This document shows positions 1 through 45,074 of a stretch of 45,074 bases of DNA, in pieces. Where the stretch lies: positions 1 through 45,074 of the forward strand of contig JBHEMM010000019.1 in assembly GCA_046262595.1 (NCBI GenBank). Reading direction: 5' to 3'. The DNA comes from Vulcanimicrobiaceae bacterium. GTDB taxonomy: Bacteria > Vulcanimicrobiota > Vulcanimicrobiia > Vulcanimicrobiales > Vulcanimicrobiaceae. Position numbers and translations under genes: made by a program. The notes under the pieces were generated by a model. That model was given only the letters and a program-made list of their open reading frames with translations, ran no database searches and was not told the origin of the DNA. Each line of letters opens with the position of its first letter. The stretch's first letter is position 1.

Positions 1-172
1 GCGTGTAGTCGCCCGGCCCGATCTGCACCGAAAAGGCGCCGGCGGCATCGCTGACCGCATGCGCGCTTTGCGGGCCGCGCAGAGCGATCTGCGCGCCGCC
101 GACGGGGCTGCCTGAGGGACTGTGTATGTTACCCGACAGAACGCAGCACAGCACCGCGAAAACGAAGGTCAT
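1..172 (-). CDS. 5' part of a secreted protein with a carboxypeptidase-regulatory-like N-terminal domain (probable TonB-dependent receptor); truncated by the window edge
   Basis: Manual translation MTFVFAVLCCVLSGNIHSPSGSPVGGAQIALRGPQSAHAVSDAAGAFSVQIGPGDYT: signal peptide plus the G-x-P-V-x-G-A-x-V...D-x-x-G-x-F...PGxY pattern. Confidence 0.6.
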   Translation of the reverse strand, partial: MTFVFAVLCCVLSGNIHSPSGSPVGGAQIALRGPQSAHAVSDAAGAFSVQIGPGDYT

Positions 173-224
173 ATTTTGCCTACGCTATGCATGGGGCCTT
201 AACGCTTTCTGAGAACCGGGCAAG

Positions 225-1631
225 CTAATGCGTCTTAGGGAGAAGGCGCATCACTTCGTGCGCGTAGTCGAGAACGATGCGGTACTTCGAGAGAAAGCCG
301 CCGCCCAAATGGCCGTCGGCGGTGCCGCGCAGCGTTTNNNNNNNNNNCATCAGTTCCACGCTCTCGCCGCCGACGCCGCTCACGCTCTGCATTTTTGTCG
401 CTTGAAAAAGTTGCGAGTGCTCACGGTAATATTCATAGCCCAGGTTGATGTTGGATTGGTCGCCCGTGTCGACCGCGAGCGAGCTGAGCGAATCGTTCAG
501 AATGACGCTGACGACCGGGACGAGATTTTGGAAGGCGAGCGGCACCGTCGCGGCGGCTGCGGAAACCGGCACGTTCTGCCCGAAGTACAATGCGTGCGCC
601 TGATAGTCGATCGTTACGGGCATCGTGGCGAGCGCATCGGCGCCGATCACGATATCGTAACCGTAGCGGTGAATGTCGCTCAGCACGACGTAATTTGCAT
701 CGCCAAAGTTTTTATCCGCCAGTTTCAGCGGTCCGGCGCGCACGACTTCCGTTGCATAGTTGCCCAAGCCCGCCACGCGGAGCATGCCGACCGGCTTGAG
801 ATTCAGCTGTTCGGCCAGCTCCACGCTCATCGACAACGCGGAGTTTCCAGAATCGATCAGGCACGCTACGCTGATGCCCGCGACCGTGCACGTTCCGAGC
901 GGCAAAATACTTTGCGGATCGAGCGCCATGGCGGGAAGCGCACCGGCAATCTCTTGCGCGTGTAAACCCTGCGGCGCGTTGAACGGCGCGGCCTCGACGC
1001 GGCGAGTCAAATAGCGTTCCAGGGGCGCGCCGCTGCGATCGATCTCGAACGGCAGCACGAACGCGCCGACGCGCCGGTAATCGCGCATCACGTAGACCGC
1101 ATCGCCGTTCACGTCTTGCGCGCCGGCTACGAGCCCCGTTTGCGGATTGACGTAGATCTCCATCGGCAGGGCAATGCGATCGCTTACGAAGATGCGCCGC
1201 ACCGTACGTCCGAGGAAATGCGCGGCGCCGCCGTCGTAAACCGTGCCTTCAAACTGCGGGTCCAGAAACGCAAGCATTCCCAAAATGCGCAGTGCGCGCA
1301 GCCGCGGCTCGGGCGTGCTCGAGCGCGGCAGTGCCGTGTCGTTAATGTTAACCGAAAAAAGCCGCTCGCCGTCGAAGTAAGTCCCTAAGCAGACCAAGCC
1401 CGTGCACTGGTCTTGCCGGTAGCGCAGACCTTGAACGTGGGTGGTCAAAATGGCCGGCATACCGTCAACGAGGTGCCGGGAGGTGCTTACGATATGCGCG
1501 TTTACCAGGCCGCCGTTGGCAGCGCGCATTCGCGCAAAAAGCGGCGCCAGGGCGGCAGCCTGCGGCCCCGCCGCGCCAGCCGTCAAGCATGCAAGAACGC
1601 AGAGCACGGCGAGCCGCGCGGCGAAGGCCAT
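225..1631 (-). CDS. Secreted aspartyl protease with two retropepsin-like domains (spans the N gap at 338-347)
   Basis: LIDSG and VDTG catalytic-type motifs, GADAL and GGGFL...LDY closing motifs, N-terminal signal peptide; start uncertain. Confidence 0.75.
   Translation of the reverse strand: MAFAARLAVLCVLACLTAGAAGPQAAALAPLFARMRAANGGLVNAHIVSTSRHLVDGMPAILTTHVQGLRYRQDQCTGLVCLGTYFDGERLFSVNINDTALPRSSTPEPRLRALRILGMLAFLDPQFEGTVYDGGAAHFLGRTVRRIFVSDRIALPMEIYVNPQTGLVAGAQDVNGDAVYVMRDYRRVGAFVLPFEIDRSGAPLERYLTRRVEAAPFNAPQGLHAQEIAGALPAMALDPQSILPLGTCTVAGISVACLIDSGNSALSMSVELAEQLNLKPVGMLRVAGLGNYATEVVRAGPLKLADKNFGDANYVVLSDIHRYGYDIVIGADALATMPVTIDYQAHALYFGQNVPVSAAAATVPLAFQNLVPVVSVILNDSLSSLAVDTGDQSNINLGYEYYREHSQLFQATKMQSVSGVGGESVELMXXXXTLRGTADGHLGGGFLSKYRIVLDYAHEVMRLLPKTH
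338..347. other. Assembly gap (10 N); others at 5786-5795, 6368-6377 and 24187-24196
   Basis: N runs; missing conserved protein segments show the true gaps are longer than 10 nt. Confidence 0.95.
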
Positions 1632-1634
1632 ACC

Positions 1635-1937
1635 ATGGAGTTCGATTTGCTCGACGGCTATCTTCTCGATGGTAAGCCCGCAAAGGCGGCGCTCATCGAA
1701 GCGCTGCTCGAATCGCCGCCCGCGTTGCCGCAAGCCGGACCGTTTTTGGAAGGCATGCGCATCTTGAAAGCGCGGACGCCGGATCTATCGCTGCTCGCAT
1801 TGCGTTTGATCCTCGCCGGAAAGCCGGCGAACGACGAAACGGTGCTCGCGCTGCGGACCGCTTCCGACGCCGCCCGCGCAAACGGCGCGGGCCGCCCGGC
1901 CGCAGTGGAGCGCTACCGTTCCTTAACATCGTCATGA
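1635..1937 (+). CDS. Hypothetical protein (100 aa)
   Basis: MEFDLLDGYLLDG... helical, protein-like composition; fills the space between genes. Confidence 0.6.
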   Translation: MEFDLLDGYLLDGKPAKAALIEALLESPPALPQAGPFLEGMRILKARTPDLSLLALRLILAGKPANDETVLALRTASDAARANGAGRPAAVERYRSLTSS

Positions 1938-1959
1938 CCGGGAATAAACGTCCGCCGAT

Positions 1960-1985
1960 GGAACGGGAGATCGGTTCCCCGCGTT
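1960..1985 (+). promoter_or_regulatory. Putative ECF sigma (SigH/SigR-like) promoter GGAAC-N18-GTT
   Basis: GGAAC at 1960-1964, 18-nt spacer, GTT at 1983-1985, just upstream of ATG 1998. Confidence 0.45.
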
Positions 1986-1997
1986 GAGAATAGCGAG

Positions 1998-2369
1998 ATG
2001 GTTGGTATTTATCGCACAATCCGGGTGGCAACCGCGGCCGCGCTTCTCGTGCTCGCCGGCGCCGGTTCCGCTCTTGCCGTTCCGCCCCCGTGGGCCCATT
2101 CCGGCCACCGGGGCCACGGCGCGCCGTCCGCCGGTCCGCGCGCGCACGCACTTATATCGGGAACCATCGTGGGCATCGATTATGGGTCGGCTACCATCCT
2201 CGTTGCAACGGCGCGCGGCATCGTACCGGTCGCCGTAACGCCATCGACCAGCATCTACCGTGGAAGCGCCTTTGCCTCGTTTGCGGAAATCGGACGCGGC
2301 GCACACGTTGACGTCGATGCGGCCGACGTCGAAGGGCACCTCGTCGCGCAGCTCATCCGCATCCGCTGA
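1998..2369 (+). CDS. Small secreted protein, probable OB-fold (DUF5666-like)
   Basis: Signal peptide, PPPWAH linker, beta-rich pattern ISGTIVGID...VTPSTSI...GAHVDV...AQLIRIR. Confidence 0.6.
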   Translation: MVGIYRTIRVATAAALLVLAGAGSALAVPPPWAHSGHRGHGAPSAGPRAHALISGTIVGIDYGSATILVATARGIVPVAVTPSTSIYRGSAFASFAEIGRGAHVDVDAADVEGHLVAQLIRIR

Positions 2370-3321
2370 CGGCGCGCTTCACGCGAGCGATCTCACGCTG
2401 GGGCGCCGCATTTGCGGCGTCTCTTTTGTTGTCGCGCCGCGCCAGACGCTGGTGGTACTGGGCCCGAGCGGCGCGGGAAAAACCTCGCTTTTGCGTCTCC
2501 TCGCCGGCTTGGAACCGCCCGATTGCGGCACCTTACGGTTCGATGGCGCGGATCTTTCGAATGTCCCGGCCGAGCGCCGCCGCATCGCCATGGTATTTCA
2601 GCAGGACGCTTTGCTGCCGCATCTCTCGATCGAGCAGAATCTCCGCTTTGCGATGCGAAGCGTCAAGCCGCAGCGCGTGCGCGAGATTGCGGCGGCGCTG
2701 GAGATCGGGCACCGTCTGCATGAACGCCCGGCCCGGCTCTCGGGCGGCGAACGCCAGCGTGCCTCGCTTGCGCGGGCGGTGCTCAGCGAACCGCGCGTGC
2801 TCCTGCTCGACGAACCGCTCGCGCATCTCGACCCGCAGCTACGCCGGCGCGTGGCATCCGCCTTTGCCGCATTCGTACACGAATGGGGCGGCCCGGTCAT
2901 CTTCGTGACGCACGATCACGAAGAAGCGCTCGCCTTGGGCGATCGCATTGCCATCTTGATTGCGGGGCGCATCGTCCAGTGCGATGTACCGCAGAACGTC
3001 TACGATCGGCCGGCAACGCTGGAGGCCGCCAGGTTTTTCGGAACACCTGCGATGAACTTGCTCGACGAAGGCATGCATATCATTGGAATTCGCGCCGAAC
3101 ACGTGCGCATCGACCGCGCTGCGCCGCTGCGCGGCACTGTTTTGGAAACGCAGCCCGCGGGCGCCGATACGTTCGTGCGCGCGGCGACGGCACAAGGTGA
3201 GATCGTCGCGCGCGTGCGCAGGCCAGCGGATCTGCCGGGACGCGGAGACGAAACGGGTTTTGCATTTGATCGGCGCGCGGCGCTGCGTTTCGATAAAACG
3301 ACCGGCTTGCTGCTGCAGTGA
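2317..3321 (+). CDS. ABC transporter ATP-binding protein (MalK/PotA-like, C-terminal TOBE)
   Basis: Walker A GPSGAGKT, LSGGERQR signature, Walker B LLLDEP, H-loop VTHD; start uncertain. Confidence 0.9.
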   Translation: MRPTSKGTSSRSSSASADGALHASDLTLGRRICGVSFVVAPRQTLVVLGPSGAGKTSLLRLLAGLEPPDCGTLRFDGADLSNVPAERRRIAMVFQQDALLPHLSIEQNLRFAMRSVKPQRVREIAAALEIGHRLHERPARLSGGERQRASLARAVLSEPRVLLLDEPLAHLDPQLRRRVASAFAAFVHEWGGPVIFVTHDHEEALALGDRIAILIAGRIVQCDVPQNVYDRPATLEAARFFGTPAMNLLDEGMHIIGIRAEHVRIDRAAPLRGTVLETQPAGADTFVRAATAQGEIVARVRRPADLPGRGDETGFAFDRRAALRFDKTTGLLLQ

Positions 3322-4814
3322 GCGAACTGGAGCAACTTGCCGCCGGCGTGGTGTGCGTCGGGTTTTCAGGCACGAGGCCCGAAGCGCTCGATACGCGCCT
3401 GCTGCGCACGCCGTTCGCCGGCTTCATTTTGTTTGCGCGAAACGTCGAAACGCCCGAGCAGATGCGCGTACTGTGCGATGTGCTGCAGCAAAGCAATGAG
3501 AATGGTTCGCCGCGGCTGATCGCCATCGATCAAGAAGGCGGACGCGTGGCGCGGATGCGTGCCGGCGTCGAGCAAATCCCCTCGATGATGGCCGTTTCGG
3601 CGGCCTACGATGTGGAACTGGCCACCAAAGCGGGGCAGCAGATGGGTTTCGATCTGCGCCGTGCGGGCGTGAACCTGGATTTCGCCCCCGTTTTGGACCT
3701 GGCGCTGTTCGAGAAAAACACGGTGATTGGGGCCCGCGCGTTTAGCGACGATCCGCAGCGCGTTACGTATTTTGCCGGAGCGTTCGCCGCCGGTTTGGAA
3801 TCGGCCGGCGTCTTTGCGACCTACAAGCACTTTCCGGGGCACGGATCCACCGACGTCGACTCGCACCTCGATCTCCCCGTCATTGAAGTGGACGAGGCGA
3901 CGCTGCGTTTACGCGACCTGGTGCCGTTCGCACAGCTCTTGCCGCAAGCGCACGCCGTGATGACGGCGCACATCGTCGCTTACGCGTTCGACAAAGAGCG
4001 GGCGGCGACGCTCTCGCGGCGCATTCTCACCCAGCTGCTTCGCGAAGAGCTGATGTTCAAAGGCGTGTGCTTCACCGATTGCATGCAGATGGACGCGATA
4101 GCGAAGCGCATCGGCTCGGCGCAAGGCGGCGTGGAGGCGCTGCGCGCCGGCGCCGATTGCGTGCTCATCAGCCACAGCATCGATCTGGCGCTCGAGACCA
4201 TTGCGTCGATCTGTAATGCCGTGGAAAACGGCACGCTGCCCATCGAGCGCCTTGAAGAGGCGCGCGCTCGAGTCGGCGCATTGCGTGCGGCCGTAGCTCC
4301 GCCGCTGGCGCTCGATGCGTCCCCGCCGCATGCGGGAATCGGCCGAGAGATCGGACGGCGTGCGGTTACGCTGATCCGCGGATATGCGCATGCCGAGCCG
4401 AAAGCATCCTTCGCGTTAAGTTTTGAGGGAACGACGACCGAAGGCGTTCAAGGAACGCACTCGGCGCACGCGCCGCTTCAAGGCGTTCAAACCATTCGGT
4501 TGGCGCTCGAGCCATCGGCCGCGGCGCTCGAGCGTGCGCTGGCGGAAATGCACGCTCTTGCCAAGCGTCCGATCGTCTTGATGCGCCGCGCGCATCTGTA
4601 TGAAACACAGCGCACCGCGATCGAGCGCGTCGTGCAGGCGTTTCCCAACGCGCTTCTGGTTTCAACCCGCGAGCCGTACGACGCGTTTCTCTTCCCCGGC
4701 GCAATGCATATGCTGTGCACGTACGGCGACGACGAGCCGAGCATGCAAGGCTTGGCCGATGTGCTCTTTGCCGGACATGCGGCCCAAGGGCGTTTTCCCT
4801 TGGACATCCGCTAG
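3318..4814 (+). CDS. nagZ: Beta-N-acetylhexosaminidase (GH3)
   Basis: IDQEGGRV, APVLD, KHFPGHG-x4-DSH NagZ motif, FTDCMQM. Confidence 0.92.
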   Translation: MSELEQLAAGVVCVGFSGTRPEALDTRLLRTPFAGFILFARNVETPEQMRVLCDVLQQSNENGSPRLIAIDQEGGRVARMRAGVEQIPSMMAVSAAYDVELATKAGQQMGFDLRRAGVNLDFAPVLDLALFEKNTVIGARAFSDDPQRVTYFAGAFAAGLESAGVFATYKHFPGHGSTDVDSHLDLPVIEVDEATLRLRDLVPFAQLLPQAHAVMTAHIVAYAFDKERAATLSRRILTQLLREELMFKGVCFTDCMQMDAIAKRIGSAQGGVEALRAGADCVLISHSIDLALETIASICNAVENGTLPIERLEEARARVGALRAAVAPPLALDASPPHAGIGREIGRRAVTLIRGYAHAEPKASFALSFEGTTTEGVQGTHSAHAPLQGVQTIRLALEPSAAALERALAEMHALAKRPIVLMRRAHLYETQRTAIERVVQAFPNALLVSTREPYDAFLFPGAMHMLCTYGDDEPSMQGLADVLFAGHAAQGRFPLDIR

Positions 4815-5785
4815 TGCGGAGCGCAGACGATGTGCTGCGCGAAGCGACCGGAAAAACGTTCACCGCGGCCGTCGCCCGCGTCGAACATCGCGGCGTGCCG
4901 GTTTTCGAGCGCGCGTACGGCGTAACGCGGCAAGACTCCGGCGCCCGGGCGGTCTATGCGGACACCGCGTTCGACTTGGCGTCCATCACGAAGTTGTTTG
5001 TCGCGACGCTCGCATTGCGTGCGGTGCAGGACGGCACGCTGGCGCTCGACGTTCCGGTGCTGCACGAGGGCATTACGCTGCGCATGCTGCTCTCGCATAC
5101 GGCCGGCATCAACTCGGGCGCGGATTACCGTCAGCTGCTCGGGCACAACGTTGTTGCTTTCGCGAACGCGCGCGAGCTGGTGGCGCGCCCGGGTGAGCGC
5201 GTGATTTACAGCGATCTCGGTTTCATCGCTTTGGGCGATTTGCTCGAACGCAGCTACGGATGTTCGCTTGATGCGCTGATGCGCGGCTTGCGGCGTTCGC
5301 CGTTTTTTCGTCCGCGCGCCGCACAAAAAATGCAGATCCCGGCGACGGAAGAAGACGCCTGGCGCGGCCGCGTGCAAGGCGCCGTACACGACGAAAAGGC
5401 CCACTTGCTGGGCGGCATTGCCGGGCACGCCGGACTTTTCGGCACGGCATCGGATGTCGCGTGGCTTACCGAGCAATACCTTGGCCCGCTCAACGGCCGG
5501 ACGCACGACACGCTCCATACGGAACTGGTGCGCGAAGCGGTGAGCGAACAAGCCGATGATCCCGTCCTGCGCCGCGGTTTAGGGTGGGCCCTCAAGACGA
5601 GCGACGAAAATTCGTGCGGACGTTTCTTTTCGCGCGACTCGTTCGGGCACACAGGATTTGTCGGCACGTGCGTGTGGGCCGATCCGGTGCGCGACTGCTG
5701 CGCGGTGCTGCTCACGAACAGCGTGTACTTCGGCCGCAGCGATACCCGGGATCTGCGCGCCGCGTTCTACGATGCGGCCGTTGCG
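4814..5785 (+). CDS. Serine hydrolase, beta-lactamase family (AmiE-like amidase); 3' end falls in the N gap
   Basis: FDLASITK (SxxK), LLSHTAG, YSD, GxVHDE, GHAGLF, FGHTGF; GTG start overlaps the nagZ stop. Confidence 0.85.
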
Positions 5786-5795
5786 NNNNNNNNNN

Positions 5796-6840
5796 ACTGG
5801 TCCGGCTGCGGCCTCAGGGCGATCGCTATCAGATCGATCTGCTGAACTTTGCCACCGTGCCGTTCGATGATGCGCTGCAGCGCGTGCTGCACGAGGCACT
5901 GCCTCCGCACGCAGGCACGTTGGCGCAAACGGCGCAGCTGCACCAGCTGCTGGGGCGGGCGTTCGCAAAAGCTGCGCTGCACGTGCGCGGCGACATGCCG
6001 CTCGATTACGTCGCCTCGCACGGCCAAACGCTTTATCACGACGGCGATGCGCACCGCACGCTGCAGGCCGGCGATCCGTTCATCATCCGGGATGCGGCAC
6101 AGTGCACGGTGTGCTTCGACTTCCGCAGCGCCGATTGCGCGGCGGGCGGCCAGGGCGCGCCGCTCGTGCCGTACGTGGACGCGCTGCTCTTCGCCGATAC
6201 TGCCGAACACCGCGTTGCCGTGAACATCGGCGGCATTGCCAATCTCACCGTGCTGCAAGCCGGCTCGCCGTCGTCCGGTGTGCTCGCCTTTGACAGCGGG
6301 CCGGGCAACATGCTCATCGATGCGCTCGTGCGGGAGCGCACGCGCGGCGCGCAGCACTACGATGGCANNNNNNNNNNTCGCTACTTCGCGCAGCCGCCGC
6401 CGAAAAGCACCGGACGCGAGCATTTCGGCGCGCAGTTTCTGCGCGAGCATGCGGCGCTTCTCGATCCGCTCAGCCTGCAGGATGCCGCGGCGACGCTGGC
6501 CGCTTTGACGGCGGCTTCTTTGGCGAACGCGATCGGCGCCAACGCTCCGCAGGGCGCCCGCGTTCTGGTGAGCGGCGGTGGAGCACATAATGCGTGCCTC
6601 ATGGGCTTACTGGAGCGCGATCTTCGCGGTTACACGGTTCAGCATTCGAGCGCGCTCAACGTGCACGGCGACGCCAAAGAAGCCGTTGCGTTCGCAGTTC
6701 TGGGCTACGAGTTGCTGCGCGAGCGCGCCGCAAACGTTCCCCGCGTGACCGGCGCAAGCGGCCCGGTCTTGCTGGGCGCGCTCGCGCCGCATGATTTGCT
6801 CTCGCTGCTCGCAAAAGTGCACACGGAATGCCGGACGTAA
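5796..6840 (+). CDS. anmK: Anhydro-N-acetylmuramic acid kinase (5' end lost in a gap, internal gap 6368-6377)
   Basis: SHGQT, DFRSAD-x3-GGQGAPLVP, NIGGIAN, DSGPGN, PPKSTGRE, GGGAHN, KEAVAFA motifs. Confidence 0.92.
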
Positions 6841-7730
6841 TCGTCGGCGTCGACGCCGGAGGAACGAAAACCGCGGTCGCTTACCGTTTGGGCGATGCGC
6901 CGCCGCGCATCCTCATGGCCGAAGGCGCGAACGCCGCAACGCTCGGCCCCGAGCGCGCCGGCGCCTCGATTGCCTCGCTCGTCGAACGCGCACTGGACGG
7001 AGCGCAGCCGCACGCGCTGTTCGTGGGCATGGCCGGCGGCGGCACTGCGTCGCTTGCCCAGAGCGTGCGGGACGTTCTGCAAGCGCGTTTCGCGCGCGCG
7101 CGCATCGCCGTCGGGGACGATGCCGCAGCGGCGCTGCGAGCGAATATCCCCGGTGGGGACGGCGCGGTTTTAATCGCCGGAACCGGTTCCATAGCATACG
7201 CGGAGTGCGGCGCCCAGACGTTTCGCTGCGGTGGTTTCGGCTATCTCTTGGGCGACGAAGGCAGCGGGTTTTCGATCGGCGCCGCGGCCCTCAAACATCT
7301 TCTGCGCGCATACGATCGCCGCGGGCCGCGCGATGCGCTGGCCGATGCAATCGAAACGCATCTGCAGGTGCACGACGCGCAGGAGGCGGTTGCAGCGGTT
7401 TACGGCCGTAAGTTTCCTGTTACAACGATCGCGCAGGCCGGTGCCATCGTCGTCGAGGCCGCCGGAACGGGTGAGCGAAGCGCCTTGAAGATCGTGCAGA
7501 ACGCAGCGCTCGAACTTTGCGATCTTGCCAAAGCGGTCATACGCAAAGCCGGCCTTTCGCAGACCGGCGCGCCGCTCGCGTTTTCCGGCGGGCTGCTCGG
7601 AACGAACAGTGTCCTCAGTTATCTGCTGGAAACGAGGCTGCTCAACGAGCTGCCGCAGACTCCGCTCGTGAAGACCGCAAACGCGCCCGTAAGCGGCGCG
7701 CTCATGCTCGCGAGCCGTCTGCTGCAATGA
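6828..7730 (+). CDS. BadF/BadG/BcrA/BcrD-family sugar kinase (N-acetylglucosamine/MurNAc kinase, MurK-like)
   Basis: GVDAGGTKT, IAGTGS, GGFGYLLGDEGSG motifs; operon context. Confidence 0.85.
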   Translation: MPDVIVGVDAGGTKTAVAYRLGDAPPRILMAEGANAATLGPERAGASIASLVERALDGAQPHALFVGMAGGGTASLAQSVRDVLQARFARARIAVGDDAAAALRANIPGGDGAVLIAGTGSIAYAECGAQTFRCGGFGYLLGDEGSGFSIGAAALKHLLRAYDRRGPRDALADAIETHLQVHDAQEAVAAVYGRKFPVTTIAQAGAIVVEAAGTGERSALKIVQNAALELCDLAKAVIRKAGLSQTGAPLAFSGGLLGTNSVLSYLLETRLLNELPQTPLVKTANAPVSGALMLASRLLQ

Positions 7731-8620
7731 GCGAGCTGCCGCAAACCGAGCAGATCAACCCGCGCACGCGCGAGTTGGATATCCTCGCGAGCGCCGACCT
7801 CACCGCCTTACTCGCGAGCGAGCAGCAGCAAGCGCTCGATGCGGTGCGCGCCGTGTCCGCAAGCATCGCGGACGCCGTGGATTGCATCGCGGCGCGCCTG
7901 CGCGCGGGCGGCGTTCTGCACTATGTCGGCGCGGGAACGAGCGGACGGCTCGGGTTTTTAGACGCATCGGAGATGCCGCCCACATTCGGTACGCCCCCGC
8001 GGCTGGTTTGCGCTCACATTGCGGGCGGGCGCGAGGCATTGACGCGCGCCATCGAAGGCGCCGAGGACGATGCGTCCGCCGGCGCAGCGGAAATGCGCGA
8101 TCACGTTACTCCCGCTGATGCGGTTGCGGGCTTGAGCGCGAGCGGCGGCGCACCGTTCGTCGTGAGCGCGCTCGAAAGCGCGCGGGCGGCCGGCGCGTGG
8201 ACGCTCGGCGTGGCGAACGTTCCGGGAAGCGCATTGACGAGGGATGCCGACCTCGGCATCCTTTTGGACACCGGCCCTGAGCCGCTCACCGGCTCGACAC
8301 GGCTCAAAGCCGGAACGGCGCAGAAGATTCTGCTGAACACCCTTTCAACGGCAATCATGATCCGTTTGGGAAAAGTGCACGGCAATTTGATGGTGGACGT
8401 CGTCGCAACGAATGCGAAACTGCGCGACCGCGCACTGCGCTTGGTGCGCACGCTTACCGGCGCGCCGGAACCGCAAGCGCGGGCCCTGCTGCAGGCGGCA
8501 GGCGGCAGCGTCAAGGTCGCCGTTGCGATGCACGCTAACCGCTGCGAGGCGGCCGCGGCGCGCGCGCTGCTCGAAGCGCACGGCGGCGTCCTTCGCGCGG
8601 TGATCCTGCCCAAACCGTGA
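7727..8620 (+). CDS. murQ: N-acetylmuramic acid 6-phosphate etherase
   Basis: TEQINP, GAGTSGRLG-x2-DASE, EGAED, GPE-x2-GSTRLKAGTAQK, NLMVDV. Confidence 0.95.
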   Translation: MSELPQTEQINPRTRELDILASADLTALLASEQQQALDAVRAVSASIADAVDCIAARLRAGGVLHYVGAGTSGRLGFLDASEMPPTFGTPPRLVCAHIAGGREALTRAIEGAEDDASAGAAEMRDHVTPADAVAGLSASGGAPFVVSALESARAAGAWTLGVANVPGSALTRDADLGILLDTGPEPLTGSTRLKAGTAQKILLNTLSTAIMIRLGKVHGNLMVDVVATNAKLRDRALRLVRTLTGAPEPQARALLQAAGGSVKVAVAMHANRCEAAAARALLEAHGGVLRAVILPKP

Positions 8621-10125
8621 TTGCGTTCGTTCTTGCGCTGATAACGTTCGTGCCGCTCGACGATCGGCCCGTCACGCGCCAGTTGCCGCAGATGCTCGCG
8701 CAGATTGCCGGCGAACGTCTGATCGAGCCGCCGCGCCGACTGCTTGGCAATTACCTCAGCTTCGGCAAACCCGACGCGATCGCGGCGTGGCTGAACGGTG
8801 CGCAGCCGCGCGCATCCGGCGCCTTCGTCATTTCCACCGATATGCTCGCATACGGCGGCCTCGTCGCCTCGCGCGTTCCCGGCGTCACTTATGCCGATGC
8901 GTTTTACCGCCTGGGCGAACTCACGCATTTGCGCGCGCGCCATCCGCATGCGTGGATCGGCGCGTTCGGGACCGTGATGCGCCTCGCGCCGACCGGCGTT
9001 CCTTCGCTCGGATCGGCGGCACAATTTTTTGCCGCGTACCCCGCGTGGGACTACTTGCAGCAGTATGCGAACCTGCACGATCCGCCGCTCCGAAGCGAAC
9101 TGGCGCTCGCGCAACAGCTCAGATCCCTCGTTGGAGAGCCGCTGCTGCAGGCCTATCTGCAGACACGCGCGCGCAACTTGAGCGTCGATCTGCACGAAAT
9201 CGGTCTCGCGCGCGCAAGCGGCTTGAATGCACTCGCGCTCGGGCAGGACGATGCCGGCCCATACGGGCTGCACCTCAAAGACGTCTCGGCGCTGCAGCAA
9301 GCGGCAGCGCAAATGCCCGGACGCATCGCCATCGAACCGGGCGCCGACGAATTAGGAATGGCGATGGTGGCCCACGCGCTTGCGCGCAGCGTGCATTGGT
9401 TTCCGTCGGTGGCCGTGCATTATTATCCCGCAGCGGGCGGCTCGATCAACGATCCGCTGGAGTATGCGCCCATCGACGTAGCCGTCGGCTCACTTATCAC
9501 GCTCTGCGGCGCTGTGCGCACGCAGGGGCCCGCCGACATTCACCTGTACGTGCGCGCGCCGGGATCGAACGCGCAGGACGATGCCGCGCTCCAGCAGGCG
9601 CTGCAGGCAGACGAGACGGCGGGCGACTCCGTGGCGTTCGCCGATCTGACGTTCTTGGAAGATTCGTTCGCCAGTCAAGCGCGCTTCGCTGAGTCACTGC
9701 TTGCCGGCGGCCTGGCTTCGAAGCTCGACGCGTATTCGTCGTGGAACACGAATGCGAATACGGTGGGCACGGCGATCGCAGAAGCGGTCGCCGCCGGCGC
9801 CGGACGGCGCAGCCACCGTTACGACGCGTTGGCGCACAAGACGTTCACGTTCAACCGCATCGTGGACGACTATGCGTTCCACGATTACGTTCGCCCCGAT
9901 CTCAACGCGTGGCTGAGCTCGCAAGGTATCGCCGACCATACGTATCTCTTGCCGGGACCGGCGGCACAGGCCGCATCGCGCAACGGCGCGGAACTGTTCG
10001 CGCGCGCTGCCGCATTACTGCCGCACCTCTATCCGGGCTATCACATCGCCGCAATGCAAATTACGCTGCCGTGGAACCGGACGTTCGAAACCGAAATCGA
10101 CGCAGCGCTGGCGCCGCGGCTTTAG
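8617..10125 (+). CDS. DUF4127-like secreted protein
   Basis: PLDDRP, DMLAYGGLVASR, GQDD, PGADE, WNTxANTxG motifs recalled for DUF4127. Confidence 0.7.
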   Translation: MIAFVLALITFVPLDDRPVTRQLPQMLAQIAGERLIEPPRRLLGNYLSFGKPDAIAAWLNGAQPRASGAFVISTDMLAYGGLVASRVPGVTYADAFYRLGELTHLRARHPHAWIGAFGTVMRLAPTGVPSLGSAAQFFAAYPAWDYLQQYANLHDPPLRSELALAQQLRSLVGEPLLQAYLQTRARNLSVDLHEIGLARASGLNALALGQDDAGPYGLHLKDVSALQQAAAQMPGRIAIEPGADELGMAMVAHALARSVHWFPSVAVHYYPAAGGSINDPLEYAPIDVAVGSLITLCGAVRTQGPADIHLYVRAPGSNAQDDAALQQALQADETAGDSVAFADLTFLEDSFASQARFAESLLAGGLASKLDAYSSWNTNANTVGTAIAEAVAAGAGRRSHRYDALAHKTFTFNRIVDDYAFHDYVRPDLNAWLSSQGIADHTYLLPGPAAQAASRNGAELFARAAALLPHLYPGYHIAAMQITLPWNRTFETEIDAALAPRL

Positions 10126-10130
10126 CGCGG

Positions 10131-11036
10131 CTAGCGGACGAGGTCGCCGGCCAGAACGAAAACGATGCCGCGCGCCTGCAGTTGGGCATAAAGCGCGCGC
10201 AGCGCCGCAAGCGTCGTCGGCTTGGGATGCCCGATCGCGATCGCGCTGCCTTTGCGCTGCGCGACGCCGGCGGCATGAAGCAGCATCGCTTCCGTGTACG
10301 CCGTATCGGCTTCGTTATCCAAAAAGACATCGCGCGACGCGTTGGGAATGCCGTCCGCTTGCGCGAGCGCCGCTCCCACCGTTGCCTTGTTCGTGCGAGA
10401 ATCGATAAAGAACAGGCCGTGCTGCTTCACAACGGAGAGCACGTGGGCCATCACCCGCGCGTCCGCGCTTGCGGCGCTGCCCTCGTGATTGTTCACTCCC
10501 GCGGCTAGCGGAACTTGTGCAAGATCGTCTTGCGTCTGTGCATCGACGGCGTCATCGCTCATCGCCGTTTCGATCTCGCCTTCGCCCGAGCGCTTGTGCG
10601 AGAGCGGCTCCATCGGCAGATGCAGCATCACGCCTTTGCCGGCGCCGGAGGCTTCGGCGGCGATTTGCGCCGTGTAGCGCACGTGCGGCATGACGGAAAG
10701 CGTGATGGGAATCGGAAGCGCGATAAGCGCGCGCTCTATCCCGGGCCACTGTCCGCAGTCGTCAATGATGATTGCGAGTTTCGCGGGCGTGGCGGCGGCC
10801 GCCGTAGAGGATACGCTCGGCGCAAACGTCGCGCCGGGCGATGCCTGCGCCGAGGGCGAGGGCAACGGCGTTGCGGCCGGCCGCGGCGAGGCGCCGTGGA
10901 CGCGGTACGCATACCGTTTTCCCGGATGATGAGCGCGCGGAACGATGGTCCATGTGACGCCCGCAAGCAATGCGAGCGCAATAAAAACGGGCAACGCCGG
11001 ATTGCTCCGCCGCGTGCGCCGGCGTCTACGAGGCAT
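10131..11036 (-). CDS. Divergent polysaccharide deacetylase (YibQ family)
   Basis: IIIDDCG, LHLPMEP, NNHEGS, FIDSRT, RDVFLD, IGHP; N-terminal membrane anchor. Confidence 0.9.
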   Translation of the reverse strand: MPRRRRRTRRSNPALPVFIALALLAGVTWTIVPRAHHPGKRYAYRVHGASPRPAATPLPSPSAQASPGATFAPSVSSTAAAATPAKLAIIIDDCGQWPGIERALIALPIPITLSVMPHVRYTAQIAAEASGAGKGVMLHLPMEPLSHKRSGEGEIETAMSDDAVDAQTQDDLAQVPLAAGVNNHEGSAASADARVMAHVLSVVKQHGLFFIDSRTNKATVGAALAQADGIPNASRDVFLDNEADTAYTEAMLLHAAGVAQRKGSAIAIGHPKPTTLAALRALYAQLQARGIVFVLAGDLVR

Positions 11037-11075
11037 AAGTGCTATTAATTGCGCACCTGGGGTAAAGTGTCATGC

Positions 11076-11984
11076 ATGCCCGCATACGATGCGCTCATCA
11101 TCGGCGGCGGTCCCGCCGGTTTAAGCGCTGCCTTAAGCCTCGGACGGTCGTGCCGTTCGGTGCTGGTTTGCGACGACGGACAGCCGCGCAACGCCGTTGC
11201 GGATCGGATGCACGGCTTTCTTTCGCGCGACGGGACGCCGCCGGCGGAACTGCTCCGCACGGCGCGCGAGCAGCTCGCCCAGTATGCGTCGGTCAGCTTT
11301 CGCGCGGGGCACATTGCGGCGGCTTCAAAAGAACGTGACGCGTTCGTCCTCGAGTCGGATGCCGGCGAACGCTTTGAGGCGCGCACCGTCCTCTTGTCGA
11401 CGGGTGTTTACGACGAGTTGCCGGCGATCGACGGAGTCCGCGAGCAGTGGGGCCGCAGCGTCTTCGTGTGCCCCTACTGCGACGGATGGGAAGTGCGCGG
11501 CAGACGGCTTGCGATCCTCGGCAAAGGCGGGCGCGCGATCGAGCTCGCGCAAGAGCTGCGACAATGGAGCGACGATCTGTTGGTGTGCCTGCAGCGCGAC
11601 GGAGAGGTAAGCGAGAAGCAGAAGCGTTGGCTCGAACGCAGCCGGGCGAACGTCCGCGAGGCGGAAGTCGTGCGCGTGCAAGACGAACGGGGCGGCCTGC
11701 GGCTTCACTTTTCGGATGGTGCGCACGAGCTTTGCGACGCGCTCTTCCTTTGCGCGCCGCTGCGTCAGCGCTATCCGCTGGTGGCAATGCTCGGCTGCAG
11801 CCTCGGTCCCGACGGGAATATCGCCGCCGACAATCACGGGCGGACCGGCGTCGGCGGCGTCTACGCCGCCGGCGATGCGGCGAGCAGCGTGCATCAGGTC
11901 ATGTTGGCCGCGGCGAGCGGCGTTTGCGCGGGCATGGCAATCAACGAAGACTTGCTTGCGGCCGAGGTTGAAGCGCTGTCCTGA
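11076..11984 (+). CDS. NAD(P)/FAD-dependent oxidoreductase (thioredoxin-reductase-like)
   Basis: GGGPAG, CPYCDG, GVYAAGD. Confidence 0.88.
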   Translation: MPAYDALIIGGGPAGLSAALSLGRSCRSVLVCDDGQPRNAVADRMHGFLSRDGTPPAELLRTAREQLAQYASVSFRAGHIAAASKERDAFVLESDAGERFEARTVLLSTGVYDELPAIDGVREQWGRSVFVCPYCDGWEVRGRRLAILGKGGRAIELAQELRQWSDDLLVCLQRDGEVSEKQKRWLERSRANVREAEVVRVQDERGGLRLHFSDGAHELCDALFLCAPLRQRYPLVAMLGCSLGPDGNIAADNHGRTGVGGVYAAGDAASSVHQVMLAAASGVCAGMAINEDLLAAEVEALS

Positions 11985-12556
11985 TGCATGTCGCCGTGCT
12001 CTACGGTTCGGTACGAAAGAACCGTCAAGGTATTAAACTCGCGCGGTTCGCCGATAAAGAGCTGGAGCGCCGGGGCTGTACGTCCACACTCGTCGATCCC
12101 GAGGTGCACCGTTTGCCTTTGCTCGAAATGCAATACTCGGATTATCCGGCCGGCGAAGCGCCCGTGCAGTTAGAAGAACTCGCACAATTGTACCGCTCGG
12201 TGGATGGTTTCCTCATCGTGAGCGGCGAGTACAACCACGGCATTCCGCCCGCGCTCAAAAATCTGCTGGACTACTTTTTGGAAGAGTATTTTTCGCGGCC
12301 CGCGGGCATCGTGTCGTATTCCGGCGGCCGCTTCGGCGGCGTGCGCGCGGCGATGCAGCTGCGCATGACGCTGGCGGAACTGGGCATGCCGACGATCCCG
12401 ACGACGTTACCGGTGGGCAACGTCGGCGAATCGTTCGATGAGGAAGGCGTTCCGGCGGATCCGCGCTTCACCGAACGCAGCGCTCAGTTTTTCGACGAGT
12501 TCTCCTGGTACATGCAAGCTCTGAAAGCGCAGCGTGCTGCGGGGCTCCCCTACTAA
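11984..12556 (+). CDS. NADPH-dependent FMN reductase
   Basis: GSVR, EYNHGIPPALKN, GRFGGVRA. Confidence 0.88.
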   Translation: MHVAVLYGSVRKNRQGIKLARFADKELERRGCTSTLVDPEVHRLPLLEMQYSDYPAGEAPVQLEELAQLYRSVDGFLIVSGEYNHGIPPALKNLLDYFLEEYFSRPAGIVSYSGGRFGGVRAAMQLRMTLAELGMPTIPTTLPVGNVGESFDEEGVPADPRFTERSAQFFDEFSWYMQALKAQRAAGLPY

Positions 12557-12577
12557 GCGCACCGGCTGCCGGAACCG

Positions 12578-12973
12578 CTACTCCCGCTCGCACAATTCGA
12601 TCAGCACGCCGGCCGTGCTCGCCGGGTGGAGAAATGCGATGCTGTTTCCGTGCGCGCCTTTGCGGGGCGACTCGTCGATCAAGCGCACGCCTTGCGCTTT
12701 CAAACGCGCCAGCTCCGCCCGCAGATCGGCAACGCGGTAAGCCGTATGATGAAGTTTCGTTTGCGCCTGCCCGCGGTATTTTGCGATAGGCGAGCCTTCG
12801 TCGAGCGGGCACAGCAGTTCGATAACGGAGTCGCCGGCGCGCAGGCCGACGGCTTCAACGCCCTGATCGGCGATCGTTTCACGGTAGACTTGCTCGAAGC
12901 CGAGCGTTTTCACGTAAACCTCGAGCGTCGACTCGAGGTCTTTGACAACGATCGCCACGTGATCGATCTGCAT
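12578..12973 (-). CDS. mce: Methylmalonyl-CoA epimerase
   Basis: [10 protein letters not shown]...IELL...LHHTAY...GAHG...FLHP...GVLIEL (VOC fold), next to the mutase; real start at 12973 inside the longer ORF. Confidence 0.92.
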   Translation of the reverse strand: MQIDHVAIVVKDLESTLEVYVKTLGFEQVYRETIADQGVEAVGLRAGDSVIELLCPLDEGSPIAKYRGQAQTKLHHTAYRVADLRAELARLKAQGVRLIDESPRKGAHGNSIAFLHPASTAGVLIELCERE

Positions 12974-14553
12974 CAGGCGACCGCCTCGGGCGCCCGGTAA
13001 ACGCCGAACACTTCGCGCAGCACGTTGCAAACTTCCCCGAGCGTTGCGCCGGCGTCGACGGCTTCGATGAAATGCGGCATCAGGTTCTCGCCCCCGCGCG
13101 CGGCATCTCGAACGCAGGAAAGCCGGTCCAGCACGAGCGCGTTCTCCCGGTTTGCGCGGAAAGCGATGACGCGATCCACTTGCTCCTGTTCGACGGCATC
13201 TTCCACGCGCTGCAGCGGTAGAGCGCTCTGTTCGCTGCCCGGCTCGGCAAAGCGGTTCACGCCTACGACCACTTGGCGCCCCCGTTCGATGTCCTGCTGC
13301 GCGCGGTATGCCGAGTCGGCAATGCGCGATTGCATCCAGCCGCTCTCGATTGCCGCAATGCTGCCGCCGAGATCGTCGACTTCGGCGATGAGCGCGCTTG
13401 CGCGGTCGATCAAGCCGTTCGTCAGCGACTCGACGTAATACGATCCGGCAAGCGGATCCGCGACCTGAGCGACGCCGCTCTCGTATCCGATGATCTGCTG
13501 CGTGCGCAGCGCGACCTTTGCGGCTTGCGCCGTGGGAAGAGCGAGCGCCTCGTCTTTGCCGTTCGTGTGCAGCGACTGCGTGCCGCCCAGCACCGCCGCC
13601 AATGCCTGCAGCGTGACCCGCACGACGTTGTTGTCGGGCTCTTGAGCGGTTAGCGTTGAGCCGGCCGTTTGCGTATGAAAGCGAAGCATGTGCGAGCGCG
13701 GATCTTTGCATTTGAACTCGTCGCGCGTGATGTGAGCCCAAAGATACCGCGCCGCGCGAAACTTCGCCACCTCTTCGAAGAGATCGTTGTGCGCATTCCA
13801 AAAAAACGAGAGGCGCGGCGCTATCCGGTCCGGATCGATCCCGGCCTCGCGGGCGGCGCGCAGATACGCTTTGCCGTTGGAAAGTGTGAACGCCAGTTCT
13901 TCGAGCGCCGTGGACCCTGCTTCGCGGATGTGGTACCCTGAGATCGAAATCGTGTTCCATTGCGGCACGTGCTGGGCGCAGAACGCCATAACGTCCGTCA
14001 CCAAGCGCATCGAGGGCGCCGGAGGATAGATGTAGGTGCCCCGTGCGACATATTCTTTGAGGACGTCGTTTTGCGTCGTGCCGCCGAGCTTCTCGAACGC
14101 GATGCCGCGCCGCCGCGCGACTGCGAGCAGCATCGCAAGCAGAATCGCCGCGGGCGCGTTAATCGTCATGGAAACGGTCACGCGATCCAGCGGGATGTTC
14201 TCGAACAGCGTTTCCATATCGTCGATCGTATCGATCGCTACGCCGACCTTGCCCACTTCGCCGCGCGCGAGCGGCGCATCCGAGTCGTGTCCGAGTTGCG
14301 TCGGCAAGTCAAACGCAACGGACAGCCCCGTGGTGCCTTGTTCGAGCAGGTACCGGTAGCGCGCGTTCGACTGCGTCGCCGTCGCGAAGCCGGCGTATTG
14401 GCGCATCGTCCAAAGCCGGCCGCGGTACATATCTTTGCGGATGCCCCGCGTGTACGGAAAAGCGCCCGGGAGGCCGGCTTCGTGCTGCGGACCTTCAATC
14501 TGCGCGTACACGGGCTTGACGGGAACGCCGCCCGGATTTTCGCCGCCGGTCAT
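12973..14553 (-). CDS. Methylmalonyl-CoA mutase, stand-alone substrate-binding large subunit (no B12-binding domain)
   Basis: [14 protein letters not shown] (Tyr typical of MCM), [26 protein letters not shown]; no DxHxxG motif. Confidence 0.92.
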
Positions 14554-16301
14554 GCGATGGTGACCAAAGCGCTTTGCGCTTCGACCGTATCGCCGGCTTT
14601 GACGTGCACGGCGCCGACAGCGCCGCTTTTGTGAGCGCGAACTTCGTTCATCATTTTCATCGCCTCGATGACGGCGAGCACTTGACCTTGCCGCACATCA
14701 TCGCCTGTTTTCGCGTGGAGCTCCACGACGACGCCGTGCATTGGGGAGACGACGTCGTCACCGCTTGCCTGCACGCTGCGCTTTTTGTGCGCCGCGCGCG
14801 GCGGGGGGCGCGTGCCGCCGCGTGGGCGCTGCGCGCCCGCCGGCAGATCGATCAGCCGCACGCGGAACAACTGTCCGTTCACCTCGACTCTGATCGCTTC
14901 TTGCGCGCCTTCGGGCGGCATCGCCGGGGCCGTTCCAGCGCCCGGCGCTGAAGCGGCTTCGCCGTAGCGCTCTGCGGCGAACGCCTCCAGGGTCGCCGTT
15001 CCGTACGTGGCCTGCTGTACCCGCGGGTTATCGCAAAGCGCGCGCAGCAGAGGCAGCGTCGTCGGAACCCCTTCGATGACGAACTCATCGATCGCGCGCC
15101 GCAGACGCGCAATCGCGTGCTCGCGCGTGGGCGCCCAAACGATCAGTTTGGCGATCATCGAATCGTAATCCGGTGAAATGACAAAGCCCGGATATGCGGC
15201 GGAGTCGACGCGCACGCCGGGCCCCGCGGGCTCGCGGTACGCCGCCAGCGTGCCCGGAGCGGGACGGAAATGCTGCGCAGGGTCCTCGGCATTCACGCGG
15301 CCTTCGATTGCGAAGCCGCGAAACGCCACGTCATTTTGCGCATAGCCCAGCGGTTCACCGGCCGCAATGCGGATCTGCTCGCGGATCAAGTCTAAGCCGC
15401 TGATCATTTCGCTGACCGTGTGCTCAACCTGGATGCGCGTGTTCATTTCCAAGAAATAAAACGCATCACCGCTCACGAGGCACTCGATCGTGCCGACGCT
15501 GTCGTAGCCGATGGCTTGCGCCGCGCGAATGCCGGCTTCGCGCATACCGTCGCGTACGTGTTCCGATATGGTTGCGGGCGCCTCTTCCCACAGTTTCTGA
15601 TGGCGCCGCTGCAGCGAACAGTCGCGGTCGCCCACGTGCAGGACGGTGCCGTGCTTATCCGCGAGAATCTGCAGCTCGACGTGTTTCGGGTTGTCCAAAT
15701 ACCGCTCGGCATAGACCGCCCCGTTCTTAAAGTAAGCCAGGGCCTCGCGCTGCGCCGTCGCAAGCGCCGGCGCGAGATCGTCGAGCGTGTGCGCCACTTT
15801 GAGGCCCTTGCCGCCTCCGCCGCCCGAGGCTTTGAGCGCGAGGGGAAGACCGTATTGGGCTGCTGCGGCGCGGGCCTGGGCGTCATTCTCGATCGCCTCC
15901 GTGCCGCCCGGAACGACGGGTACGCCTGCCGCGATCATCGCTTGCCGAGCGCGCATCTTGTCGCCCATTGCCTCGATGGCGCCCGGATGCGGCCCGATCC
16001 AAATGCATCCGGCGGCAATAACCTCACGCGCGAACGCCGCATTCTCGGCCAGGAAGCCGTAGCCGGGATGAATTCCCTGCGCGCCGGCGCGCTGCGCGAC
16101 GGCGACGAGCTTCGCCGTGTCGAGATAACTTTGCGACGGCGCTGCGGGCCCGATGAGAAACGCTTCGTCCGCCATGCGCACGTGCATCGCATCACGGTCG
16201 ATCTCGGAATACACGGCAACGGTCGCAATGCCCATCTCGCGCGCCGTGCGGATAATGCGCACCGCGATTTCTCCGCGGTTAGCAACGAGCAGCTTATTCA
16301 T
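14550..16301 (-). CDS. Acetyl/propionyl-CoA carboxylase alpha subunit (biotin carboxylase + biotin carrier fusion)
   Basis: [45 protein letters not shown]-terminal EAMKM biotinylation motif. Confidence 0.95.
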
Positions 16302-16443
16302 CGCTCACCGCCTGCGCGCGGGCCGCTTGCCGCCACGCCGGCATCTCCGGCGCGTTTTGCGGCGTTTGCCGCGATGCGAGCACTGCCGATACAGCGGCGG
16401 CGACGGCGGCTAACTCCTCCGGGCGGATTCCGCGATCGTTCAT
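16294..16443 (-). CDS. Acyl-CoA carboxylase epsilon subunit-like small protein (49 aa; absent from the ORF track)
   Basis: Manual translation [55 protein letters not shown]...W-R pattern; overlaps both neighbouring genes. Confidence 0.8.
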   Translation of the reverse strand: MNDRGIRPEELAAVAAAVSAVLASRQTPQNAPEMPAWRQAARAQAVSDE

Positions 16444-17228
16444 TCGGCGGTGATCGAAGGCGGGTACATTCCCATCGCGTGGTACCCGGCATCGACGAAG
16501 TGGACGTCGCCGGTGACGGCGCTCGAAAGATCCGATGCCAAATACACGGCTGTTTTGCCGACGTCGTCTTGCGTGATGTTGCGCTTGAGCGGAGCCACTT
16601 TGGGAACGACGTCCAGAATGCGCGAGAAGCCTCCGACTTGCCGCGAACTTGCCGTCTTAACCGGCCCTGCGGAGATCGCGTTCACCCGAATGGCGCGCGC
16701 GCCCAAATCGAATGCGAGATACCGGACGATCGATTCGAGCGCCGCTTTGGAGATGCCCGCAATATTGTAATTCGGAACGATTGCCGTCGAGCCCAGATAG
16801 GTGAGCGCCATAATCGACGCGCCGTCGTTCATGCGCTCGTGCAGCGCGTTTACCAATCCGATAAGCGAAAATGCGGAGATGTCCAGCGCCATGGCGAAGC
16901 CCTCGCGCGAGGTGTCGTACACCGTTCCGCTCAAATCTTCTTTCTTCACGAACGCAATCGAATGAACCAGCGCGTCGATTTTGCCGAAGCCCTCGAGCGC
17001 CGCGGCCATCTTCACGAGCGATGCGTCCGAGGAAACGTCGCATTCGAGAACCGGACCGCCGCCGAGTTCGCCGGCAATTTTTTCCACCGAGTCTTGTACG
17101 CGCTCGCCCTGATAGGTGAACGCGATCTGCGCGCCGTGCTCGTGCATCTGCCGCGCGATGCCCGTCGCGATAGACCACTGATTGGCGACGCCGGTCACGA
17201 GCGCTTTTTTGCCTTCCAACAATCTCAT
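16440..17228 (-). CDS. fabI: Enoyl-ACP reductase
   Basis: GVANQWSIA, HSIAF, LTYLG...PNYN-x2-GISKAALE, NAISAGP. Confidence 0.93.
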   Translation of the reverse strand: MRLLEGKKALVTGVANQWSIATGIARQMHEHGAQIAFTYQGERVQDSVEKIAGELGGGPVLECDVSSDASLVKMAAALEGFGKIDALVHSIAFVKKEDLSGTVYDTSREGFAMALDISAFSLIGLVNALHERMNDGASIMALTYLGSTAIVPNYNIAGISKAALESIVRYLAFDLGARAIRVNAISAGPVKTASSRQVGGFSRILDVVPKVAPLKRNITQDDVGKTAVYLASDLSSAVTGDVHFVDAGYHAMGMYPPSITAE

Positions 17229-17234
17229 GAGCGC

Positions 17235-17459
17235 TTATGCCGCCACATAGGTGAACCGCGCTTCTTCGCAAGCGCTGACCGCCATGACGCCCGTTTTAAG
17301 GTGCGGCACGAGCACGCCGTTCCAAAAGGCGTCGCTCATCGCGCCGATCGTATTGTTCATCGCGAACAAGGTGCTGCCGCCGGCAATATCTTCGACGCCG
17401 AAGCATTGTTTATGCGCCGCGGCGGCAATCGTTGTGATGAAGTCGCTGCGTGAAGTCAT
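17235..17459 (-). CDS. 74-aa ORF, possible internally deleted remnant of a Tat-type exported DsrE-like protein
   Basis: [16 protein letters not shown]-terminus, C-terminal VP...GVMAV...EE..FTYV; start overlaps the pccB stop. Confidence 0.4.
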
Positions 17460-19009
17460 AGCGGAATATTTCCGTGCTTTCTCTTCGGACGCTCCACCCG
17501 CTTGTCGGCGAGCATGGTGAGCGATTGCGCGATGGCGCGGCGTGTTGCGTGCGCCTCGATGATGTCGTCCACGTAACCGCGCTGCGCGGCGATGAATGGG
17601 TTCGCGAAACGGTCCCTGTAGGTCTCCACCAGATCCTGCATCTTTGCCGCCGGATCGGCCGCCGAGGCGATTTCGCGCCGGAAGATGGTCTTTACCGCGC
17701 CCTCCGCGCCCATAACGGCGATCTCTGCGGTGGGCCAGGCGAGATTCACGTCGGCGCGGATATGTTTGCTTGCCATGACGTCGTACGCGCCGCCGTAGGC
17801 TTTGCGGGTGATGATCGTGATCTTTGGGACGCTCGCCTCGGCGAACGCGTAAAGCAGCTTCGCGCCGTGAACGATGATGCCGCCGTACTCTTGATCGGTA
17901 CCGGGCAAAAAGCCTGGGACGTCCACGAAGGTGACGAGCGCAATGTTGAAGGCATCGCAAAAGCGCACGAACCGCGCCGCTTTGACGGAGCTTTTGATGT
18001 CCAGAACCCCAGCCAGAACGCTGGGCTGGTTTGCGACAATACCGACGGTTTGTCCGTCCACGCGCCCAAAACCGGTGATGATGTTTTGCGCGTACAGCGC
18101 TTGAATCTCGAAAAAATCCCCTTCATCCAGGATCGGCAGAATGACGCCGTGCATGTCGTACGGTTTATTGGGCGAGTCGGGAATGATGCCGTCCAGTTCG
18201 GGAACATCGCGCAGCGGGTCGTCTTGCGGTTCGTAGCGCGGCGTATCTTCCAAGTTGTTTTGCGGCAGATACGAGAGCAGCGCGCGCGCCGCGTCGTTCA
18301 TTTCATCTTCGTCCGCTGCCGTAACATGCGCGACACCGCTCTTGCTCGCGTGCGTCGCCGCGCCGCCCAGCTCTTCAAACGTAACGTCCTGCCCGGTGAC
18401 CGTCTTGATGATCTCCGGCCCCGTGATGAACATCTGCGCGATCTTTTCGGTCATGATGATGAAGTCGGTGATCGCGGGCGAATAGACGGCACCGCCCGCG
18501 CACGGCCCCGCGATAAGGCTGATCTGCGGAATGACGCCGCTGGCTTGAACGTTACGCCAGAAAATTTCGGCATAGCCGCCCAGACTGACCACGCCTTCTT
18601 GGATGCGGGCGCCGCCCGAGTCGTTGATGCCGATCATCGGCGAGCCGGTGCGCAGCGCGAGATCCATTACCTTGCAGATCTTTTCGGCGAACACTTCGCC
18701 CAGCGATCCGCCGAGTACGGTGAAATCCTGTGAGAACAGGAAGACTTGGCGTCCGTCGATGGAAGCGCGTCCCGTGATGACGCCGTCGCCTAAAAACTCC
18801 TTATCGGCCAGACCGAACGCCGCCGTCCGGTGGACCGCGAAGCGATCCAGTTCCACGAAGGAGTCCGCATCGACCAACGTGTCCACGCGCTCGCGCGCAG
18901 TTCGCTTGCCGCGCTCGTGCTGCTTGCGCACCGCTTCGGCGCCCGCGGGCGCCTGCGCGAGCTCGCGTTTGCGCTGCAACTCCGCGTACTTCTCCTGGTG
19001 TGTCCTCAT
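17456..19009 (-). CDS. pccB: Propionyl/acyl-CoA carboxylase carboxyltransferase beta subunit
   Basis: [53 protein letters not shown]-terminal KHGNIPL. Confidence 0.95.
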
Positions 19010-19065
19010 CCGGGGCGGGCTTTGACGCTTGATCGGCCTTTTCCGCCGATACATAATAGACCGAT

Positions 19066-19266
19066 ATGATCCAGCTGGGCGCCGAGCAACTGCTCTCGAT
19101 CGTTTTTGCCGACGCCGCCGTTACCATCCCGGCGGCGGCGACCGTTGCCCTGCCTGCAGGCCGGAACCCAAGCAGCGAGCCGGGAACGATCGCGAAAATC
19201 CCGTACGCGAGCGACGGGCTCCTCAAGGAGTTCCGCGCCGAACTGACCGGCAACGCGCCGCGTTGA
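19066..19266 (+). CDS. Small hypothetical protein (66 aa)
   Basis: Preceded by TTGATC-17-CATAAT; its stop overlaps the ATG of the next gene. Confidence 0.4.
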
Positions 19267-20675
19267 TGTCGCCGTACCGGTTCTTCGCTGCCGCCGCGGC
19301 GTTCTCGCTAGTGACGGTTCAGACGGCGTTTGCCGCGCAGCCCGTCCCGGCCGTCATCGTAACCGCGCAGCAAATCGCGCTGCATGCGGACCGCGCGCTG
19401 CTCATTGCCGAGGGCGGCGTTTCCATCCGGATCGGTACCGCTGCGCCAATGAATGCGACGCGCGCCGCATACGATCTGCGCCGGAACCGCCTGGTTGCCG
19501 CCGGCGATGCGGCCGGCAGCGGGTTCACATACGACTTTGCGACGCAGCGCGCGCTCAAGGCCGGCCCGGTTGAGGTGCCGCAGCTGGGCACGTTCGACGC
19601 GCTCGCCGTCGGCCAACAAGTCGAACTGCGCCCGGGAAGGAGCATCACCTTTTCAAACGCCCAGGTGCTTGCAGGTTCGACGTTCGTGCCCTCCGCAGCG
19701 TATACGTACGATATTCCGCCGCCGCGCGCCAAAGATTTCGGCTATTCGCCCGTTCCCGCTGCGGCGCTCGAATATGCGCTCCCGCTCGGCGCTTCAAAGA
19801 ACAGCTATGCATTCACACGCGCGCGCTACGACCGGTATAACGGCGGCATCGGCGCGGGGCTGGAAGAGCATTATGCTGCCAGCGATCGCGGGTACGCGGC
19901 GCTCGGCGAGACGCTGGACGTCAACGGCGGCCGCTGGGATCTGGCGACTTACCAGCATTTGAACGACGCGCTCTCGCATTCGTTCACGGGCTCTTACCTG
20001 AGCGGTGCGCACACGATGCGCTACGCTCTCACTTCTACCGGCCCGCGAGGATACGCCTCGTTCTCGATCTTTCAATATAACAACTACCGTCAGGACGACT
20101 TGCTCGCGAGCGGTAATCAACATGCGCTCGGCCGCGCCGCTTCCTTTCGTGTTCAGGCCGACTTCGCGCACGACGTGCATCCCGGGGATTGGCACGGCGC
20201 GCAAGATTTCCGTTTCACGCCTGCGGTGCACTTGGATACCGCGGCATTGCACGCGGGCGCTGCTTCATTGAGCGCTTCCGGCGACGTCGGTGAAGCGCTG
20301 TACGATTACGGCCGAGCGACGCTCGCCAGCGACGCCACGCTCTGGGCGAACGTCCCCGTCACACCGCGTTTGGCCTTCAGCGGCGGAGCGACGTTCTCGC
20401 ACAATGCCCCGCCTTTTCCCGCAACGTTTCGCACGTACACGCTCGGCAGCACCTGGCGCGCGAGCGATGCGTTCAACTTGGTCAGTTCGATCGGCTACAC
20501 GCACGACTACGGGCAAGTGTTCGGCACCGGGCGCCCGCAGTGGAGCGCCGCATTCGACGTGCGTTTCCGGCGCCGGAATCACACCGGCGTCGAAATCGGC
20601 GCCGTCGTGCCGTTCGGCGGCGTGGGCAATCTGAACCGCCAAGGCGTCCTGAACGTGCGTTTCTTTAAGTGGTGA
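19266..20675 (+). CDS. Secreted/outer-membrane protein, LptD-like architecture (OstA-like N-terminus + beta-barrel)
   Basis: Signal peptide, V-x-A-x-x-I...AEGGV jellyroll-like start, alternating aromatic beta strands, aromatic C-terminus. Confidence 0.55.
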   Translation: MSPYRFFAAAAAFSLVTVQTAFAAQPVPAVIVTAQQIALHADRALLIAEGGVSIRIGTAAPMNATRAAYDLRRNRLVAAGDAAGSGFTYDFATQRALKAGPVEVPQLGTFDALAVGQQVELRPGRSITFSNAQVLAGSTFVPSAAYTYDIPPPRAKDFGYSPVPAAALEYALPLGASKNSYAFTRARYDRYNGGIGAGLEEHYAASDRGYAALGETLDVNGGRWDLATYQHLNDALSHSFTGSYLSGAHTMRYALTSTGPRGYASFSIFQYNNYRQDDLLASGNQHALGRAASFRVQADFAHDVHPGDWHGAQDFRFTPAVHLDTAALHAGAASLSASGDVGEALYDYGRATLASDATLWANVPVTPRLAFSGGATFSHNAPPFPATFRTYTLGSTWRASDAFNLVSSIGYTHDYGQVFGTGRPQWSAAFDVRFRRRNHTGVEIGAVVPFGGVGNLNRQGVLNVRFFKW

Positions 20676-20705
20676 AGACGAACGCTTTATGGCGCGGGAG
20701 GCGCG

Positions 20706-21530
20706 TCACTTCGGAATCCGCAGAATGTCGCGCAGTGCCCGGCCGGGTCCGCGCAGCGCCGGCGGGCTGAGCGCAATCAGCCGCCGGAAAAACATCTGCA
20801 CGCCGGCGGCGCGCTGCTGCTGCGGCCGCAGCCGGAAAAGCGTGTTGTGACCCGCCTCGGTTTGCTTTTCGCTGCGGACGGGCGAGTAATAATACGCTGC
20901 TAGTGATTTGCGCGTAACGCCGGCGGGCAGCCGCAACTCTTTGTAACCGTGAAACGCGTAGTCGTGCGTTTCCATGATCAAGCAACGGTTGAATTTCGGT
21001 TCGATGTACTGCCGGCACTCGTTCATGTCGCGCGACCAAAGTTCGAGATAGCCTTGCCAGTGCGGTTCCCAGCGCGGGTTTAAATAAATCAGCAGATTTA
21101 AGCGCCGGAACAAACCCGAGCCGGGATGAATGTTGAAATCGGCATGCACGTCGAGATAGCTGCCGTCGGGCCCCTGATGCAGCCCGCCGCCGTGTAACTG
21201 CGGGTCGGCGGCTAAATCCGGAATCTGCGTTACTCCGGCAAGCCACTGCACAAAAGCGGGATCGTTGAGGTCGTCAAATATTCCGGCGAAGACCGCGTCG
21301 AGCGCGCCCAAATCCTGTTCTGCGCGTTTGACCTCCGCCAGGCCGGCAAACGCAATGGCCATCGCTTCCGGCTTCGGAAACGCCTGCTCCGCACGGCGGG
21401 CAGCGTCCGGCTGCAGAAAGTCTTCGATCACCACATGGCGTATGGGATCGGCTTGCGCGAAAGCGCGGCGCAGCTCTTCCTGCTGCGCCCGCAAACGATC
21501 GAAGGCAATGCTCCTGAACGACGCGCTCAT
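20706..21530 (-). CDS. 2OG-Fe(II) oxygenase
   Basis: GGGLH...LDVHADFN, RRLNLLIYLN, FHG, RKSLA-x-YYY. Confidence 0.88.
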   Translation of the reverse strand: MSASFRSIAFDRLRAQQEELRRAFAQADPIRHVVIEDFLQPDAARRAEQAFPKPEAMAIAFAGLAEVKRAEQDLGALDAVFAGIFDDLNDPAFVQWLAGVTQIPDLAADPQLHGGGLHQGPDGSYLDVHADFNIHPGSGLFRRLNLLIYLNPRWEPHWQGYLELWSRDMNECRQYIEPKFNRCLIMETHDYAFHGYKELRLPAGVTRKSLAAYYYSPVRSEKQTEAGHNTLFRLRPQQQRAAGVQMFFRRLIALSPPALRGPGRALRDILRIPK

Positions 21531-21531
21531 C

Positions 21532-23058
21532 TTACTCTGCTGCTATCTGTACGGGAGCGCCTTGTCCTCTCGGCGTTCGAAGAAAAATGACGAGCGGCGA
21601 GAGCAGCAGCGTCACGACGGCGAGGACCATGAACGCATCCCCGAAGGCCATGGTGCGGGCTTGCGCCGCAACGAGACCGGCGATCGCGCTCACCGGCGTA
21701 TGCACCGCCGCGTTCAACGCGAGGTTGTGCGCGTTCACCGATGCAGCCAGGGCATCTTGATGCACCGCGCCACGGCGGTCGAGAAGCGTCACAAGGACGG
21801 CCGTCGAGATCGACCCGCCCAGCTGTTGGCACAAACTGATGAGCGAGGTCGCCTTCTGCGTATCCGCACCGTGCACGCTGCGCAAAACACTGATGGAAAG
21901 CGGCAGAAACAGCATACCAAAACCCGCCCCGCCCAGGAGCAGCGGCCATGCGAACGTCCAAAACGTCGAGTCGGTCGTGGTCACGAACGCCTGCATGGCG
22001 TTGCCGATCGCGACGATGACGAATCCGGTTCCCAGCAGCACGCGCGGCTGAACGTGAAACCGGTTGATCAACGCGAGCGTAACGAACGTGAAGAGCATGA
22101 TCGCAAGCGCGCGCAGCAGGATCGATTCACCGCTGAGCGTGGCGGTGAAATTCAAAAGTTGCTGTTGGAATTGCGGCGAGAGAATGATGCCGCCGAAGAG
22201 CGAGAATCCGATCGCGAGCGCCAGGCCTGTTCCGGCGGCGACGGTGCGGTTTTTTAGAATGCGCAGATCGACGATCGGATGCTTCGTCCCCATGGTTTCC
22301 CAAAACGCAAAGCCTGCGAGCGCGATGAGCGCCAACAGGGAGAGTCGCAAGATACCCGGATCCGAGAGCCAATCGTTGCGTTCGCCTTCGTCCAACACGT
22401 ACTGCAAGCTCCCCAAGCCCAGCGCGAGCAGAGCCAGTCCCATTCCATCGAACGGCGCCGTGCGCCGCACCCGCTTGGGATTCCGGAGCGTCGAGGCGAT
22501 CATGAGGGCTGCCAGAATTCCGGGGATAATATTGATGTAGAAGATCCAGTTCCACGAAAATGCGTCGGTCAAGATGCCGCCCAGCGTCGGGCCGATGCTG
22601 GGCCCGACGACCGCGCCCAATGAAACCAGCGCCTGACTTTTGCCCAGGTCTTTGACCGGGAACGTGTCGCGCAGAATCGCCTGACCCGTCGCGATCAATC
22701 CGCCGCCGCACAGTCCTTGAAGAATGCGGAAGAAGACGAGTTCGGGCAGCGAGGTGGAGATACCGCACAATGCGGAGGTGATGGTGAAGCCCGCGATCGC
22801 GGCGAGGTAATATTGCTTGCGGCCCATGACCTGCTGCAGCCAGGGGGTGAGGGGAATGACGATGACGGCCGCGATAATGTAGCCCGTAACGATCCAGGCG
22901 CCTTCATCGAAATTGGCGCCCATGTTGCCTTGAATCGTCGGCAGCGCGACGTTGACGATCGTCGCGTCGAGCACTTGCAGCAGCGTCGCCGACATCACGC
23001 CGATGACGACGATCCAGCGGCGCAAACCGTATTCGACCAGCGGGCCGTCCGCGCTCAT
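21532..23058 (-). CDS. DHA2 family MFS efflux permease (EmrB/QacA)
   Basis: LDATIVNVALP, W...Y, RILQGLCGG, GP-x2-GG, WIFYINI; 14-TM pattern; start MSADGPL. Confidence 0.92.
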   Translation of the reverse strand: MSADGPLVEYGLRRWIVVIGVMSATLLQVLDATIVNVALPTIQGNMGANFDEGAWIVTGYIIAAVIVIPLTPWLQQVMGRKQYYLAAIAGFTITSALCGISTSLPELVFFRILQGLCGGGLIATGQAILRDTFPVKDLGKSQALVSLGAVVGPSIGPTLGGILTDAFSWNWIFYINIIPGILAALMIASTLRNPKRVRRTAPFDGMGLALLALGLGSLQYVLDEGERNDWLSDPGILRLSLLALIALAGFAFWETMGTKHPIVDLRILKNRTVAAGTGLALAIGFSLFGGIILSPQFQQQLLNFTATLSGESILLRALAIMLFTFVTLALINRFHVQPRVLLGTGFVIVAIGNAMQAFVTTTDSTFWTFAWPLLLGGAGFGMLFLPLSISVLRSVHGADTQKATSLISLCQQLGGSISTAVLVTLLDRRGAVHQDALAASVNAHNLALNAAVHTPVSAIAGLVAAQARTMAFGDAFMVLAVVTLLLSPLVIFLRTPRGQGAPVQIAAE

Positions 23059-23133
23059 TGCTTCATTCTCAGCAGTTAAGACGGCCGCACCGGCGCGAAG
23101 GTTGCACGCTGCGGCGCCCGGTATGAACGGCAC

Positions 23134-23640
23134 ATGCCTACACTGCAAGTTGAGTGGAACGATCCGGCGTCCATCGTTGCGAAGTGGATGGAGCTCGACG
23201 GCCGCACGTTCCTGGATGCGATCGGCAGGTGCGAGATACCATTGCCGCCGATTCTGGACGTGCTCGGCATAGCGGAGGGGACCATCGGTGACGGCTGGAT
23301 CGAGTTCTCGATGCGCCCGCAGGTATACATGATGAACCTTGCGGGCACGCTGCACGGCGGTGTCCTGGCGACGCTGATCGACTCTGCACTCACATGTGCG
23401 CTCGTTACGAAACTGCCCAAAGGCGTTGCCTGCACGACAATCGATCTGCAGATGCGCTTCTTCCGGCCCGCGCGGCTTTCCGCGGAATTGCTCACGGCCC
23501 GCGCGGAAGTACTGCACGTCGGCACGACGCTCGGAGCAACGTCGGGCGAGATTCGCGATGCTAAAGGAAGAGCGATCGTTCACGCCACGTCGTCGCTGGC
23601 GATCGCGCCTGCAGCGGCGCTTTTGAACGAACGCGCTTAG
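23134..23640 (+). CDS. PaaI-family thioesterase
   Basis: NLAGTLHGG-x3-TLID hotdog-fold motif. Confidence 0.88.
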   Translation: MPTLQVEWNDPASIVAKWMELDGRTFLDAIGRCEIPLPPILDVLGIAEGTIGDGWIEFSMRPQVYMMNLAGTLHGGVLATLIDSALTCALVTKLPKGVACTTIDLQMRFFRPARLSAELLTARAEVLHVGTTLGATSGEIRDAKGRAIVHATSSLAIAPAAALLNERA

Positions 23641-23647
23641 GCGGAGA

Positions 23648-23959
23648 TCACCAGATGCCCAGGAGCACTTTCACGTCTTCGCTGGCCATCTCTTTCGGAT
23701 CCCACGGCGGCGAAAACGTGATATCCACTTTGACGGTTTTTACACCGTCGATCGACTTCACGTTGTCCTCGACGGATTGCTTGAAGAGCGGCCCGACGGG
23801 ACACATCGGCGAGGTCAGCGTCATCACAACCGTCACGTGTTCTCCATTCTCACCTTCGGCGGTAATGTCGTAGACCAAACCGAGATCGAGGATCGGGATG
23901 TTCAGTTCGGGATCGCTGACGTTCTTGAGCGACTCGCGCACTTGTTCGACTGTCGGCAT
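23648..23959 (-). CDS. Metal-sulfur cluster assembly factor (DUF59/SufT/PaaD-like)
   Basis: DPELNI-x-ILDLGLVY, MTLTSPMCP, PPW. Confidence 0.9.
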   Translation of the reverse strand: MPTVEQVRESLKNVSDPELNIPILDLGLVYDITAEGENGEHVTVVMTLTSPMCPVGPLFKQSVEDNVKSIDGVKTVKVDITFSPPWDPKEMASEDVKVLLGIW

Positions 23960-24014
23960 TTCCTCGCGTCTTTCACAAGGCGCCCGCACGCGGCCTGCGA
24001 ACCAGCAAGGTCAT

Positions 24015-24450
24015 ATGAAGCGCCTCTTCCTGATTGGAACACTCCTCGCGTGCGCGGCGTTGCCGCTTCCCGCGCCGGCGTCCGTTTCGGTGGCCGCCGG
24101 CGGGTATACGCAGAACGCGCCTTCCAAGACCGGCGGGGCGCTCATCTTCAGTACCGGCGCCTCGATACCGCAGGTGCCGCTGGAGGNNNNNNNNNNCCCT
24201 CGACCCGGTCAGGGGCGACTTCGGGCTCACCGCCCTGCGGGCCAAGGCTGTGAGCCAGCTCGAAGGAAGCGGCCTGCCGGCGTCCACCGATCCCTACTGG
24301 CGCTTCGGGGCAACCGTCCTCGGGCCGGTCTTCACCGGCTTCGCCGGAAAGTCGATTGCGGCACGAACGTCAGTCGAGCTGCGTTTGTATCGAACGACGG
24401 GCAGTACGGCGGCAACGGCTGGGTTCATCGGCCTGCGTTTGAGCCTTTAA
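24015..24450 (+). CDS. Small secreted protein, probable outer-membrane beta-barrel (interrupted by the N gap at 24187-24196)
   Basis: Signal peptide MKRLFLIG...; after the gap a beta-strand C-terminus ...GFIGLRLSL; the frame across the gap is unknown. Confidence 0.5.
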
Positions 24451-24454
24451 GATT

Positions 24455-24480
24455 GGAACTAAAGATTCGAGCACGGGGTT
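24455..24480 (+). promoter_or_regulatory. Putative ECF sigma (SigH/SigR-like) promoter upstream of clpC
   Basis: GGAAC at 24455-24459, N18, GTT at 24478-24480. Confidence 0.5.
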
Positions 24481-24568
24481 ATGCGGTGTCACCGGTTCGC
24501 AACCAATCAGGGTAAGTACGTCACCAGGTCGCTGCGGCCGGCAGCGAAGGGAGTTTAAGGAACAGACC

Positions 24569-27067
24569 ATGTCAATGTGGGAACCGTTCACCGAACGCGC
24601 GCGGCGCAGCATCGTGCTGGCACAAGAAGAAGCGCAACGCTTGGGGAACAACTACATCGGAACCGAGCACATTCTGCTCGGGATTATCTCCGAGGGCGAG
24701 AGCCTTGCCGCCAAAGTGCTCGAGACGCTGGGCGTCAATCTGGCCAAAGTACGCCAAGAAGTCGAAGCGATTGTCGGCCGCGGCGGACAGACGGTTCAGC
24801 AAGAGATGGTCTTCACGCCCCGCGCCAAGCGCGTCATCGAACTGGCTTTTGAAGAAGCGCGTCAGCTCAATCACAATTATATCGGTACCGAGCATCTGCT
24901 CTTGGGCCTGATCCGCGAGGGCGAAGGCGTGGCAGCGCGCGTGCTCACGAATTTGGGCGTCGATCCTGCAAAAGTGCGCGTGCAAACCACCTCGCTGCTG
25001 GGCGCCGAAGGGCAGCCTCCGGCACCAAAAGGCAAGAGCAAGACGCCGACGCTCGACGCGTACGGCCGCGATCTCACGCAGCTCGCGAGGGAGAATAAAC
25101 TCGATCCCGTCATTGGGCGGGCTTCCGAAATCGAGCGCGTCATCCAGATTCTCTCGCGGCGTACGAAGAACAATCCCGCGCTCATCGGTGAACCGGGCGT
25201 CGGCAAAACGGCGATCGCCGAAGGTCTCGCGCAACGCGTCATCAAGGGTGACATCCCCGAGCCGCTGCGCGACAAACGCGTAATCACGCTCGATTTGGCG
25301 GGCCTGGTCGCCGGCACGAAGTACCGCGGCGAGTTCGAAGAACGCATGAAGCGCGTGATGGATGAAATCCGCGCCGCCGCGGGCGAAATCATCCTCTTCA
25401 TCGACGAACTGCATACGCTCGTCGGAGCGGGCGCCGCCGAAGGCGCCATCGACGCGAGCAACATCATCAAACCCGCGCTCGCGCGCGGCGAGCTGCAATG
25501 CATCGGCGCGACGACGCTGAATGAATTCCGCAAGCATATCGAAAAAGACTCGGCGCTGGAGCGGCGGTTCCAGCCGGTGATGGTCGGCGAACCGTCGTTA
25601 GAGGAAACGGTCGAGATTCTCAAGGGTCTGCGCGACCGCTACGAAGCGCATCACAAAGTGCAGATTACCGATGAAGCGCTGGCAGCCGCGGCGAAACTGG
25701 GCGACCGGTACATCACCGATCGTTTCTTGCCCGACAAAGCGGTCGATCTGATCGACGAGGCGGCCTCGCGCGTGCGCCTGCAGGCAACGCTGCCGCCGCA
25801 AGAGATTCGCGATATCGACGCTCAACTGCGCAAAGTCATCGTTGAAAAAGAAGCGGTCGTAAAATCGCAAGAGTTCGACAAAGCTGCCGAGCTGCGCGAC
25901 CGCGAAGAGAAGATCCGCCTCGAAAAAGCGCGCCTCGAAAAAGAGTGGCAAGACAAGCGCGCGCAAAGCGACAAGGTGATCAAAGTCACGGAAGAAGATA
26001 TCGCGTACATCGTTTCGTCGTGGACCAAGATTCCGGTGAGCCGCCTGGCTCAGGCCGAAACGCAGAAGCTGCTGAACATGGCCGAATCGCTGCACAAACG
26101 CGTTGTCGGCCAGGAAGAAGCAATCAACGTGATCGTGCGCGCCATCCGCCGCTCGCGCGCCGGCTTGAAGAATCCGAACCGGCCTATCGGCTCGTTCATG
26201 TTTCTGGGCCCGACGGGCGTGGGCAAGACGGAAGTCGCGCGCAGCGTGGCGGAGTTCTTGTTCGACGATTCGGATTCGATGGTCCGCATCGACATGTCGG
26301 AATACATGGAGAAGTATGCCGTCTCACGTCTGGTCGGCGCACCTCCGGGATACGTCGGCTATGAAGAAGGCGGCCAGCTCACCGAAGCCGTGCGCCGGCG
26401 TCCGTACGCCGTCGTGCTGCTCGACGAAGTGGAAAAAGCGCATCCGGACGTGTTTAACCTGCTGCTGCAGGTCCTCGACGACGGACGCCTGACGGATTCA
26501 CAAGGGCGCCAGGTCGACTTCAAAAACGCCGTGATCATTATGACGTCGAACGTCGGCGCCACCGGCATGCAGACGACGAGTGACATCGGTTTCCGCACCA
26601 GCAAGACGACGGACGAGGATGAAGCGCGTCAGTACGAGCGCATGAAGAACAAAGTGCTCGAAGAAGTCAAGCATACGTTCCGGCCGGAGTTTCTCAACCG
26701 CTTGGATGAAGTGGTCGTTTTTCATCAACTTACGCGCCCGCAGATCGAAGAGATTGTGGGCCTGGAGCTCGAGAAAGTCATGCGCGAGGTCAAGGCGCAA
26801 GACATGCATCTCGAAGTCACCGAAGAAGCCAAAGCGCTGCTTGCGAAAAAAGGCTGGGACCCGCAGTACGGCGCGCGTCCGCTGCGCCGGGCGATTCAGC
26901 GCGAAGTGGAAGACGAGCTTGCCGAAGAGATGCTGCGCGGCCGCTTCGGCCCCGGAGCCCGCATTTTGGCGGAAGTCGACCCCGGCAACCCGGAGAAGCT
27001 GCGCTTCAGCAAAATACCGGGCATCGAACCGCCTGCGGCGCCGCAGCCCGAACACGCGACGAACTGA
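24569..27067 (+). CDS. clpC: ATP-dependent Clp protease ATP-binding subunit ClpC
   Basis: Double Clp-N repeats, two AAA+ modules ([16 protein letters not shown]), UVR-like middle domain, IGF loop. Confidence 0.97.
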
Positions 27068-27074
27068 CGTCTGC

Positions 27075-27473
27075 CTATTGACGCAGGGTCGTCACTGCGG
27101 CAAACGCGATCGCAATCGCGACGACATCTTCCGTCGCTCCGGCCGGAACCGCGCCAATCAATCCGATGAGGCGCATCCGCAACCGGTGGCCTGCGAACGT
27201 TCCGATGAGTGCGCCGGCGACGCCGATGGCAGCGCCGGCAGCTTCGGCAGCGATCCAGCCCATGAAGCCGCCGCTCGCACAGCGCGCGATCGCTGGCCCG
27301 ATCGTTGTGCGCGAGGGGCATTGCGGCAAAAGATCGACGGCGTATTCGCCGATTGCGCCCAGAATAAAGACGATTCCCCACGTGCCGCCGCGGAAGCCGA
27401 AAAAGACCGCCTCGCCCGTAAGCGTTCGCAAGCCGGCGACAATACCGAAGAGCAGAGCCGCAACGAGACTCAT
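27075..27473 (-). CDS. Small membrane protein (DUF4126-like)
   Basis: Hydrophobic; GLRT...GE-x2-VD-x-LP-x2-PSRT...ED pattern. Confidence 0.65.
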   Translation of the reverse strand: MSLVAALLFGIVAGLRTLTGEAVFFGFRGGTWGIVFILGAIGEYAVDLLPQCPSRTTIGPAIARCASGGFMGWIAAEAAGAAIGVAGALIGTFAGHRLRMRLIGLIGAVPAGATEDVVAIAIAFAAVTTLRQ

Positions 27474-27527
27474 GGGGTCAGTATAGTGGCACGCAGTATC
27501 TAAAGCAACGTAAGCGAAGCACCTGCC

Positions 27528-30398
27528 ATGCATCAGATCGCGCTGCTTCTTTCGCTCGTCACCTCGGCGATGTTCTCGCATTTAGACTTTCGCAACATCG
27601 GACCGCTGCCCGGACGCATCGATACGGTTTCGGGCGTTTCGGGCGATCCGCGTGTTTACTACGGCGGCGGTCTGGGCGGTCTGTTCAAAAGCAGCGACGG
27701 CGGCGTTTCGTGGGAACCGGTTTTTCATCAGCAGTCGGTCAGTTCGATCGGCGCGGTTGCGGTTGCACCGTCGGATCCTTCGATCGTTTACGCCGGAACG
27801 GGCGAACCGAATCTGCGCAACGACGTCGCCTTCGGCAACGGCGTGTACAAGTCGAGCGACGCAGGCGCAACGTGGCAGCACGTCGGCTTGGATGCGAGCG
27901 GTTCGGTTGCGCGCATCGCGATCGATCCTGTTGATCCGCAGCGCGTCTTTGTGGCGGTCTCGGGCGATTTCTACGCTGCGAACGGCGAGCGGGGTATCTT
28001 TAAGACAACCGACGGCGGCACGACCTGGCGCAAGGTGCTCTCCTCCGGCGAACGCACCGGCGCCTCGTCCGTCGCAATCGATCCGCGCGATCCCAAGCAC
28101 CTGATCGCCGGCATGTGGGAGGCATGGCGCACGCCGTATCATCTCAACAGCGGCGGCAAAGACGACGGTTTATACGCGTCCTCCGACGGCGGCGAACATT
28201 GGGCGCGTCTGCAAGGCAACGGACTGCCGGGCGGCACCATGGGCCGCATCGACGTGCGCTTCGCGCCCGGAAATCCCAAACGCGTGTACGCGCTGATCGA
28301 GTCGAATGAGGGGACGCTTTGGCGCAGCGACGACGGCGGTAAAACATGGGCGGTGATCAACACAAGTCACGGTATCGATCAGCGTCCGTTTTACTTCACC
28401 ACGATGGCGGTCGATCCGAAAGACGAGAATCACCTGTTCTTCATGTCGGTGCAGATGTGGGAGTCCAAAGACGGCGGCAAAACGGCGAAAACGTTGCGCG
28501 GCACGCGCGGGGGAGACTACCACGCCCTCTGGATCGACCCGCAGGATCCGCATCGCATGGTTGCGGGCGATGACGGCGGCATCCAGTACACCGTCGGCGC
28601 GCCCAAAGGCTGGACCAGCGCGGCGGTTGCCGTATCGCAGCCGTACCACGTGGATACCGACAACCGCGTTCCGTACACGGTGTGCGCGGAAACGCAAGAT
28701 TCGGGCAGCGCGTGCGGTTCGAGTACGAACACGGCATCGAACCGCGGCGATTGGTTTTATGCGGGCGGCGGCGAGAGCGGATGGATCGTGTTCGATCGCG
28801 GGAACTCGAATCTCATCTACGGCGACGGCTACCAGGGCGCCCTCACGGAATACGACCGCCGCACGGATCAGGCGCGTGCTATCGACGTATGGCCGGAGGA
28901 TGCGATGGGTTGGGCGGCCGCGGCTCTGAAGTACCGCTTCCAATGGACTTCGCCGCTGGCAGTGAGCGCGCATCACGCTCACCGCCTGTTTATGGGCGGC
29001 AATAAAGTGTTCGCAACGGACGACGGCGGCCAGCATTGGCGCGCGATCAGCGGCGATCTCACCCGAAATGCGAAGCAGTTTGAGCAGTTTTCCGGAGGTC
29101 TGACGCGCGATAACACCAGCGTCGAATACTACGACACGGTTTTCAGCATTGCCGAGTCGCCGCTGCGCGCGGGCACGTTGTGGGCCGGCACCGACGACGG
29201 GTATGTGTGGGTGACCCGCGACGAAGGCGCCCATTGGAACAACGTGACGCCGGCCGCAATGCGGGCTGACGCGCCCGGCGCGTGGGGCCGCGTGGATGGC
29301 GTCGCGCCGTCGCCGTTCGACCCGGCGGTCGCATACATGACGGCGGATTATCACAAGTCGGGCAGCCGCGTTCCGCACTTGTATCGCACGGCAGACTACG
29401 GGCGCACGTGGACCGCGATCGCGCAAACGCTTCCGCAGGACAGCTACGCGCGTATGGTCCGGCCCGATCCCGTGCGCCGCGGCATGTTGTACGCGGGAAC
29501 AGAAACCGGCCTGTGGCTTTCATACGACGACGGCGCGCATTGGATGGCGCTAAACACGAATCTGCCCACCGCTCCCGTGTACGACTTTCACGTTCAGCGC
29601 CAATTCGATGACCTCGTGGTTGCAACGCACGGCCGCGGCATCTGGATATTGGACAATCTGCACGCCTTGCAGGAGTTGAATGATGCCGCCGCCGCGCAGC
29701 CGCTGCATCTGTTCACGCTGCGTCCTGCGTACCGTTCCGTGAGCGGTCAAGAAGCGCTGATCGACTTCTTCCTTAAGCAGCCGCCCGCGAGCGGCGGCGT
29801 ACGCGTCGAAGTTTTGCAGGACGGGCGCGTGATCCGCACGCTTGCGGTGGAGAAGCCCGCGGCGGGCATCAACCGGGTGCGTTGGAATCTGCAATACGAA
29901 GATCTCAAGCCGGTGAAAAACTACGTACCGTGGGGATCCGGCGGCTTCGACGGTCCGGCAGTGCTGCCGGGAAGGTACACGGTGCGCGTGACGGCGGGCG
30001 GCATCTCGCGCACGGGGAGCCTGCAAGTGCGGCTCGACCCTCGCGTACACGTCGCAGCAACGGCGCTGCGCGAGCAGTTGACGTTCATTCAGCGCGCCCG
30101 GGGCGACCTGTCCTCCCTTACCGCGCTCATCAACCGCCTCAATGTTCTCAAAGCGAAAAACGGCCGCAACGCGGCAAAGATCGATGCCTTGCTGCACCGC
30201 ATCTACGAGCCCGAGGTCACGGAAGGCGAGGATGCGCTTCGCTACCCGCAGCAAGTGTACGGCAAGATTGCCTACCTGGCCGGAAACGCCGGCGCGAGCG
30301 ATGCGCGCCCTACGGCGTCCGACTATGCCGTGCTCAACGCGCTCGAAACGCGCGCGCGCGCGCTCGAACGGGAAGCCCGGTCGCTGACCACGCCGTGA
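27528..30398 (+). CDS. Secreted BNR/Asp-box (VPS10/sortilin-like) beta-propeller glycosyl hydrolase-like protein
   Basis: Many S/T-x-D-G-G-x-T/S-W Asp-box repeats, RNIGP, DYHALWIDP, ATHGRG. Confidence 0.88.
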   Translation: MHQIALLLSLVTSAMFSHLDFRNIGPLPGRIDTVSGVSGDPRVYYGGGLGGLFKSSDGGVSWEPVFHQQSVSSIGAVAVAPSDPSIVYAGTGEPNLRNDVAFGNGVYKSSDAGATWQHVGLDASGSVARIAIDPVDPQRVFVAVSGDFYAANGERGIFKTTDGGTTWRKVLSSGERTGASSVAIDPRDPKHLIAGMWEAWRTPYHLNSGGKDDGLYASSDGGEHWARLQGNGLPGGTMGRIDVRFAPGNPKRVYALIESNEGTLWRSDDGGKTWAVINTSHGIDQRPFYFTTMAVDPKDENHLFFMSVQMWESKDGGKTAKTLRGTRGGDYHALWIDPQDPHRMVAGDDGGIQYTVGAPKGWTSAAVAVSQPYHVDTDNRVPYTVCAETQDSGSACGSSTNTASNRGDWFYAGGGESGWIVFDRGNSNLIYGDGYQGALTEYDRRTDQARAIDVWPEDAMGWAAAALKYRFQWTSPLAVSAHHAHRLFMGGNKVFATDDGGQHWRAISGDLTRNAKQFEQFSGGLTRDNTSVEYYDTVFSIAESPLRAGTLWAGTDDGYVWVTRDEGAHWNNVTPAAMRADAPGAWGRVDGVAPSPFDPAVAYMTADYHKSGSRVPHLYRTADYGRTWTAIAQTLPQDSYARMVRPDPVRRGMLYAGTETGLWLSYDDGAHWMALNTNLPTAPVYDFHVQRQFDDLVVATHGRGIWILDNLHALQELNDAAAAQPLHLFTLRPAYRSVSGQEALIDFFLKQPPASGGVRVEVLQDGRVIRTLAVEKPAAGINRVRWNLQYEDLKPVKNYVPWGSGGFDGPAVLPGRYTVRVTAGGISRTGSLQVRLDPRVHVAATALREQLTFIQRARGDLSSLTALINRLNVLKAKNGRNAAKIDALLHRIYEPEVTEGEDALRYPQQVYGKIAYLAGNAGASDARPTASDYAVLNALETRARALEREARSLTTP

Positions 30399-30407
30399 CG
30401 GGGCCGC

Positions 30408-30462
30408 TTGATGACTCCTTGATGGCAGAGGAGCGTGATTTTTGATGACATTTTTATGGCCG
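30408..30462. promoter_or_regulatory. Tandem operator-like repeats TTGATGAC-N6-ATGGC upstream of the WYL gene
   Basis: TTGATGACtccttgATGGC (30408-30426) and TTGATGACatttttATGGC (30442-30460); pseudo-palindromic TGACW-N6-TGGCM. Confidence 0.55.
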
Positions 30463-30479
30463 GGGACCGGCGCATAGTG

Positions 30480-30491
30480 CCACAATTGTGG
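30480..30491. promoter_or_regulatory. Perfect palindrome CCACAATTGTGG overlapping a putative extended -10 (TGcCACAAT) of a leaderless WYL transcript
   Basis: 12-bp palindrome ending just before ATG 30493; no Shine-Dalgarno. Confidence 0.5.
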
Positions 30492-30492
30492 T

Positions 30493-31488
30493 ATGGAACG
30501 CACGAACGAGCCGAAGATTGTGTTGCTGGTCCGGCTGCTCAACGCGATTGACGAAGGCCGCTTTTCGTTCGAAGAACTTAAAGACCGCATTGCCGAGGGA
30601 GAACACAAGCCGAGCACGCGCAGCCTGCGCCGCTATTTGGCAGTGCTTGCGGACGCGGGCTTCCCGTGGTACTTCGATCGCGCCACCAACACGTACCGGT
30701 TTACCGAAGGTTACAGCCTCAAACGCCTGGAGCTCAACAGCAGCGAACTGTTCGGTCTGGTCGCGCTGCGCGCCATCAGCGCCAGTTTGAAGGGCGCCAT
30801 CGGCACGTACGTTGACGAAGTGACCGCCAAGATCGTTGGCTCGAGCGGCAGCGGGGCGAAGGAACGGTTGCAGGCGCCCTCGCCGGTCGCGTTCCGCCTG
30901 AGCGAGATCGCGCTGGATGTGCAGGGAGAACAGATATTCAGCCGTCTCTCCTCGGCCGAACGCAGTTCGCGCAGTGTGCGGTTCCAATACCAGGACAAAG
31001 AAGGCAATACGTCCACGCGCACGGCCGACCCCTACGGCTTTGTCGTGGGCGGCGGACGCGTGTACTGCGTGGCGCACGATCGCGACCGGCGCGGCATGCG
31101 GACGTTCGCGGTCGACAACATGACCGACCTCACGGTGCTGGCGCAGACGTTTACCAAGCCGCAAAATTTCAGCGTCGAAGACTTTGCCTCGAGCTCGATC
31201 AGCGGCGTGCTGCACAGTTCGCAAACCGCGGAAGTGCGCGTGCGGTTCGCACCGCGCGTCGCGAAGGCGGCAATCGCCGCGCGCGTCGTGGCGGATCGCG
31301 CCGTGAGCCGATCGGCCGACGGTTCGGTCGAGATAACGTACACCGTCGCGGACGTTGACGAACTGACGCGCTGGGTTTTGGGTTGGGGCGCACAGGCCGA
31401 GATCGTGGCGCCGGCGGAAGCACGCGCCAAAGTCCAGATGCTCATCTCCGAGATCGCGACGAAGTACGAACTTCCGGTCTCGCGCTAA
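30493..31488 (+). CDS. HTH-WYL-WCX transcriptional regulator (YafY/PafB/DriD-like) with a non-canonical WYL motif
   Basis: N-terminal wHTH (STRSLRRYLAVL...GFP), WYL core VRFQY...RTADPYG...VYCVAHD...RTFAVDNM, WCX end WVLGWG...EIVAP. Confidence 0.9.
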   Translation: MERTNEPKIVLLVRLLNAIDEGRFSFEELKDRIAEGEHKPSTRSLRRYLAVLADAGFPWYFDRATNTYRFTEGYSLKRLELNSSELFGLVALRAISASLKGAIGTYVDEVTAKIVGSSGSGAKERLQAPSPVAFRLSEIALDVQGEQIFSRLSSAERSSRSVRFQYQDKEGNTSTRTADPYGFVVGGGRVYCVAHDRDRRGMRTFAVDNMTDLTVLAQTFTKPQNFSVEDFASSSISGVLHSSQTAEVRVRFAPRVAKAAIAARVVADRAVSRSADGSVEITYTVADVDELTRWVLGWGAQAEIVAPAEARAKVQMLISEIATKYELPVSR

Positions 31489-31500
31489 ACGGACATACAT

Positions 31501-31535
31501 CAAAAACCCCGATGACTTTTACGTCACCGGGGTTT
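31501..31535 (-). terminator. Intrinsic terminator of ncRNA copy 1 (may also weakly terminate the convergent WYL gene)
   Basis: 13-bp stem AAACCCCGGUGAC/GUCAUCGGGGUUU running into U5; the single A-C mismatch on + is a G.U pair on -. Confidence 0.8.
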
Positions 31536-31697
31536 GAACGTATTCGCCGGTTTGCGCCTGTCAGAATTCCGGTAAAAGAAATCGACTGACGCCGCCGTAC
31601 GTTTGGCCGGCTCACTCGGGACCGCGGCTTTCACCGCTGTCCGTCAACATGTTCCGGTTGCGGCTTTTACGTTTGCCGCCCTTCAATCGCTTGAAGT
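31501..31697 (-). ncRNA. Putative structured ncRNA, copy 1 (~197 nt, family not recognised)
   Basis: Own promoter and terminator; collinear conserved blocks and compensatory stems shared with copy 2; no conserved ORF. Confidence 0.75.
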
Positions 31698-31703
31698 TCT
31701 TGC

Positions 31704-31732
31704 ATGGTATCATCCGGAAAATCACTTTGCAA
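31704..31732 (-). promoter_or_regulatory. Sigma70-type promoter of ncRNA copy 1
   Basis: TTGCAA (31732-31727), 17-bp spacer, TG-a-TACCAT (-10 at 31709-31704). Confidence 0.75.
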
Positions 31733-31852
31733 GAGCGCGATGCAGCGACTCACAGCATATGCACAAAAACTTTCAGTTGTTCGCCGTTTGTGCACTCGGC
31801 GGAGCGCGCTCCTCAATTCGCGATTACTCACACGTTGTGCACGCAGGTGCAT

Positions 31853-31890
31853 AAAAAAACAGAAGCCCCGAATGTTCATCCGGAGCTTCC
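31853..31890 (-). terminator. Intrinsic terminator of ncRNA copy 2
   Basis: Stem GGAAGCUCCGGAU/AUUCGGGGCUUCU followed by G-U7; three A-C mismatches on + are G.U pairs on -. Confidence 0.85.
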
Positions 31891-32053
31891 GGCGTATGTC
31901 TTTCTCGCTCGTGCCTGTTTGGCTCCGGTGAAGAAACCCTACTGACCACCGCTTGAAAGTCCGGCCGTTTCACTCGTATCGCCGTCATGCGGCTGCATCG
32001 TCAACATGGCCCGGCCGCGACGACACGTTCGCCGCACTTCGTTTCATCGAAGT
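31853..32053 (-). ncRNA. Putative structured ncRNA, copy 2 (~201 nt, paralog of copy 1)
   Basis: Same block order as copy 1: ACUUC hairpin, GCGGC hairpin, CCGG, CAUGUUGACG, CGAGUGA, GUCAGU, ACCGGA, ACAGGCRC, AUACG, terminator. Confidence 0.75.
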
Positions 32054-32059
32054 GTCTGA

Positions 32060-32088
32060 ATGGTAGCACCGTACAAATGTCGTAGCAA
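32060..32088 (-). promoter_or_regulatory. Sigma70-type promoter of ncRNA copy 2
   Basis: TTGCTA (32088-32083), 17-bp spacer, TG-c-TACCAT (-10 at 32065-32060). Confidence 0.75.
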
Positions 32089-32140
32089 GTAGCCGGGTGC
32101 CGTTTCCACCGCATTTCCACAAGAAAGACGCGTTATTCAC

Positions 32141-32572
32141 ATGGTTATACACCTGCTTGCTCTGTTGCTCGCTCAAAGCATGTTCGCCGGTCTTCCTGTC
32201 GACGGTATCCGATGCGATTCGATGGAAGGTGCGCTCGAACACATCCACGCGCATTTGAAAATTACGGATGGCGGCCGCGCGCTGGAAATCCCCTCGGGCA
32301 TCGGGATTCCGCAGGGCGGCCAGTGCCTGTACTGGCTGCATACGCATTCGTCCGACGGCCTCGTGCACATCGAGTCGCCGCTGAAGAAGACGTTTAGGCT
32401 GGGGCAATTCTTCGACATCTGGGGGGAGCCGCTGAGCCGCACGCAGGCCGCAGGAGCGCATGCGTCGCGAGGCCACGCGCTGCGCGTGACCGTCAACGGA
32501 AAAGCCTGGAAAGGCGACCCGCGCACCATTCCGTTACGTGACCATGAGGAGATCGTCATCAACGGCTCATAA
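32141..32572 (+). CDS. Secreted hypothetical protein with His-rich putative metal-binding motifs
   Basis: Signal peptide, HIHAHL, IP-x-GIG, CLYWLHTH-x2-DG-x2-HIES, LGQFFDIWG. Confidence 0.75.
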   Translation: MVIHLLALLLAQSMFAGLPVDGIRCDSMEGALEHIHAHLKITDGGRALEIPSGIGIPQGGQCLYWLHTHSSDGLVHIESPLKKTFRLGQFFDIWGEPLSRTQAAGAHASRGHALRVTVNGKAWKGDPRTIPLRDHEEIVINGS

Positions 32573-32581
32573 GGTATCCGC

Positions 32582-34126
32582 ATGGCAACTACCGCCGCCG
32601 CCATCGAACTCGACGGCAAACACCTCACCCTGCAGGCGATCCGCGCCATCGCTCAAGACGGCGCAACCGTCGCGATCACCGCCGGCGCGCGAGCACGCGT
32701 TGCCGCGGCGCGCGCGCTGGTCGACGAAAAATTCGGTTTAGGCGATGCGATTTACGGCGTGACGACCGGCTTCGGCCGCTTGGCGAACATTCGGGTCGAA
32801 CCGCACGATGCAAACCTCCTCCAGCTCAACCTCGTGCGCAGCCACGCCGCCGGCACGGGCGAGCCGCTGAGCATTCCGCATGTCCGCGCCGCGGGCGTCC
32901 TGCGCGCTAGTTCGCTGGCGGCCGGTCACTCGGGGATCCGCGAGAGCACCCTCGATCTGCTCGTCGGGCTGCTCAACCGGGGCGTCACGCCCGTGGTTCC
33001 GCGCCAGGGATCCGTCGGCGCCAGCGGCGATCTGGCGCCCCTGGCGCACATGACGTTGACGCTTATCGGCGAGGGCGAAGCATTTTATCAAAGTGAGCGC
33101 ATGCCGAGCGCCGTTGCGCTGCAGCGCGCGGGCCTGCAGCCGATCGAGCTGGGTGCAAAAGAAGGACTGGCGCTCGTAAACGGTACTGAGGTGATGACCG
33201 GCATCGCCGCCTTGTGCCAGCTGCGCGCCGAACGCCTTTTGGCGAGCGCCGACGTGATCGGCGCCATGTCGCTCGAAGCGTTTTTAGGAACGGACCGCGT
33301 GTTCGACCGGCGCATCAACGCACTGCGTCCGCATCCGGGTCAAGCACGCGTCGCCGACAATCTTCGCGCATTGTTGAGCGGTTCTCAAATTATCGAATCG
33401 CACCGCGAATGCGGACGCGTGCAAGATCCGTATTCGTACCGCTGCATTCCCGTGGTGCATGGCACCGTGCGCGACGCCGCGGCGCATGCGCGCCGCGTCA
33501 TCGAAATTGAGGCAATCTCCGTTACCGATAACCCGCTGGTTTTCCCGGAAGACGGCGAATTTTTGAGCGGCGGCAACTTCCACGGCCAGCCCATCGCGCT
33601 CGCATCCGATCTGTTGAAAATTGCGCTTGCGGAACTGGCCGGTATCAGCGAACGGCGTCTCTATCTGCTGCTCAATGCGGAAGAGCGCGGCCTGCCGCTG
33701 TTTCTCACGGGACGCTCGGGCTTGCAGTCCGGCTTGATGATCGTGCAGTACACCTCGGCGGCACTCGTCTCGGAAAATAAAGGCCTGGCATGGCCGAACA
33801 GCGTCGATTCGATTCCCACCTCGGCCGGCCAAGAGGATCATGTGAGCATGGGCATGACGGCGGCGGTTCATTTGGACCGCGTGCTGGAGAACGTCGAAGG
33901 CTCGTTGGCCTGCGAGCTGCTCGGTGCGCTCGTTGCGACGGATTTTCGGCGTCCGCTCAAATCGGGCGCAGGAACGCAGGCCGCGTTCGACGTGGCGCGC
34001 GAACGCATTGCGCCCTGGAGCGACGACCGCATTCCGGCCCCGGATATCGAAGCCGCGCGAATGCTCATTCGTTCCGGCGCGATCGCACAGGCCGCGGAGT
34101 CGGCGATCGGAACGGAGCTCGTATGA
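32582..34126 (+). CDS. hutH: Histidine ammonia-lyase
   Basis: [19 protein letters not shown] (MIO-forming ASG), [31 protein letters not shown]. Confidence 0.96.
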
Positions 34127-35775
34127 TTGCCAAACCTCGCGCGGTGCGCGCGCCGCACGGCGCGCATCTGAGCTGCCAAGGCTGGCCGCAAGAAGCGGCG
34201 ATGCGCATGCTGATGAACAATTTGGATCCGGACGTTGCCGAACGTCCCGACGACTTGGTCGTGTACGGCGGTAACGGCCGCGCAGCACGCTCGTGGGACG
34301 CGTATGAGGCGATTATACGCACGCTGCGGCGCTTGCAGAACGACGAGACGCTGATCGTGCAAAGCGGCAAGCCGGTTGCAGTGTGGAAGACGCACGCGCG
34401 CGCGCCGCGCGTGCTCATCGCCAATTCGAATCTGGTGCCGAAATGGGCGGACTGGTCGATCTTCCGCGAACTCGAAGCGAACGGCCTCACGATGTACGGC
34501 CAGATGACGGCGGGATCGTGGATCTACATCGGATCGCAAGGCATCGTGCAGGGAACGTACGAGACGTTTGCGGAGCTCGCGCGCCAGCACTACGGCGGCT
34601 CGCTCAAAGGACGCGTTGCGCTCACTGCCGGTTGCGGCGGCATGGGCGGCGCGCAGCCGCTGGCGATCACGATGAACGAAGGCATTTGCCTGATCGTGGA
34701 CGTCGATCGCTCGCGTCTGGACCGCCGCGTTGAATTGCGTTATCTGGATAAAGTCGCGGACTCGCGCGAAGAAGCGCTGCGCGAAGTGCACGCCGCTCGC
34801 CGCGAAGGGCGTTCCGTTTCGATCGGATATGAAGGCAACGCCGGCGATGAGTTCTTGGCGCTCCATGCCGCCGGATTGCGTCCTGATGCCGTGACGGATC
34901 AAACCTCGTCGCACGACATGCTCAACGGCTACGTTCCCGCCGGCATGAGCCTGCAAGAGTGCGCCGCGCTGCGCGCGCAAGAGCCGGAGGAGTACGAGCG
35001 CCGCGCGTATGAGACGGTCGCGCGCCACGTGCGCGGCATGCTGGCATTTCTTAAAGACGGTGCGGTCGTTTTCGACTACGGCAACAATATTCGCGCGATG
35101 GCTCAGCGTGCCGGCGTGCAGAACGCGTTCGATTTCCCCGGCTTCGTACCCGCTTTCATCCGTCCGCTCTTTTGCAAAGGCAGCGGTCCGTTCCGCTTTG
35201 CAGCGCTCTCGGGCCATCCCCAGGACATCGCGCGGTGCGACCGCGAGCTGCTTGAGCTATTCCCGGACGACACGCACTTGCAACGTTGGATCACCATGGC
35301 GCAGGAACGCATCGCTTTCCAAGGACTGCCGGCGCGCATCTGCTGGCTCGGCTACGGCGACCGCGCGAAGGCGGGATTGCGTTTCAACGAACTGGTGCGC
35401 TCGGGCGAGCTCCGCGCGCCGATCGTCATCGGACGCGACCATCTGGACACGGGAAGCGTCGCATCGCCGTACCGCGAAACCGAAGCGATGAAAGACGGCA
35501 GCGACGCGATCGCGGATTGGCCGCTGCTCAACGCGCTGCTCAACACCGCTGCAGGTGCCCATTGGGTTTCGATCCACCACGGCGGGGGCGTCGGCATCGG
35601 CTACAGCACGCACGCCGGAATGGTGGTCGTTGCCGACGGGTCGGAAGATGCGCGCGAACGCTTGGAGTGCGTGCTTGCAACGGATTGCGGCATGGGCGTG
35701 GTTCGTCATGCCGATGCCGGCTATGAGATCGCAGTCGAAACGGCGGACGAAAAACACATCGACTGGCGGCTGTGA
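34123..35775 (+). CDS. hutU: Urocanate hydratase
   Basis: MNNLDP-x-[44 protein letters not shown]. Confidence 0.97.
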
Positions 35776-37025
35776 GCGCACCGCTTCTCGTCCTGGCCGG
35801 CACGATCGTCACCTGCGATACGGATGCCCCGCAGAACGGCGTGACATTCGAGGACCTGAACACCATACGGGATGGGGCGCTGCTGTGTTCGGGCGGAACG
35901 ATCGACGCAATCGGTCCCCGAGCGGACATCGAGCCGCTCGTGAATGCGGCGCGCGAGCGCTACCGTATCGACGTCGCGGATTTTCGCGACTGCATTCTGG
36001 TCCCGGGCTTTGTGGACGCGCATGCGCACCCGCTCTTTGCCGGCGATCGGGAAGCGGATTTCGCGGCGCGCGTTGCCGGGCAGAAGCCGCCGCTGGGAAT
36101 GCTTTATACCGTCGAGCGCACGCGCGAAGCGCTCGATGACGAGGGCGCCTTCGAGCGCACGATACTCAGCCGCCTGAGCGCTATCGCAGCGCACGGCACG
36201 ACGACGCTTGAAACGAAAACCGGCTACGCGCTGCATAAACCGGGCGAGATGCAGCTGCTTGACCTGATCGCGCGCTGCAACGACGACGCACAGCTGCCGG
36301 GTACGCGCGTGCTGCCGCGTTTGATCGCCACGTTTTTAGGCGCGCATACGCTGCCGCCGGAGTTTTCCACGGAAAAGGACTATGTCGATTATCTGATCGA
36401 TCAGTGCTTGCCGTTCGCAAAGGCGCACGGCGCCGTCTACGCGGACGCTTTCTGCGAGCCGGGCTTCTTTTCGCCCGGACAGACGCGGCGCTACCTGGAA
36501 GCGGCGCGGGCGAACGGGCTGCGCCTGCGCGTCCACTGTGACGAGATGCAGTACGGCGGCGCGGCCGGGATGGCTGTCGTTACCGGTGTCGACGCTGTGG
36601 ATCACTGCAACTGCATCCGCGAGGCAGACGTGCGCGCCATCGCGCAGAGCGGCACCATCACCGTCGCTTGCCCCGCGACCATCGCGTACCTCGATTTGCC
36701 GCAGCGCACTCCCGTGCGCGATTTGCTGCAGGCCGGCGGCTGTGTCGCCTTGGGCAGCGATTACAACCCGGGCACGTCACCGTGCTTCAACCTGCAGACC
36801 GTCGCATACTTCGGCCGTGCGCTCTTCGGTCTAACGGCCGCCGAGGCGCTCTACGGCGTCACCATTGCCGCCGCTGCATCGCTGCACGCAAATGCGGGCG
36901 TGCTGCGCAGCGGCGGTCCCGCCGATTTTGTCGCATTAGAGCTCGATTCGCCCTCGCAGTTCGGCTGGACGTTCGGAGGCAATCTGGCGCGCAGCGTGTA
37001 CGTTGCCGGCCGCCGGGCGGAGTAG
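35772..37025 (+). CDS. hutI: Imidazolonepropionase
   Basis: [13 protein letters not shown]-x-ETKTGY, FLGAH, DAFCE, DYNPGTS. Confidence 0.92.
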
Positions 37026-38311
37026 TGGAACTGTTCCGTTGCGCGCGGGCGATTGCCGGCGGAAACGAACAGCGCGACTTCGCCTTCGCCGTCGAGGGCG
37101 CACGCATCACGGCGGCAGGGCCGGCGCCGCAGTTGCAGGCGCAATTTCCTGAAGCGCGGATCACGGCATTCGCGCAAGACGTGCTCGTGGTTCCAGGCTT
37201 TATCAACGGGCACAGCCACGCGTATCAGATACTTTTACGCGGTTGGGCCGACGATCTGCCGTTCGAGCGCTGGCGCAGCGATGCGCTGTATACCGTCATC
37301 CCGGGACTTACGCCCGACGAAGTGTATTGGACGTTTCGCTTGGCGTTCGATGAAATGCTGGCCGCCGGCATAACCACGGTTGCCGAGTTTTTCTATTTGA
37401 ATGGCGCGGGCAACGCACATGCGGAGCGCGCGATTCAAGCGGCAAGCGACAGCGGGATCCGCTTGATGTTCGCGCGGGCGTGGATGGACGCCGCATCCGC
37501 GCCCGCCGCCTTCCGCGAAACTCCGGCGCTCGCAGCGCAGCGCACGGCCGAACTGATGGAATCGTTTCCCGGCATCGACATCTGCATCGCGCCGCATTCG
37601 CTGCATGCGGCCTCGCCGGAGATGCTGCGCGCCGCGGCGGCGTTCGCGCGCGAGCGCGGCTGCATGATGCACGTGCATGCGGCGGAAGCGCCGTACGAGG
37701 GCGCGCAGACGCTCGAACGTTTCGGCGCAACACCGGTCACGCTGCTCGACCGGCTCGGCGCGCTGAACGAACGCAGCGTGGTGATCCATGCGATCCACGT
37801 TTCCGATGCGGAAAAGGATTTGCTCGCGGCCTGCGGCGCGCGCGTCATCCACAATCCCATGACGAACCAATATTTGGGCGACGGGATCTGCGACGTTTCG
37901 AAATTGCTCGCGCTGGGCGTACCGGTCGGCCTGGGCACCGATGCCGATGTCAAGCCCTCGCTGTTCGAGGAGATGCGCGCCGCCTCGCTGCTGCAGAAGA
38001 TCGCGCGCTTGGACGGCAGCGCGCTGGGCGCCGCGGCCGCCTACGGTTTGGGAACGGCGCAGGGCGCTCGCGCGCTCGCGGTAGACGCCGGGGATCTGCG
38101 TGCGGGCGCCTTCGCCGATTTTGCGCTCATCGAGACGCGAGGCATCGACGCGTGGACCCCCGCGGTCAATGCGCTGGTGTACCGCGCCGAGAACAGCTGG
38201 GTTCGCGAAACGTTCGTCGGCGGACGCCGCGTGCGCGTTCGTTCCGCGGCTCCGCCGCAGCAGGCGCGGGAAGCGCTCGCGCCAATCTACGGGCGTCTAC
38301 AATTGAAGTAA
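37025..38311 (+). CDS. hutF: Amidohydrolase, probable formimidoylglutamate deiminase
   Basis: PGFINGHSHAYQ-x2-LRG, EML-x-AGIT-x-VAEF-x-Y, APHSL, HVHAAE, LGDG, LGTD; last gene of the hut operon. Confidence 0.7.
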   Translation: MELFRCARAIAGGNEQRDFAFAVEGARITAAGPAPQLQAQFPEARITAFAQDVLVVPGFINGHSHAYQILLRGWADDLPFERWRSDALYTVIPGLTPDEVYWTFRLAFDEMLAAGITTVAEFFYLNGAGNAHAERAIQAASDSGIRLMFARAWMDAASAPAAFRETPALAAQRTAELMESFPGIDICIAPHSLHAASPEMLRAAAAFARERGCMMHVHAAEAPYEGAQTLERFGATPVTLLDRLGALNERSVVIHAIHVSDAEKDLLAACGARVIHNPMTNQYLGDGICDVSKLLALGVPVGLGTDADVKPSLFEEMRAASLLQKIARLDGSALGAAAAYGLGTAQGARALAVDAGDLRAGAFADFALIETRGIDAWTPAVNALVYRAENSWVRETFVGGRRVRVRSAAPPQQAREALAPIYGRLQLK

Positions 38312-38395
38312 GCCGCACGTCCTGTGCGACCTACTTTCTCTGCCCACGACCTACGTTGTACCCGCTGCATTTTCAAGCAAACGCCTTCCCGACGC

Positions 38396-39190
38396 CTAGA
38401 TCAGTATTCGCACGGAACGCATAAAATCGCCAAAGCGGGCATCGTGCGCATCGCTGGACGGCGTTGCGGTATAAACGACCAAGACGAACGAGCGGCCATC
38501 GCACAGCTGCAAAATTCCGCCGTCGTGCGCCACCTCATCGGTGTCGCCGGTCTTATGGGCAAACCGGTCGCCTGGCTGCAAGCCGCGCGAAAGTTTGGTG
38601 TTCCACTCCTGGCGCGAGAGCAGCTCACGGAGTTCGGCCGCGTGCGGCACCGCGTCGCGCGCGATCAACTCGAAGACGCGGGCGGCATCGCGCAGCGAGT
38701 GGCGGTTCATCAGGACGCCATCCCACTGCGGATCGGGGATTAGCGGCTCGGCTCCGGAGAGTTTGCGGCGGAACGCGGTTGCGCCCAACGCGAAGCGCTC
38801 GCGCAGAATGCCGGAGGCGCGCTTACGGCCGGCAAGATCGTAGAGAATATTCGTGGCGACGTTGTCCGAGCGTGTTATGGCGAGTTCGATGAGCTCACCG
38901 ACATGCGCGCGGTAGCCGGGCACGAGCGGTGACGGCTTGTCGTTCTGCGTCATATTGTCGGCCGTGACGCTAACAGGCGCCTCGAGCGAGAGGACGCCAT
39001 CATCGGCCAAGGCAAAGACGGCAAGGGCAAGCGGCGTTTTGAGCATGCTCGCGGGATAGATCTCGCGGTCCGGGTCGCCCCAGATGACGTCCGCGCCGGG
39101 CCGCGGGCCGTCAAGAGCCCGCAACAGCACGGCGGCCTGCCGCAGGCCGCAGGCGCCTGCCAGCCGCTCGAAGTCCGTTGATGTAACCAT
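38396..39190 (-). CDS. Serine hydrolase, class A beta-lactamase-like, no signal peptide
   Basis: PASMLK (SxxK), SDN, HKTG, HDGG motifs. Confidence 0.82.
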   Translation of the reverse strand: MVTSTDFERLAGACGLRQAAVLLRALDGPRPGADVIWGDPDREIYPASMLKTPLALAVFALADDGVLSLEAPVSVTADNMTQNDKPSPLVPGYRAHVGELIELAITRSDNVATNILYDLAGRKRASGILRERFALGATAFRRKLSGAEPLIPDPQWDGVLMNRHSLRDAARVFELIARDAVPHAAELRELLSRQEWNTKLSRGLQPGDRFAHKTGDTDEVAHDGGILQLCDGRSFVLVVYTATPSSDAHDARFGDFMRSVRILI

Positions 39191-39210
39191 TGCCGGGCTT
39201 TCGCCGTTAC

Positions 39211-39275
39211 GCAAGTAAGTACTTGCATTCGCCGCGGCGGCGTGGTACGCTCGGCGTGCAAGTACGTACTTGCAC
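39211..39275. promoter_or_regulatory. Two TetR-type operator palindromes flanking a sigma70 promoter
   Basis: GCAAGTAAGTACTTGC (39211-39226) and perfect GTGCAAGTACGTACTTGCAC (39256-39275); TTGCAT(39223)-17-TACGCT(39246) with TG. Confidence 0.8.
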
Positions 39276-39297
39276 CGCTTAGAGGACCCGACCATCC

Positions 39298-39939
39298 ATG
39301 CTTCGCATTTTTTTCGCCCTCACCGTTGCCATGGCGGCTTTAACCGCAGCAAGCCCACGGCCTGCGCCCGACGCGCAAAGCATCATGCACGCGATCGACG
39401 CACGCAATGCGTCGTTGACCACGTTCCAAACGCGCGTTCACGTGAATCTGCGACTGCTCAGTTTCCCGTGGCTCTTTTCGAACCTCGAGGGGACCGAGTA
39501 TTTTAAGCGGCCGGACAAACACGGTGTGGTCTTCGACCGTGCGCCGTCGTATGCGCGCGGCATCAACTCGCTTTTCGGCGCCGTCGATGAGCCTTCGGAG
39601 TGGCGCAAAGACAGCAACGTTGTTTTTCTGGGAACCCGCCGCATCGCCGGAAAGCCCGCTCTGGTCCTTCGTATGACCAAAAAAGTCTACAGCGATCAGG
39701 TTAAGGACACGATCGCGTACGTCGATCCGCGGTCGTATGAGGTCACGCGCATGGATTTCAACTACACCAATGGCGATGCGATAACGATGACGCAGACGTA
39801 CAAAAATCAAGGACCCTACAGCGTGGTGACCTCGCGGCATCTGGAGATCAAGCGCCACGTGCGCGCCGTCGCCGACGCCACCTATGCGGCCTATCAGACG
39901 AACGTTGCCATCAGCGACACCGTGTTCGAGAAGAAGTAG
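39298..39939 (+). CDS. Secreted LolA-fold-like protein
   Basis: Signal peptide, G-x2-YFKRPDK, ...YVDP..., beta-rich; first gene of the efflux operon. Confidence 0.6.
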   Translation: MLRIFFALTVAMAALTAASPRPAPDAQSIMHAIDARNASLTTFQTRVHVNLRLLSFPWLFSNLEGTEYFKRPDKHGVVFDRAPSYARGINSLFGAVDEPSEWRKDSNVVFLGTRRIAGKPALVLRMTKKVYSDQVKDTIAYVDPRSYEVTRMDFNYTNGDAITMTQTYKNQGPYSVVTSRHLEIKRHVRAVADATYAAYQTNVAISDTVFEKK

Positions 39940-39941
39940 CG

Positions 39942-40544
39942 ATGCTGCCGCAAACCGCCCCCGCGCGTTCGAGCCCTGAGGAAACGCGCTGCCGCATTCT
40001 CGCGGCCACGCGCGCGCTTTTCGCAAAAAAAGGCCGACGCGGAACGACGACGCGCGAGATAGCCGAACTTGCCGGTGTCAACGAAGCGACGCTCTTCCGG
40101 CACTTCGGCCACAAGGACACGCTCATCGAAGCGTGCGCCCAGCACTACTGCCAAGCCGAACACTTGCAAGAGTTCATTCAGAACCTCACGGGCGACATCG
40201 AGTCGGACTTGCATGCGATTGCGCAAGCGCTTTACGAGCGGCTCAATCAAGTGCGCGACATGATCGTTATGTCGCTCGCCGAAGAGGAGGCCGATTCGGC
40301 GGTCGAGACGGCCGCGTGGCGGGCCCCCATGGCCATTCACACGATGGTGCGCGACTACATGACGCGCCGAGTGGAGAACGGCGAGCTGCAAGGCGACCCG
40401 TTGCTGATGACCCGGCTCTTTCTGGGCATGATTTTTGCGCGCGTGATCGGGCGCAAGAAGTTTCCCGACGAGCAATACACACAGAACGATCTCATCGATT
40501 TTCAAGTCAACGTCTTTTTGAACGGCGTAAGGAAGAAGAAGTAA
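39942..40544 (+). CDS. TetR/AcrR family regulator
   Basis: RIL-x-A-x3-LF...TTTREIA-x2-AGVNEATLFRHFG-x-K HTH. Confidence 0.93.
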   Translation: MLPQTAPARSSPEETRCRILAATRALFAKKGRRGTTTREIAELAGVNEATLFRHFGHKDTLIEACAQHYCQAEHLQEFIQNLTGDIESDLHAIAQALYERLNQVRDMIVMSLAEEEADSAVETAAWRAPMAIHTMVRDYMTRRVENGELQGDPLLMTRLFLGMIFARVIGRKKFPDEQYTQNDLIDFQVNVFLNGVRKKK

Positions 40545-41806
40545 TGGATACGCGCGAACGCGAGCAAACGGCAAGCTCCGGCGAAGTCGATGCTGCGCCC
40601 CCGCAAGAAGACACCCTGATCGAAGAAGGCAGCGCAAAGCGGCCGGGACGCCCGATCGTTTGGATTATCGCGGCGGCCGCCGTCGTTCTGCTGCTGCTCT
40701 TCTGGGGTGTTCCGTATTTGAAATACGCCCGTTCGCATCAGAGCACGGACGATGCGCGCGTGGATGCAAGCGTGGTGGCGGTGACGAGTAAGATCAACGA
40801 GCGTATCACCTCGATCTTGGTGGACACCGATCAGCGCGTGCGCAAAGGCGAGCTCGTTGTCGCCTTGGACAACGTGACGGAGCGCGCCGCAGTGGATCAA
40901 GCGCGCGCAAATCTACAGTTTGCGCTCGAGAATCAGTCGGCGGGCGTTACGCAAGGAAGCGGCGGCATCGCGCAGGCGCAGGCGCAAGTCCAAAACGCGG
41001 GGGCGCAGGTGCCCGAAGCGCAGGCCGGCGTGGCCGCCGCCCAGGCGCAGGTTGCACAAGCGCGCGCGGCACTGCCGGGCGCGCGTCAAGCGGTGGCCAA
41101 CGCTCAAGCGAATTTGGCGCGCTCGCAGTCGCTGGTGCGAACCGGCGACGTCGCACGATCGCAGCTCGACGCCGCGCAAGCGCAGTACGAACAGGCCGTC
41201 TCTCAATACAACGCCGCGCAGCAAGCCGTCACCGTCGCGCAGGCCAATGTGGACTCCGCAGCGCAGCACATCGGCGCCGCGCAAGCCGGAGTTGCCGCGG
41301 CCCAAGGCGGCGTGACGACCGCGCAGGGCAAACTGAGCCAGGCGCAGGCGCCGGCGCAGATCGCCTCGCAGCGGGCGGCGCTCGCGATTGCGGAGCAGAA
41401 TCTGCGCTATACGAAGATTTATTCGCCTATCGACGGTTTCGTGGGCGAGAAAAGCGTGGAATTGGGGCAAGTCGTTCAACCCGGTAACACGCTCATGACG
41501 CTGGTGCCGAACCGCGTTTTCATTACGGCCAACTTCAAGGAAACGCAAGTCGGCAGCATGCGCCCCGGACAGCCGGTCGACATCAAGGTGGACGCTTATA
41601 AAGGCATGACGTTCCACGGGAAGGTGGACTCGGTCAATCCCGCCTCGCAAAACACGTATGCCCTCGTTCCAGCGCAAAACGCAACGGGGAACTTCGTGAA
41701 AGTCACGCAGCGCATTCCCGTGAAAATCGTCTTCACGGGTACGGATTTCAACAAATATCCGATGCGCCCGGGCATGTCGGTCGAAACGTCGGTCCTCGTA
41801 AAGTAA
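40544..41806 (+). CDS. HlyD/EmrA family membrane fusion protein
   Basis: N-terminal TM, STDDA, long Ala/Gln coiled coil, ANFKETQ, NATGNFVKVTQRIPV, PGMSV. Confidence 0.93.
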   Translation: MDTREREQTASSGEVDAAPPQEDTLIEEGSAKRPGRPIVWIIAAAAVVLLLLFWGVPYLKYARSHQSTDDARVDASVVAVTSKINERITSILVDTDQRVRKGELVVALDNVTERAAVDQARANLQFALENQSAGVTQGSGGIAQAQAQVQNAGAQVPEAQAGVAAAQAQVAQARAALPGARQAVANAQANLARSQSLVRTGDVARSQLDAAQAQYEQAVSQYNAAQQAVTVAQANVDSAAQHIGAAQAGVAAAQGGVTTAQGKLSQAQAPAQIASQRAALAIAEQNLRYTKIYSPIDGFVGEKSVELGQVVQPGNTLMTLVPNRVFITANFKETQVGSMRPGQPVDIKVDAYKGMTFHGKVDSVNPASQNTYALVPAQNATGNFVKVTQRIPVKIVFTGTDFNKYPMRPGMSVETSVLVK

Positions 41807-41816
41807 ATGTACCACG

Positions 41817-42008
41817 ATGCTCGAAATGATCCACACGGCGATCGCCAACGTCGTGTCTCCTAACCTGCACGCATTCGTCACGCAACAGGCATACGTGCTT
41901 TCTTCTGCCGGCACGCGACGGCTGACTGCCGTCCTCTGCCTGGTGCTCGCGCTTCTCGTCATCATCATGCGCCGCGCGCGCACCGCCGCCGCCGTCGCGG
42001 CGGGATAG
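41817..42008 (+). pseudogene. Remnant resembling the C-terminal helix/TM14 of an EmrB-type DHA2 permease
   Basis: FVTQQAYVLS...LTAVLCLVLALLVIIMRR aligns by eye with LVAAQARTMA...VLAVVTLLLSPLVIFLRT of the 21532-23058 permease; sits in the emrB position. Confidence 0.6.
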
Positions 42009-42016
42009 GAGTCCAC

Positions 42017-43777
42017 GTGTTGTTCGTCCCGAGCTTGATACTGGCCGCGTCAATCGCTGCGGTTCCCTCACCGGCTCCTAAGCCGCAGCTGCCCGCGGTG
42101 CCGGCGGTTGCGCCCGGCTATGCCGCGCCTAAAATTTCCCAGCCGCCGCCGCAGGTGATCGGCGTGACGCAGCAGCCGTTCGTCGGAATAACGCTCGAAA
42201 ACGCGATCGGCATGGCGCTCGCGCGTAATCCCGACCTTGCGATCGCGCAGGCGAACCGGCGCATCTCCGCCTATCAAATTCAAGCGGCGCGCGGCGCATA
42301 CGACGTGAACCTCTCGGTGCTGCCGCAGTATCAATATTCGAAGCAGGCGCCGCAAAATGCATTTTTTGCCAGCCCGAATTTTGGCCCCATCGTGCAGCAG
42401 ACCACCTCGATCAACGGCGGCGCGCAAGGCACGCTTCGCGGCGGGCAGCAGTACGACGTGACGCTGGCGGGGCGTAAAGTGAACGACAACACGACGATCA
42501 ATACGTTCGATCCGTATTACCCGACGATCTTTTCCGTCAATTTCGCGCAGCCGCTCGGGCGCGGCCGCTCGACGAACCAGGCGGTGCATCAACTGCAGCT
42601 CGCGCAGATCAATCAAGCCGCAACGAACGCTCAAACGCTCTCGACCGTTTCCAGCACGATCGCCGGCGTGCAAAATGCGTATTGGGATCTGGTGTCGGCT
42701 TGGCGGAGCGTCGCGATTCAAGAAGAGGCGCTCAAAGACGTCATCGCGCAGCAGCACAGCAACGTGCGGCTTGCGCGGGCGGGGGCGAGCGCACCGGTTG
42801 ACGTCGTGCAAGTGAACAGCCAGATAGCCGTTTTCCAGCAAAACGTTTTCCAAGCGCTGCAGAATGTCGCGCTGCTGCAAAATCAGCTCAAGTCGCAACT
42901 CGTGGACAATCCCGCCGATCCGATCTGGACTGCGAATCTCGTGCCGACGTCTCCCGTGCTGGAGTTGCCGACGCAGCCGTCTCTGTCCGCGCTCGTCACC
43001 CAGGCGCTCGGCAATCGGCCGGAGATCGCGCAGCTGCGCTCGCAACTCCAGGTTGCGGCGGAGAACTTGGCCTACGCGCAAAATCAGGTCAAGCCGCAAG
43101 TCGATCTGAAATTGGGGTACACGAGCAACGGTTTTGCCGGACAGGTCATTCCGCCCGGCTCATTTTTCCAGAGTTCGGCGGAGCAAGTCGTCGCGATCGA
43201 TCAACTGATCGCGGCGGTGAATCGGACGCTTCCGCCGGCGCAGCAGATTCCGGCGCTGCCTGCGGCCAACACCCCGGTGCCGGCATACCTTGCCGGCGGG
43301 CTCGATCGATCGATCAAGAATCTGCTCTCCAACCGCTTTCCGGTGTATACCGCCGGCGTGCAAGTCAATTTCCCGGTAGGCAACAATGCCGCCAAAGGCA
43401 ACTTGGGCGTTGCCCTGGAGCAGCAGCGCATCGCGCAGTTGCAAGAAGCCTCCACGATCCAGCGCATCACCGCCGACGTGCGCAACGCACTGCAAGCGTA
43501 CTCGAGCTCGATAGCGCAGCTCGAAGCGGCGCGCGCCGCGCGGCAAGCCTCGCAAGAGGTTCTTGCGAGCGAATTACGCCGCTTTCGGGCGGGCGCATCG
43601 ACGACGTTTTTGGTGCTGCAGCGTGAAATCGAACTTGCGGACAACCGCGGACGCGAGTTGCAGGCTCAGACGAATCTCAATAAAGCCGTGGTACAGTTGC
43701 AACAGGCGACCGGAACGATTTTGAGCACGAATAACGTTAACATAACGACGGTTGGAGAAGGGAGTTCGAATCAATGA
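42017..43777 (+). CDS. TolC-family outer membrane efflux protein
   Basis: ITLENAIGMALARNP, AYWDL, NRPEI, E-x-RRF-x-AG-x-ST...L-x-QATG; AGGAG RBS and GTG start. Confidence 0.9.
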   Translation: MLFVPSLILAASIAAVPSPAPKPQLPAVPAVAPGYAAPKISQPPPQVIGVTQQPFVGITLENAIGMALARNPDLAIAQANRRISAYQIQAARGAYDVNLSVLPQYQYSKQAPQNAFFASPNFGPIVQQTTSINGGAQGTLRGGQQYDVTLAGRKVNDNTTINTFDPYYPTIFSVNFAQPLGRGRSTNQAVHQLQLAQINQAATNAQTLSTVSSTIAGVQNAYWDLVSAWRSVAIQEEALKDVIAQQHSNVRLARAGASAPVDVVQVNSQIAVFQQNVFQALQNVALLQNQLKSQLVDNPADPIWTANLVPTSPVLELPTQPSLSALVTQALGNRPEIAQLRSQLQVAAENLAYAQNQVKPQVDLKLGYTSNGFAGQVIPPGSFFQSSAEQVVAIDQLIAAVNRTLPPAQQIPALPAANTPVPAYLAGGLDRSIKNLLSNRFPVYTAGVQVNFPVGNNAAKGNLGVALEQQRIAQLQEASTIQRITADVRNALQAYSSSIAQLEAARAARQASQEVLASELRRFRAGASTTFLVLQREIELADNRGRELQAQTNLNKAVVQLQQATGTILSTNNVNITTVGEGSSNQ

Positions 43778-43914
43778 AAAAGCGAATGAGCCGCACGCGC
43801 CTCTCCAAACTTTCCGAACAAAAATTGCAGGAGCGCAGCGCGGTGCTGTACGGGCGTGAACTGGAGCGGTGGAACCAGCGCCCGCTAGGTTATCAGGCGA
43901 CCGCTCAGGGGTAA
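43774..43914 (+). CDS. Small hypothetical protein (46 aa; absent from the ORF track)
   Basis: ATGA overlap with the tolC stop, GGAG upstream; MKKRMSRTRLSKLSEQKLQERSAVLYGRELERWNQRPLGYQATAQG. Confidence 0.4.
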   Translation: MKKRMSRTRLSKLSEQKLQERSAVLYGRELERWNQRPLGYQATAQG

Positions 43915-43923
43915 GATCCCGTC

Positions 43924-44136
43924 ATGAACGAGATCAACAAAGCGGCAAAAGATATCGGCGACACCGTAAAGGAAGGCGTGCACCGCGGCCAAGCGGATTC
44001 CGAACGCGCGAAACGTGAGGCGGCAGGCGATGCAATGACGCCGGGTGATAAAGCCGGTTCCGTCATCGACGAAGCAGGCTCGACGGCGAAGGCAGAGATC
44101 GACCGCACGAAGCGCACGTTCCGCGACTCAACGTAG
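43924..44136 (+). CDS. Small hydrophilic stress-protein-like ORF (CsbD/LEA-like, 70 aa)
   Basis: Charged, Ala-rich composition; TAAGAT 6 nt before the ATG. Confidence 0.6.
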   Translation: MNEINKAAKDIGDTVKEGVHRGQADSERAKREAAGDAMTPGDKAGSVIDEAGSTAKAEIDRTKRTFRDST

Positions 44137-44842
44137 CTTACAATCGCTGCGCCTGGCGGCGGCGCGATCGGCAAACCATTCGAGCAGCCCGGACGCCGGC
44201 GAGACAATCTGCACCGGATGCGCCGCCGGATCGTAGGCGCCTTCGCGCACTTCGTGCAGCATTTCCGCTTTCGCCGCCCCTTCGCACGCAATCACGATGT
44301 GCCGGGCGTCATTGATTGCCGCCGGCGTCAAGGTGATGCGGTGCGTCTTCAGCTTTTCAACCCAAACGGCGCGCACCAGCTGAGCCTCGTCGGTGCGCGG
44401 ATCGCTGCCGGGAAACAGCGAGGCAGTATGTCCGTCGGGACCCATGCCCAAGAGAAGCAGATCGAAGTGAGGCTCCTCGCCCAGTAACGCGATCAGCAGG
44501 GTTGCGTACGCTTGAGCCGCTTCCGCGGGATCGTCTTCACCGCGCATGCGGTGGACGCTTTGCGCCGGCAGCGGCACCTTGCTCAGCAATGTGTCATCCG
44601 CCATTTTATAGTTCGATTCGGCGTTAGCCGGCGGCACGCAGCGCTCGTCGCCGAAGAACACGCGCACGCGCTGCCAATCGACTTCGCCGCGCCACGGCTC
44701 CTGCGCTAACAAAGCGTATGCCGCCCGCGGCGACGTGGCGCGCAATGGCGTCTTTTGCGTCGTGAACGAAAACGCCCGCAACCGCCTCGGCGAGATCTGC
44801 CGAAGATTCAAAGACGCGCAGCACGCCGGCGTTACGCGTCAT
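44128..44842 (-). pseudogene. pgl: 6-phosphogluconolactonase, frameshifted near 44735 (real lesion or assembly error)
   Basis: N-terminus MTRNAG...AIARH in one frame; SPRAAY...GDERCVP...SNY...LLGMGPDGHTASLFP...RITLT in another; conserved ALSGG segment missing. Confidence 0.8.
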
Positions 44843-45074
44843 GAAAGGTGCTGCAGCAGCCGTCCGGCCATGCGCAGACTCTCAAGAAACACCGCTTGTC
44901 CGCTGGTGCCGAACACGGCGCGTTCGATCAGCGAGACCATATCGACTTCGCGCAACGGCGCGCAGCGTTGCGGCCGCTTCAGATCGCCTTCCACGTGCAA
45001 ACAGACGACGTCGTCGGAGCCGTGTTGCACGGCTGCTTGAAAGAGCGCCGCCTGCGATGCAAGAGACACGCAGG
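44839..45074 (-). CDS. 3' end of a gene upstream of pgl, possibly OpcA (G6PDH assembly protein)
   Basis: Open frame to the window edge with its stop overlapping the pgl start; identity inferred only from the usual zwf-opcA-pgl order. Confidence 0.4.
   Translation of the reverse strand, partial: CVSLASQAALFQAAVQHGSDDVVCLHVEGDLKRPQRCAPLREVDMVSLIERAVFGTSGQAVFLESLRMAGRLLQHLS

Follow-up and report, generated by a model that had tools for sequence, protein, structure and literature searches.

The window, a stretch of 45,074 nucleotides from a Vulcanimicrobiaceae bacterium, contains a transcription-factor gene of the HTH-WYL-WCX type at positions 30493..31488 of the forward strand, encoding 331 amino acids with Pfam WYL and WCX domains and ending in a stop codon at 31486-31488. 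Two paralogous RNA units of approximately 200 nt each, which align with one another over about 300 columns, follow on the reverse strand: unit A at 31499..31698 and unit B at 31853..32054. Beyond unit B lies p143 (32141..32572, forward strand, alternative start 32180), which encodes a small conserved protein without a family assignment and is here the first gene of a hut cluster. It is followed on the same strand by the histidine utilisation genes hutH (32582-34126; Pfam Lyase_aromatic, 9.3e-189) and hutU (34123-35775; Urocanase domains, 1e-59 to 7e-92). The ORFs of the window are metabolic or housekeeping in character (Clp ATPase, BNR protein, hut, efflux), and no cas or defence genes were found among them. 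A first-pass annotation of this DNA had described an RNA pair ending about 12 bp from the stop codon of a convergent HTH-WYL-WCX gene, and this geometry was confirmed, the end of unit A being approximately 11-15 nt from the stop codon of WYL.

The transcript of unit A, read on the reverse strand from a putative 5' end at ~31698-31702, comprises the hairpins P1 and P2, a mid-domain, the hairpin P5, a pseudoknot and an intrinsic terminator, and is matched by the covariance model R1 at 31539-31697 with an E value of 5e-36. The terminator hairpin (31504..31535; inverted repeat I3) consists of two 13-nt arms at 31504-31516 and 31523-31535 that are 92% complementary and enclose a 6-nt loop, followed by a U-tract at 31503-31499. 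Unit B is read on the same strand, probably from ~32054-32058, and is matched by R1 at 31893-32053 (E 2e-37); its terminator stem of 14 pairs extends from 31891-31860 and is followed by T7. Between P5 and the 3' strand of the pseudoknot each unit carries a variable single-stranded segment, which reads AAACCGGCGA in unit A (31553-31544) and GAGCGAGAAAGAC in unit B (31910-31898). Both segments are flanked by ACAGGCRC and AUACG and were found as the earlier annotation had quoted them. This stretch differs between paralog types and is partly conserved in orthologous copies, an example being AUGCGUGA, which occurs in several genera.

R1 was derived from 14 WYL-adjacent copies, which came from 7 genomes. 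In the 2.4-Mb assembly it matched the two window copies and nothing else, and the similarity of these two copies is far beyond chance. Matches were obtained in 20 of 41 relatives (19/24 in f1). Rfam gave no match at its gathering thresholds in the window or in 7 related loci, the best sub-threshold match being BTnc005 at 19 bits compared to a gathering threshold of 174.8. The architecture of the family is a series of hairpins P1 and P2, an optional mid-domain, the long irregular hairpin P5, the pseudoknot and the intrinsic terminator. The helices covary: 95.6% of the cells of alignment A4 are paired, compared to 87.8% in shuffles, and 17 pairs are changed on both sides, compared to 7.2 in shuffles, with none of 500 shuffles as high. 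In the pseudoknot, which is some 6 bp long, the loop of P2 pairs with a segment directly abutting the intrinsic terminator. In unit A the 5' strand ACGUA (31668..31672) in the P2 loop faces the 3' strand UACGU (31538-31542) just 5' of the terminator, and in unit B CGUGU (32023..32027) faces AUACG (31893-31897), all on the reverse strand. Among 44 copies, 221 of 264 pseudoknot core cells were paired; permutations gave 190 on average (sd 4.3), and none of 2000 reached the observed count. This table is anchor-based, with five anchors set by hand and the mis-anchored rows G014_a and G019 kept in. Three to four Watson-Crick pair types were present at four positions in these copies, and the partners switch together, as in ACGUA/UACGU, ACGUG/CACGU, GACGGUAU/AUACCGUC, GCGUAGC/GCUACGU and UGUA/UACA. 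The structured RNA family to which the two elements belong has not been described before.

The WYL domain occupies residues 148-215 of the 331-residue ORF (Pfam PF13280, 6.6e-19, above the cut-off) and the C-terminal WCX extension residues 246-321 (PF25583, 2.5e-16), while the PADLOC WYL model spans residues 11-309. The putative N-terminal winged HTH was not matched by any Pfam HTH model at E <= 0.001; PafB/PafC-type chains align with the protein from residue 42, and conservation among 21 orthologs is highest over the first 75 residues. The nearest solved structures were the DriD-type entries 9cu3, 9pfq and 8tp8 (E ~1e-16), together with PafBC, and the best sequence matches to solved structures were DriD, PafBC and DdaA, at E values from 3e-16 to 2e-9. 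The protein is a regulator of the DriD/PafBC type, and the RNA can be explained without it. In a pairwise alignment of low sequence identity, Tyr168, Arg178, Tyr192, Arg204 and Trp206 of DriD, which contact nucleic acid, map to Y166, R176, Y191, R203 and F205, which are invariant in 21/21 orthologs. The equivalents of DriD S172, R176, K202, R207, Y240 and R288 are not conserved among these orthologs, the position of Tyr240 being Leu, Met or Ile in 20 of the 21 and His in one, and that of Arg288 being Asp in 13.

These residues bear on the proposal of the first-pass annotation that the RNAs may serve the WYL protein as ligands, decoys or scaffolds. In this view the Sm-like domain would bind a single-stranded part of the RNA, and the tandem copies, of which one to four lie beside WYL, would titrate the regulator or else activate it; in another version the protein would modulate the terminator by a sequestration of the EutV/EutX type. 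The five invariant contact positions are consistent with such binding. DriD has also been described to bind ssRNA, albeit more weakly, and its authors suggest that Tyr240 and Arg288 may clash with the 2'-OH of RNA (PMC9186387), so that the replacement of both residues in most orthologs points in the same direction. Against this, the residue mapping depends on an alignment of low identity, the ligands reported for the HTH-WYL-WCX class are ssDNA and, in one case, c-di-GMP, and the RNA is compactly folded with few single-stranded stretches. Genomes that lack the RNA retain WYL, and many RNA copies lie far from it as leaders of transporter genes, as described below. A role of the RNA as ligand or decoy of the protein would on these grounds be unlikely, and we give this explanation little credence.

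Every RNA unit has its own promoter, including those in tandem arrays. The promoter of unit A (31701..31788, reverse strand) consists of three TGTGRA-like direct repeats at 31746-31788, a -35 box TTGCAA at 31727-31732 and a -10 box TACCAT at 31704-31709, and that of unit B (32058..32144, reverse strand) of an upstream element at 32104-32144, a -35 box TTGCTA at 32083-32088 and a -10 box TACCAT at 32060-32065, abutting the divergent start of p143. The TGTGRA repeats are centred near -54, -65 and -85, with spacings of 11 and 20 bp. The -35 (type TTGC) and -10 (type TACCAT) boxes were assigned by column conservation in the 33-copy alignment A5; a scan with the sigma-70 consensus returned no promoter at the RNA units. 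A promoter profile searched against the assembly with nhmmer matched the two RNA promoters alone (E 1.5e-17 and 1.8e-16, the next match having an E value of 0.52), and the exact pattern of the upstream element was absent from the RNA-less genomes G007 and G024. Two further exact matches, one in the RNA-less genome G044 and one extra in G009, were rejected as homologous coding sequence, lon-like by eye, rather than promoters.

The region upstream of WYL itself (30408..30488, forward strand) contains a different repeat motif, TTGATGRC / TTTATGGC direct repeats at 30408-30460 together with an extended -10-like element TGCCACAAT. Direct repeats of TTTGATGSC were found upstream of WYL and at one other site, on contig C65, where short hypothetical ORFs and a 3' end resembling that of a tRNA or tmRNA lie beside them, and were absent from the RNA promoters. 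A shared operator was considered, as CCACAATTGTGG, a palindrome at 30477-30488 ahead of the WYL start, resembled the TTGTGG of the RNA promoters, and was rejected; the palindrome is not conserved in orthologs, where conservation before the start is limited to an extended -10-like box, TGnCACAAT.

The promoters raise the alternative that WYL and the RNA form a transcription factor and sRNA pair, in which the WYL protein would bind the TGTGRA repeats and activate the RNA genes, and the RNAs would be trans-acting sibling sRNAs with the variable segment as seed. Seeds that are short and rich in GC find matches by chance. The presence of a promoter and terminator on each of several paralogous copies, the restriction of the upstream element to RNA promoters in the assembly, the variation of the segment between P5 and the pseudoknot among paralog types, the adjacency of a conserved transcription-factor gene in most RNA-bearing genomes and the recurrence of neighbours in amino-acid and peptide catabolism all argue for such a pair. 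The HTH-WYL-WCX dimers DriD, DdaA and BrxR are, however, reported to bind palindromes such as CGAC-N7-GTCG (PMC9186387, PMC13010146), whereas the element here is formed of direct repeats, and no palindromic box of the CGAC-N7-GTCG type was seen at the RNA promoters. The different repeat upstream of WYL also counts against the pair, as does the putative winged HTH, which is near-identical in two aligned RNA-less genomes that both lack the repeat element, and the leader position described below favours a role in cis. The evidence that WYL regulates the RNA genes, with the RNAs as its transcriptional targets, is weak in both directions, and we consider the complete pair, with its trans-acting RNAs, unlikely.

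The distribution of the family was examined in a sample of 151 genomes of the order using R2, a shorter model consisting of the promoter with P1 and P2; because R2 includes the promoter, copies under other promoters would be missed. R2 matched 138 of the 151 genomes, and the family was found in this one bacterial order only, the match records being titled Vulcanimicrobiota, Eremiobacteraeota or Baltobacteraceae. In 79 genomes sampled from other families of the phylum there was no WYL ortholog and one weak RNA match, so that the two have the same taxonomic range. The WYL ortholog is single-copy and was present in 149/151 genomes of the order sample, and p143 in 147/151. At least one RNA unit lies within 4 kb of WYL in 59 of 65 RNA-bearing genomes, and 69 of the 71 adjacent units are convergent to WYL; one copy in G001 is co-directional with it. 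The copy number beside WYL, which the earlier annotation had proposed to check, varies from 1 to 4 per locus. These counts are over related genomes and are not independent. The expectation that the RNA would be found next to WYL orthologs was borne out at the level of genomes and failed for 41 of the 112 strong RNA matches, which are not adjacent to WYL, the remaining 71 being within 4 kb; extra copies away from WYL occur in 31/65 genomes. WYL was kept in 12 of the 13 RNA-less genomes of the sample, so the protein needs no RNA input.

The conserved downstream partner of WYL is p143, and the RNA units sit between the two. The p143 protein has invariant Cys, His and Glu residues (alignment A6) and gave no match in Pfam, NCBIfam or PADLOC. 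A PDB fold search with its AF2 model (pLDDT 81) returned nothing at E <= 0.001 and otherwise only weak rows of beta-grasp-like folds, and in the protein atlas p143 matched only unnamed clusters. In the RNA-less genomes G052, G044, G067, G139, G045 and G114, p143 follows WYL on the same strand at roughly 0-100 nt, and the same order on the same strand is found in G016, where the RNA is elsewhere. Genes of amino-acid and peptide catabolism recur next to the RNA, namely hutH/hutU, proline dehydrogenase, OPT, SBP_bac_5 and peptidase S9.

These arrangements could also have arisen if the RNA and WYL have no functional link. The RNA would then have been inserted between WYL and p143 in the ancestor of the order and inherited, the close spacing reflecting a compact genome and the placement of a terminator. 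Since the RNA and the WYL clade are confined to one order, all adjacency can stem from a single event and its conservation may be inherited synteny. Judged by the RNA-less genomes and G016, WYL with p143 is the more basic pairing, and at other loci the RNA operates where no WYL gene is close by. On the other hand, the convergent adjacency persists to ~47-50% WYL identity, while the BNR/sortilin gene upstream of WYL is shared within the genus only, and in G091 an inverted duplication took a fragment of WYL and the RNA together. A terminator that is conditional at transporter genes, if such it is, would moreover make transcription into WYL hard to avoid. The absence of a link is a real though minority possibility, which we rate a little above the transcription factor and sRNA pair.

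A GTDB-wide pattern scan gave 75 loci, R1 having been run on 13 fetched loci and the other 67 fetched loci having been taken on the pattern match. Five R1-negative loci, from records titled Isosphaeraceae, Proteus, Fibrobacteria, Lachnospira and Prevotella, were dropped as chance pattern matches. In 46 of the 75 loci neither WYL nor p143 was present, and in 40 of these 46 the RNA unit leads an OPT oligopeptide-transporter gene. The OPT gene is downstream on the same strand in 40/40, the distance from P1 to the start being 197-277 nt in 39, and in the 20 loci that were read the start codon is ~15-65 nt past the terminator U-tract; at some loci only a Shine-Dalgarno-like spacer separates the terminator from the start codon. 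R1 matched loci of this type at E values of 1e-14 to 1e-19 despite being trained on WYL-adjacent copies only. Other same-strand genes just downstream of the RNA were hydrolase-OPT, a zf_Tbcl gene, mutS and rpsU. A family of defined structure, promoter and distribution occurs in two contexts: it takes the 5' leader position at all 40 OPT loci, and the window copies instead face the 3' end of WYL. In the window genome none of the RNA copies stands before an ORF, and the OPT gene there lacks a leader of this kind. As the same RNA is an OPT leader in relatives, an RNA switch for gene control is more likely than a dedicated partner of WYL. The candidate WYL/RNA system of the first-pass annotation is consequently supported in part: taxonomic range, adjacency and varying copy number agree with it, and the unlinked copies, the OPT leaders and the WYL genes of RNA-less genomes do not.

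The explanation that we tentatively favour, at rather less than even confidence, is that the RNA family controls transcription in cis, as an attenuator that depends on a ligand or factor and is a riboswitch-like candidate, and that read-through at the WYL locus would be antisense. Each unit is self-contained, with a dedicated promoter, a folded RNA and a pseudoknot next to the terminator. The OPT loci leave no space for a second promoter between the terminator and the gene, and from this leader arrangement we infer that termination is conditional; conditional read-through would make the RNA most likely a cis-acting attenuator. At the WYL locus the units are aimed at the 3' end of WYL, and read-through under the same conditions would generate RNA antisense to WYL, an influence of which on WYL is speculative. 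Control of the RNA promoter by a transcription factor could be compatible with this attenuator. Several observations count against the attenuator. Separate promoters within an array are uncommon among tandem riboswitches and are what sRNA genes typically have, and no consistent antiterminator pairing was found by eye across copies or by a crude truncated-fold test that mis-detected many terminators. The copies of the window genome lead no gene, the G001 copy runs with WYL, RNA-less genomes keep WYL and the convergent arrangement is possibly inherited. A more elaborate proposal combines the two roles into a protein/RNA feedback pair, in which the WYL pocket would bind the variable segment, the tandem copies would titrate the regulator or else charge it, and read-through at the OPT leaders would be set by the protein; we hold this to be improbable.

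The nearest counterpart of the WYL locus is in Listeria monocytogenes, where a B12 riboswitch with a conditional terminator is described as lying downstream of pocR and convergent to it and giving either a short RNA of ~230 nt or the long antisense AspocR, which lowers the regulator (PMC8079631). The window unit resembles this arrangement as described there in being ~200 nt in length, convergent and ending ~11 nt from the stop codon of the regulator gene. It differs in that the RNA is from an unrelated family without an Rfam match, the units are in tandem with their own promoters and the regulator is a WYL protein; read-through in the window would be a prediction. The family shares with terminating riboswitches and leader attenuators of transporter genes a covarying fold with a pseudoknot, a terminator and a same-strand ORF within tens of nt. 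Unlike these, many RNA copies, both of those in the window included, have no downstream ORF, no antiterminator was found and the promoter of every copy includes a conserved element of the activator type.

In OxyR-OxyS, GcvA-GcvB and SgrR-SgrS the gene of a transcription factor lies beside the sRNA that it controls, divergent and with a shared control region, and GcvB is concerned with peptide and amino-acid transport. The window is similar to these in that a regulator gene adjoins a short RNA gene with its own promoter and terminator, and dissimilar in that the pair is convergent and the RNA is heavily structured and is also an mRNA leader. The WYL protein resembles the DNA-damage-response activators DriD, PafBC and DdaA in its WYL and WCX domains and, by the low-identity alignment, in five ssDNA-contact positions. 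Its gene is single-copy and near-universal in its lineage, as PafBC is in actinobacteria. It differs from them at DriD positions 240 and 288 and in having p143, not repair genes, as its partner. A WYL domain is also present in WYL1, an accessory protein of Cas13d for which RNA binding has been reported (PMC6547453). Unlike WYL1, BrxR and CapW, the window protein has no neighbouring cas or defence genes, and unlike WYL1 it has a putative HTH and a WCX domain, as transcription factors do.

With its helices, pseudoknot and terminator and a promoter of its own, the RNA family is a new and well-supported class of structured RNAs from a phylum whose members are for the most part uncultured. Its leader position at OPT genes provides a regulatory handle and makes it a candidate orphan riboswitch or attenuator, while the WYL locus offers a testable case of a candidate conditional terminator directed at the 3' end of a lineage-wide regulator gene. 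The WYL clade was found to have a conserved small partner protein, p143. If it is true that the RNA communicates with the WYL protein, the ligands of WYL domains would extend from ssDNA to a dedicated RNA, and a protein/RNA feedback pair would, if true, be of a kind undescribed for HTH-WYL-WCX factors.

The WYL gene of the window (30493-31488, plus strand) is a 331-aa ORF with Pfam matches to WYL (6.6e-19) and WCX (2.5e-16). Units A and B, two structured RNAs that align to each other, both lie downstream of it on the minus strand, confirming the observation of the first-pass annotation that an RNA pair stands beside a convergent WYL gene. Read along the minus strand, each unit opens with a conserved upstream element, followed by a TTGC-type -35 box and a TACCAT -10 box spaced by 17 nt. 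Hairpin P1 (ACUUC...GAAG) follows the -10 box, then hairpin P2 (GCGGC...GCCGC) with a conserved loop containing ACGU, a mid-domain with a CCGG-type closing helix and the conserved strands AUGUUGACG and CGAGUG, and P5, a long irregular hairpin (GUCAGU...ACAGGC). A variable stretch 3' of P5 leads to AUACG and a GC-rich hairpin with a U-tract. The terminator arms of unit A lie at 31504-31516 and 31523-31535 (minus strand) and the terminator stem of unit B at 31891-31860 (minus strand), followed by T7. The spacing of about 12 bp originally given between RNA end and WYL stop is correct, because the U-tract of unit A ends at ~31499 and the stop codon occupies 31486-31488; both variable segments quoted from the RNAs were also accurate in the minus-strand reading.

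Comparison of the window with Rfam 15 gave zero matches at gathering thresholds and noise alone at E <= 10, and seven related loci gave zero matches. A covariance model (R1), preceded by BLAST and made from 14 copies from 7 genomes, matched 20 of 41 related genomes (family f1 19/24, f2 0/5, f3 0/11); a diverged homolog is present in the f2 genomes and was located via its promoter. In the RNA alignment A4, whose 32 related rows were fitted to the model and are biased to its structure, 95.6% of cells were paired compared with 87.8% in shuffles and 35-46% in slid registers. Two-sided changes occurred in 17 pairs of A4 against 7.2 in shuffles, and 0/500 shuffles were as high. The P2 loop pairs with bases immediately 5' of the terminator, giving a pseudoknot whose pair types change in step: ACGUA/UACGU, ACGUAU/AUACGU, ACGUG/CACGU, GCGUAGC/GCUACGU and UGUA/UACA, and in f2 GACGGUAU/AUACCGUC and GAUGGUAG/CUACCGUC. 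In a table of 44 copies aligned on anchors, five of them placed manually and with two rows mis-anchored, 221 of 264 pseudoknot core cells were paired; permutations averaged 190 (sd 4.3), with 0/2000 as high, and slid registers gave 31-107. The mid-domain is missing from some copies (G004, G023, G012_b), which reduces the core to P1, P2, P5 and the pseudoknot.

A consensus promoter scan of the window units found nothing, so that the RNA promoter is assigned from conservation only. The promoter-region alignment A5 (33 copies) contains near-invariant GTG...TAA, TTGTG.A and TGTG blocks, which form three TGTGRA-like direct repeats spaced by 20 and 11 bp, upstream of TTG(C) and TA...T boxes and then the ACUUC start of P1. 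A profile of this promoter found only the two RNA promoters in the window's assembly (E 1.5e-17 and 1.8e-16), the best non-RNA match having an E of 0.52. By exact-pattern search the upstream element was absent from the RNA-less genomes G007 and G024. Exact-pattern matches in G044 and G009 were rejected as promoters, being inside coding sequence that is lon-like by eye; the match in G009 is additional to that genome's own RNA promoter. A less likely rival reading of the adjacency has the RNA promoter activated by the WYL protein, but the promoter element consists of direct repeats, whereas the studied HTH-WYL-WCX dimers are described as binding palindromes (PMC9186387, PMC13010146).

The model of promoter plus P1 and P2 (R2) matched 138 of the 151 genomes in a sample of the order, in which a single-copy WYL ortholog (E <= 1e-50) was found in 149 and a homolog of the small protein gene p143 in 147. 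Across a 151-genome phylum sample the RNA was present in 63/71 f1 genomes and 1/1 of f2, with 1 weak match in 79 genomes of other families; the WYL counts were 69/71, 1/1 and 0/79. The tallies take in genomes flagged as unpublished (G011, G022, G023, G036, G124, G152, G169), on which no conclusion depends. After removal of three weak rows, the phylum sample provided 65 genomes with 112 RNA matches, 71 of which shared a contig with WYL at a distance of 4 kb or less, 69 of these convergently. At least one WYL-adjacent copy occurred in 59 of the 65 genomes; among the other six, WYL stands at a contig end in two, the RNA is 6-7 kb off in two and 312 kb off in one (G016), and one gave no WYL match. 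The proposed linkage of WYL and RNA therefore holds as conserved adjacency and fails as an exclusive one, additional copies lying elsewhere in 31 genomes. Copy number at WYL is variable, with 1 copy in 51 genomes, 2 in 5, 3 in 2 and 4 in 1.

Several loci depart from the simple arrangement. Tandem RNA arrays adjoin WYL in two genomes of one genus with larger genomes (g32), with four units at G077:C46:117022-118347 and three at G041:C1:1367857-1368774, and p143 lies between WYL and the array. G001 and G014 carry 3 copies each at WYL, one inverted and co-directional with WYL in G001, and G014 has a weak fourth match on another contig. Their WYL orthologs (L038, 5749-6730, and L041, 8775-9768, respectively) match in two frames or with an in-frame TGA, possibly through frameshift or assembly error. 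At G091:C6:325639-327601 an inverted duplication reads RNA(+), WYL C-terminal fragment(-), WYL C-terminal fragment(+), RNA(-); RNA and WYL 3' half were duplicated as a single block.

When GTDB as a whole was scanned with an exact pattern, 104 stretches matched and 80 of them were retrieved. Nearly all record titles were Vulcanimicrobiota, Candidatus Eremiobacteraeota / Eremiobacteria, Baltobacteraceae or Ca. Cybelea, the remaining usual ones being Tumulicola, Rubrimentiphilum, Aquilonibacter, Zemynaea and UBP12. Thirteen loci with other or uninformative titles were tested by R1; 8 matched, among them records under the labels Binatia, Alphaproteobacteria and Rhodospirillales, and 5 had no R1 match and were discarded as chance pattern matches. 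The loci under those three labels (L143, L165, L200) have the full WYL-RNA-p143 locus typical of the order, and their submitter labels may be wrong.

The closest solved relatives of the WYL protein are DriD-type entries (E ~1e-16) and PafBC. By pairwise alignment at low sequence identity, which makes the mapping a lead only, the positions of the DriD ssDNA contacts Tyr168, Arg178, Tyr192, Arg204 and Trp206 are invariant in 21/21 orthologs, while Tyr240 corresponds to Leu, Met or Ile in 20/21 and His in one, and Arg288 to Asp in 13/21. In DriD, Tyr240 and Arg288 are suggested to clash with the RNA 2'-OH, and ssRNA is reported to be bound more weakly (PMC9186387). WYL is kept in 12/13 RNA-less genomes of the order sample; the WYL gene of G007 and that of G024 each have convergent protein-coding neighbours downstream and a nearly unaltered wHTH region. 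A role of the RNA as ligand or decoy of the WYL protein appears highly improbable, and a link consisting of inherited synteny only is rather doubtful.

Upstream of WYL stands another motif, made up of TTTGATGSC direct repeats and a TGnCACAAT box and seen in closer genera only. In the window (30408-30488, plus strand) the direct repeats are TTGATGAC, TTGATGGC, TTTGATGAC and TTTATGGC, at intervals of ~11 bp, and the same region has a perfect palindrome, CCACAATTGTGG; the palindrome is not kept in close relatives, which do conserve the repeats and the box. The sole other site with the repeat, G000 C65 ~5490-5640, has a tRNA/tmRNA-like 3' end (GGTTCGAGTCCC...CCA) and a terminator, with TTGATGGCGATTTGATGGCGGATGAAGGATGGCGATGG repeats and short hypothetical ORFs downstream, and may be the attachment region of an integrated element.

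The same-strand downstream partner of WYL, conserved across the order, is p143 (32141-32572, plus strand; the start codon may be 32180 rather than 32141). It follows WYL by ~0-100 nt on the same strand in six RNA-less genomes (G052, G044, G067, G139, G045, G114) and likewise in G016; the RNA-less genomes thus show WYL-p143 to be the core pair, with the RNA units placed between its two genes on the opposite strand. Pfam, NCBIfam and PADLOC gave zero family matches for p143, and its AF2 model (pLDDT 81) no significant PDB fold match. Its invariant residues in alignment A6 are C25, E29, H34, H36, C62, Y64, W65, H67, T68, H69, H76 and E78, and metal binding is a possible function of the protein. 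The window's hut cluster begins with p143, ahead of hutH, hutU and an amidohydrolase gene, and no cas or defence genes were found in the window. The p143 family also occurs at L074, L075-L084 and other loci. In f2 it lies ~2 kb from WYL; at L076, L081 and L083 the space between WYL and the RNA terminator holds a short Cys-rich ORF (…CRLVVECLGCDGYHV…-like) in the orientation of WYL, and the gene before the RNA, in the RNA's own orientation, encodes an aldehyde dehydrogenase.

Among the 75 retained loci of the GTDB-wide scan, WYL lies within 1.5 kb in 25, and 46 have neither WYL nor p143. An oligopeptide-transporter (OPT) gene is present in 40 of these 46, always downstream of the RNA on the same strand (40/40), with 197-277 nt from P1 start to inferred OPT start codon in 39/40. 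R1, with WYL-adjacent copies as its only source, gives E-values of 1e-14 to 1e-19 at OPT-type loci, and both sets form one family. Other unlinked copies lie directly 5' of a hydrolase-OPT pair, a zf_Tbcl gene, mutS or rpsU on the same strand, and two face an unknown gene convergently, next to proline dehydrogenase. The OPT gene of the window's own genome is without this leader. Divergent nadA and nadB (quinolinate synthase, L-aspartate oxidase) flank the promoter side of the OPT-leader copy in L127, L133 and 30 other scan loci, and in L128 a prolyl-oligopeptidase-family gene follows OPT.

In 20 loci read, the OPT start codon lies just ~15-65 nt downstream of the terminator U-tract, and some spacers hold an AAGG/AAGGAG-like ribosome-binding site and nothing more. 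There is no space for a second promoter, and OPT would therefore be transcribed from the RNA promoter through the terminator. Since OPT expression requires read-through, termination by the RNA would be conditional and the family a cis-acting attenuator or riboswitch-like element; a consistent antiterminator was sought in the RNA copies, by eye and with a rough test on truncated folds, and not found. The comparisons establish a self-contained unit of putative promoter, RNA and terminator, its fold and its two recurrent contexts.

Leader RNAs with terminators are well known as a kind of element; new are the RNA family, its dedicated promoter and its tail-to-tail position against the WYL gene. 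Abstracts on WYL and small RNA held nothing relevant to this RNA, nor did abstracts on structured ncRNA discovery and Eremiobacterota. A dedicated WYL/RNA system is unlikely, and the RNAs are likely a new attenuator family. At the WYL locus, more speculatively, the same read-through would yield RNA antisense to WYL, resembling the B12 riboswitch/AspocR/pocR arrangement as outlined in PMC8079631, and the RNA units may also interrupt WYL-to-p143 co-transcription.

Follow-up and report, generated by a model that had tools for sequence, protein, structure and literature searches.

What do the two diverged repeats encode that lie between a WYL-domain regulator gene and a hutH operon in this genome of the Eremiobacterota, and what controls them? 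In the stretch of DNA analysed here (the window, 45,074 nucleotides), G+C is 0.51-0.575 across positions 31400-32299 as compared with 0.61-0.70 in the flanks, and an earlier note, which had pointed to this lower-GC region, read it as two tandem genes for structured non-coding RNAs. The two repeats, referred to here as copy A and copy B, align over 289 columns with 76% column identity. Their -10 boxes are 356 bp apart, and the ordered sequence blocks that the note had listed are all found in the pairwise alignment, separated by segments that carry indels. The next gene downstream of copy A is the convergent WYL gene and, as had been stated, no same-strand gene follows the two copies in the window.

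Both copies share a promoter of the form cTTGC-17-TGnTACCAT and a terminator consisting of a hairpin and a U tract (Table 1). The TTGCWA-17 bp-TACCAT arrangement with an extended TG that had been reported for the minus strand can be read at both copies. A simple sigma-70 scan called no promoter at either copy, a result explained by the hexamer pair of each copy scoring only 8 of 12, and the promoter assignment therefore rests on the conservation of TTG-N19-TAnnAT in 87 upstream regions, across which the TTG and TG-TAnnAT columns are kept. A sigma-54 promoter was rejected given that the TGGCAC-N5-TTGC arrangement, as read by eye, is absent from the upstream regions of the RNA and WYL genes. At the 3' ends, the minus-strand terminator of copy B (14 pairs, T7) was identified by a terminator scan, which missed that of copy A, whose T run lies partly inside the stem. 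Pairing by hand gives one G.U pair in the stem of copy A and three in that of copy B, in agreement with the four mismatches that the earlier note had seen become G.U pairs, and these four pairs fix the minus strand. Across 88 copies the terminator helices (helices 9 and 10) are 91-98% paired with double-sided changes in 10 of 10 pairs. Each copy is predicted to be a transcription unit with its own conserved promoter and terminator.

Table 1. Features of the two RNA genes and of the neighbouring regulator gene (positions in the window)
Feature	Position	Strand	Details
WYL/WCX-domain regulator gene, convergent with copy A	30493..31488	+	Pfam WYL 6.6e-19, WCX 2.5e-16
Copy A ncRNA gene (paralog clade I)	31502..31698	-	~197 nt, predicted start to U tract
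Copy A intrinsic terminator: 13-pair stem, 6-nt loop, U5	31502..31535	-	predicted fold
Copy A U tract	31502-31506	-	
Copy A pseudoknot 3' strand UACGU, a few bases 5' of the terminator	31538..31542	-	helix 3
Copy A pseudoknot 5' strand ACGUAA, P2 loop	31667..31672	-	pairs with 31538-31542
Copy A promoter: TTGCAA, 17-nt spacer, TGaTACCAT	31704..31732	-	sequence and conservation
Copy A -10 TACCAT	31704-31709	-	
Copy A extended TG	31711-31712	-	
Copy A -35 TTGCAA	31727-31732	-	
Copy A upstream repeat array	31742..31791	-	PWM score 44.6
Copy B ncRNA gene (paralog clade II)	31853..32054	-	~202 nt
Copy B intrinsic terminator: 14-pair stem, loop of 4, U7	31853..31891	-	terminator scan and fold
Copy B U tract	31853-31859	-	
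Copy B pseudoknot 3' strand	31893..31897	-	helix 3, family-level support
Copy B pseudoknot 5' strand, P2 loop	32023..32027	-	pairs with 31893-31897, one G.U
Copy B promoter: TTGCTA, 17-nt spacer, TGcTACCAT	32060..32088	-	sequence and conservation
Copy B -10 TACCAT	32060-32065	-	
Copy B extended TG	32067-32068	-	
Copy B -35 TTGCTA	32083-32088	-	
Copy B upstream repeat array	32098..32147	-	PWM score 44.8; narrower 24-nt PWM 28.4

The predicted folds are stable, with -84.7 kcal/mol for copy A (z -4.54; none of 200 shuffles as stable) and -79.7 kcal/mol for copy B (z -2.65; 2 of 200 shuffles as stable). In the alignment of 88 copies, 93.1% of the cells are paired as opposed to 80.0% in shuffled alignments, double-sided changes are present in 44 of 53 pairs, and none of 500 shuffles reaches the observed value in any measure; in slid controls, 28-42% are paired. 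An independent run of RNAalifold on 64 rows yielded 30 pairs, of which 25 show compensatory changes. The pairing-type selection suggested by the earlier note is borne out by these data, and the maintenance of pairs by compensatory change beyond shuffled and slid controls argues for a structured non-coding RNA. In this fold, the sequence-conserved 5' hairpin P1 is followed by the hairpin P2, a variable arm P3 and the hairpin P4, whose internal loops are conserved. The loop of P2 pairs with the tract directly 5' of the terminator, and the resulting pseudoknot encloses P3 and P4. The pseudoknot (alignment columns 58-63 x 335-340), which is absent from the covariance model used for the alignment, is 86.1% paired with double-sided changes in four of six pairs, and in diverged copies it is wholly rewritten (AUGGUAG/CUACCGU, AUGAGAG/CUCUCGU, GCGAG/CUCGC).

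The kink-turn consensus consists of a C stem, a 3-nt bulge and tandem G.A pairs on both strands. Of 87 copies, 42 carry a form resembling it (3-bp stem, GUU, GA ... GA, 3-bp stem) whose C-stem pairs covary; the loose pattern, however, can be matched in 62% of shuffled sequences, and no L7Ae-family protein was found in the window's genome, which is 89.7% complete. A function as a CsrA sponge was rejected on the ground that the GGA in the P4 loop varies across genera.

The earlier note could not assign the RNAs to a known family, and a scan of the whole 45-kb window with Rfam 15 (4227 models) likewise returned no match at the gathering cut-off; in E-value mode only noise was obtained, the best being BTnc005 with 19 bits (cut-off 174.8) and CC3552 with 15.2 bits (cut-off 50). 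ARAGORN detected no tRNA or tmRNA in 31300-32300. SRP RNA, RNase P RNA, tmRNA and tRNA were rejected at this locus, where no family model matches, and SRP RNA and RNase P RNA are found at other loci in five of five and four of five genomes, respectively. 6S RNA, which has two paralogs in some bacteria, resembles the window RNAs in length and in its housekeeping-like stand-alone gene (RF00013). Unlike in 6S RNA, the ends of the window RNAs are not paired into a rod with a central bubble; instead the folds and the consensus contain local hairpins and a pseudoknot, and the RF00013 matches, which are near-threshold 6S candidates (35-46 bits), map elsewhere in the genome in three of four complete relatives. 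For these reasons 6S RNA was also rejected.

How widespread are these RNAs? The covariance model R1 was built from 11 copies, and its matches to copy A (31491-31698, 170.5 bits) and copy B (31850-32054, 170.3 bits; E for both ~6e-54) are by construction, given that both window copies are in the seed. Independent support for the family comes from other genomes, which contributed 86 additional copies. R1 detects no copies in the window's genome other than the two in the window, and it matches 94 of 151 genomes of the Baltobacteraceae (Eremiobacterota) from 45 of 78 genera, a tally that takes in five unpublished genomes. In a sample of the phylum, R1 matches 52 of 71 genomes of the family versus one of 79 (23 bits, a weak match) in 20 other families. 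The filtered R1 search left 57 of the 151 family genomes without a match, some of which hold diverged copies while others stay negative; all wide searches used this narrow model, which misses diverged members. BLAST is too insensitive for this purpose, as copy A used as a query fails to retrieve copy B in the window's genome. We suggest that the range of the family is one order of the Eremiobacterota and includes the Baltobacteraceae and at least one sister family. In a tree the copies separate into two paralog clades (support 0.962 and 0.857), each covering many genera; copy A is in clade I (33 leaves, 29 genomes), copy B is in clade II (53 leaves, 51 genomes), and both clades are present together in 20 genomes. 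Of the duplication described in the earlier note, the existence of two diverged copies holds and the local duplication does not, given that the tree points to ancient paralogs: the window copies are one member each of two old paralog lineages and not the product of a recent duplication.

Conservation in the 87 upstream regions is highest upstream of the promoter, in a phased direct-repeat array, and is above that of the RNA itself. The copy A array has direct repeats in 11-bp phase between about -68 and -47, with a third near -88, and the array of copy B extends over the start codon (32141) of the plus-strand gene transcribed divergently. In the window's genome a position weight matrix (PWM) for the array gives 44.8 and 44.6 at the RNA genes and 27.2 at the next site, which has no RNA unit behind it, and high scores are restricted to these two genes. 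The same matrix detects diverged units in genomes outside the training set, another family included (49.1, 51.5, 38.5 and 32.7). The ancient paralogy, the pseudoknot and the position of the repeat array as the most conserved element go beyond what the earlier note had described.

Combining the pairing, distribution and upstream data, we consider it likely that copies A and B represent a novel non-coding RNA family, limited to one order of the Eremiobacterota, whose members are transcribed independently and fold compactly. In this model, (i) each gene would be read on the minus strand from the extended -10 promoter, which lies ~12 bp downstream of the phased direct-repeat array, the putative binding site of a dedicated activator, (ii) transcription would stop at the intrinsic terminator, and (iii) the P2 loop would pair with the tract 5' of the terminator to form the pseudoknot around P3 and P4. 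Because the conserved sequence is located within helices and internal loops and a pseudoknot closes the core, we infer a trans-acting RNA that serves as a scaffold for binding a protein or ligand and does not rely on a linear seed. Synthesis of the RNA would be switched by a specific transcription factor, with the WYL regulator encoded alongside as the foremost candidate for this putative factor.

A stronger form of this connection, which we put forward tentatively, is that the RNA is the dedicated output, and perhaps the ligand, of the WYL regulator: the regulator would bind the array and turn the RNA on once its WYL domain detects a nucleic-acid signal, or the RNA would itself bind the WYL domain. 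The RNA lies within 2 kb of the WYL ortholog in 77 of the 89 published RNA-bearing genomes (hand collation), the gene order WYL, RNA(s), 143-aa gene and hutH is kept, and WYL and RNA remain adjacent even where the proteins are only 46-53% identical, and also in a second family. The ortholog, which is present in 69 of 71 genomes in the family, in the one genome of the sister family and in 0 of 78 elsewhere, has the same taxonomic range as the RNA, and the confinement of the array to the RNA genes in the window's genome is as expected for a local regulator. The closest solved relatives of the WYL protein, DriD and PafBC, are activators whose WYL domains bind single-stranded nucleic acid, according to the literature (PMC10853764 among the sources). 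However, the DriD site described in PMC10853764 is a palindrome, ATACGAC-N7-GTCGTAT, bound by a dimer, whereas the repeats here are direct. Nor is the DriD box kept at the RNA promoters: in one sub-clade the -35 is followed by a TACGAC half-site, but neither the second half-site nor the remainder of the family agrees with the published box, which was therefore rejected as a family feature. The WYL gene is itself preceded by repeats (TTTTGAKGSC, twice), which differ from the array and are not scored by the array matrix; an autoregulatory site of the same kind was rejected on this basis. A palindrome at the WYL start, CCACAATTGTGG, is present in the window and is not kept in orthologs. Also against the regulator having the RNA as its dedicated output, the two genes are convergent and not divergent, and R1 still finds the RNA in three of the six family genomes without a WYL match (one of the three unpublished, one 71% complete). 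Moreover, unlinked second copies of the RNA have varied neighbours, synteny conserved within one order is weak functional evidence, and the linkage may reflect mere inherited gene order.

Alternatively, and in our view doubtfully, the RNAs could be classical base-pairing sRNAs in which an unpaired conserved stretch targets mRNAs, for instance those of the adjacent hut/nitrogen catabolism genes, with helices for stability and a chaperone. Regulated sRNA pairs such as PrrF1/PrrF2 and OmrA/OmrB are typically tandem paralogs that share upstream sites, and the window pair resembles these in being head-to-tail diverged copies with the same upstream sites, each standing alone with its own promoter and a Rho-independent terminator with a U tail. 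In addition, copy B is divergent from the operon of the 143-aa gene and hutH, and its array overlaps the operon start. Against base pairing by a seed, the majority of the invariant nucleotides are in helices, internal loops or the pseudoknot and not in an accessible seed, a molecule of ~200 nt that contains five helices plus a pseudoknot would be unusually elaborate for an RNA of the seed type, and the neighbours of second copies at unlinked loci are varied and unrelated. PrrF1/PrrF2 and OmrA/OmrB are shorter and have linear seeds used with Hfq, whereas the window pair is distinguished by structural conservation, a pseudoknot and lineages that split before the genera.

It is highly improbable that the copies are cis-regulatory leaders, that is, tandem riboswitch-like elements whose terminators serve as expression platforms for a downstream gene. 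The 3' strand of the pseudoknot adjoins the terminator, and in two genomes of one genus the sole copy detected is located ~115 nt upstream of mutS, in the same orientation and with miaB on its other side, where a cis role is possible. Yet in the window and at the great majority of loci the downstream element is the convergent WYL gene or a promoter-bearing copy, each tandem copy has its own promoter and upstream array, and the pseudoknot strand abuts the terminator stem without overlap, so that no alternative pairing is evident. Least credible of all is that the region encodes small proteins or is a mobile or defence remnant (retron, transposon guide RNA): although the region can accommodate ORFs of 54-70 aa and WYL regulators are often found with defence islands (PMC11662680), no sense frame is open in more than eight of 87 copies, 3-base periodicity is absent, the RNAs keep their chromosomal position among housekeeping neighbours throughout the order, and no reverse transcriptase, transposase or nuclease adjoins the RNAs in the window or at the syntenic and unlinked loci. 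As the earlier note had stated, no reading frame is conserved: among the 87 copies, sense frames are free of stops in 5-8 and antisense frames in 10-18, the median length of the longest closed ORF is 27 aa, and column entropy by position mod 3 is 1.05, 1.16 and 1.00. A 158-aa minus-strand ORF at 32173-32649 was rejected because the overlapping plus-strand frame of 143 aa is better conserved.

The Eremiobacterota (WPS-2) are abundant in peat, tundra and desert soils and are known almost only from metagenome bins; to our knowledge, the phylum has almost no cultured members. Our literature search returned no paper tying Eremiobacterota to riboswitches and none describing a non-coding RNA there. 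A counterpart of the window RNAs elsewhere is the raiA motif RNA, an orphan, complex-folded bacterial non-coding RNA found by comparative genomics. Like the window RNAs, raiA-type RNAs are ~200 nt long, have a stand-alone gene with promoter and terminator, fold into several helices and a pseudoknot, are restricted to a lineage and have neighbours that are uninformative on function. The window RNAs differ from them in having no Rfam match, as judged by the scan, in their helices and invariant nucleotides, and in being found in Eremiobacterota with a conserved upstream array and two old paralog lineages. EutX and Rli55, which are riboswitch-bearing trans-acting sRNAs, likewise combine a stand-alone sRNA with a compact pseudoknotted core of the ligand-sensor kind; in the window RNAs, by contrast, Rfam recognises no known aptamer. 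The DriD and PafBC regulons are similar in that the neighbouring protein, with its WYL and WCX domains, aligns to both regulators and in having a dedicated site that is unique in the genome, and different in that the presumed target here is an RNA gene and the site a direct-repeat array instead of ATACGAC-N7-GTCGTAT (PMC10853764).

The RNA described here stands out as a pseudoknotted molecule of ~200 nt that is present in two paralog lineages across an order. The order-wide paralogs, together with a control region that is better conserved than the RNA, suggest an important and regulated function. The analysis yields a seed alignment from which a new family model can be built, together with a promoter architecture that lends itself to testing, and raises the hypothesis that a WYL-type sensor regulator has an RNA as its output. 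If the RNA binds a ligand or a protein, it would join the few large orphan bacterial RNAs. A more speculative and rather unlikely scenario is that the RNA is the effector arm of a WYL-controlled response, in which the WYL protein would bind the array and fire the RNA genes as its only genomic targets, and the RNA would act catalytically or capture a ligand or protein, possibly feeding back on the WYL domain. If true, this would be the first WYL regulon with a structured RNA product and a new functional class of RNA.

The two minus-strand units described in the earlier note are present as described between 31300 and 32300, each RNA gene (copy A and copy B) being preceded by a putative promoter and closed by a predicted terminator. 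The distance between the two -10 boxes is again 356 bp, all of the ordered blocks listed in that note are kept in a pairwise alignment of the copies with indels between them, and the region is lower in G+C (0.51-0.575) than its flanks (0.61-0.70). Manual pairing of the two terminator stems gives one and three G.U pairs, the plus-strand equivalents of which are A.C mismatches, as had been argued for the assignment of the strand. Folding energy lies beyond that of shuffled sequences for both copies (z -4.54 for copy A and -2.65 for copy B). A simple scan called the terminator of copy B; it did not call the promoters of the two copies because each has only 8 of 12 consensus positions.

Features of the two RNA genes and their surroundings in the window
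Feature	Position	Strand	Remark
WYL/WCX regulator gene	30493-31488	+	first in window order, followed by copies A and B
Copy A, predicted RNA	31502-31698	-	
Copy A, U tract	31502-31506	-	
Copy A, extended -10 (TG, one base, TACCAT)	31704-31709 (TACCAT)	-	17-nt spacer from -35
Copy A, -35 TTGCAA	31727-31732	-	read from sequence
Copy B, predicted RNA	31853-32054	-	
Copy B, U tract	31853-31859	-	
Copy B, extended -10 (TG, one base, TACCAT)	32060-32065 (TACCAT)	-	17-nt spacer from -35
Copy B, -35 TTGCTA	32083-32088	-	read from sequence
143-aa gene	32141-32572	+	between copy B and hutH; signal-peptide-like hydrophobic N terminus
hutH	32582-34126		followed by hutU and an amidohydrolase gene

With copy A as the query, BLAST detected relatives in four of 40 other genomes, in loci that hold A-like and B-like copies in tandem and in unchanged order; one other genus carries a triple array. 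A covariance model, R1, was built from 11 copies including both copies of the window, and compensatory changes are seen at 18 of the 47 pairs in its consensus fold. The search of related genomes with such a model, as proposed in the earlier note, gave matches in 94 of 151 genomes and 45 of 78 genera of the Baltobacteraceae (Eremiobacterota), mostly with one to three copies each, a tally that takes in five unpublished genomes left out of further analysis. In the genome holding the window (2.4 Mb, 89.7% complete) R1 matches the two window copies only. R1 was positive for 52 of the 71 family members in a phylum sample, and 79 genomes from 20 other families gave a single match (23 bits). A collection of species-representative genomes was searched by a pattern scan and then R1; among the 80 of 119 matching stretches that were listed, the strong matches are mainly labelled Candidatus Eremiobacter(ae)ota, Vulcanimicrobiota, Baltobacteraceae, Tumulicola or Aquilonibacter, and a few are labelled uncultured bacteria or Acidoferrum/Acidiferrales. 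All five such oddly labelled genomes that were checked have a hutH 76-78% identical to that of the window, lying beside the RNA wherever contig positions were compared, and we therefore regard these labels as doubtful rather than as pointing to a second phylum. Three loci labelled Candidatus Acidoferrum or Acidiferrales (L087, L104 and L142) carry the RNA together with hutH at this level of identity, as in Baltobacteraceae genomes.

The Rfam comparison suggested in the earlier note matched no known family: Rfam 15 had no matches at gathering scores over the whole window, and a permissive scan of 31350-32250 returned just two, at noise level. ARAGORN found no tRNA or tmRNA. A diverged housekeeping RNA is ruled out since these RNAs lie elsewhere: in a set of five genomes (that of the window and four complete relatives), SRP RNA is found at other loci in all and RNase P RNA in four, and three of the four complete relatives have 6S-like candidates at other loci with 35-46 bits (cut-off 46.4). 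The scores of these 6S candidates (L225-L227 in genomes G009, G018 and G141; 45.7, 35.2 and 35.6 bits) suggest that the 6S RNA of the phylum is poorly covered by the current Rfam model. Among the papers found in literature searches on Eremiobacterota and non-coding RNA, riboswitches or sRNA, no title or opening of an abstract concerned such an RNA.

For the analysis of the fold, 88 copies were aligned to R1 and the pairs of the model were counted together with a pseudoknot proposed from the sequences. P1 is a 5' hairpin with an almost invariant ACUUC/GAAG stem, P2 a 5-bp stem with a loop of ~10 nt, P3 a long arm with CCGG-type closing pairs, in place of which many genera have a different insert, and P4 a hairpin whose internal-loop region (GUCAGU / AAACAGGCG) is conserved and whose apical stem covaries. 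The pseudoknot forms between six bases in the loop of P2, in most copies ACGUAU, and AUACGU, which precedes the terminator by a few bases; the terminator too is part of the fold. Pairing is kept in 93.1% of cells compared to 80.0% in column shuffles, none of 500 shuffles reached the observed value for any of five measures, and pairing fell to 28-42% when partners were slid by 1-3 columns. The structural selection and the lack of a conserved reading frame claimed in the earlier note both hold, in that 44 of 53 pairs have changed on both sides and no such frame was found. The pseudoknot is 86.1% paired, with four of its six pairs changed on both sides, and because it is absent from the model the alignment was not fitted to it; in very diverged copies it is wholly rewritten as AUGGUAG/CUACCGU, AUGAGAG/CUCUCGU or GCGAG/CUCGC. 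P3 of the window copies is kink-turn-like (a 3-bp stem, GUU and GA, with GA and the stem on the opposite strand), a specific form seen in 42 of 87 copies; since shuffled sequences, too, often contain the motif when it is loosely defined, we count it only as a resemblance.

In a midpoint-rooted FastTree tree of 86 leaves (165 well-occupied columns, terminator excluded, two rows with <100 filled columns left out), copies A and B fall into separate clades of 33 leaves from 29 genomes (support 0.962) and 53 leaves from 51 genomes (support 0.857), respectively. Both types are present in 20 genomes, which, together with the two-clade split, argues that the window pair is an old, maintained duplication and not a recent one. 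The WYL/hut locus usually carries the B type; the A type either adjoins it in tandem or is unlinked. Same-strand tandem arrays were counted by hand in 17 of the 89 published R1-positive genomes.

Of 29 loci examined together with 1.5 kb on either side, 27 repeat the gene order of the window, as do loci of further genera, with WYL identity as low as 46-53%. Hand collation placed an RNA match within 2 kb of a WYL ortholog in 77 of the 89 published RNA-positive genomes, and several of the 12 exceptions are on fragmented contigs. WYL orthologs are present in 145 of 151 family genomes (unpublished genomes included) and, in the phylum sample, in 69 of 71 genomes of the family, the single genome of a sister family in the same order and none of 78 elsewhere; the WYL ortholog and the RNA have the same taxonomic range. 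Second copies at other loci adjoin unrelated genes (TauE, CHAD/CYTH, DoxX, proline dehydrogenase twice, GGDEF); one genus has a copy with miaB and mutS on either side, in the same orientation. In two genomes (L216 in G104, L221 in G016) the copy between miaB and mutS, ~115 nt upstream of mutS, is the sole one detected, and the WYL ortholog lies at another place with no detectable RNA adjoining. Genome G001 (L013, L018) has a third copy that immediately follows the WYL gene in reversed orientation, ~2.7 kb inserted ahead of the usual tandem pair, and a WYL match in two frames, suggesting a frameshift. Two identical inverted copies in G048 (L078/L217) lie 1.4 kb apart near a contig end, with two partial, mirror-image WYL matches between them; this locus was either duplicated in inverted form or misassembled. 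The longest urocanase ORF of the window (33790-35775, plus strand) overlaps hutH by ~340 nt and its Urocanase_N domain does not begin until residue 119; hutU itself probably starts close to the stop codon of hutH.

Alignment of the 100 nt 5' of 87 copies placed the most conserved DNA of the entire RNA unit upstream of the -35. This array consists of two direct repeats (about -68 to -47, period 11 bp, consensus TTGTGGAAAC then GTTGTGAGT, with TTTC before) and a third, related repeat, GTGnATAA, near -88. The two window genes score 44.8 and 44.6 with a 50-nt matrix of the array, and the next-best score in their genome was 27.2, with no promoter or RNA behind it; a 24-nt core matrix left this picture unchanged. 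The sole other weak match is close to a short stretch of N, either masked or unresolved, in coding-like DNA near 13750 of contig C31. The 50-nt matrix also finds units outside its training set, beside WYL, in genomes negative by filtered R1 (scores 49.1, 51.5, 38.5 and 32.7, one unit being in the sister family), several of which give 20-35 bits by unfiltered R1. Phased direct repeats in such a position, just 5' of the -35, classically mark activator sites, and we infer that the array is the site of a dedicated DNA-binding activator. The start codon of the 143-aa gene sits within the array of copy B, and thus these divergent units must share control DNA. The 143-aa protein has no Pfam or NCBIfam matches; its frame is more conserved than that of an overlapping 158-aa minus-strand ORF (32173-32649), which is rejected as a real gene.

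It is possible, if somewhat unlikely, that the neighbouring WYL regulator is the factor acting at the array. Its gene adjoins the RNA genes and shares their taxonomic range, the array is confined to RNA genes, and the solved relatives of the protein (DriD 8tp8; PafBC 6sj9, 7p5x) are transcription activators, the WYL domains of which sense single-stranded DNA (PMC10853764). However, the palindrome bound by DriD (ATACGAC-N7-GTCGTAT) is not conserved at the RNA promoters, the WYL and RNA genes are convergent, and the repeats 5' of WYL orthologs (TTTTGAKGSC twice, then TGGCACAAT near the start codon) are unlike the array. In the window (30399-30492) and upstream of the orthologs (L017-L045) the two TTTTGAKGSC repeats are 11-bp-phased and TGGCACAAT comes within a few bases of the start codon, which suggests that the WYL gene is autoregulated and has a leaderless or very short-leader mRNA.

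The RNA family is new and well supported, and its regulatory signature is unusually clear; as a lineage-restricted orphan structured ncRNA it is a familiar kind of object and not categorically new. Most likely, it is a trans-acting structured RNA produced on demand under a specific activator. Because conservation sits in helices, internal loops and the core-closing pseudoknot, and because the two paralog lineages stay separate across the order, we suggest that the RNA would bind a protein or small ligand by means of its three-dimensional shape and would not act via a linear seed.

Follow-up and report, generated by a model that had tools for sequence, protein, structure and literature searches.

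Sibling small RNA (sRNA) genes that are switched on by a dedicated activator have reportedly been found in several systems, including RsmX/Y/Z with GacA, Qrr1-5 with LuxO, CrcZ/CrcY with CbrB and, in M. tuberculosis, Mcr7 with PhoP. Among structured RNAs, 6S RNA pairs its two ends, 5′ with 3′, into a rod-like helix that has a bubble at its centre, while a kink-turn is defined by tandem sheared G.A/A.G pairs beside a 3-nt bulge, with a canonical stem flanking them. The phylum Eremiobacterota (WPS-2) is abundant in soil and peat and has almost no cultured members, and no regulatory RNA described for it was found in our literature searches. In the stretch of DNA analysed here (45,074 nucleotides, hereafter the window), two neighbouring minus-strand genes are predicted to encode tightly folded small RNAs of ~200 nt that belong to a family undescribed so far. 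That this is a real family of stand-alone structured RNA genes is regarded as highly probable, while the chances are about even for the overall interpretation, namely that the two siblings are transcribed independently and encode a so far undescribed small RNA of this length, which is highly structured, signal-induced and active in trans.

Gene Pair and Family Distribution

Copy 1 (~31502-31699, ~198 nt) and copy 2 (~31853-32055, ~203 nt) lie in tandem on the minus strand and are paralogous, with 77% identity over 281 aligned columns. The covariance model R1 matches copy 1 at 31534-31699 (144.7 bits) and copy 2 at 31888-32055 (146.5 bits); the 3′ end of copy 2 is the U run located by the terminator scan, and its 5′ end is placed by promoter geometry only, i.e. 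from the position of the -10 hexamer, to within ~3 nt. BLAST returned 14 copies in relatives, and R1 had matches in 92 of the 151 Baltobacteraceae genomes, representing 44 of the 78 genera of the family; 50 of these positive genomes carry one copy, 37 carry two and five carry three. In a sample of the phylum, 52/71 Baltobacteraceae genomes were positive and an R1 search of 79 genomes from 20 other families gave no match. Judged from these searches, the RNA family appears so far only in Baltobacteraceae, one family of this largely uncultured soil phylum.

Rfam 15 gave no match at the gathering score across the whole window. At E up to 10, the interval 31300-32300 returned only BTnc005 (19 bits vs 174.8) and CC3552 (15.2 vs 50), and the relatives and sister types had no match at E up to 0.01. 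Literature searches, with supplements outside their scope, yielded no description of this RNA. It appears to be a novel RNA that has neither an Rfam family nor a literature description and is restricted to one lineage, and it would constitute the first lineage-specific structured RNA family of Eremiobacterota. The helix labels (P1-P8) and type labels (A, B and C) used below are our own.

Promoter, Box Array and Terminator

Each gene is preceded by a sigma-70-type promoter (cTTGCn, 17 nt, TGnTACCAT) with an array of GTG-boxes 5′ of it, two of the boxes being spaced 11 bp and one lying ~21 bp farther upstream. The promoter of copy 1 (31704..31732, minus strand) comprises a -35 TTGCAA (31727-31732), a 17-nt spacer, TG (31711-31712) and a -10 TACCAT (31704-31709), and its box array (GCGAACAAC ... 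TTTGTGCATATGCTGTGAGT) spans 31748..31784 on the same strand, with a site at 31750-31767. The copy 2 promoter (32060..32088, minus strand) has a -35 TTGCTA (32083-32088), a spacer that is likewise 17 nt long, TG (32067-32068) and a -10 TACCAT (32060-32065); its minus-strand box array (GTGAATAAC ... CTTGTGGAAA.GCGGTGGAAAC) spans 32102..32140, with sites at 32106-32123 and 32116-32140. When 79 unique upstream regions were aligned gap-free on the -10, this hexamer stood at the same offset in 79/79, the promoter hexamers were the most conserved upstream columns and the boxes were conserved out to ~-95. A simple consensus scan called no promoter-like sigma-70 site here, the hexamers matching 8/12 positions against a threshold of 9.

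The window's genome shows no excess of the box pattern over its reversed control (20 vs 21 sites), and the only two box sites at promoters are those of the two RNA genes; a search of this genome for other box-array promoters gave no convincing case, the two best extra matches lying in apparent coding regions. Across the family, a strict two-box pattern occurs at 86 sites vs 19 for the control, and the same boxes also precede two diverged RNAs, types B and C. By general consensus rules, the head-to-tail boxes at 11-bp spacing suggest a response regulator of the OmpR/PhoB type. A dedicated DNA-binding activator would be expected to turn both RNA genes on. At least three diverged types of the RNA have this promoter and activator-site module in common, which suggests that sRNA genes form the end of a signalling pathway; this would resemble Gac/Rsm or LuxO/Qrr in a phylum where no such pathway is known.

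The terminator of copy 1 (31502..31533) consists of an A-tract, a hairpin and a U-tract and is common, head-on, with the WYL regulator gene that ends at 31488, while that of copy 2 (31853..31891, minus strand) has a 14-pair stem and U7. A GC-rich hairpin directly follows the RNA in 80/80 copies, of which 69 pass a strict U-tail rule, and these hairpins are very stable (mean -21.7 kcal/mol).

Predicted Fold and Covariation

Both copies fold better than shuffled sequences (copy 1, z -4.90, with 0/200 shuffles as good; copy 2, z -3.13, with 2/200). A sequence-only reading of the locus had proposed that the two share a fold with compensatory changes, and this is borne out by 81 distinct relatives, in which P1, P2 and P5 are supported by covariation. 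Over the whole fold, 89.0% of cells in the 81 distinct sequences are paired, both partners change in 29/45 pairs, and covariation scores 0.236 vs 0.136 in shuffles (0/500 as high), slid partners reaching <=0.082.

From 5′ to 3′, the proposed fold would begin with the P1 and P2 hairpins and continue into a P3 arm, in which P3, a CAU/GUG stem and a putative kink-turn (‘GUU-GA’ opposite ‘GA’) lead to P4 and P5. After the linker AAC, P8 would close around the P6/P7 hairpin (GUCAGU...ACAGGC), to be followed by the linker GAGUGA, and a pseudoknot of 5-7 bp would join the P2 loop to the bases directly 5′ of the terminator.

All helices given here lie on the minus strand. P1 is formed by CUUCAA/UUGAAG in copy 1 (31681..31696; single-sequence fold and 81-sequence covariation) and by ACUUCG/CGAAGU in copy 2 (32036..32053; helix 1 of the 81-sequence alignment). 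It is paired in 98.8% of cells across the 81 sequences, it is closed by GC in 70 sequences and by AU in 7, and its sequence is almost invariant (CG 78/80, UA 79/80, CG 80/80). P2 (GCGGC/GCCGC at 31660..31679 in copy 1; 32017..32035 in copy 2) carries the 5′ strand of the pseudoknot in its loop, and one of its pairs is AU in 44 and GC in 28 of the 81 sequences. As drawn in the sequence-only reading, P1 and P2 of copy 2 overlap by one G (32035), and P2 and the pseudoknot by one U (32023).

The P3 arm occupies 31607..31657 in copy 1 (single fold, covariation and GA/GA signature) and 31963..32016 in copy 2 (helices 4-7 of the alignment). P3 itself pairs CCGG with CCGG in copy 1 (31654-31657 with 31607-31610) and 32012-32016 with 31963-31967 in copy 2; P4 of copy 1 is GGAC/GUCC (31639-31642 with 31619-31622), and P5 is GCGGU-GAAA-GCCGC (31624-31637) in copy 1 and GCCG-CAUGA-CGGC (31981-31993) in copy 2. 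This arm differs from the one first drawn, where P3 ran to a distal CCGG and a P4 of UUGAC/GUCAG closed a three-way junction. Those pairings score 0.128 vs 0.136 in shuffles (433/500 as high) and 0/5 pairs of that P4 change on both sides; with this P4 unsupported, the three-way junction is unsupported as well. The CCGG of P3 does pair, though its partner is the proximal CCGG that directly follows CGAGUGA (helix 4) instead of the distal one, and 6/6 pairs change on both sides, and GUCAG, instead of being the 3′ strand of P4, serves as the 5′ strand of a separate hairpin, GUCAGU with ACAGGC (helix 8). A deeper alignment had been named beforehand as the check on these elements, and the 81 relatives spoke for the loop-to-3′ pairing and against P4 and the distal P3.

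The 3′ domain spans 31548..31597 in copy 1, with the P6/P7 hairpin at 31554-31592 and a short and weak P8 of CGG (31595-31597) with CCG (31548-31550). In copy 2 it spans 31900..31959, where P8 pairs CUUUC (31955-31959) with GAAAG (31900-31904) and encloses the P6/P7 hairpin at 31913-31946 (helices 8-9). P8 has a covariation score of 0.343 vs 0.137 in shuffles (0/500; MAFFT alignment not fitted to structure, anchored columns). RNAalifold missed it on plain MAFFT alignments because its strands were misaligned, and it was recovered both by RNAduplex and by the use of anchored columns; a crude and noisy longest-run script, whose regular expression skipped 9/80 sequences and which set some registers wrongly, gave 4.99 vs 4.57 +/- 0.10 for partner shuffles.

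Long-Range Pseudoknot

The pairing of the P2 loop with the segment before the terminator had likewise been proposed from the letters alone, and covariation in the 81 relatives upholds it. Its coordinates had been given exactly: AACGUA (31673-31668) pairs with UACGUU (31542-31537) in copy 1, and CGUGU (32027-32023) with AUACG (31897-31893) in copy 2, on the minus strand in both cases. Taken alone, the pseudoknot is paired in 85.8% of cells of the 81 sequences, and 23 cells change on both sides vs 7.1 in shuffles (0/500); the outer pairs fail to form in 22 and 26 of these sequences. It ends 3-6 nt before the terminator. In copy 1, a second AACGUA (31598-31603) can alternatively pair with UACGUU and is chosen over P8 by the single-sequence fold. 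Type B, a diverged sister RNA of other genera, keeps the loop-to-3′ pairing with other letters (GCGAGAA/UUCUCGU and variants), with 98% of cells paired and 4/7 pairs changing on both sides, while slid controls all gave 0. Two sister families thus keep one tertiary pairing with unrelated letters, which makes them a clean test case for long-range pseudoknot prediction.

Probable Kink-Turn in the P3 Arm

UUGAC and CGAGUGA, first described as invariant unpaired motifs of a protein-binding site or a tertiary or catalytic core, fit better as opposing strands of a probable kink-turn inside the long P3 arm. The assignment follows the consensus rule. In copy 1, the core GUU-GA-C (31643-31648) would stand opposite C-GA (31616-31618), next to the C-stem CAU/GUG (31649-31651 with 31613-31615); in copy 2, GUU-GA-C (32000-32005) would stand opposite C-GA (31974-31976), next to CAU/GUG (32006-32008 with 31971-31973). 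The bases of the GA/GA signature (G54, A55, G82 and A83) are all present in 67/80 unique copies, the other 13 having a different internal loop at this site. The three bulge bases and the 3b/3n positions vary among unique copies, and the C-stem covaries (helix 5, 81 sequences). Of the roles proposed earlier, protein binding is possible, while a catalytic core finds no support, no Rfam ribozyme family having matched. A kink-turn ribonucleoprotein of the L7Ae/YbxF type was considered and set aside, as a search of the window's genome (89.7% complete) for the L7Ae family (PF01248) gave no match, the control search having matched 7/14 reference genomes.

Genomic Neighbourhood and Sister Types

The RNA cassette is flanked by a DriD/PafBC-like WYL regulator gene on one side and a histidine-utilisation (hut) operon on the other, both on the opposite strand; these neighbours are described as context only. 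The regulator (30493..31488, plus strand) has WYL and WCX domains (Pfam, 6.6e-19 and 2.5e-16) and relatives with solved structures, and would possess a helix-turn-helix by comparison with its DriD/PafBC relatives. Its orthologue adjoins the RNA in 33/41 loci, where it is convergent and lies beyond the terminator. The promoter side is occupied by a conserved ORF of 143 aa that matches nothing in Pfam (32141-32572, plus strand; adjoining the RNA in 30/41 loci) and by hutH (32582-34126, plus strand; 34/41 loci). In one relative (L099), the WYL gene, the small ORF and hutH are co-directional neighbours with no cassette and a gap of 34 nt. At a second type of locus (genus g80 and L069), the RNA and its terminator stand ~80 nt upstream of a same-strand OPT transporter gene. 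Where the WYL gene is absent, the downstream genes are unrelated (pyrophosphatase, SpoIIE/GAF protein), and extra RNA copies elsewhere keep their boxes with no WYL gene nearby.

The promoter of the WYL gene has a conserved 11-bp-spaced direct repeat of its own (TTTTGAKG.C..TTTGATGG), which is of the same TTG-N-KG type as the RNA boxes. A sigma-54 reading of this promoter (TGGCAC...) was rejected by eye for its misfitting spacing, and orthologues do not share the palindrome CCACAATTGTGG that precedes the WYL start codon here, which is confined to the window apart from a near form in L003.

Type A was not found in five complete or near-complete genomes of the family. This apparent absence proved to be in part divergence, with type B occupying the equivalent position in G042 and G061. 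In G077, a box site lies close by, and no RNA of this kind was found in G049 and G007. Model R2 matches type B weakly, in one copy at the right place and strand (19.6 bits) and beside spurious matches, so that the homology of types A and B rests mainly on their common promoter, position, size and architecture. Type B reaches up to five copies per genome, and the two types differ at the 5′ end.

Proposed Function and Alternative Explanations

A trans-acting regulator under a dedicated activator is considered rather probable. Once made, the RNA would work in trans as a folded particle that binds or titrates a protein; this mode is put forward tentatively, as somewhat more likely than seed pairing, with riboswitch and ribozyme functions less likely. 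Protein binding or titration is favoured over antisense action because almost all conserved bases lie in helices, the kink-turn and the pseudoknot, leaving no free seed. Furthermore, since the next downstream gene at the main locus is convergent, nothing is there to be regulated in cis. The genome encodes Hfq (96 bits) and CsrA, each a possible partner.

Hfq-dependent base pairing is the alternative that fares best, being possible though on balance doubtful. It would make the copies siblings induced by one activator, with a few conserved bases (such as GAGUGAA, or the invariant 5′ ACUUCG of an opened P1) pairing with target mRNAs while the fold serves mainly for stability. The gene's own promoter and intrinsic terminator (with a U tail in 69/80 copies), the one to three siblings per genome and the presence of Hfq all suit such sRNAs, as do the different 5′ ends of types A and B, which are expected of siblings with different targets. 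The P1 sequence, moreover, is kept beyond pairing needs, and its invariance despite the helix would also fit a seed that opens for antisense pairing. Nevertheless, nearly every conserved base belongs to a covarying helix, the kink-turn or the pseudoknot, inspection of the alignment and fold revealed no evident conserved single-stranded seed of at least 7 nt, and the P7 loop, which is swapped for GNRA-type tetraloops in some genera, is thus not a seed.

A riboswitch-like sensor, whose pseudoknotted domain would respond to a bound metabolite by modulating the RNA's own terminator, is improbable. Read-through would then send antisense RNA into the convergent WYL gene, or transcription into the OPT transporter gene at the second locus. 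The build resembles that of an aptamer, combining several helices and a kink-turn arm with a loop-to-3′ pseudoknot just before the terminator, beyond which lies the convergent WYL regulator in 33/41 loci and the same-strand OPT gene at the second type of locus; in Listeria, AspocR is said to provide a precedent, with a B12 riboswitch controlling an antisense RNA to a regulator gene. Each tandem copy, however, has its own conserved promoter and box array, the genes downstream are unrelated where WYL is absent, and the terminator hairpins are very stable. No consistent antiterminator pairing was seen by eye in the few copies inspected, and the RNA is not a 5′ leader at the main locus, the same-strand OPT gene occurring at the second type only.

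A direct tie to the WYL regulator appears comparably improbable, whether the regulator drives the RNA promoters or its WYL domain binds the RNA, or a single-stranded part of it, as effector or decoy. According to published abstracts and PMC10853764, regulators of the WYL class frequently act on the genes beside them and can bind nucleic acid in single-stranded form, which, together with the frequent adjacency and the like-typed 11-bp repeats in the two promoters, would favour the tie. Adjacency nevertheless has a simpler cause in the WYL, small ORF and hutH arrangement that exists even without the cassette; extra RNA copies at other places keep their boxes with no WYL gene nearby, and G049 has a WYL orthologue in the absence of a detected RNA. 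A DriD-type palindrome was also rejected for the RNA promoters, which show the TACGAC half-site only and no consistent second half. Still slighter is the chance of a sensor RNA coupled to this DriD/PafBC-like regulator, either as effector or decoy or as a ligand-binding ‘riboswitch sRNA’ that silences the regulator by antisense read-through. If true, the effector or decoy form would be the first dedicated structured RNA serving a WYL transcription factor, and the sensor RNA would link a signal to the hut cluster that holds the inserted cassette. Catalysis, including the self-cleavage for which the sequence-only reading suggested an assay, would suit the compact pseudoknotted fold and its invariant junction bases but is very improbable, given that none of the Rfam ribozyme families (hammerhead, twister, pistol, hatchet and HDV-like ribozymes among them) is matched even when E is relaxed to 10, that the kink-turn and helices explain the ‘core’ bases and that the RNA sits in a gene running from promoter to terminator instead of in a repeat or retroelement.

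Comparison With Known RNA Systems

Set against the consensus of the Kt-7, U4 snRNA and box C/D kink-turns, the predicted arm would have the canonical stem (CAU/GUG), the 3-nt bulge and the tandem G.A/A.G; its non-bulged strand CCGAG matches U4 snRNA, and its bulged strand AUGUUGA resembles the C box RUGAUGA of box C/D RNAs. It differs in that 3b.3n is mostly C.C. SAM-I (S-box) and other kink-turn riboswitches also combine a kink-turn arm, a pseudoknot from a loop to a downstream strand and an intrinsic terminator directly after. In contrast to SAM-I, this RNA has its own promoter, no regulated gene downstream at the main locus and no Rfam match, and its probable kink-turn belongs to the P3 arm, whereas the loop that forms the pseudoknot is that of the P2 hairpin. 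6S RNA was rejected, as the ends are not paired together and RF00013 matches neither the window nor the genome. A sponge for CsrA/RsmA of the CsrB/RsmZ type was likewise rejected; such sponges have many GGA motifs in hairpin loops, whereas only one conserved GGA exists here, in the 3′ strand of P7.

Closer parallels lie in gene organisation. As with the RsmX/Y/Z-, Qrr- and CrcZ/CrcY-type sRNAs, there are paralogous genes per genome, sometimes in tandem, each with its own promoter, an upstream activator site essentially confined to the sRNA genes and an intrinsic terminator, and the 11-bp-spaced direct repeats (…GCTGTGA…) are similar to the direct-repeat sites of PhoP and other OmpR/PhoB-type regulators. 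The RNA has no sequence or Rfam relation to RsmX/Y/Z, Qrr, CrcZ/CrcY or Mcr7, and its predicted structure, which comprises 10 helices, a kink-turn and a pseudoknot, goes far beyond that of seed sRNAs of the Qrr type. Among orphan structured non-coding RNAs that comparative genomics has uncovered in bacteria, such as the raiA motif RNA (PMC10861870), it finds company as a stand-alone, multi-helix, lineage-restricted RNA of ~200 nt backed by covariation. It is set apart from the raiA motif RNA by its fold, by its lineage (Baltobacteraceae of the Eremiobacterota), by its multiple copies and by a conserved promoter of the activator type.

Organisation and folding of the RNA genes

The two minus-strand units of the window are paralogous (77% identity across 281 aligned columns), and each consists of a conserved promoter, a body of ~165 nt and a strong terminator. 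Copy 2 is preceded by TTGCTA (32083-32088), a 17-nt spacer and a TG-n-TACCAT element ending at 32060, and closes with a 14-pair stem (31860-31891) followed by seven U. Copy 1 carries TTGCAA (31727-31732) and TACCAT (31704-31709), while its terminator (A-tract, hairpin and U-tract, 31502-31533) also terminates the convergent gene. Since a simple consensus scan calls neither promoter, their assignment draws on conservation. Against dinucleotide shuffles, the bodies score z -4.90 (0/200 as good) and z -3.13 (2/200), and the RNA matches no Rfam family, even with E up to 10.

BLAST in 40 relatives brought the copies to 14, from which the covariance model R1 was built. Application of R1 to 89 sources yielded 116 matches with 81 distinct sequences (alignment A5, with duplicate loci and the single locus of an unpublished genome excluded). 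In the resulting 45-pair fold (helix labels are our own), pairing extends to 89.0% of cells, both sides vary in 29 pairs and the covariation score reaches 0.236, compared with 0.136 for shuffles (0/500) and at most 0.082 for slid partners; as A5 had been fitted to the model's nested part, these counts lean towards it. The hairpins P1 and P2 proposed in the sequence-only reading are borne out, the closing pair of P1 being GC in 70 sequences and AU in 7, and one pair of P2 being AU in 44 and GC in 28. In P3, CCGG pairs with the proximal CCGG instead of the distal one; most copies have a longer helix here (GAUCGG/CCGAUC), with all six pairs varying on both sides. The P5 hairpin varies between copies: it reads GCGGU-GAAA-GCCGC in copy 1 and GCCG-CAUGA-CGGC in copy 2, and most of the remaining sequences have GUCG...CGGC. 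No support is obtained for the P4 helix of the earlier fold (UUGAC/GUCAG): together with the distal P3 it scores 0.128 against 0.136 in shuffles (433/500 as high), and none of its pairs varies on both sides. Segments formerly regarded as invariant are better explained by the pairing of GUCAGU with ACAGGC in P6, which runs on into P7, and by a kink-turn fit.

Beyond P3, past one mismatch, lies a CAU/GUG stem (ACG/CGU in two copies). Judged against the kink-turn consensus, AUGUUGAC and CCGAGUG would fit such a motif, with G.A and A.G after the stem CAU/GUG and the bulge GUU. In 67/80 unique copies the four G/A positions occur together, with the bulge and the next position variable, and the other 13 carry an arm with a different internal loop at this place. 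No L7Ae-family protein was found in the window's genome (89.7% complete).

The earlier fold did not include P8, formed by bases after the AAC linker with bases before GAGUGAAUACG and enclosing P6/P7 (for example, CGUCGA/UCGAUG, CGCCGG/CCGGUG and CGGCAGU/ACUGCCG, with CUUUC/GAAAG in copy 2). Of the 80 unique 3' domains, 69 (11 near-identical rows dropped) were aligned with MAFFT without fitting to the fold. P8 covaries there at 0.343 against 0.137 (0/500), with 63 both-side cell changes against 27.1; only 60.6% of its cells are paired, owing to the misalignment of strands of other lengths.

The long-range pseudoknot between the P2 loop (consensus ACGUAU) and AUACGU just before the terminator, whose strands had been placed exactly from the sequence, is upheld. 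This pairing is absent from the model, and the counts are accordingly unfitted to it: 85.8% of cells are paired, both-side changes number 23 against 7.1 in shuffles (0/500), and the score is 0.162 against 0.090, with slid controls at or below 0.058. The three central pairs are nearly constant and the evidence is carried by the outer pairs (UA to GC, AU or CG), which are unpaired in 22-26 of 81 sequences.

Distribution and sister RNAs

Within the family Baltobacteraceae, R1 matches 92/151 genomes and 44/78 genera, with one copy in 50 genomes, two in 37 and three in 5 (table count); 5 of the 92 are flagged unpublished. In a phylum-wide sample, 52/71 family genomes were matched, against 0/79 from 20 other families. 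When one genome per species was scanned for an exact pattern, 37 loci emerged, titled as Baltobacteraceae, Eremiobacterota or Vulcanimicrobiota MAGs (28), bacteria without a name (6) or others (3). Among these, the Mycoplana locus has no R1 match and is attributed to chance. Clear family members (85 and 64 bits) lie on MAG contigs titled Acidiferrales and Acidoferrum (Acidobacteriota), at L055 (347-511, +) and L069 (377-551, -), the latter with the same RNA-then-OPT order as in genus g80. Their neighbourhood resembles that of the family, so they are probably mis-binned Eremiobacterota DNA, transfer being the alternative. No description of this RNA was found in excerpts of the literature on Eremiobacterota/WPS-2/Eremiobacter/Baltobacter RNAs, hutH RNA motifs and WYL-sRNA; it adds a new family to a known kind, the stand-alone structured bacterial sRNA.

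Five complete or near-complete family genomes without a match to R1 or R2 (both models of this RNA, type A) retain the neighbouring WYL gene. In one of them (G061), the same boxes and promoter recur in the gap beside it, but the predicted transcript of ~200 nt that comes after them is a different one. By BLAST, this RNA (type B) occurs in 8 genomes from two genera (g33 and g52), as 1-5 tandem copies, again at the WYL-hut junction (L120-L127; for example, L124:1501-1708, -, and L121:1577-1773, +). Rfam gave no match to it, and R2 a single weak one (19.6 bits) at the right place and strand. Its 5' part likewise has two hairpins, and GCGAGAA in its P2 loop pairs with UUCUCGU ahead of the terminator (variants GUGAGAA/UUCUCAC, AUGAGAG/CUCUCGU and GCGAGAA/UUCUCGC). 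Across 14 of 15 copies (one without the 3' domain was dropped), 98% of these cells are paired, 4/7 pairs vary on both sides and all slid controls are 0; type B is thus independent support for the pseudoknot. A type C, whose P1 loop resembles the copy 1 loop, starts at ~755 in L121 and ~400 in L123 (plus strand). Since type B occurs in genomes lacking R1 and R2 matches, 92/151 understates the wider group, and "absent" denotes only that type A was not found. In G077, a genome without a type A match, a box-array match (GTGCAGAAT...TTTCTTGTGGA; L101, ~3062-3100, +) downstream of the small ORF, on the strand of that ORF and the WYL gene, may mark another diverged RNA gene.

Promoter module and genomic neighbourhood

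The -10 hexamer lies at an identical offset in 79/79 unique upstream regions, with the consensus GTGcATAAc, ~9 nt, tTTcTTGTGGAAAcg.TTGTGAgt, ~14 nt, cTTGCtACGac, 17 nt in all, TGnTACCAT. Two TTGTGR boxes are spaced 11 bp, and in type B the distance from the boxes to the -35 is 11 bp shorter. Head-to-tail repeats 11 bp apart are a typical feature of OmpR/PhoB-type response regulators, and the array may be a site of this type. With up to 3 mismatches, the box pattern has 20 sites in the window's genome against 21 for the reversed control, and it stands at a promoter only in the two RNA genes; the strict two-box pattern has 86 sites in 65/151 family genomes against 19 in the control (summed counts).

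A tblastn survey of 41 loci (1.5-kb flanks) placed a WYL-WCX regulator gene (window 30493-31488, +) beyond the RNA terminator in 33 and hutH (32582-34126, +) on the promoter side in 34. Between RNA and hutH, 30/41 loci have a conserved 143-aa ORF (32141-32572, +; 55-75% identity) with a hydrophobic N-terminus, directly upstream of hutH and without a Pfam or NCBIfam match. As its start codon abuts the outermost upstream box, its promoter must overlap the RNA control region. The longest hutU (urocanase) ORF (33790-35775, +) overlaps the end of hutH by ~340 nt; its Pfam match begins at residue 119, which puts the probable true start near 34140. Upstream of the WYL gene (30405-30492 and orthologous loci), a conserved direct repeat, TTTTGAKG.C..TTTGATGG, with an 11-bp period suggests an operator that shares the TTG-N-KG type with the boxes of the RNA genes; the likely -10 hexamer TGnCACAAT, only ~7 nt before the ATG, suggests a leaderless mRNA. 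Genome G001 has a third copy (L008, 1536-1701, +) after the WYL gene, ~2.8 kb from the tandem pair and on the WYL strand; both orientations of the cassette are thus possible. In the main arrangement, the WYL gene, small ORF and hutH are co-directional and the RNA cassette between them is on the opposite strand. In genus g80, a second copy has nadA (divergent) on one side and, on the other, an OPT transporter gene on the same strand, ~80 nt past the terminator.

Probable mode of action and comparison with known systems

These data document that both the gene module and the tertiary fold are conserved. The RNA genes would be transcribed independently, with induction through the box array, and the product would act in trans. 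As the conserved bases are nearly all structural and the distal loops exchangeable, binding or titration of a protein by a folded particle is tentatively favoured over seed pairing with Hfq, which is only slightly less likely. Genes for Hfq and CsrA are present in the window's genome. The P7 loop (UUCACC in the window) is structural rather than a seed, as a GNRA-type tetraloop replaces it in some genera.

Riboswitch-like control of read-through appears improbable. A tie to the WYL regulator is similarly hard to credit. The closest solved relatives of this protein are DriD-type proteins and PafBC, and the DriD site is given as ATACGAC-N7-GTCGTAT in an excerpt of PMC10853764; the RNA promoters resemble it only in the TACGAC beside the -35. 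Where the cassette is missing (L099), the WYL gene, small ORF and hutH are directly adjacent (gap 34 nt), so the adjacency may reflect a landing place of the cassette rather than a functional tie. Catalysis by the RNA would be very surprising.

In gene organisation the RNA is similar to systems of sibling sRNAs under a dedicated activator, and in architecture to SAM-I and other kink-turn/pseudoknot aptamers; the tests applied here assign it to neither group.
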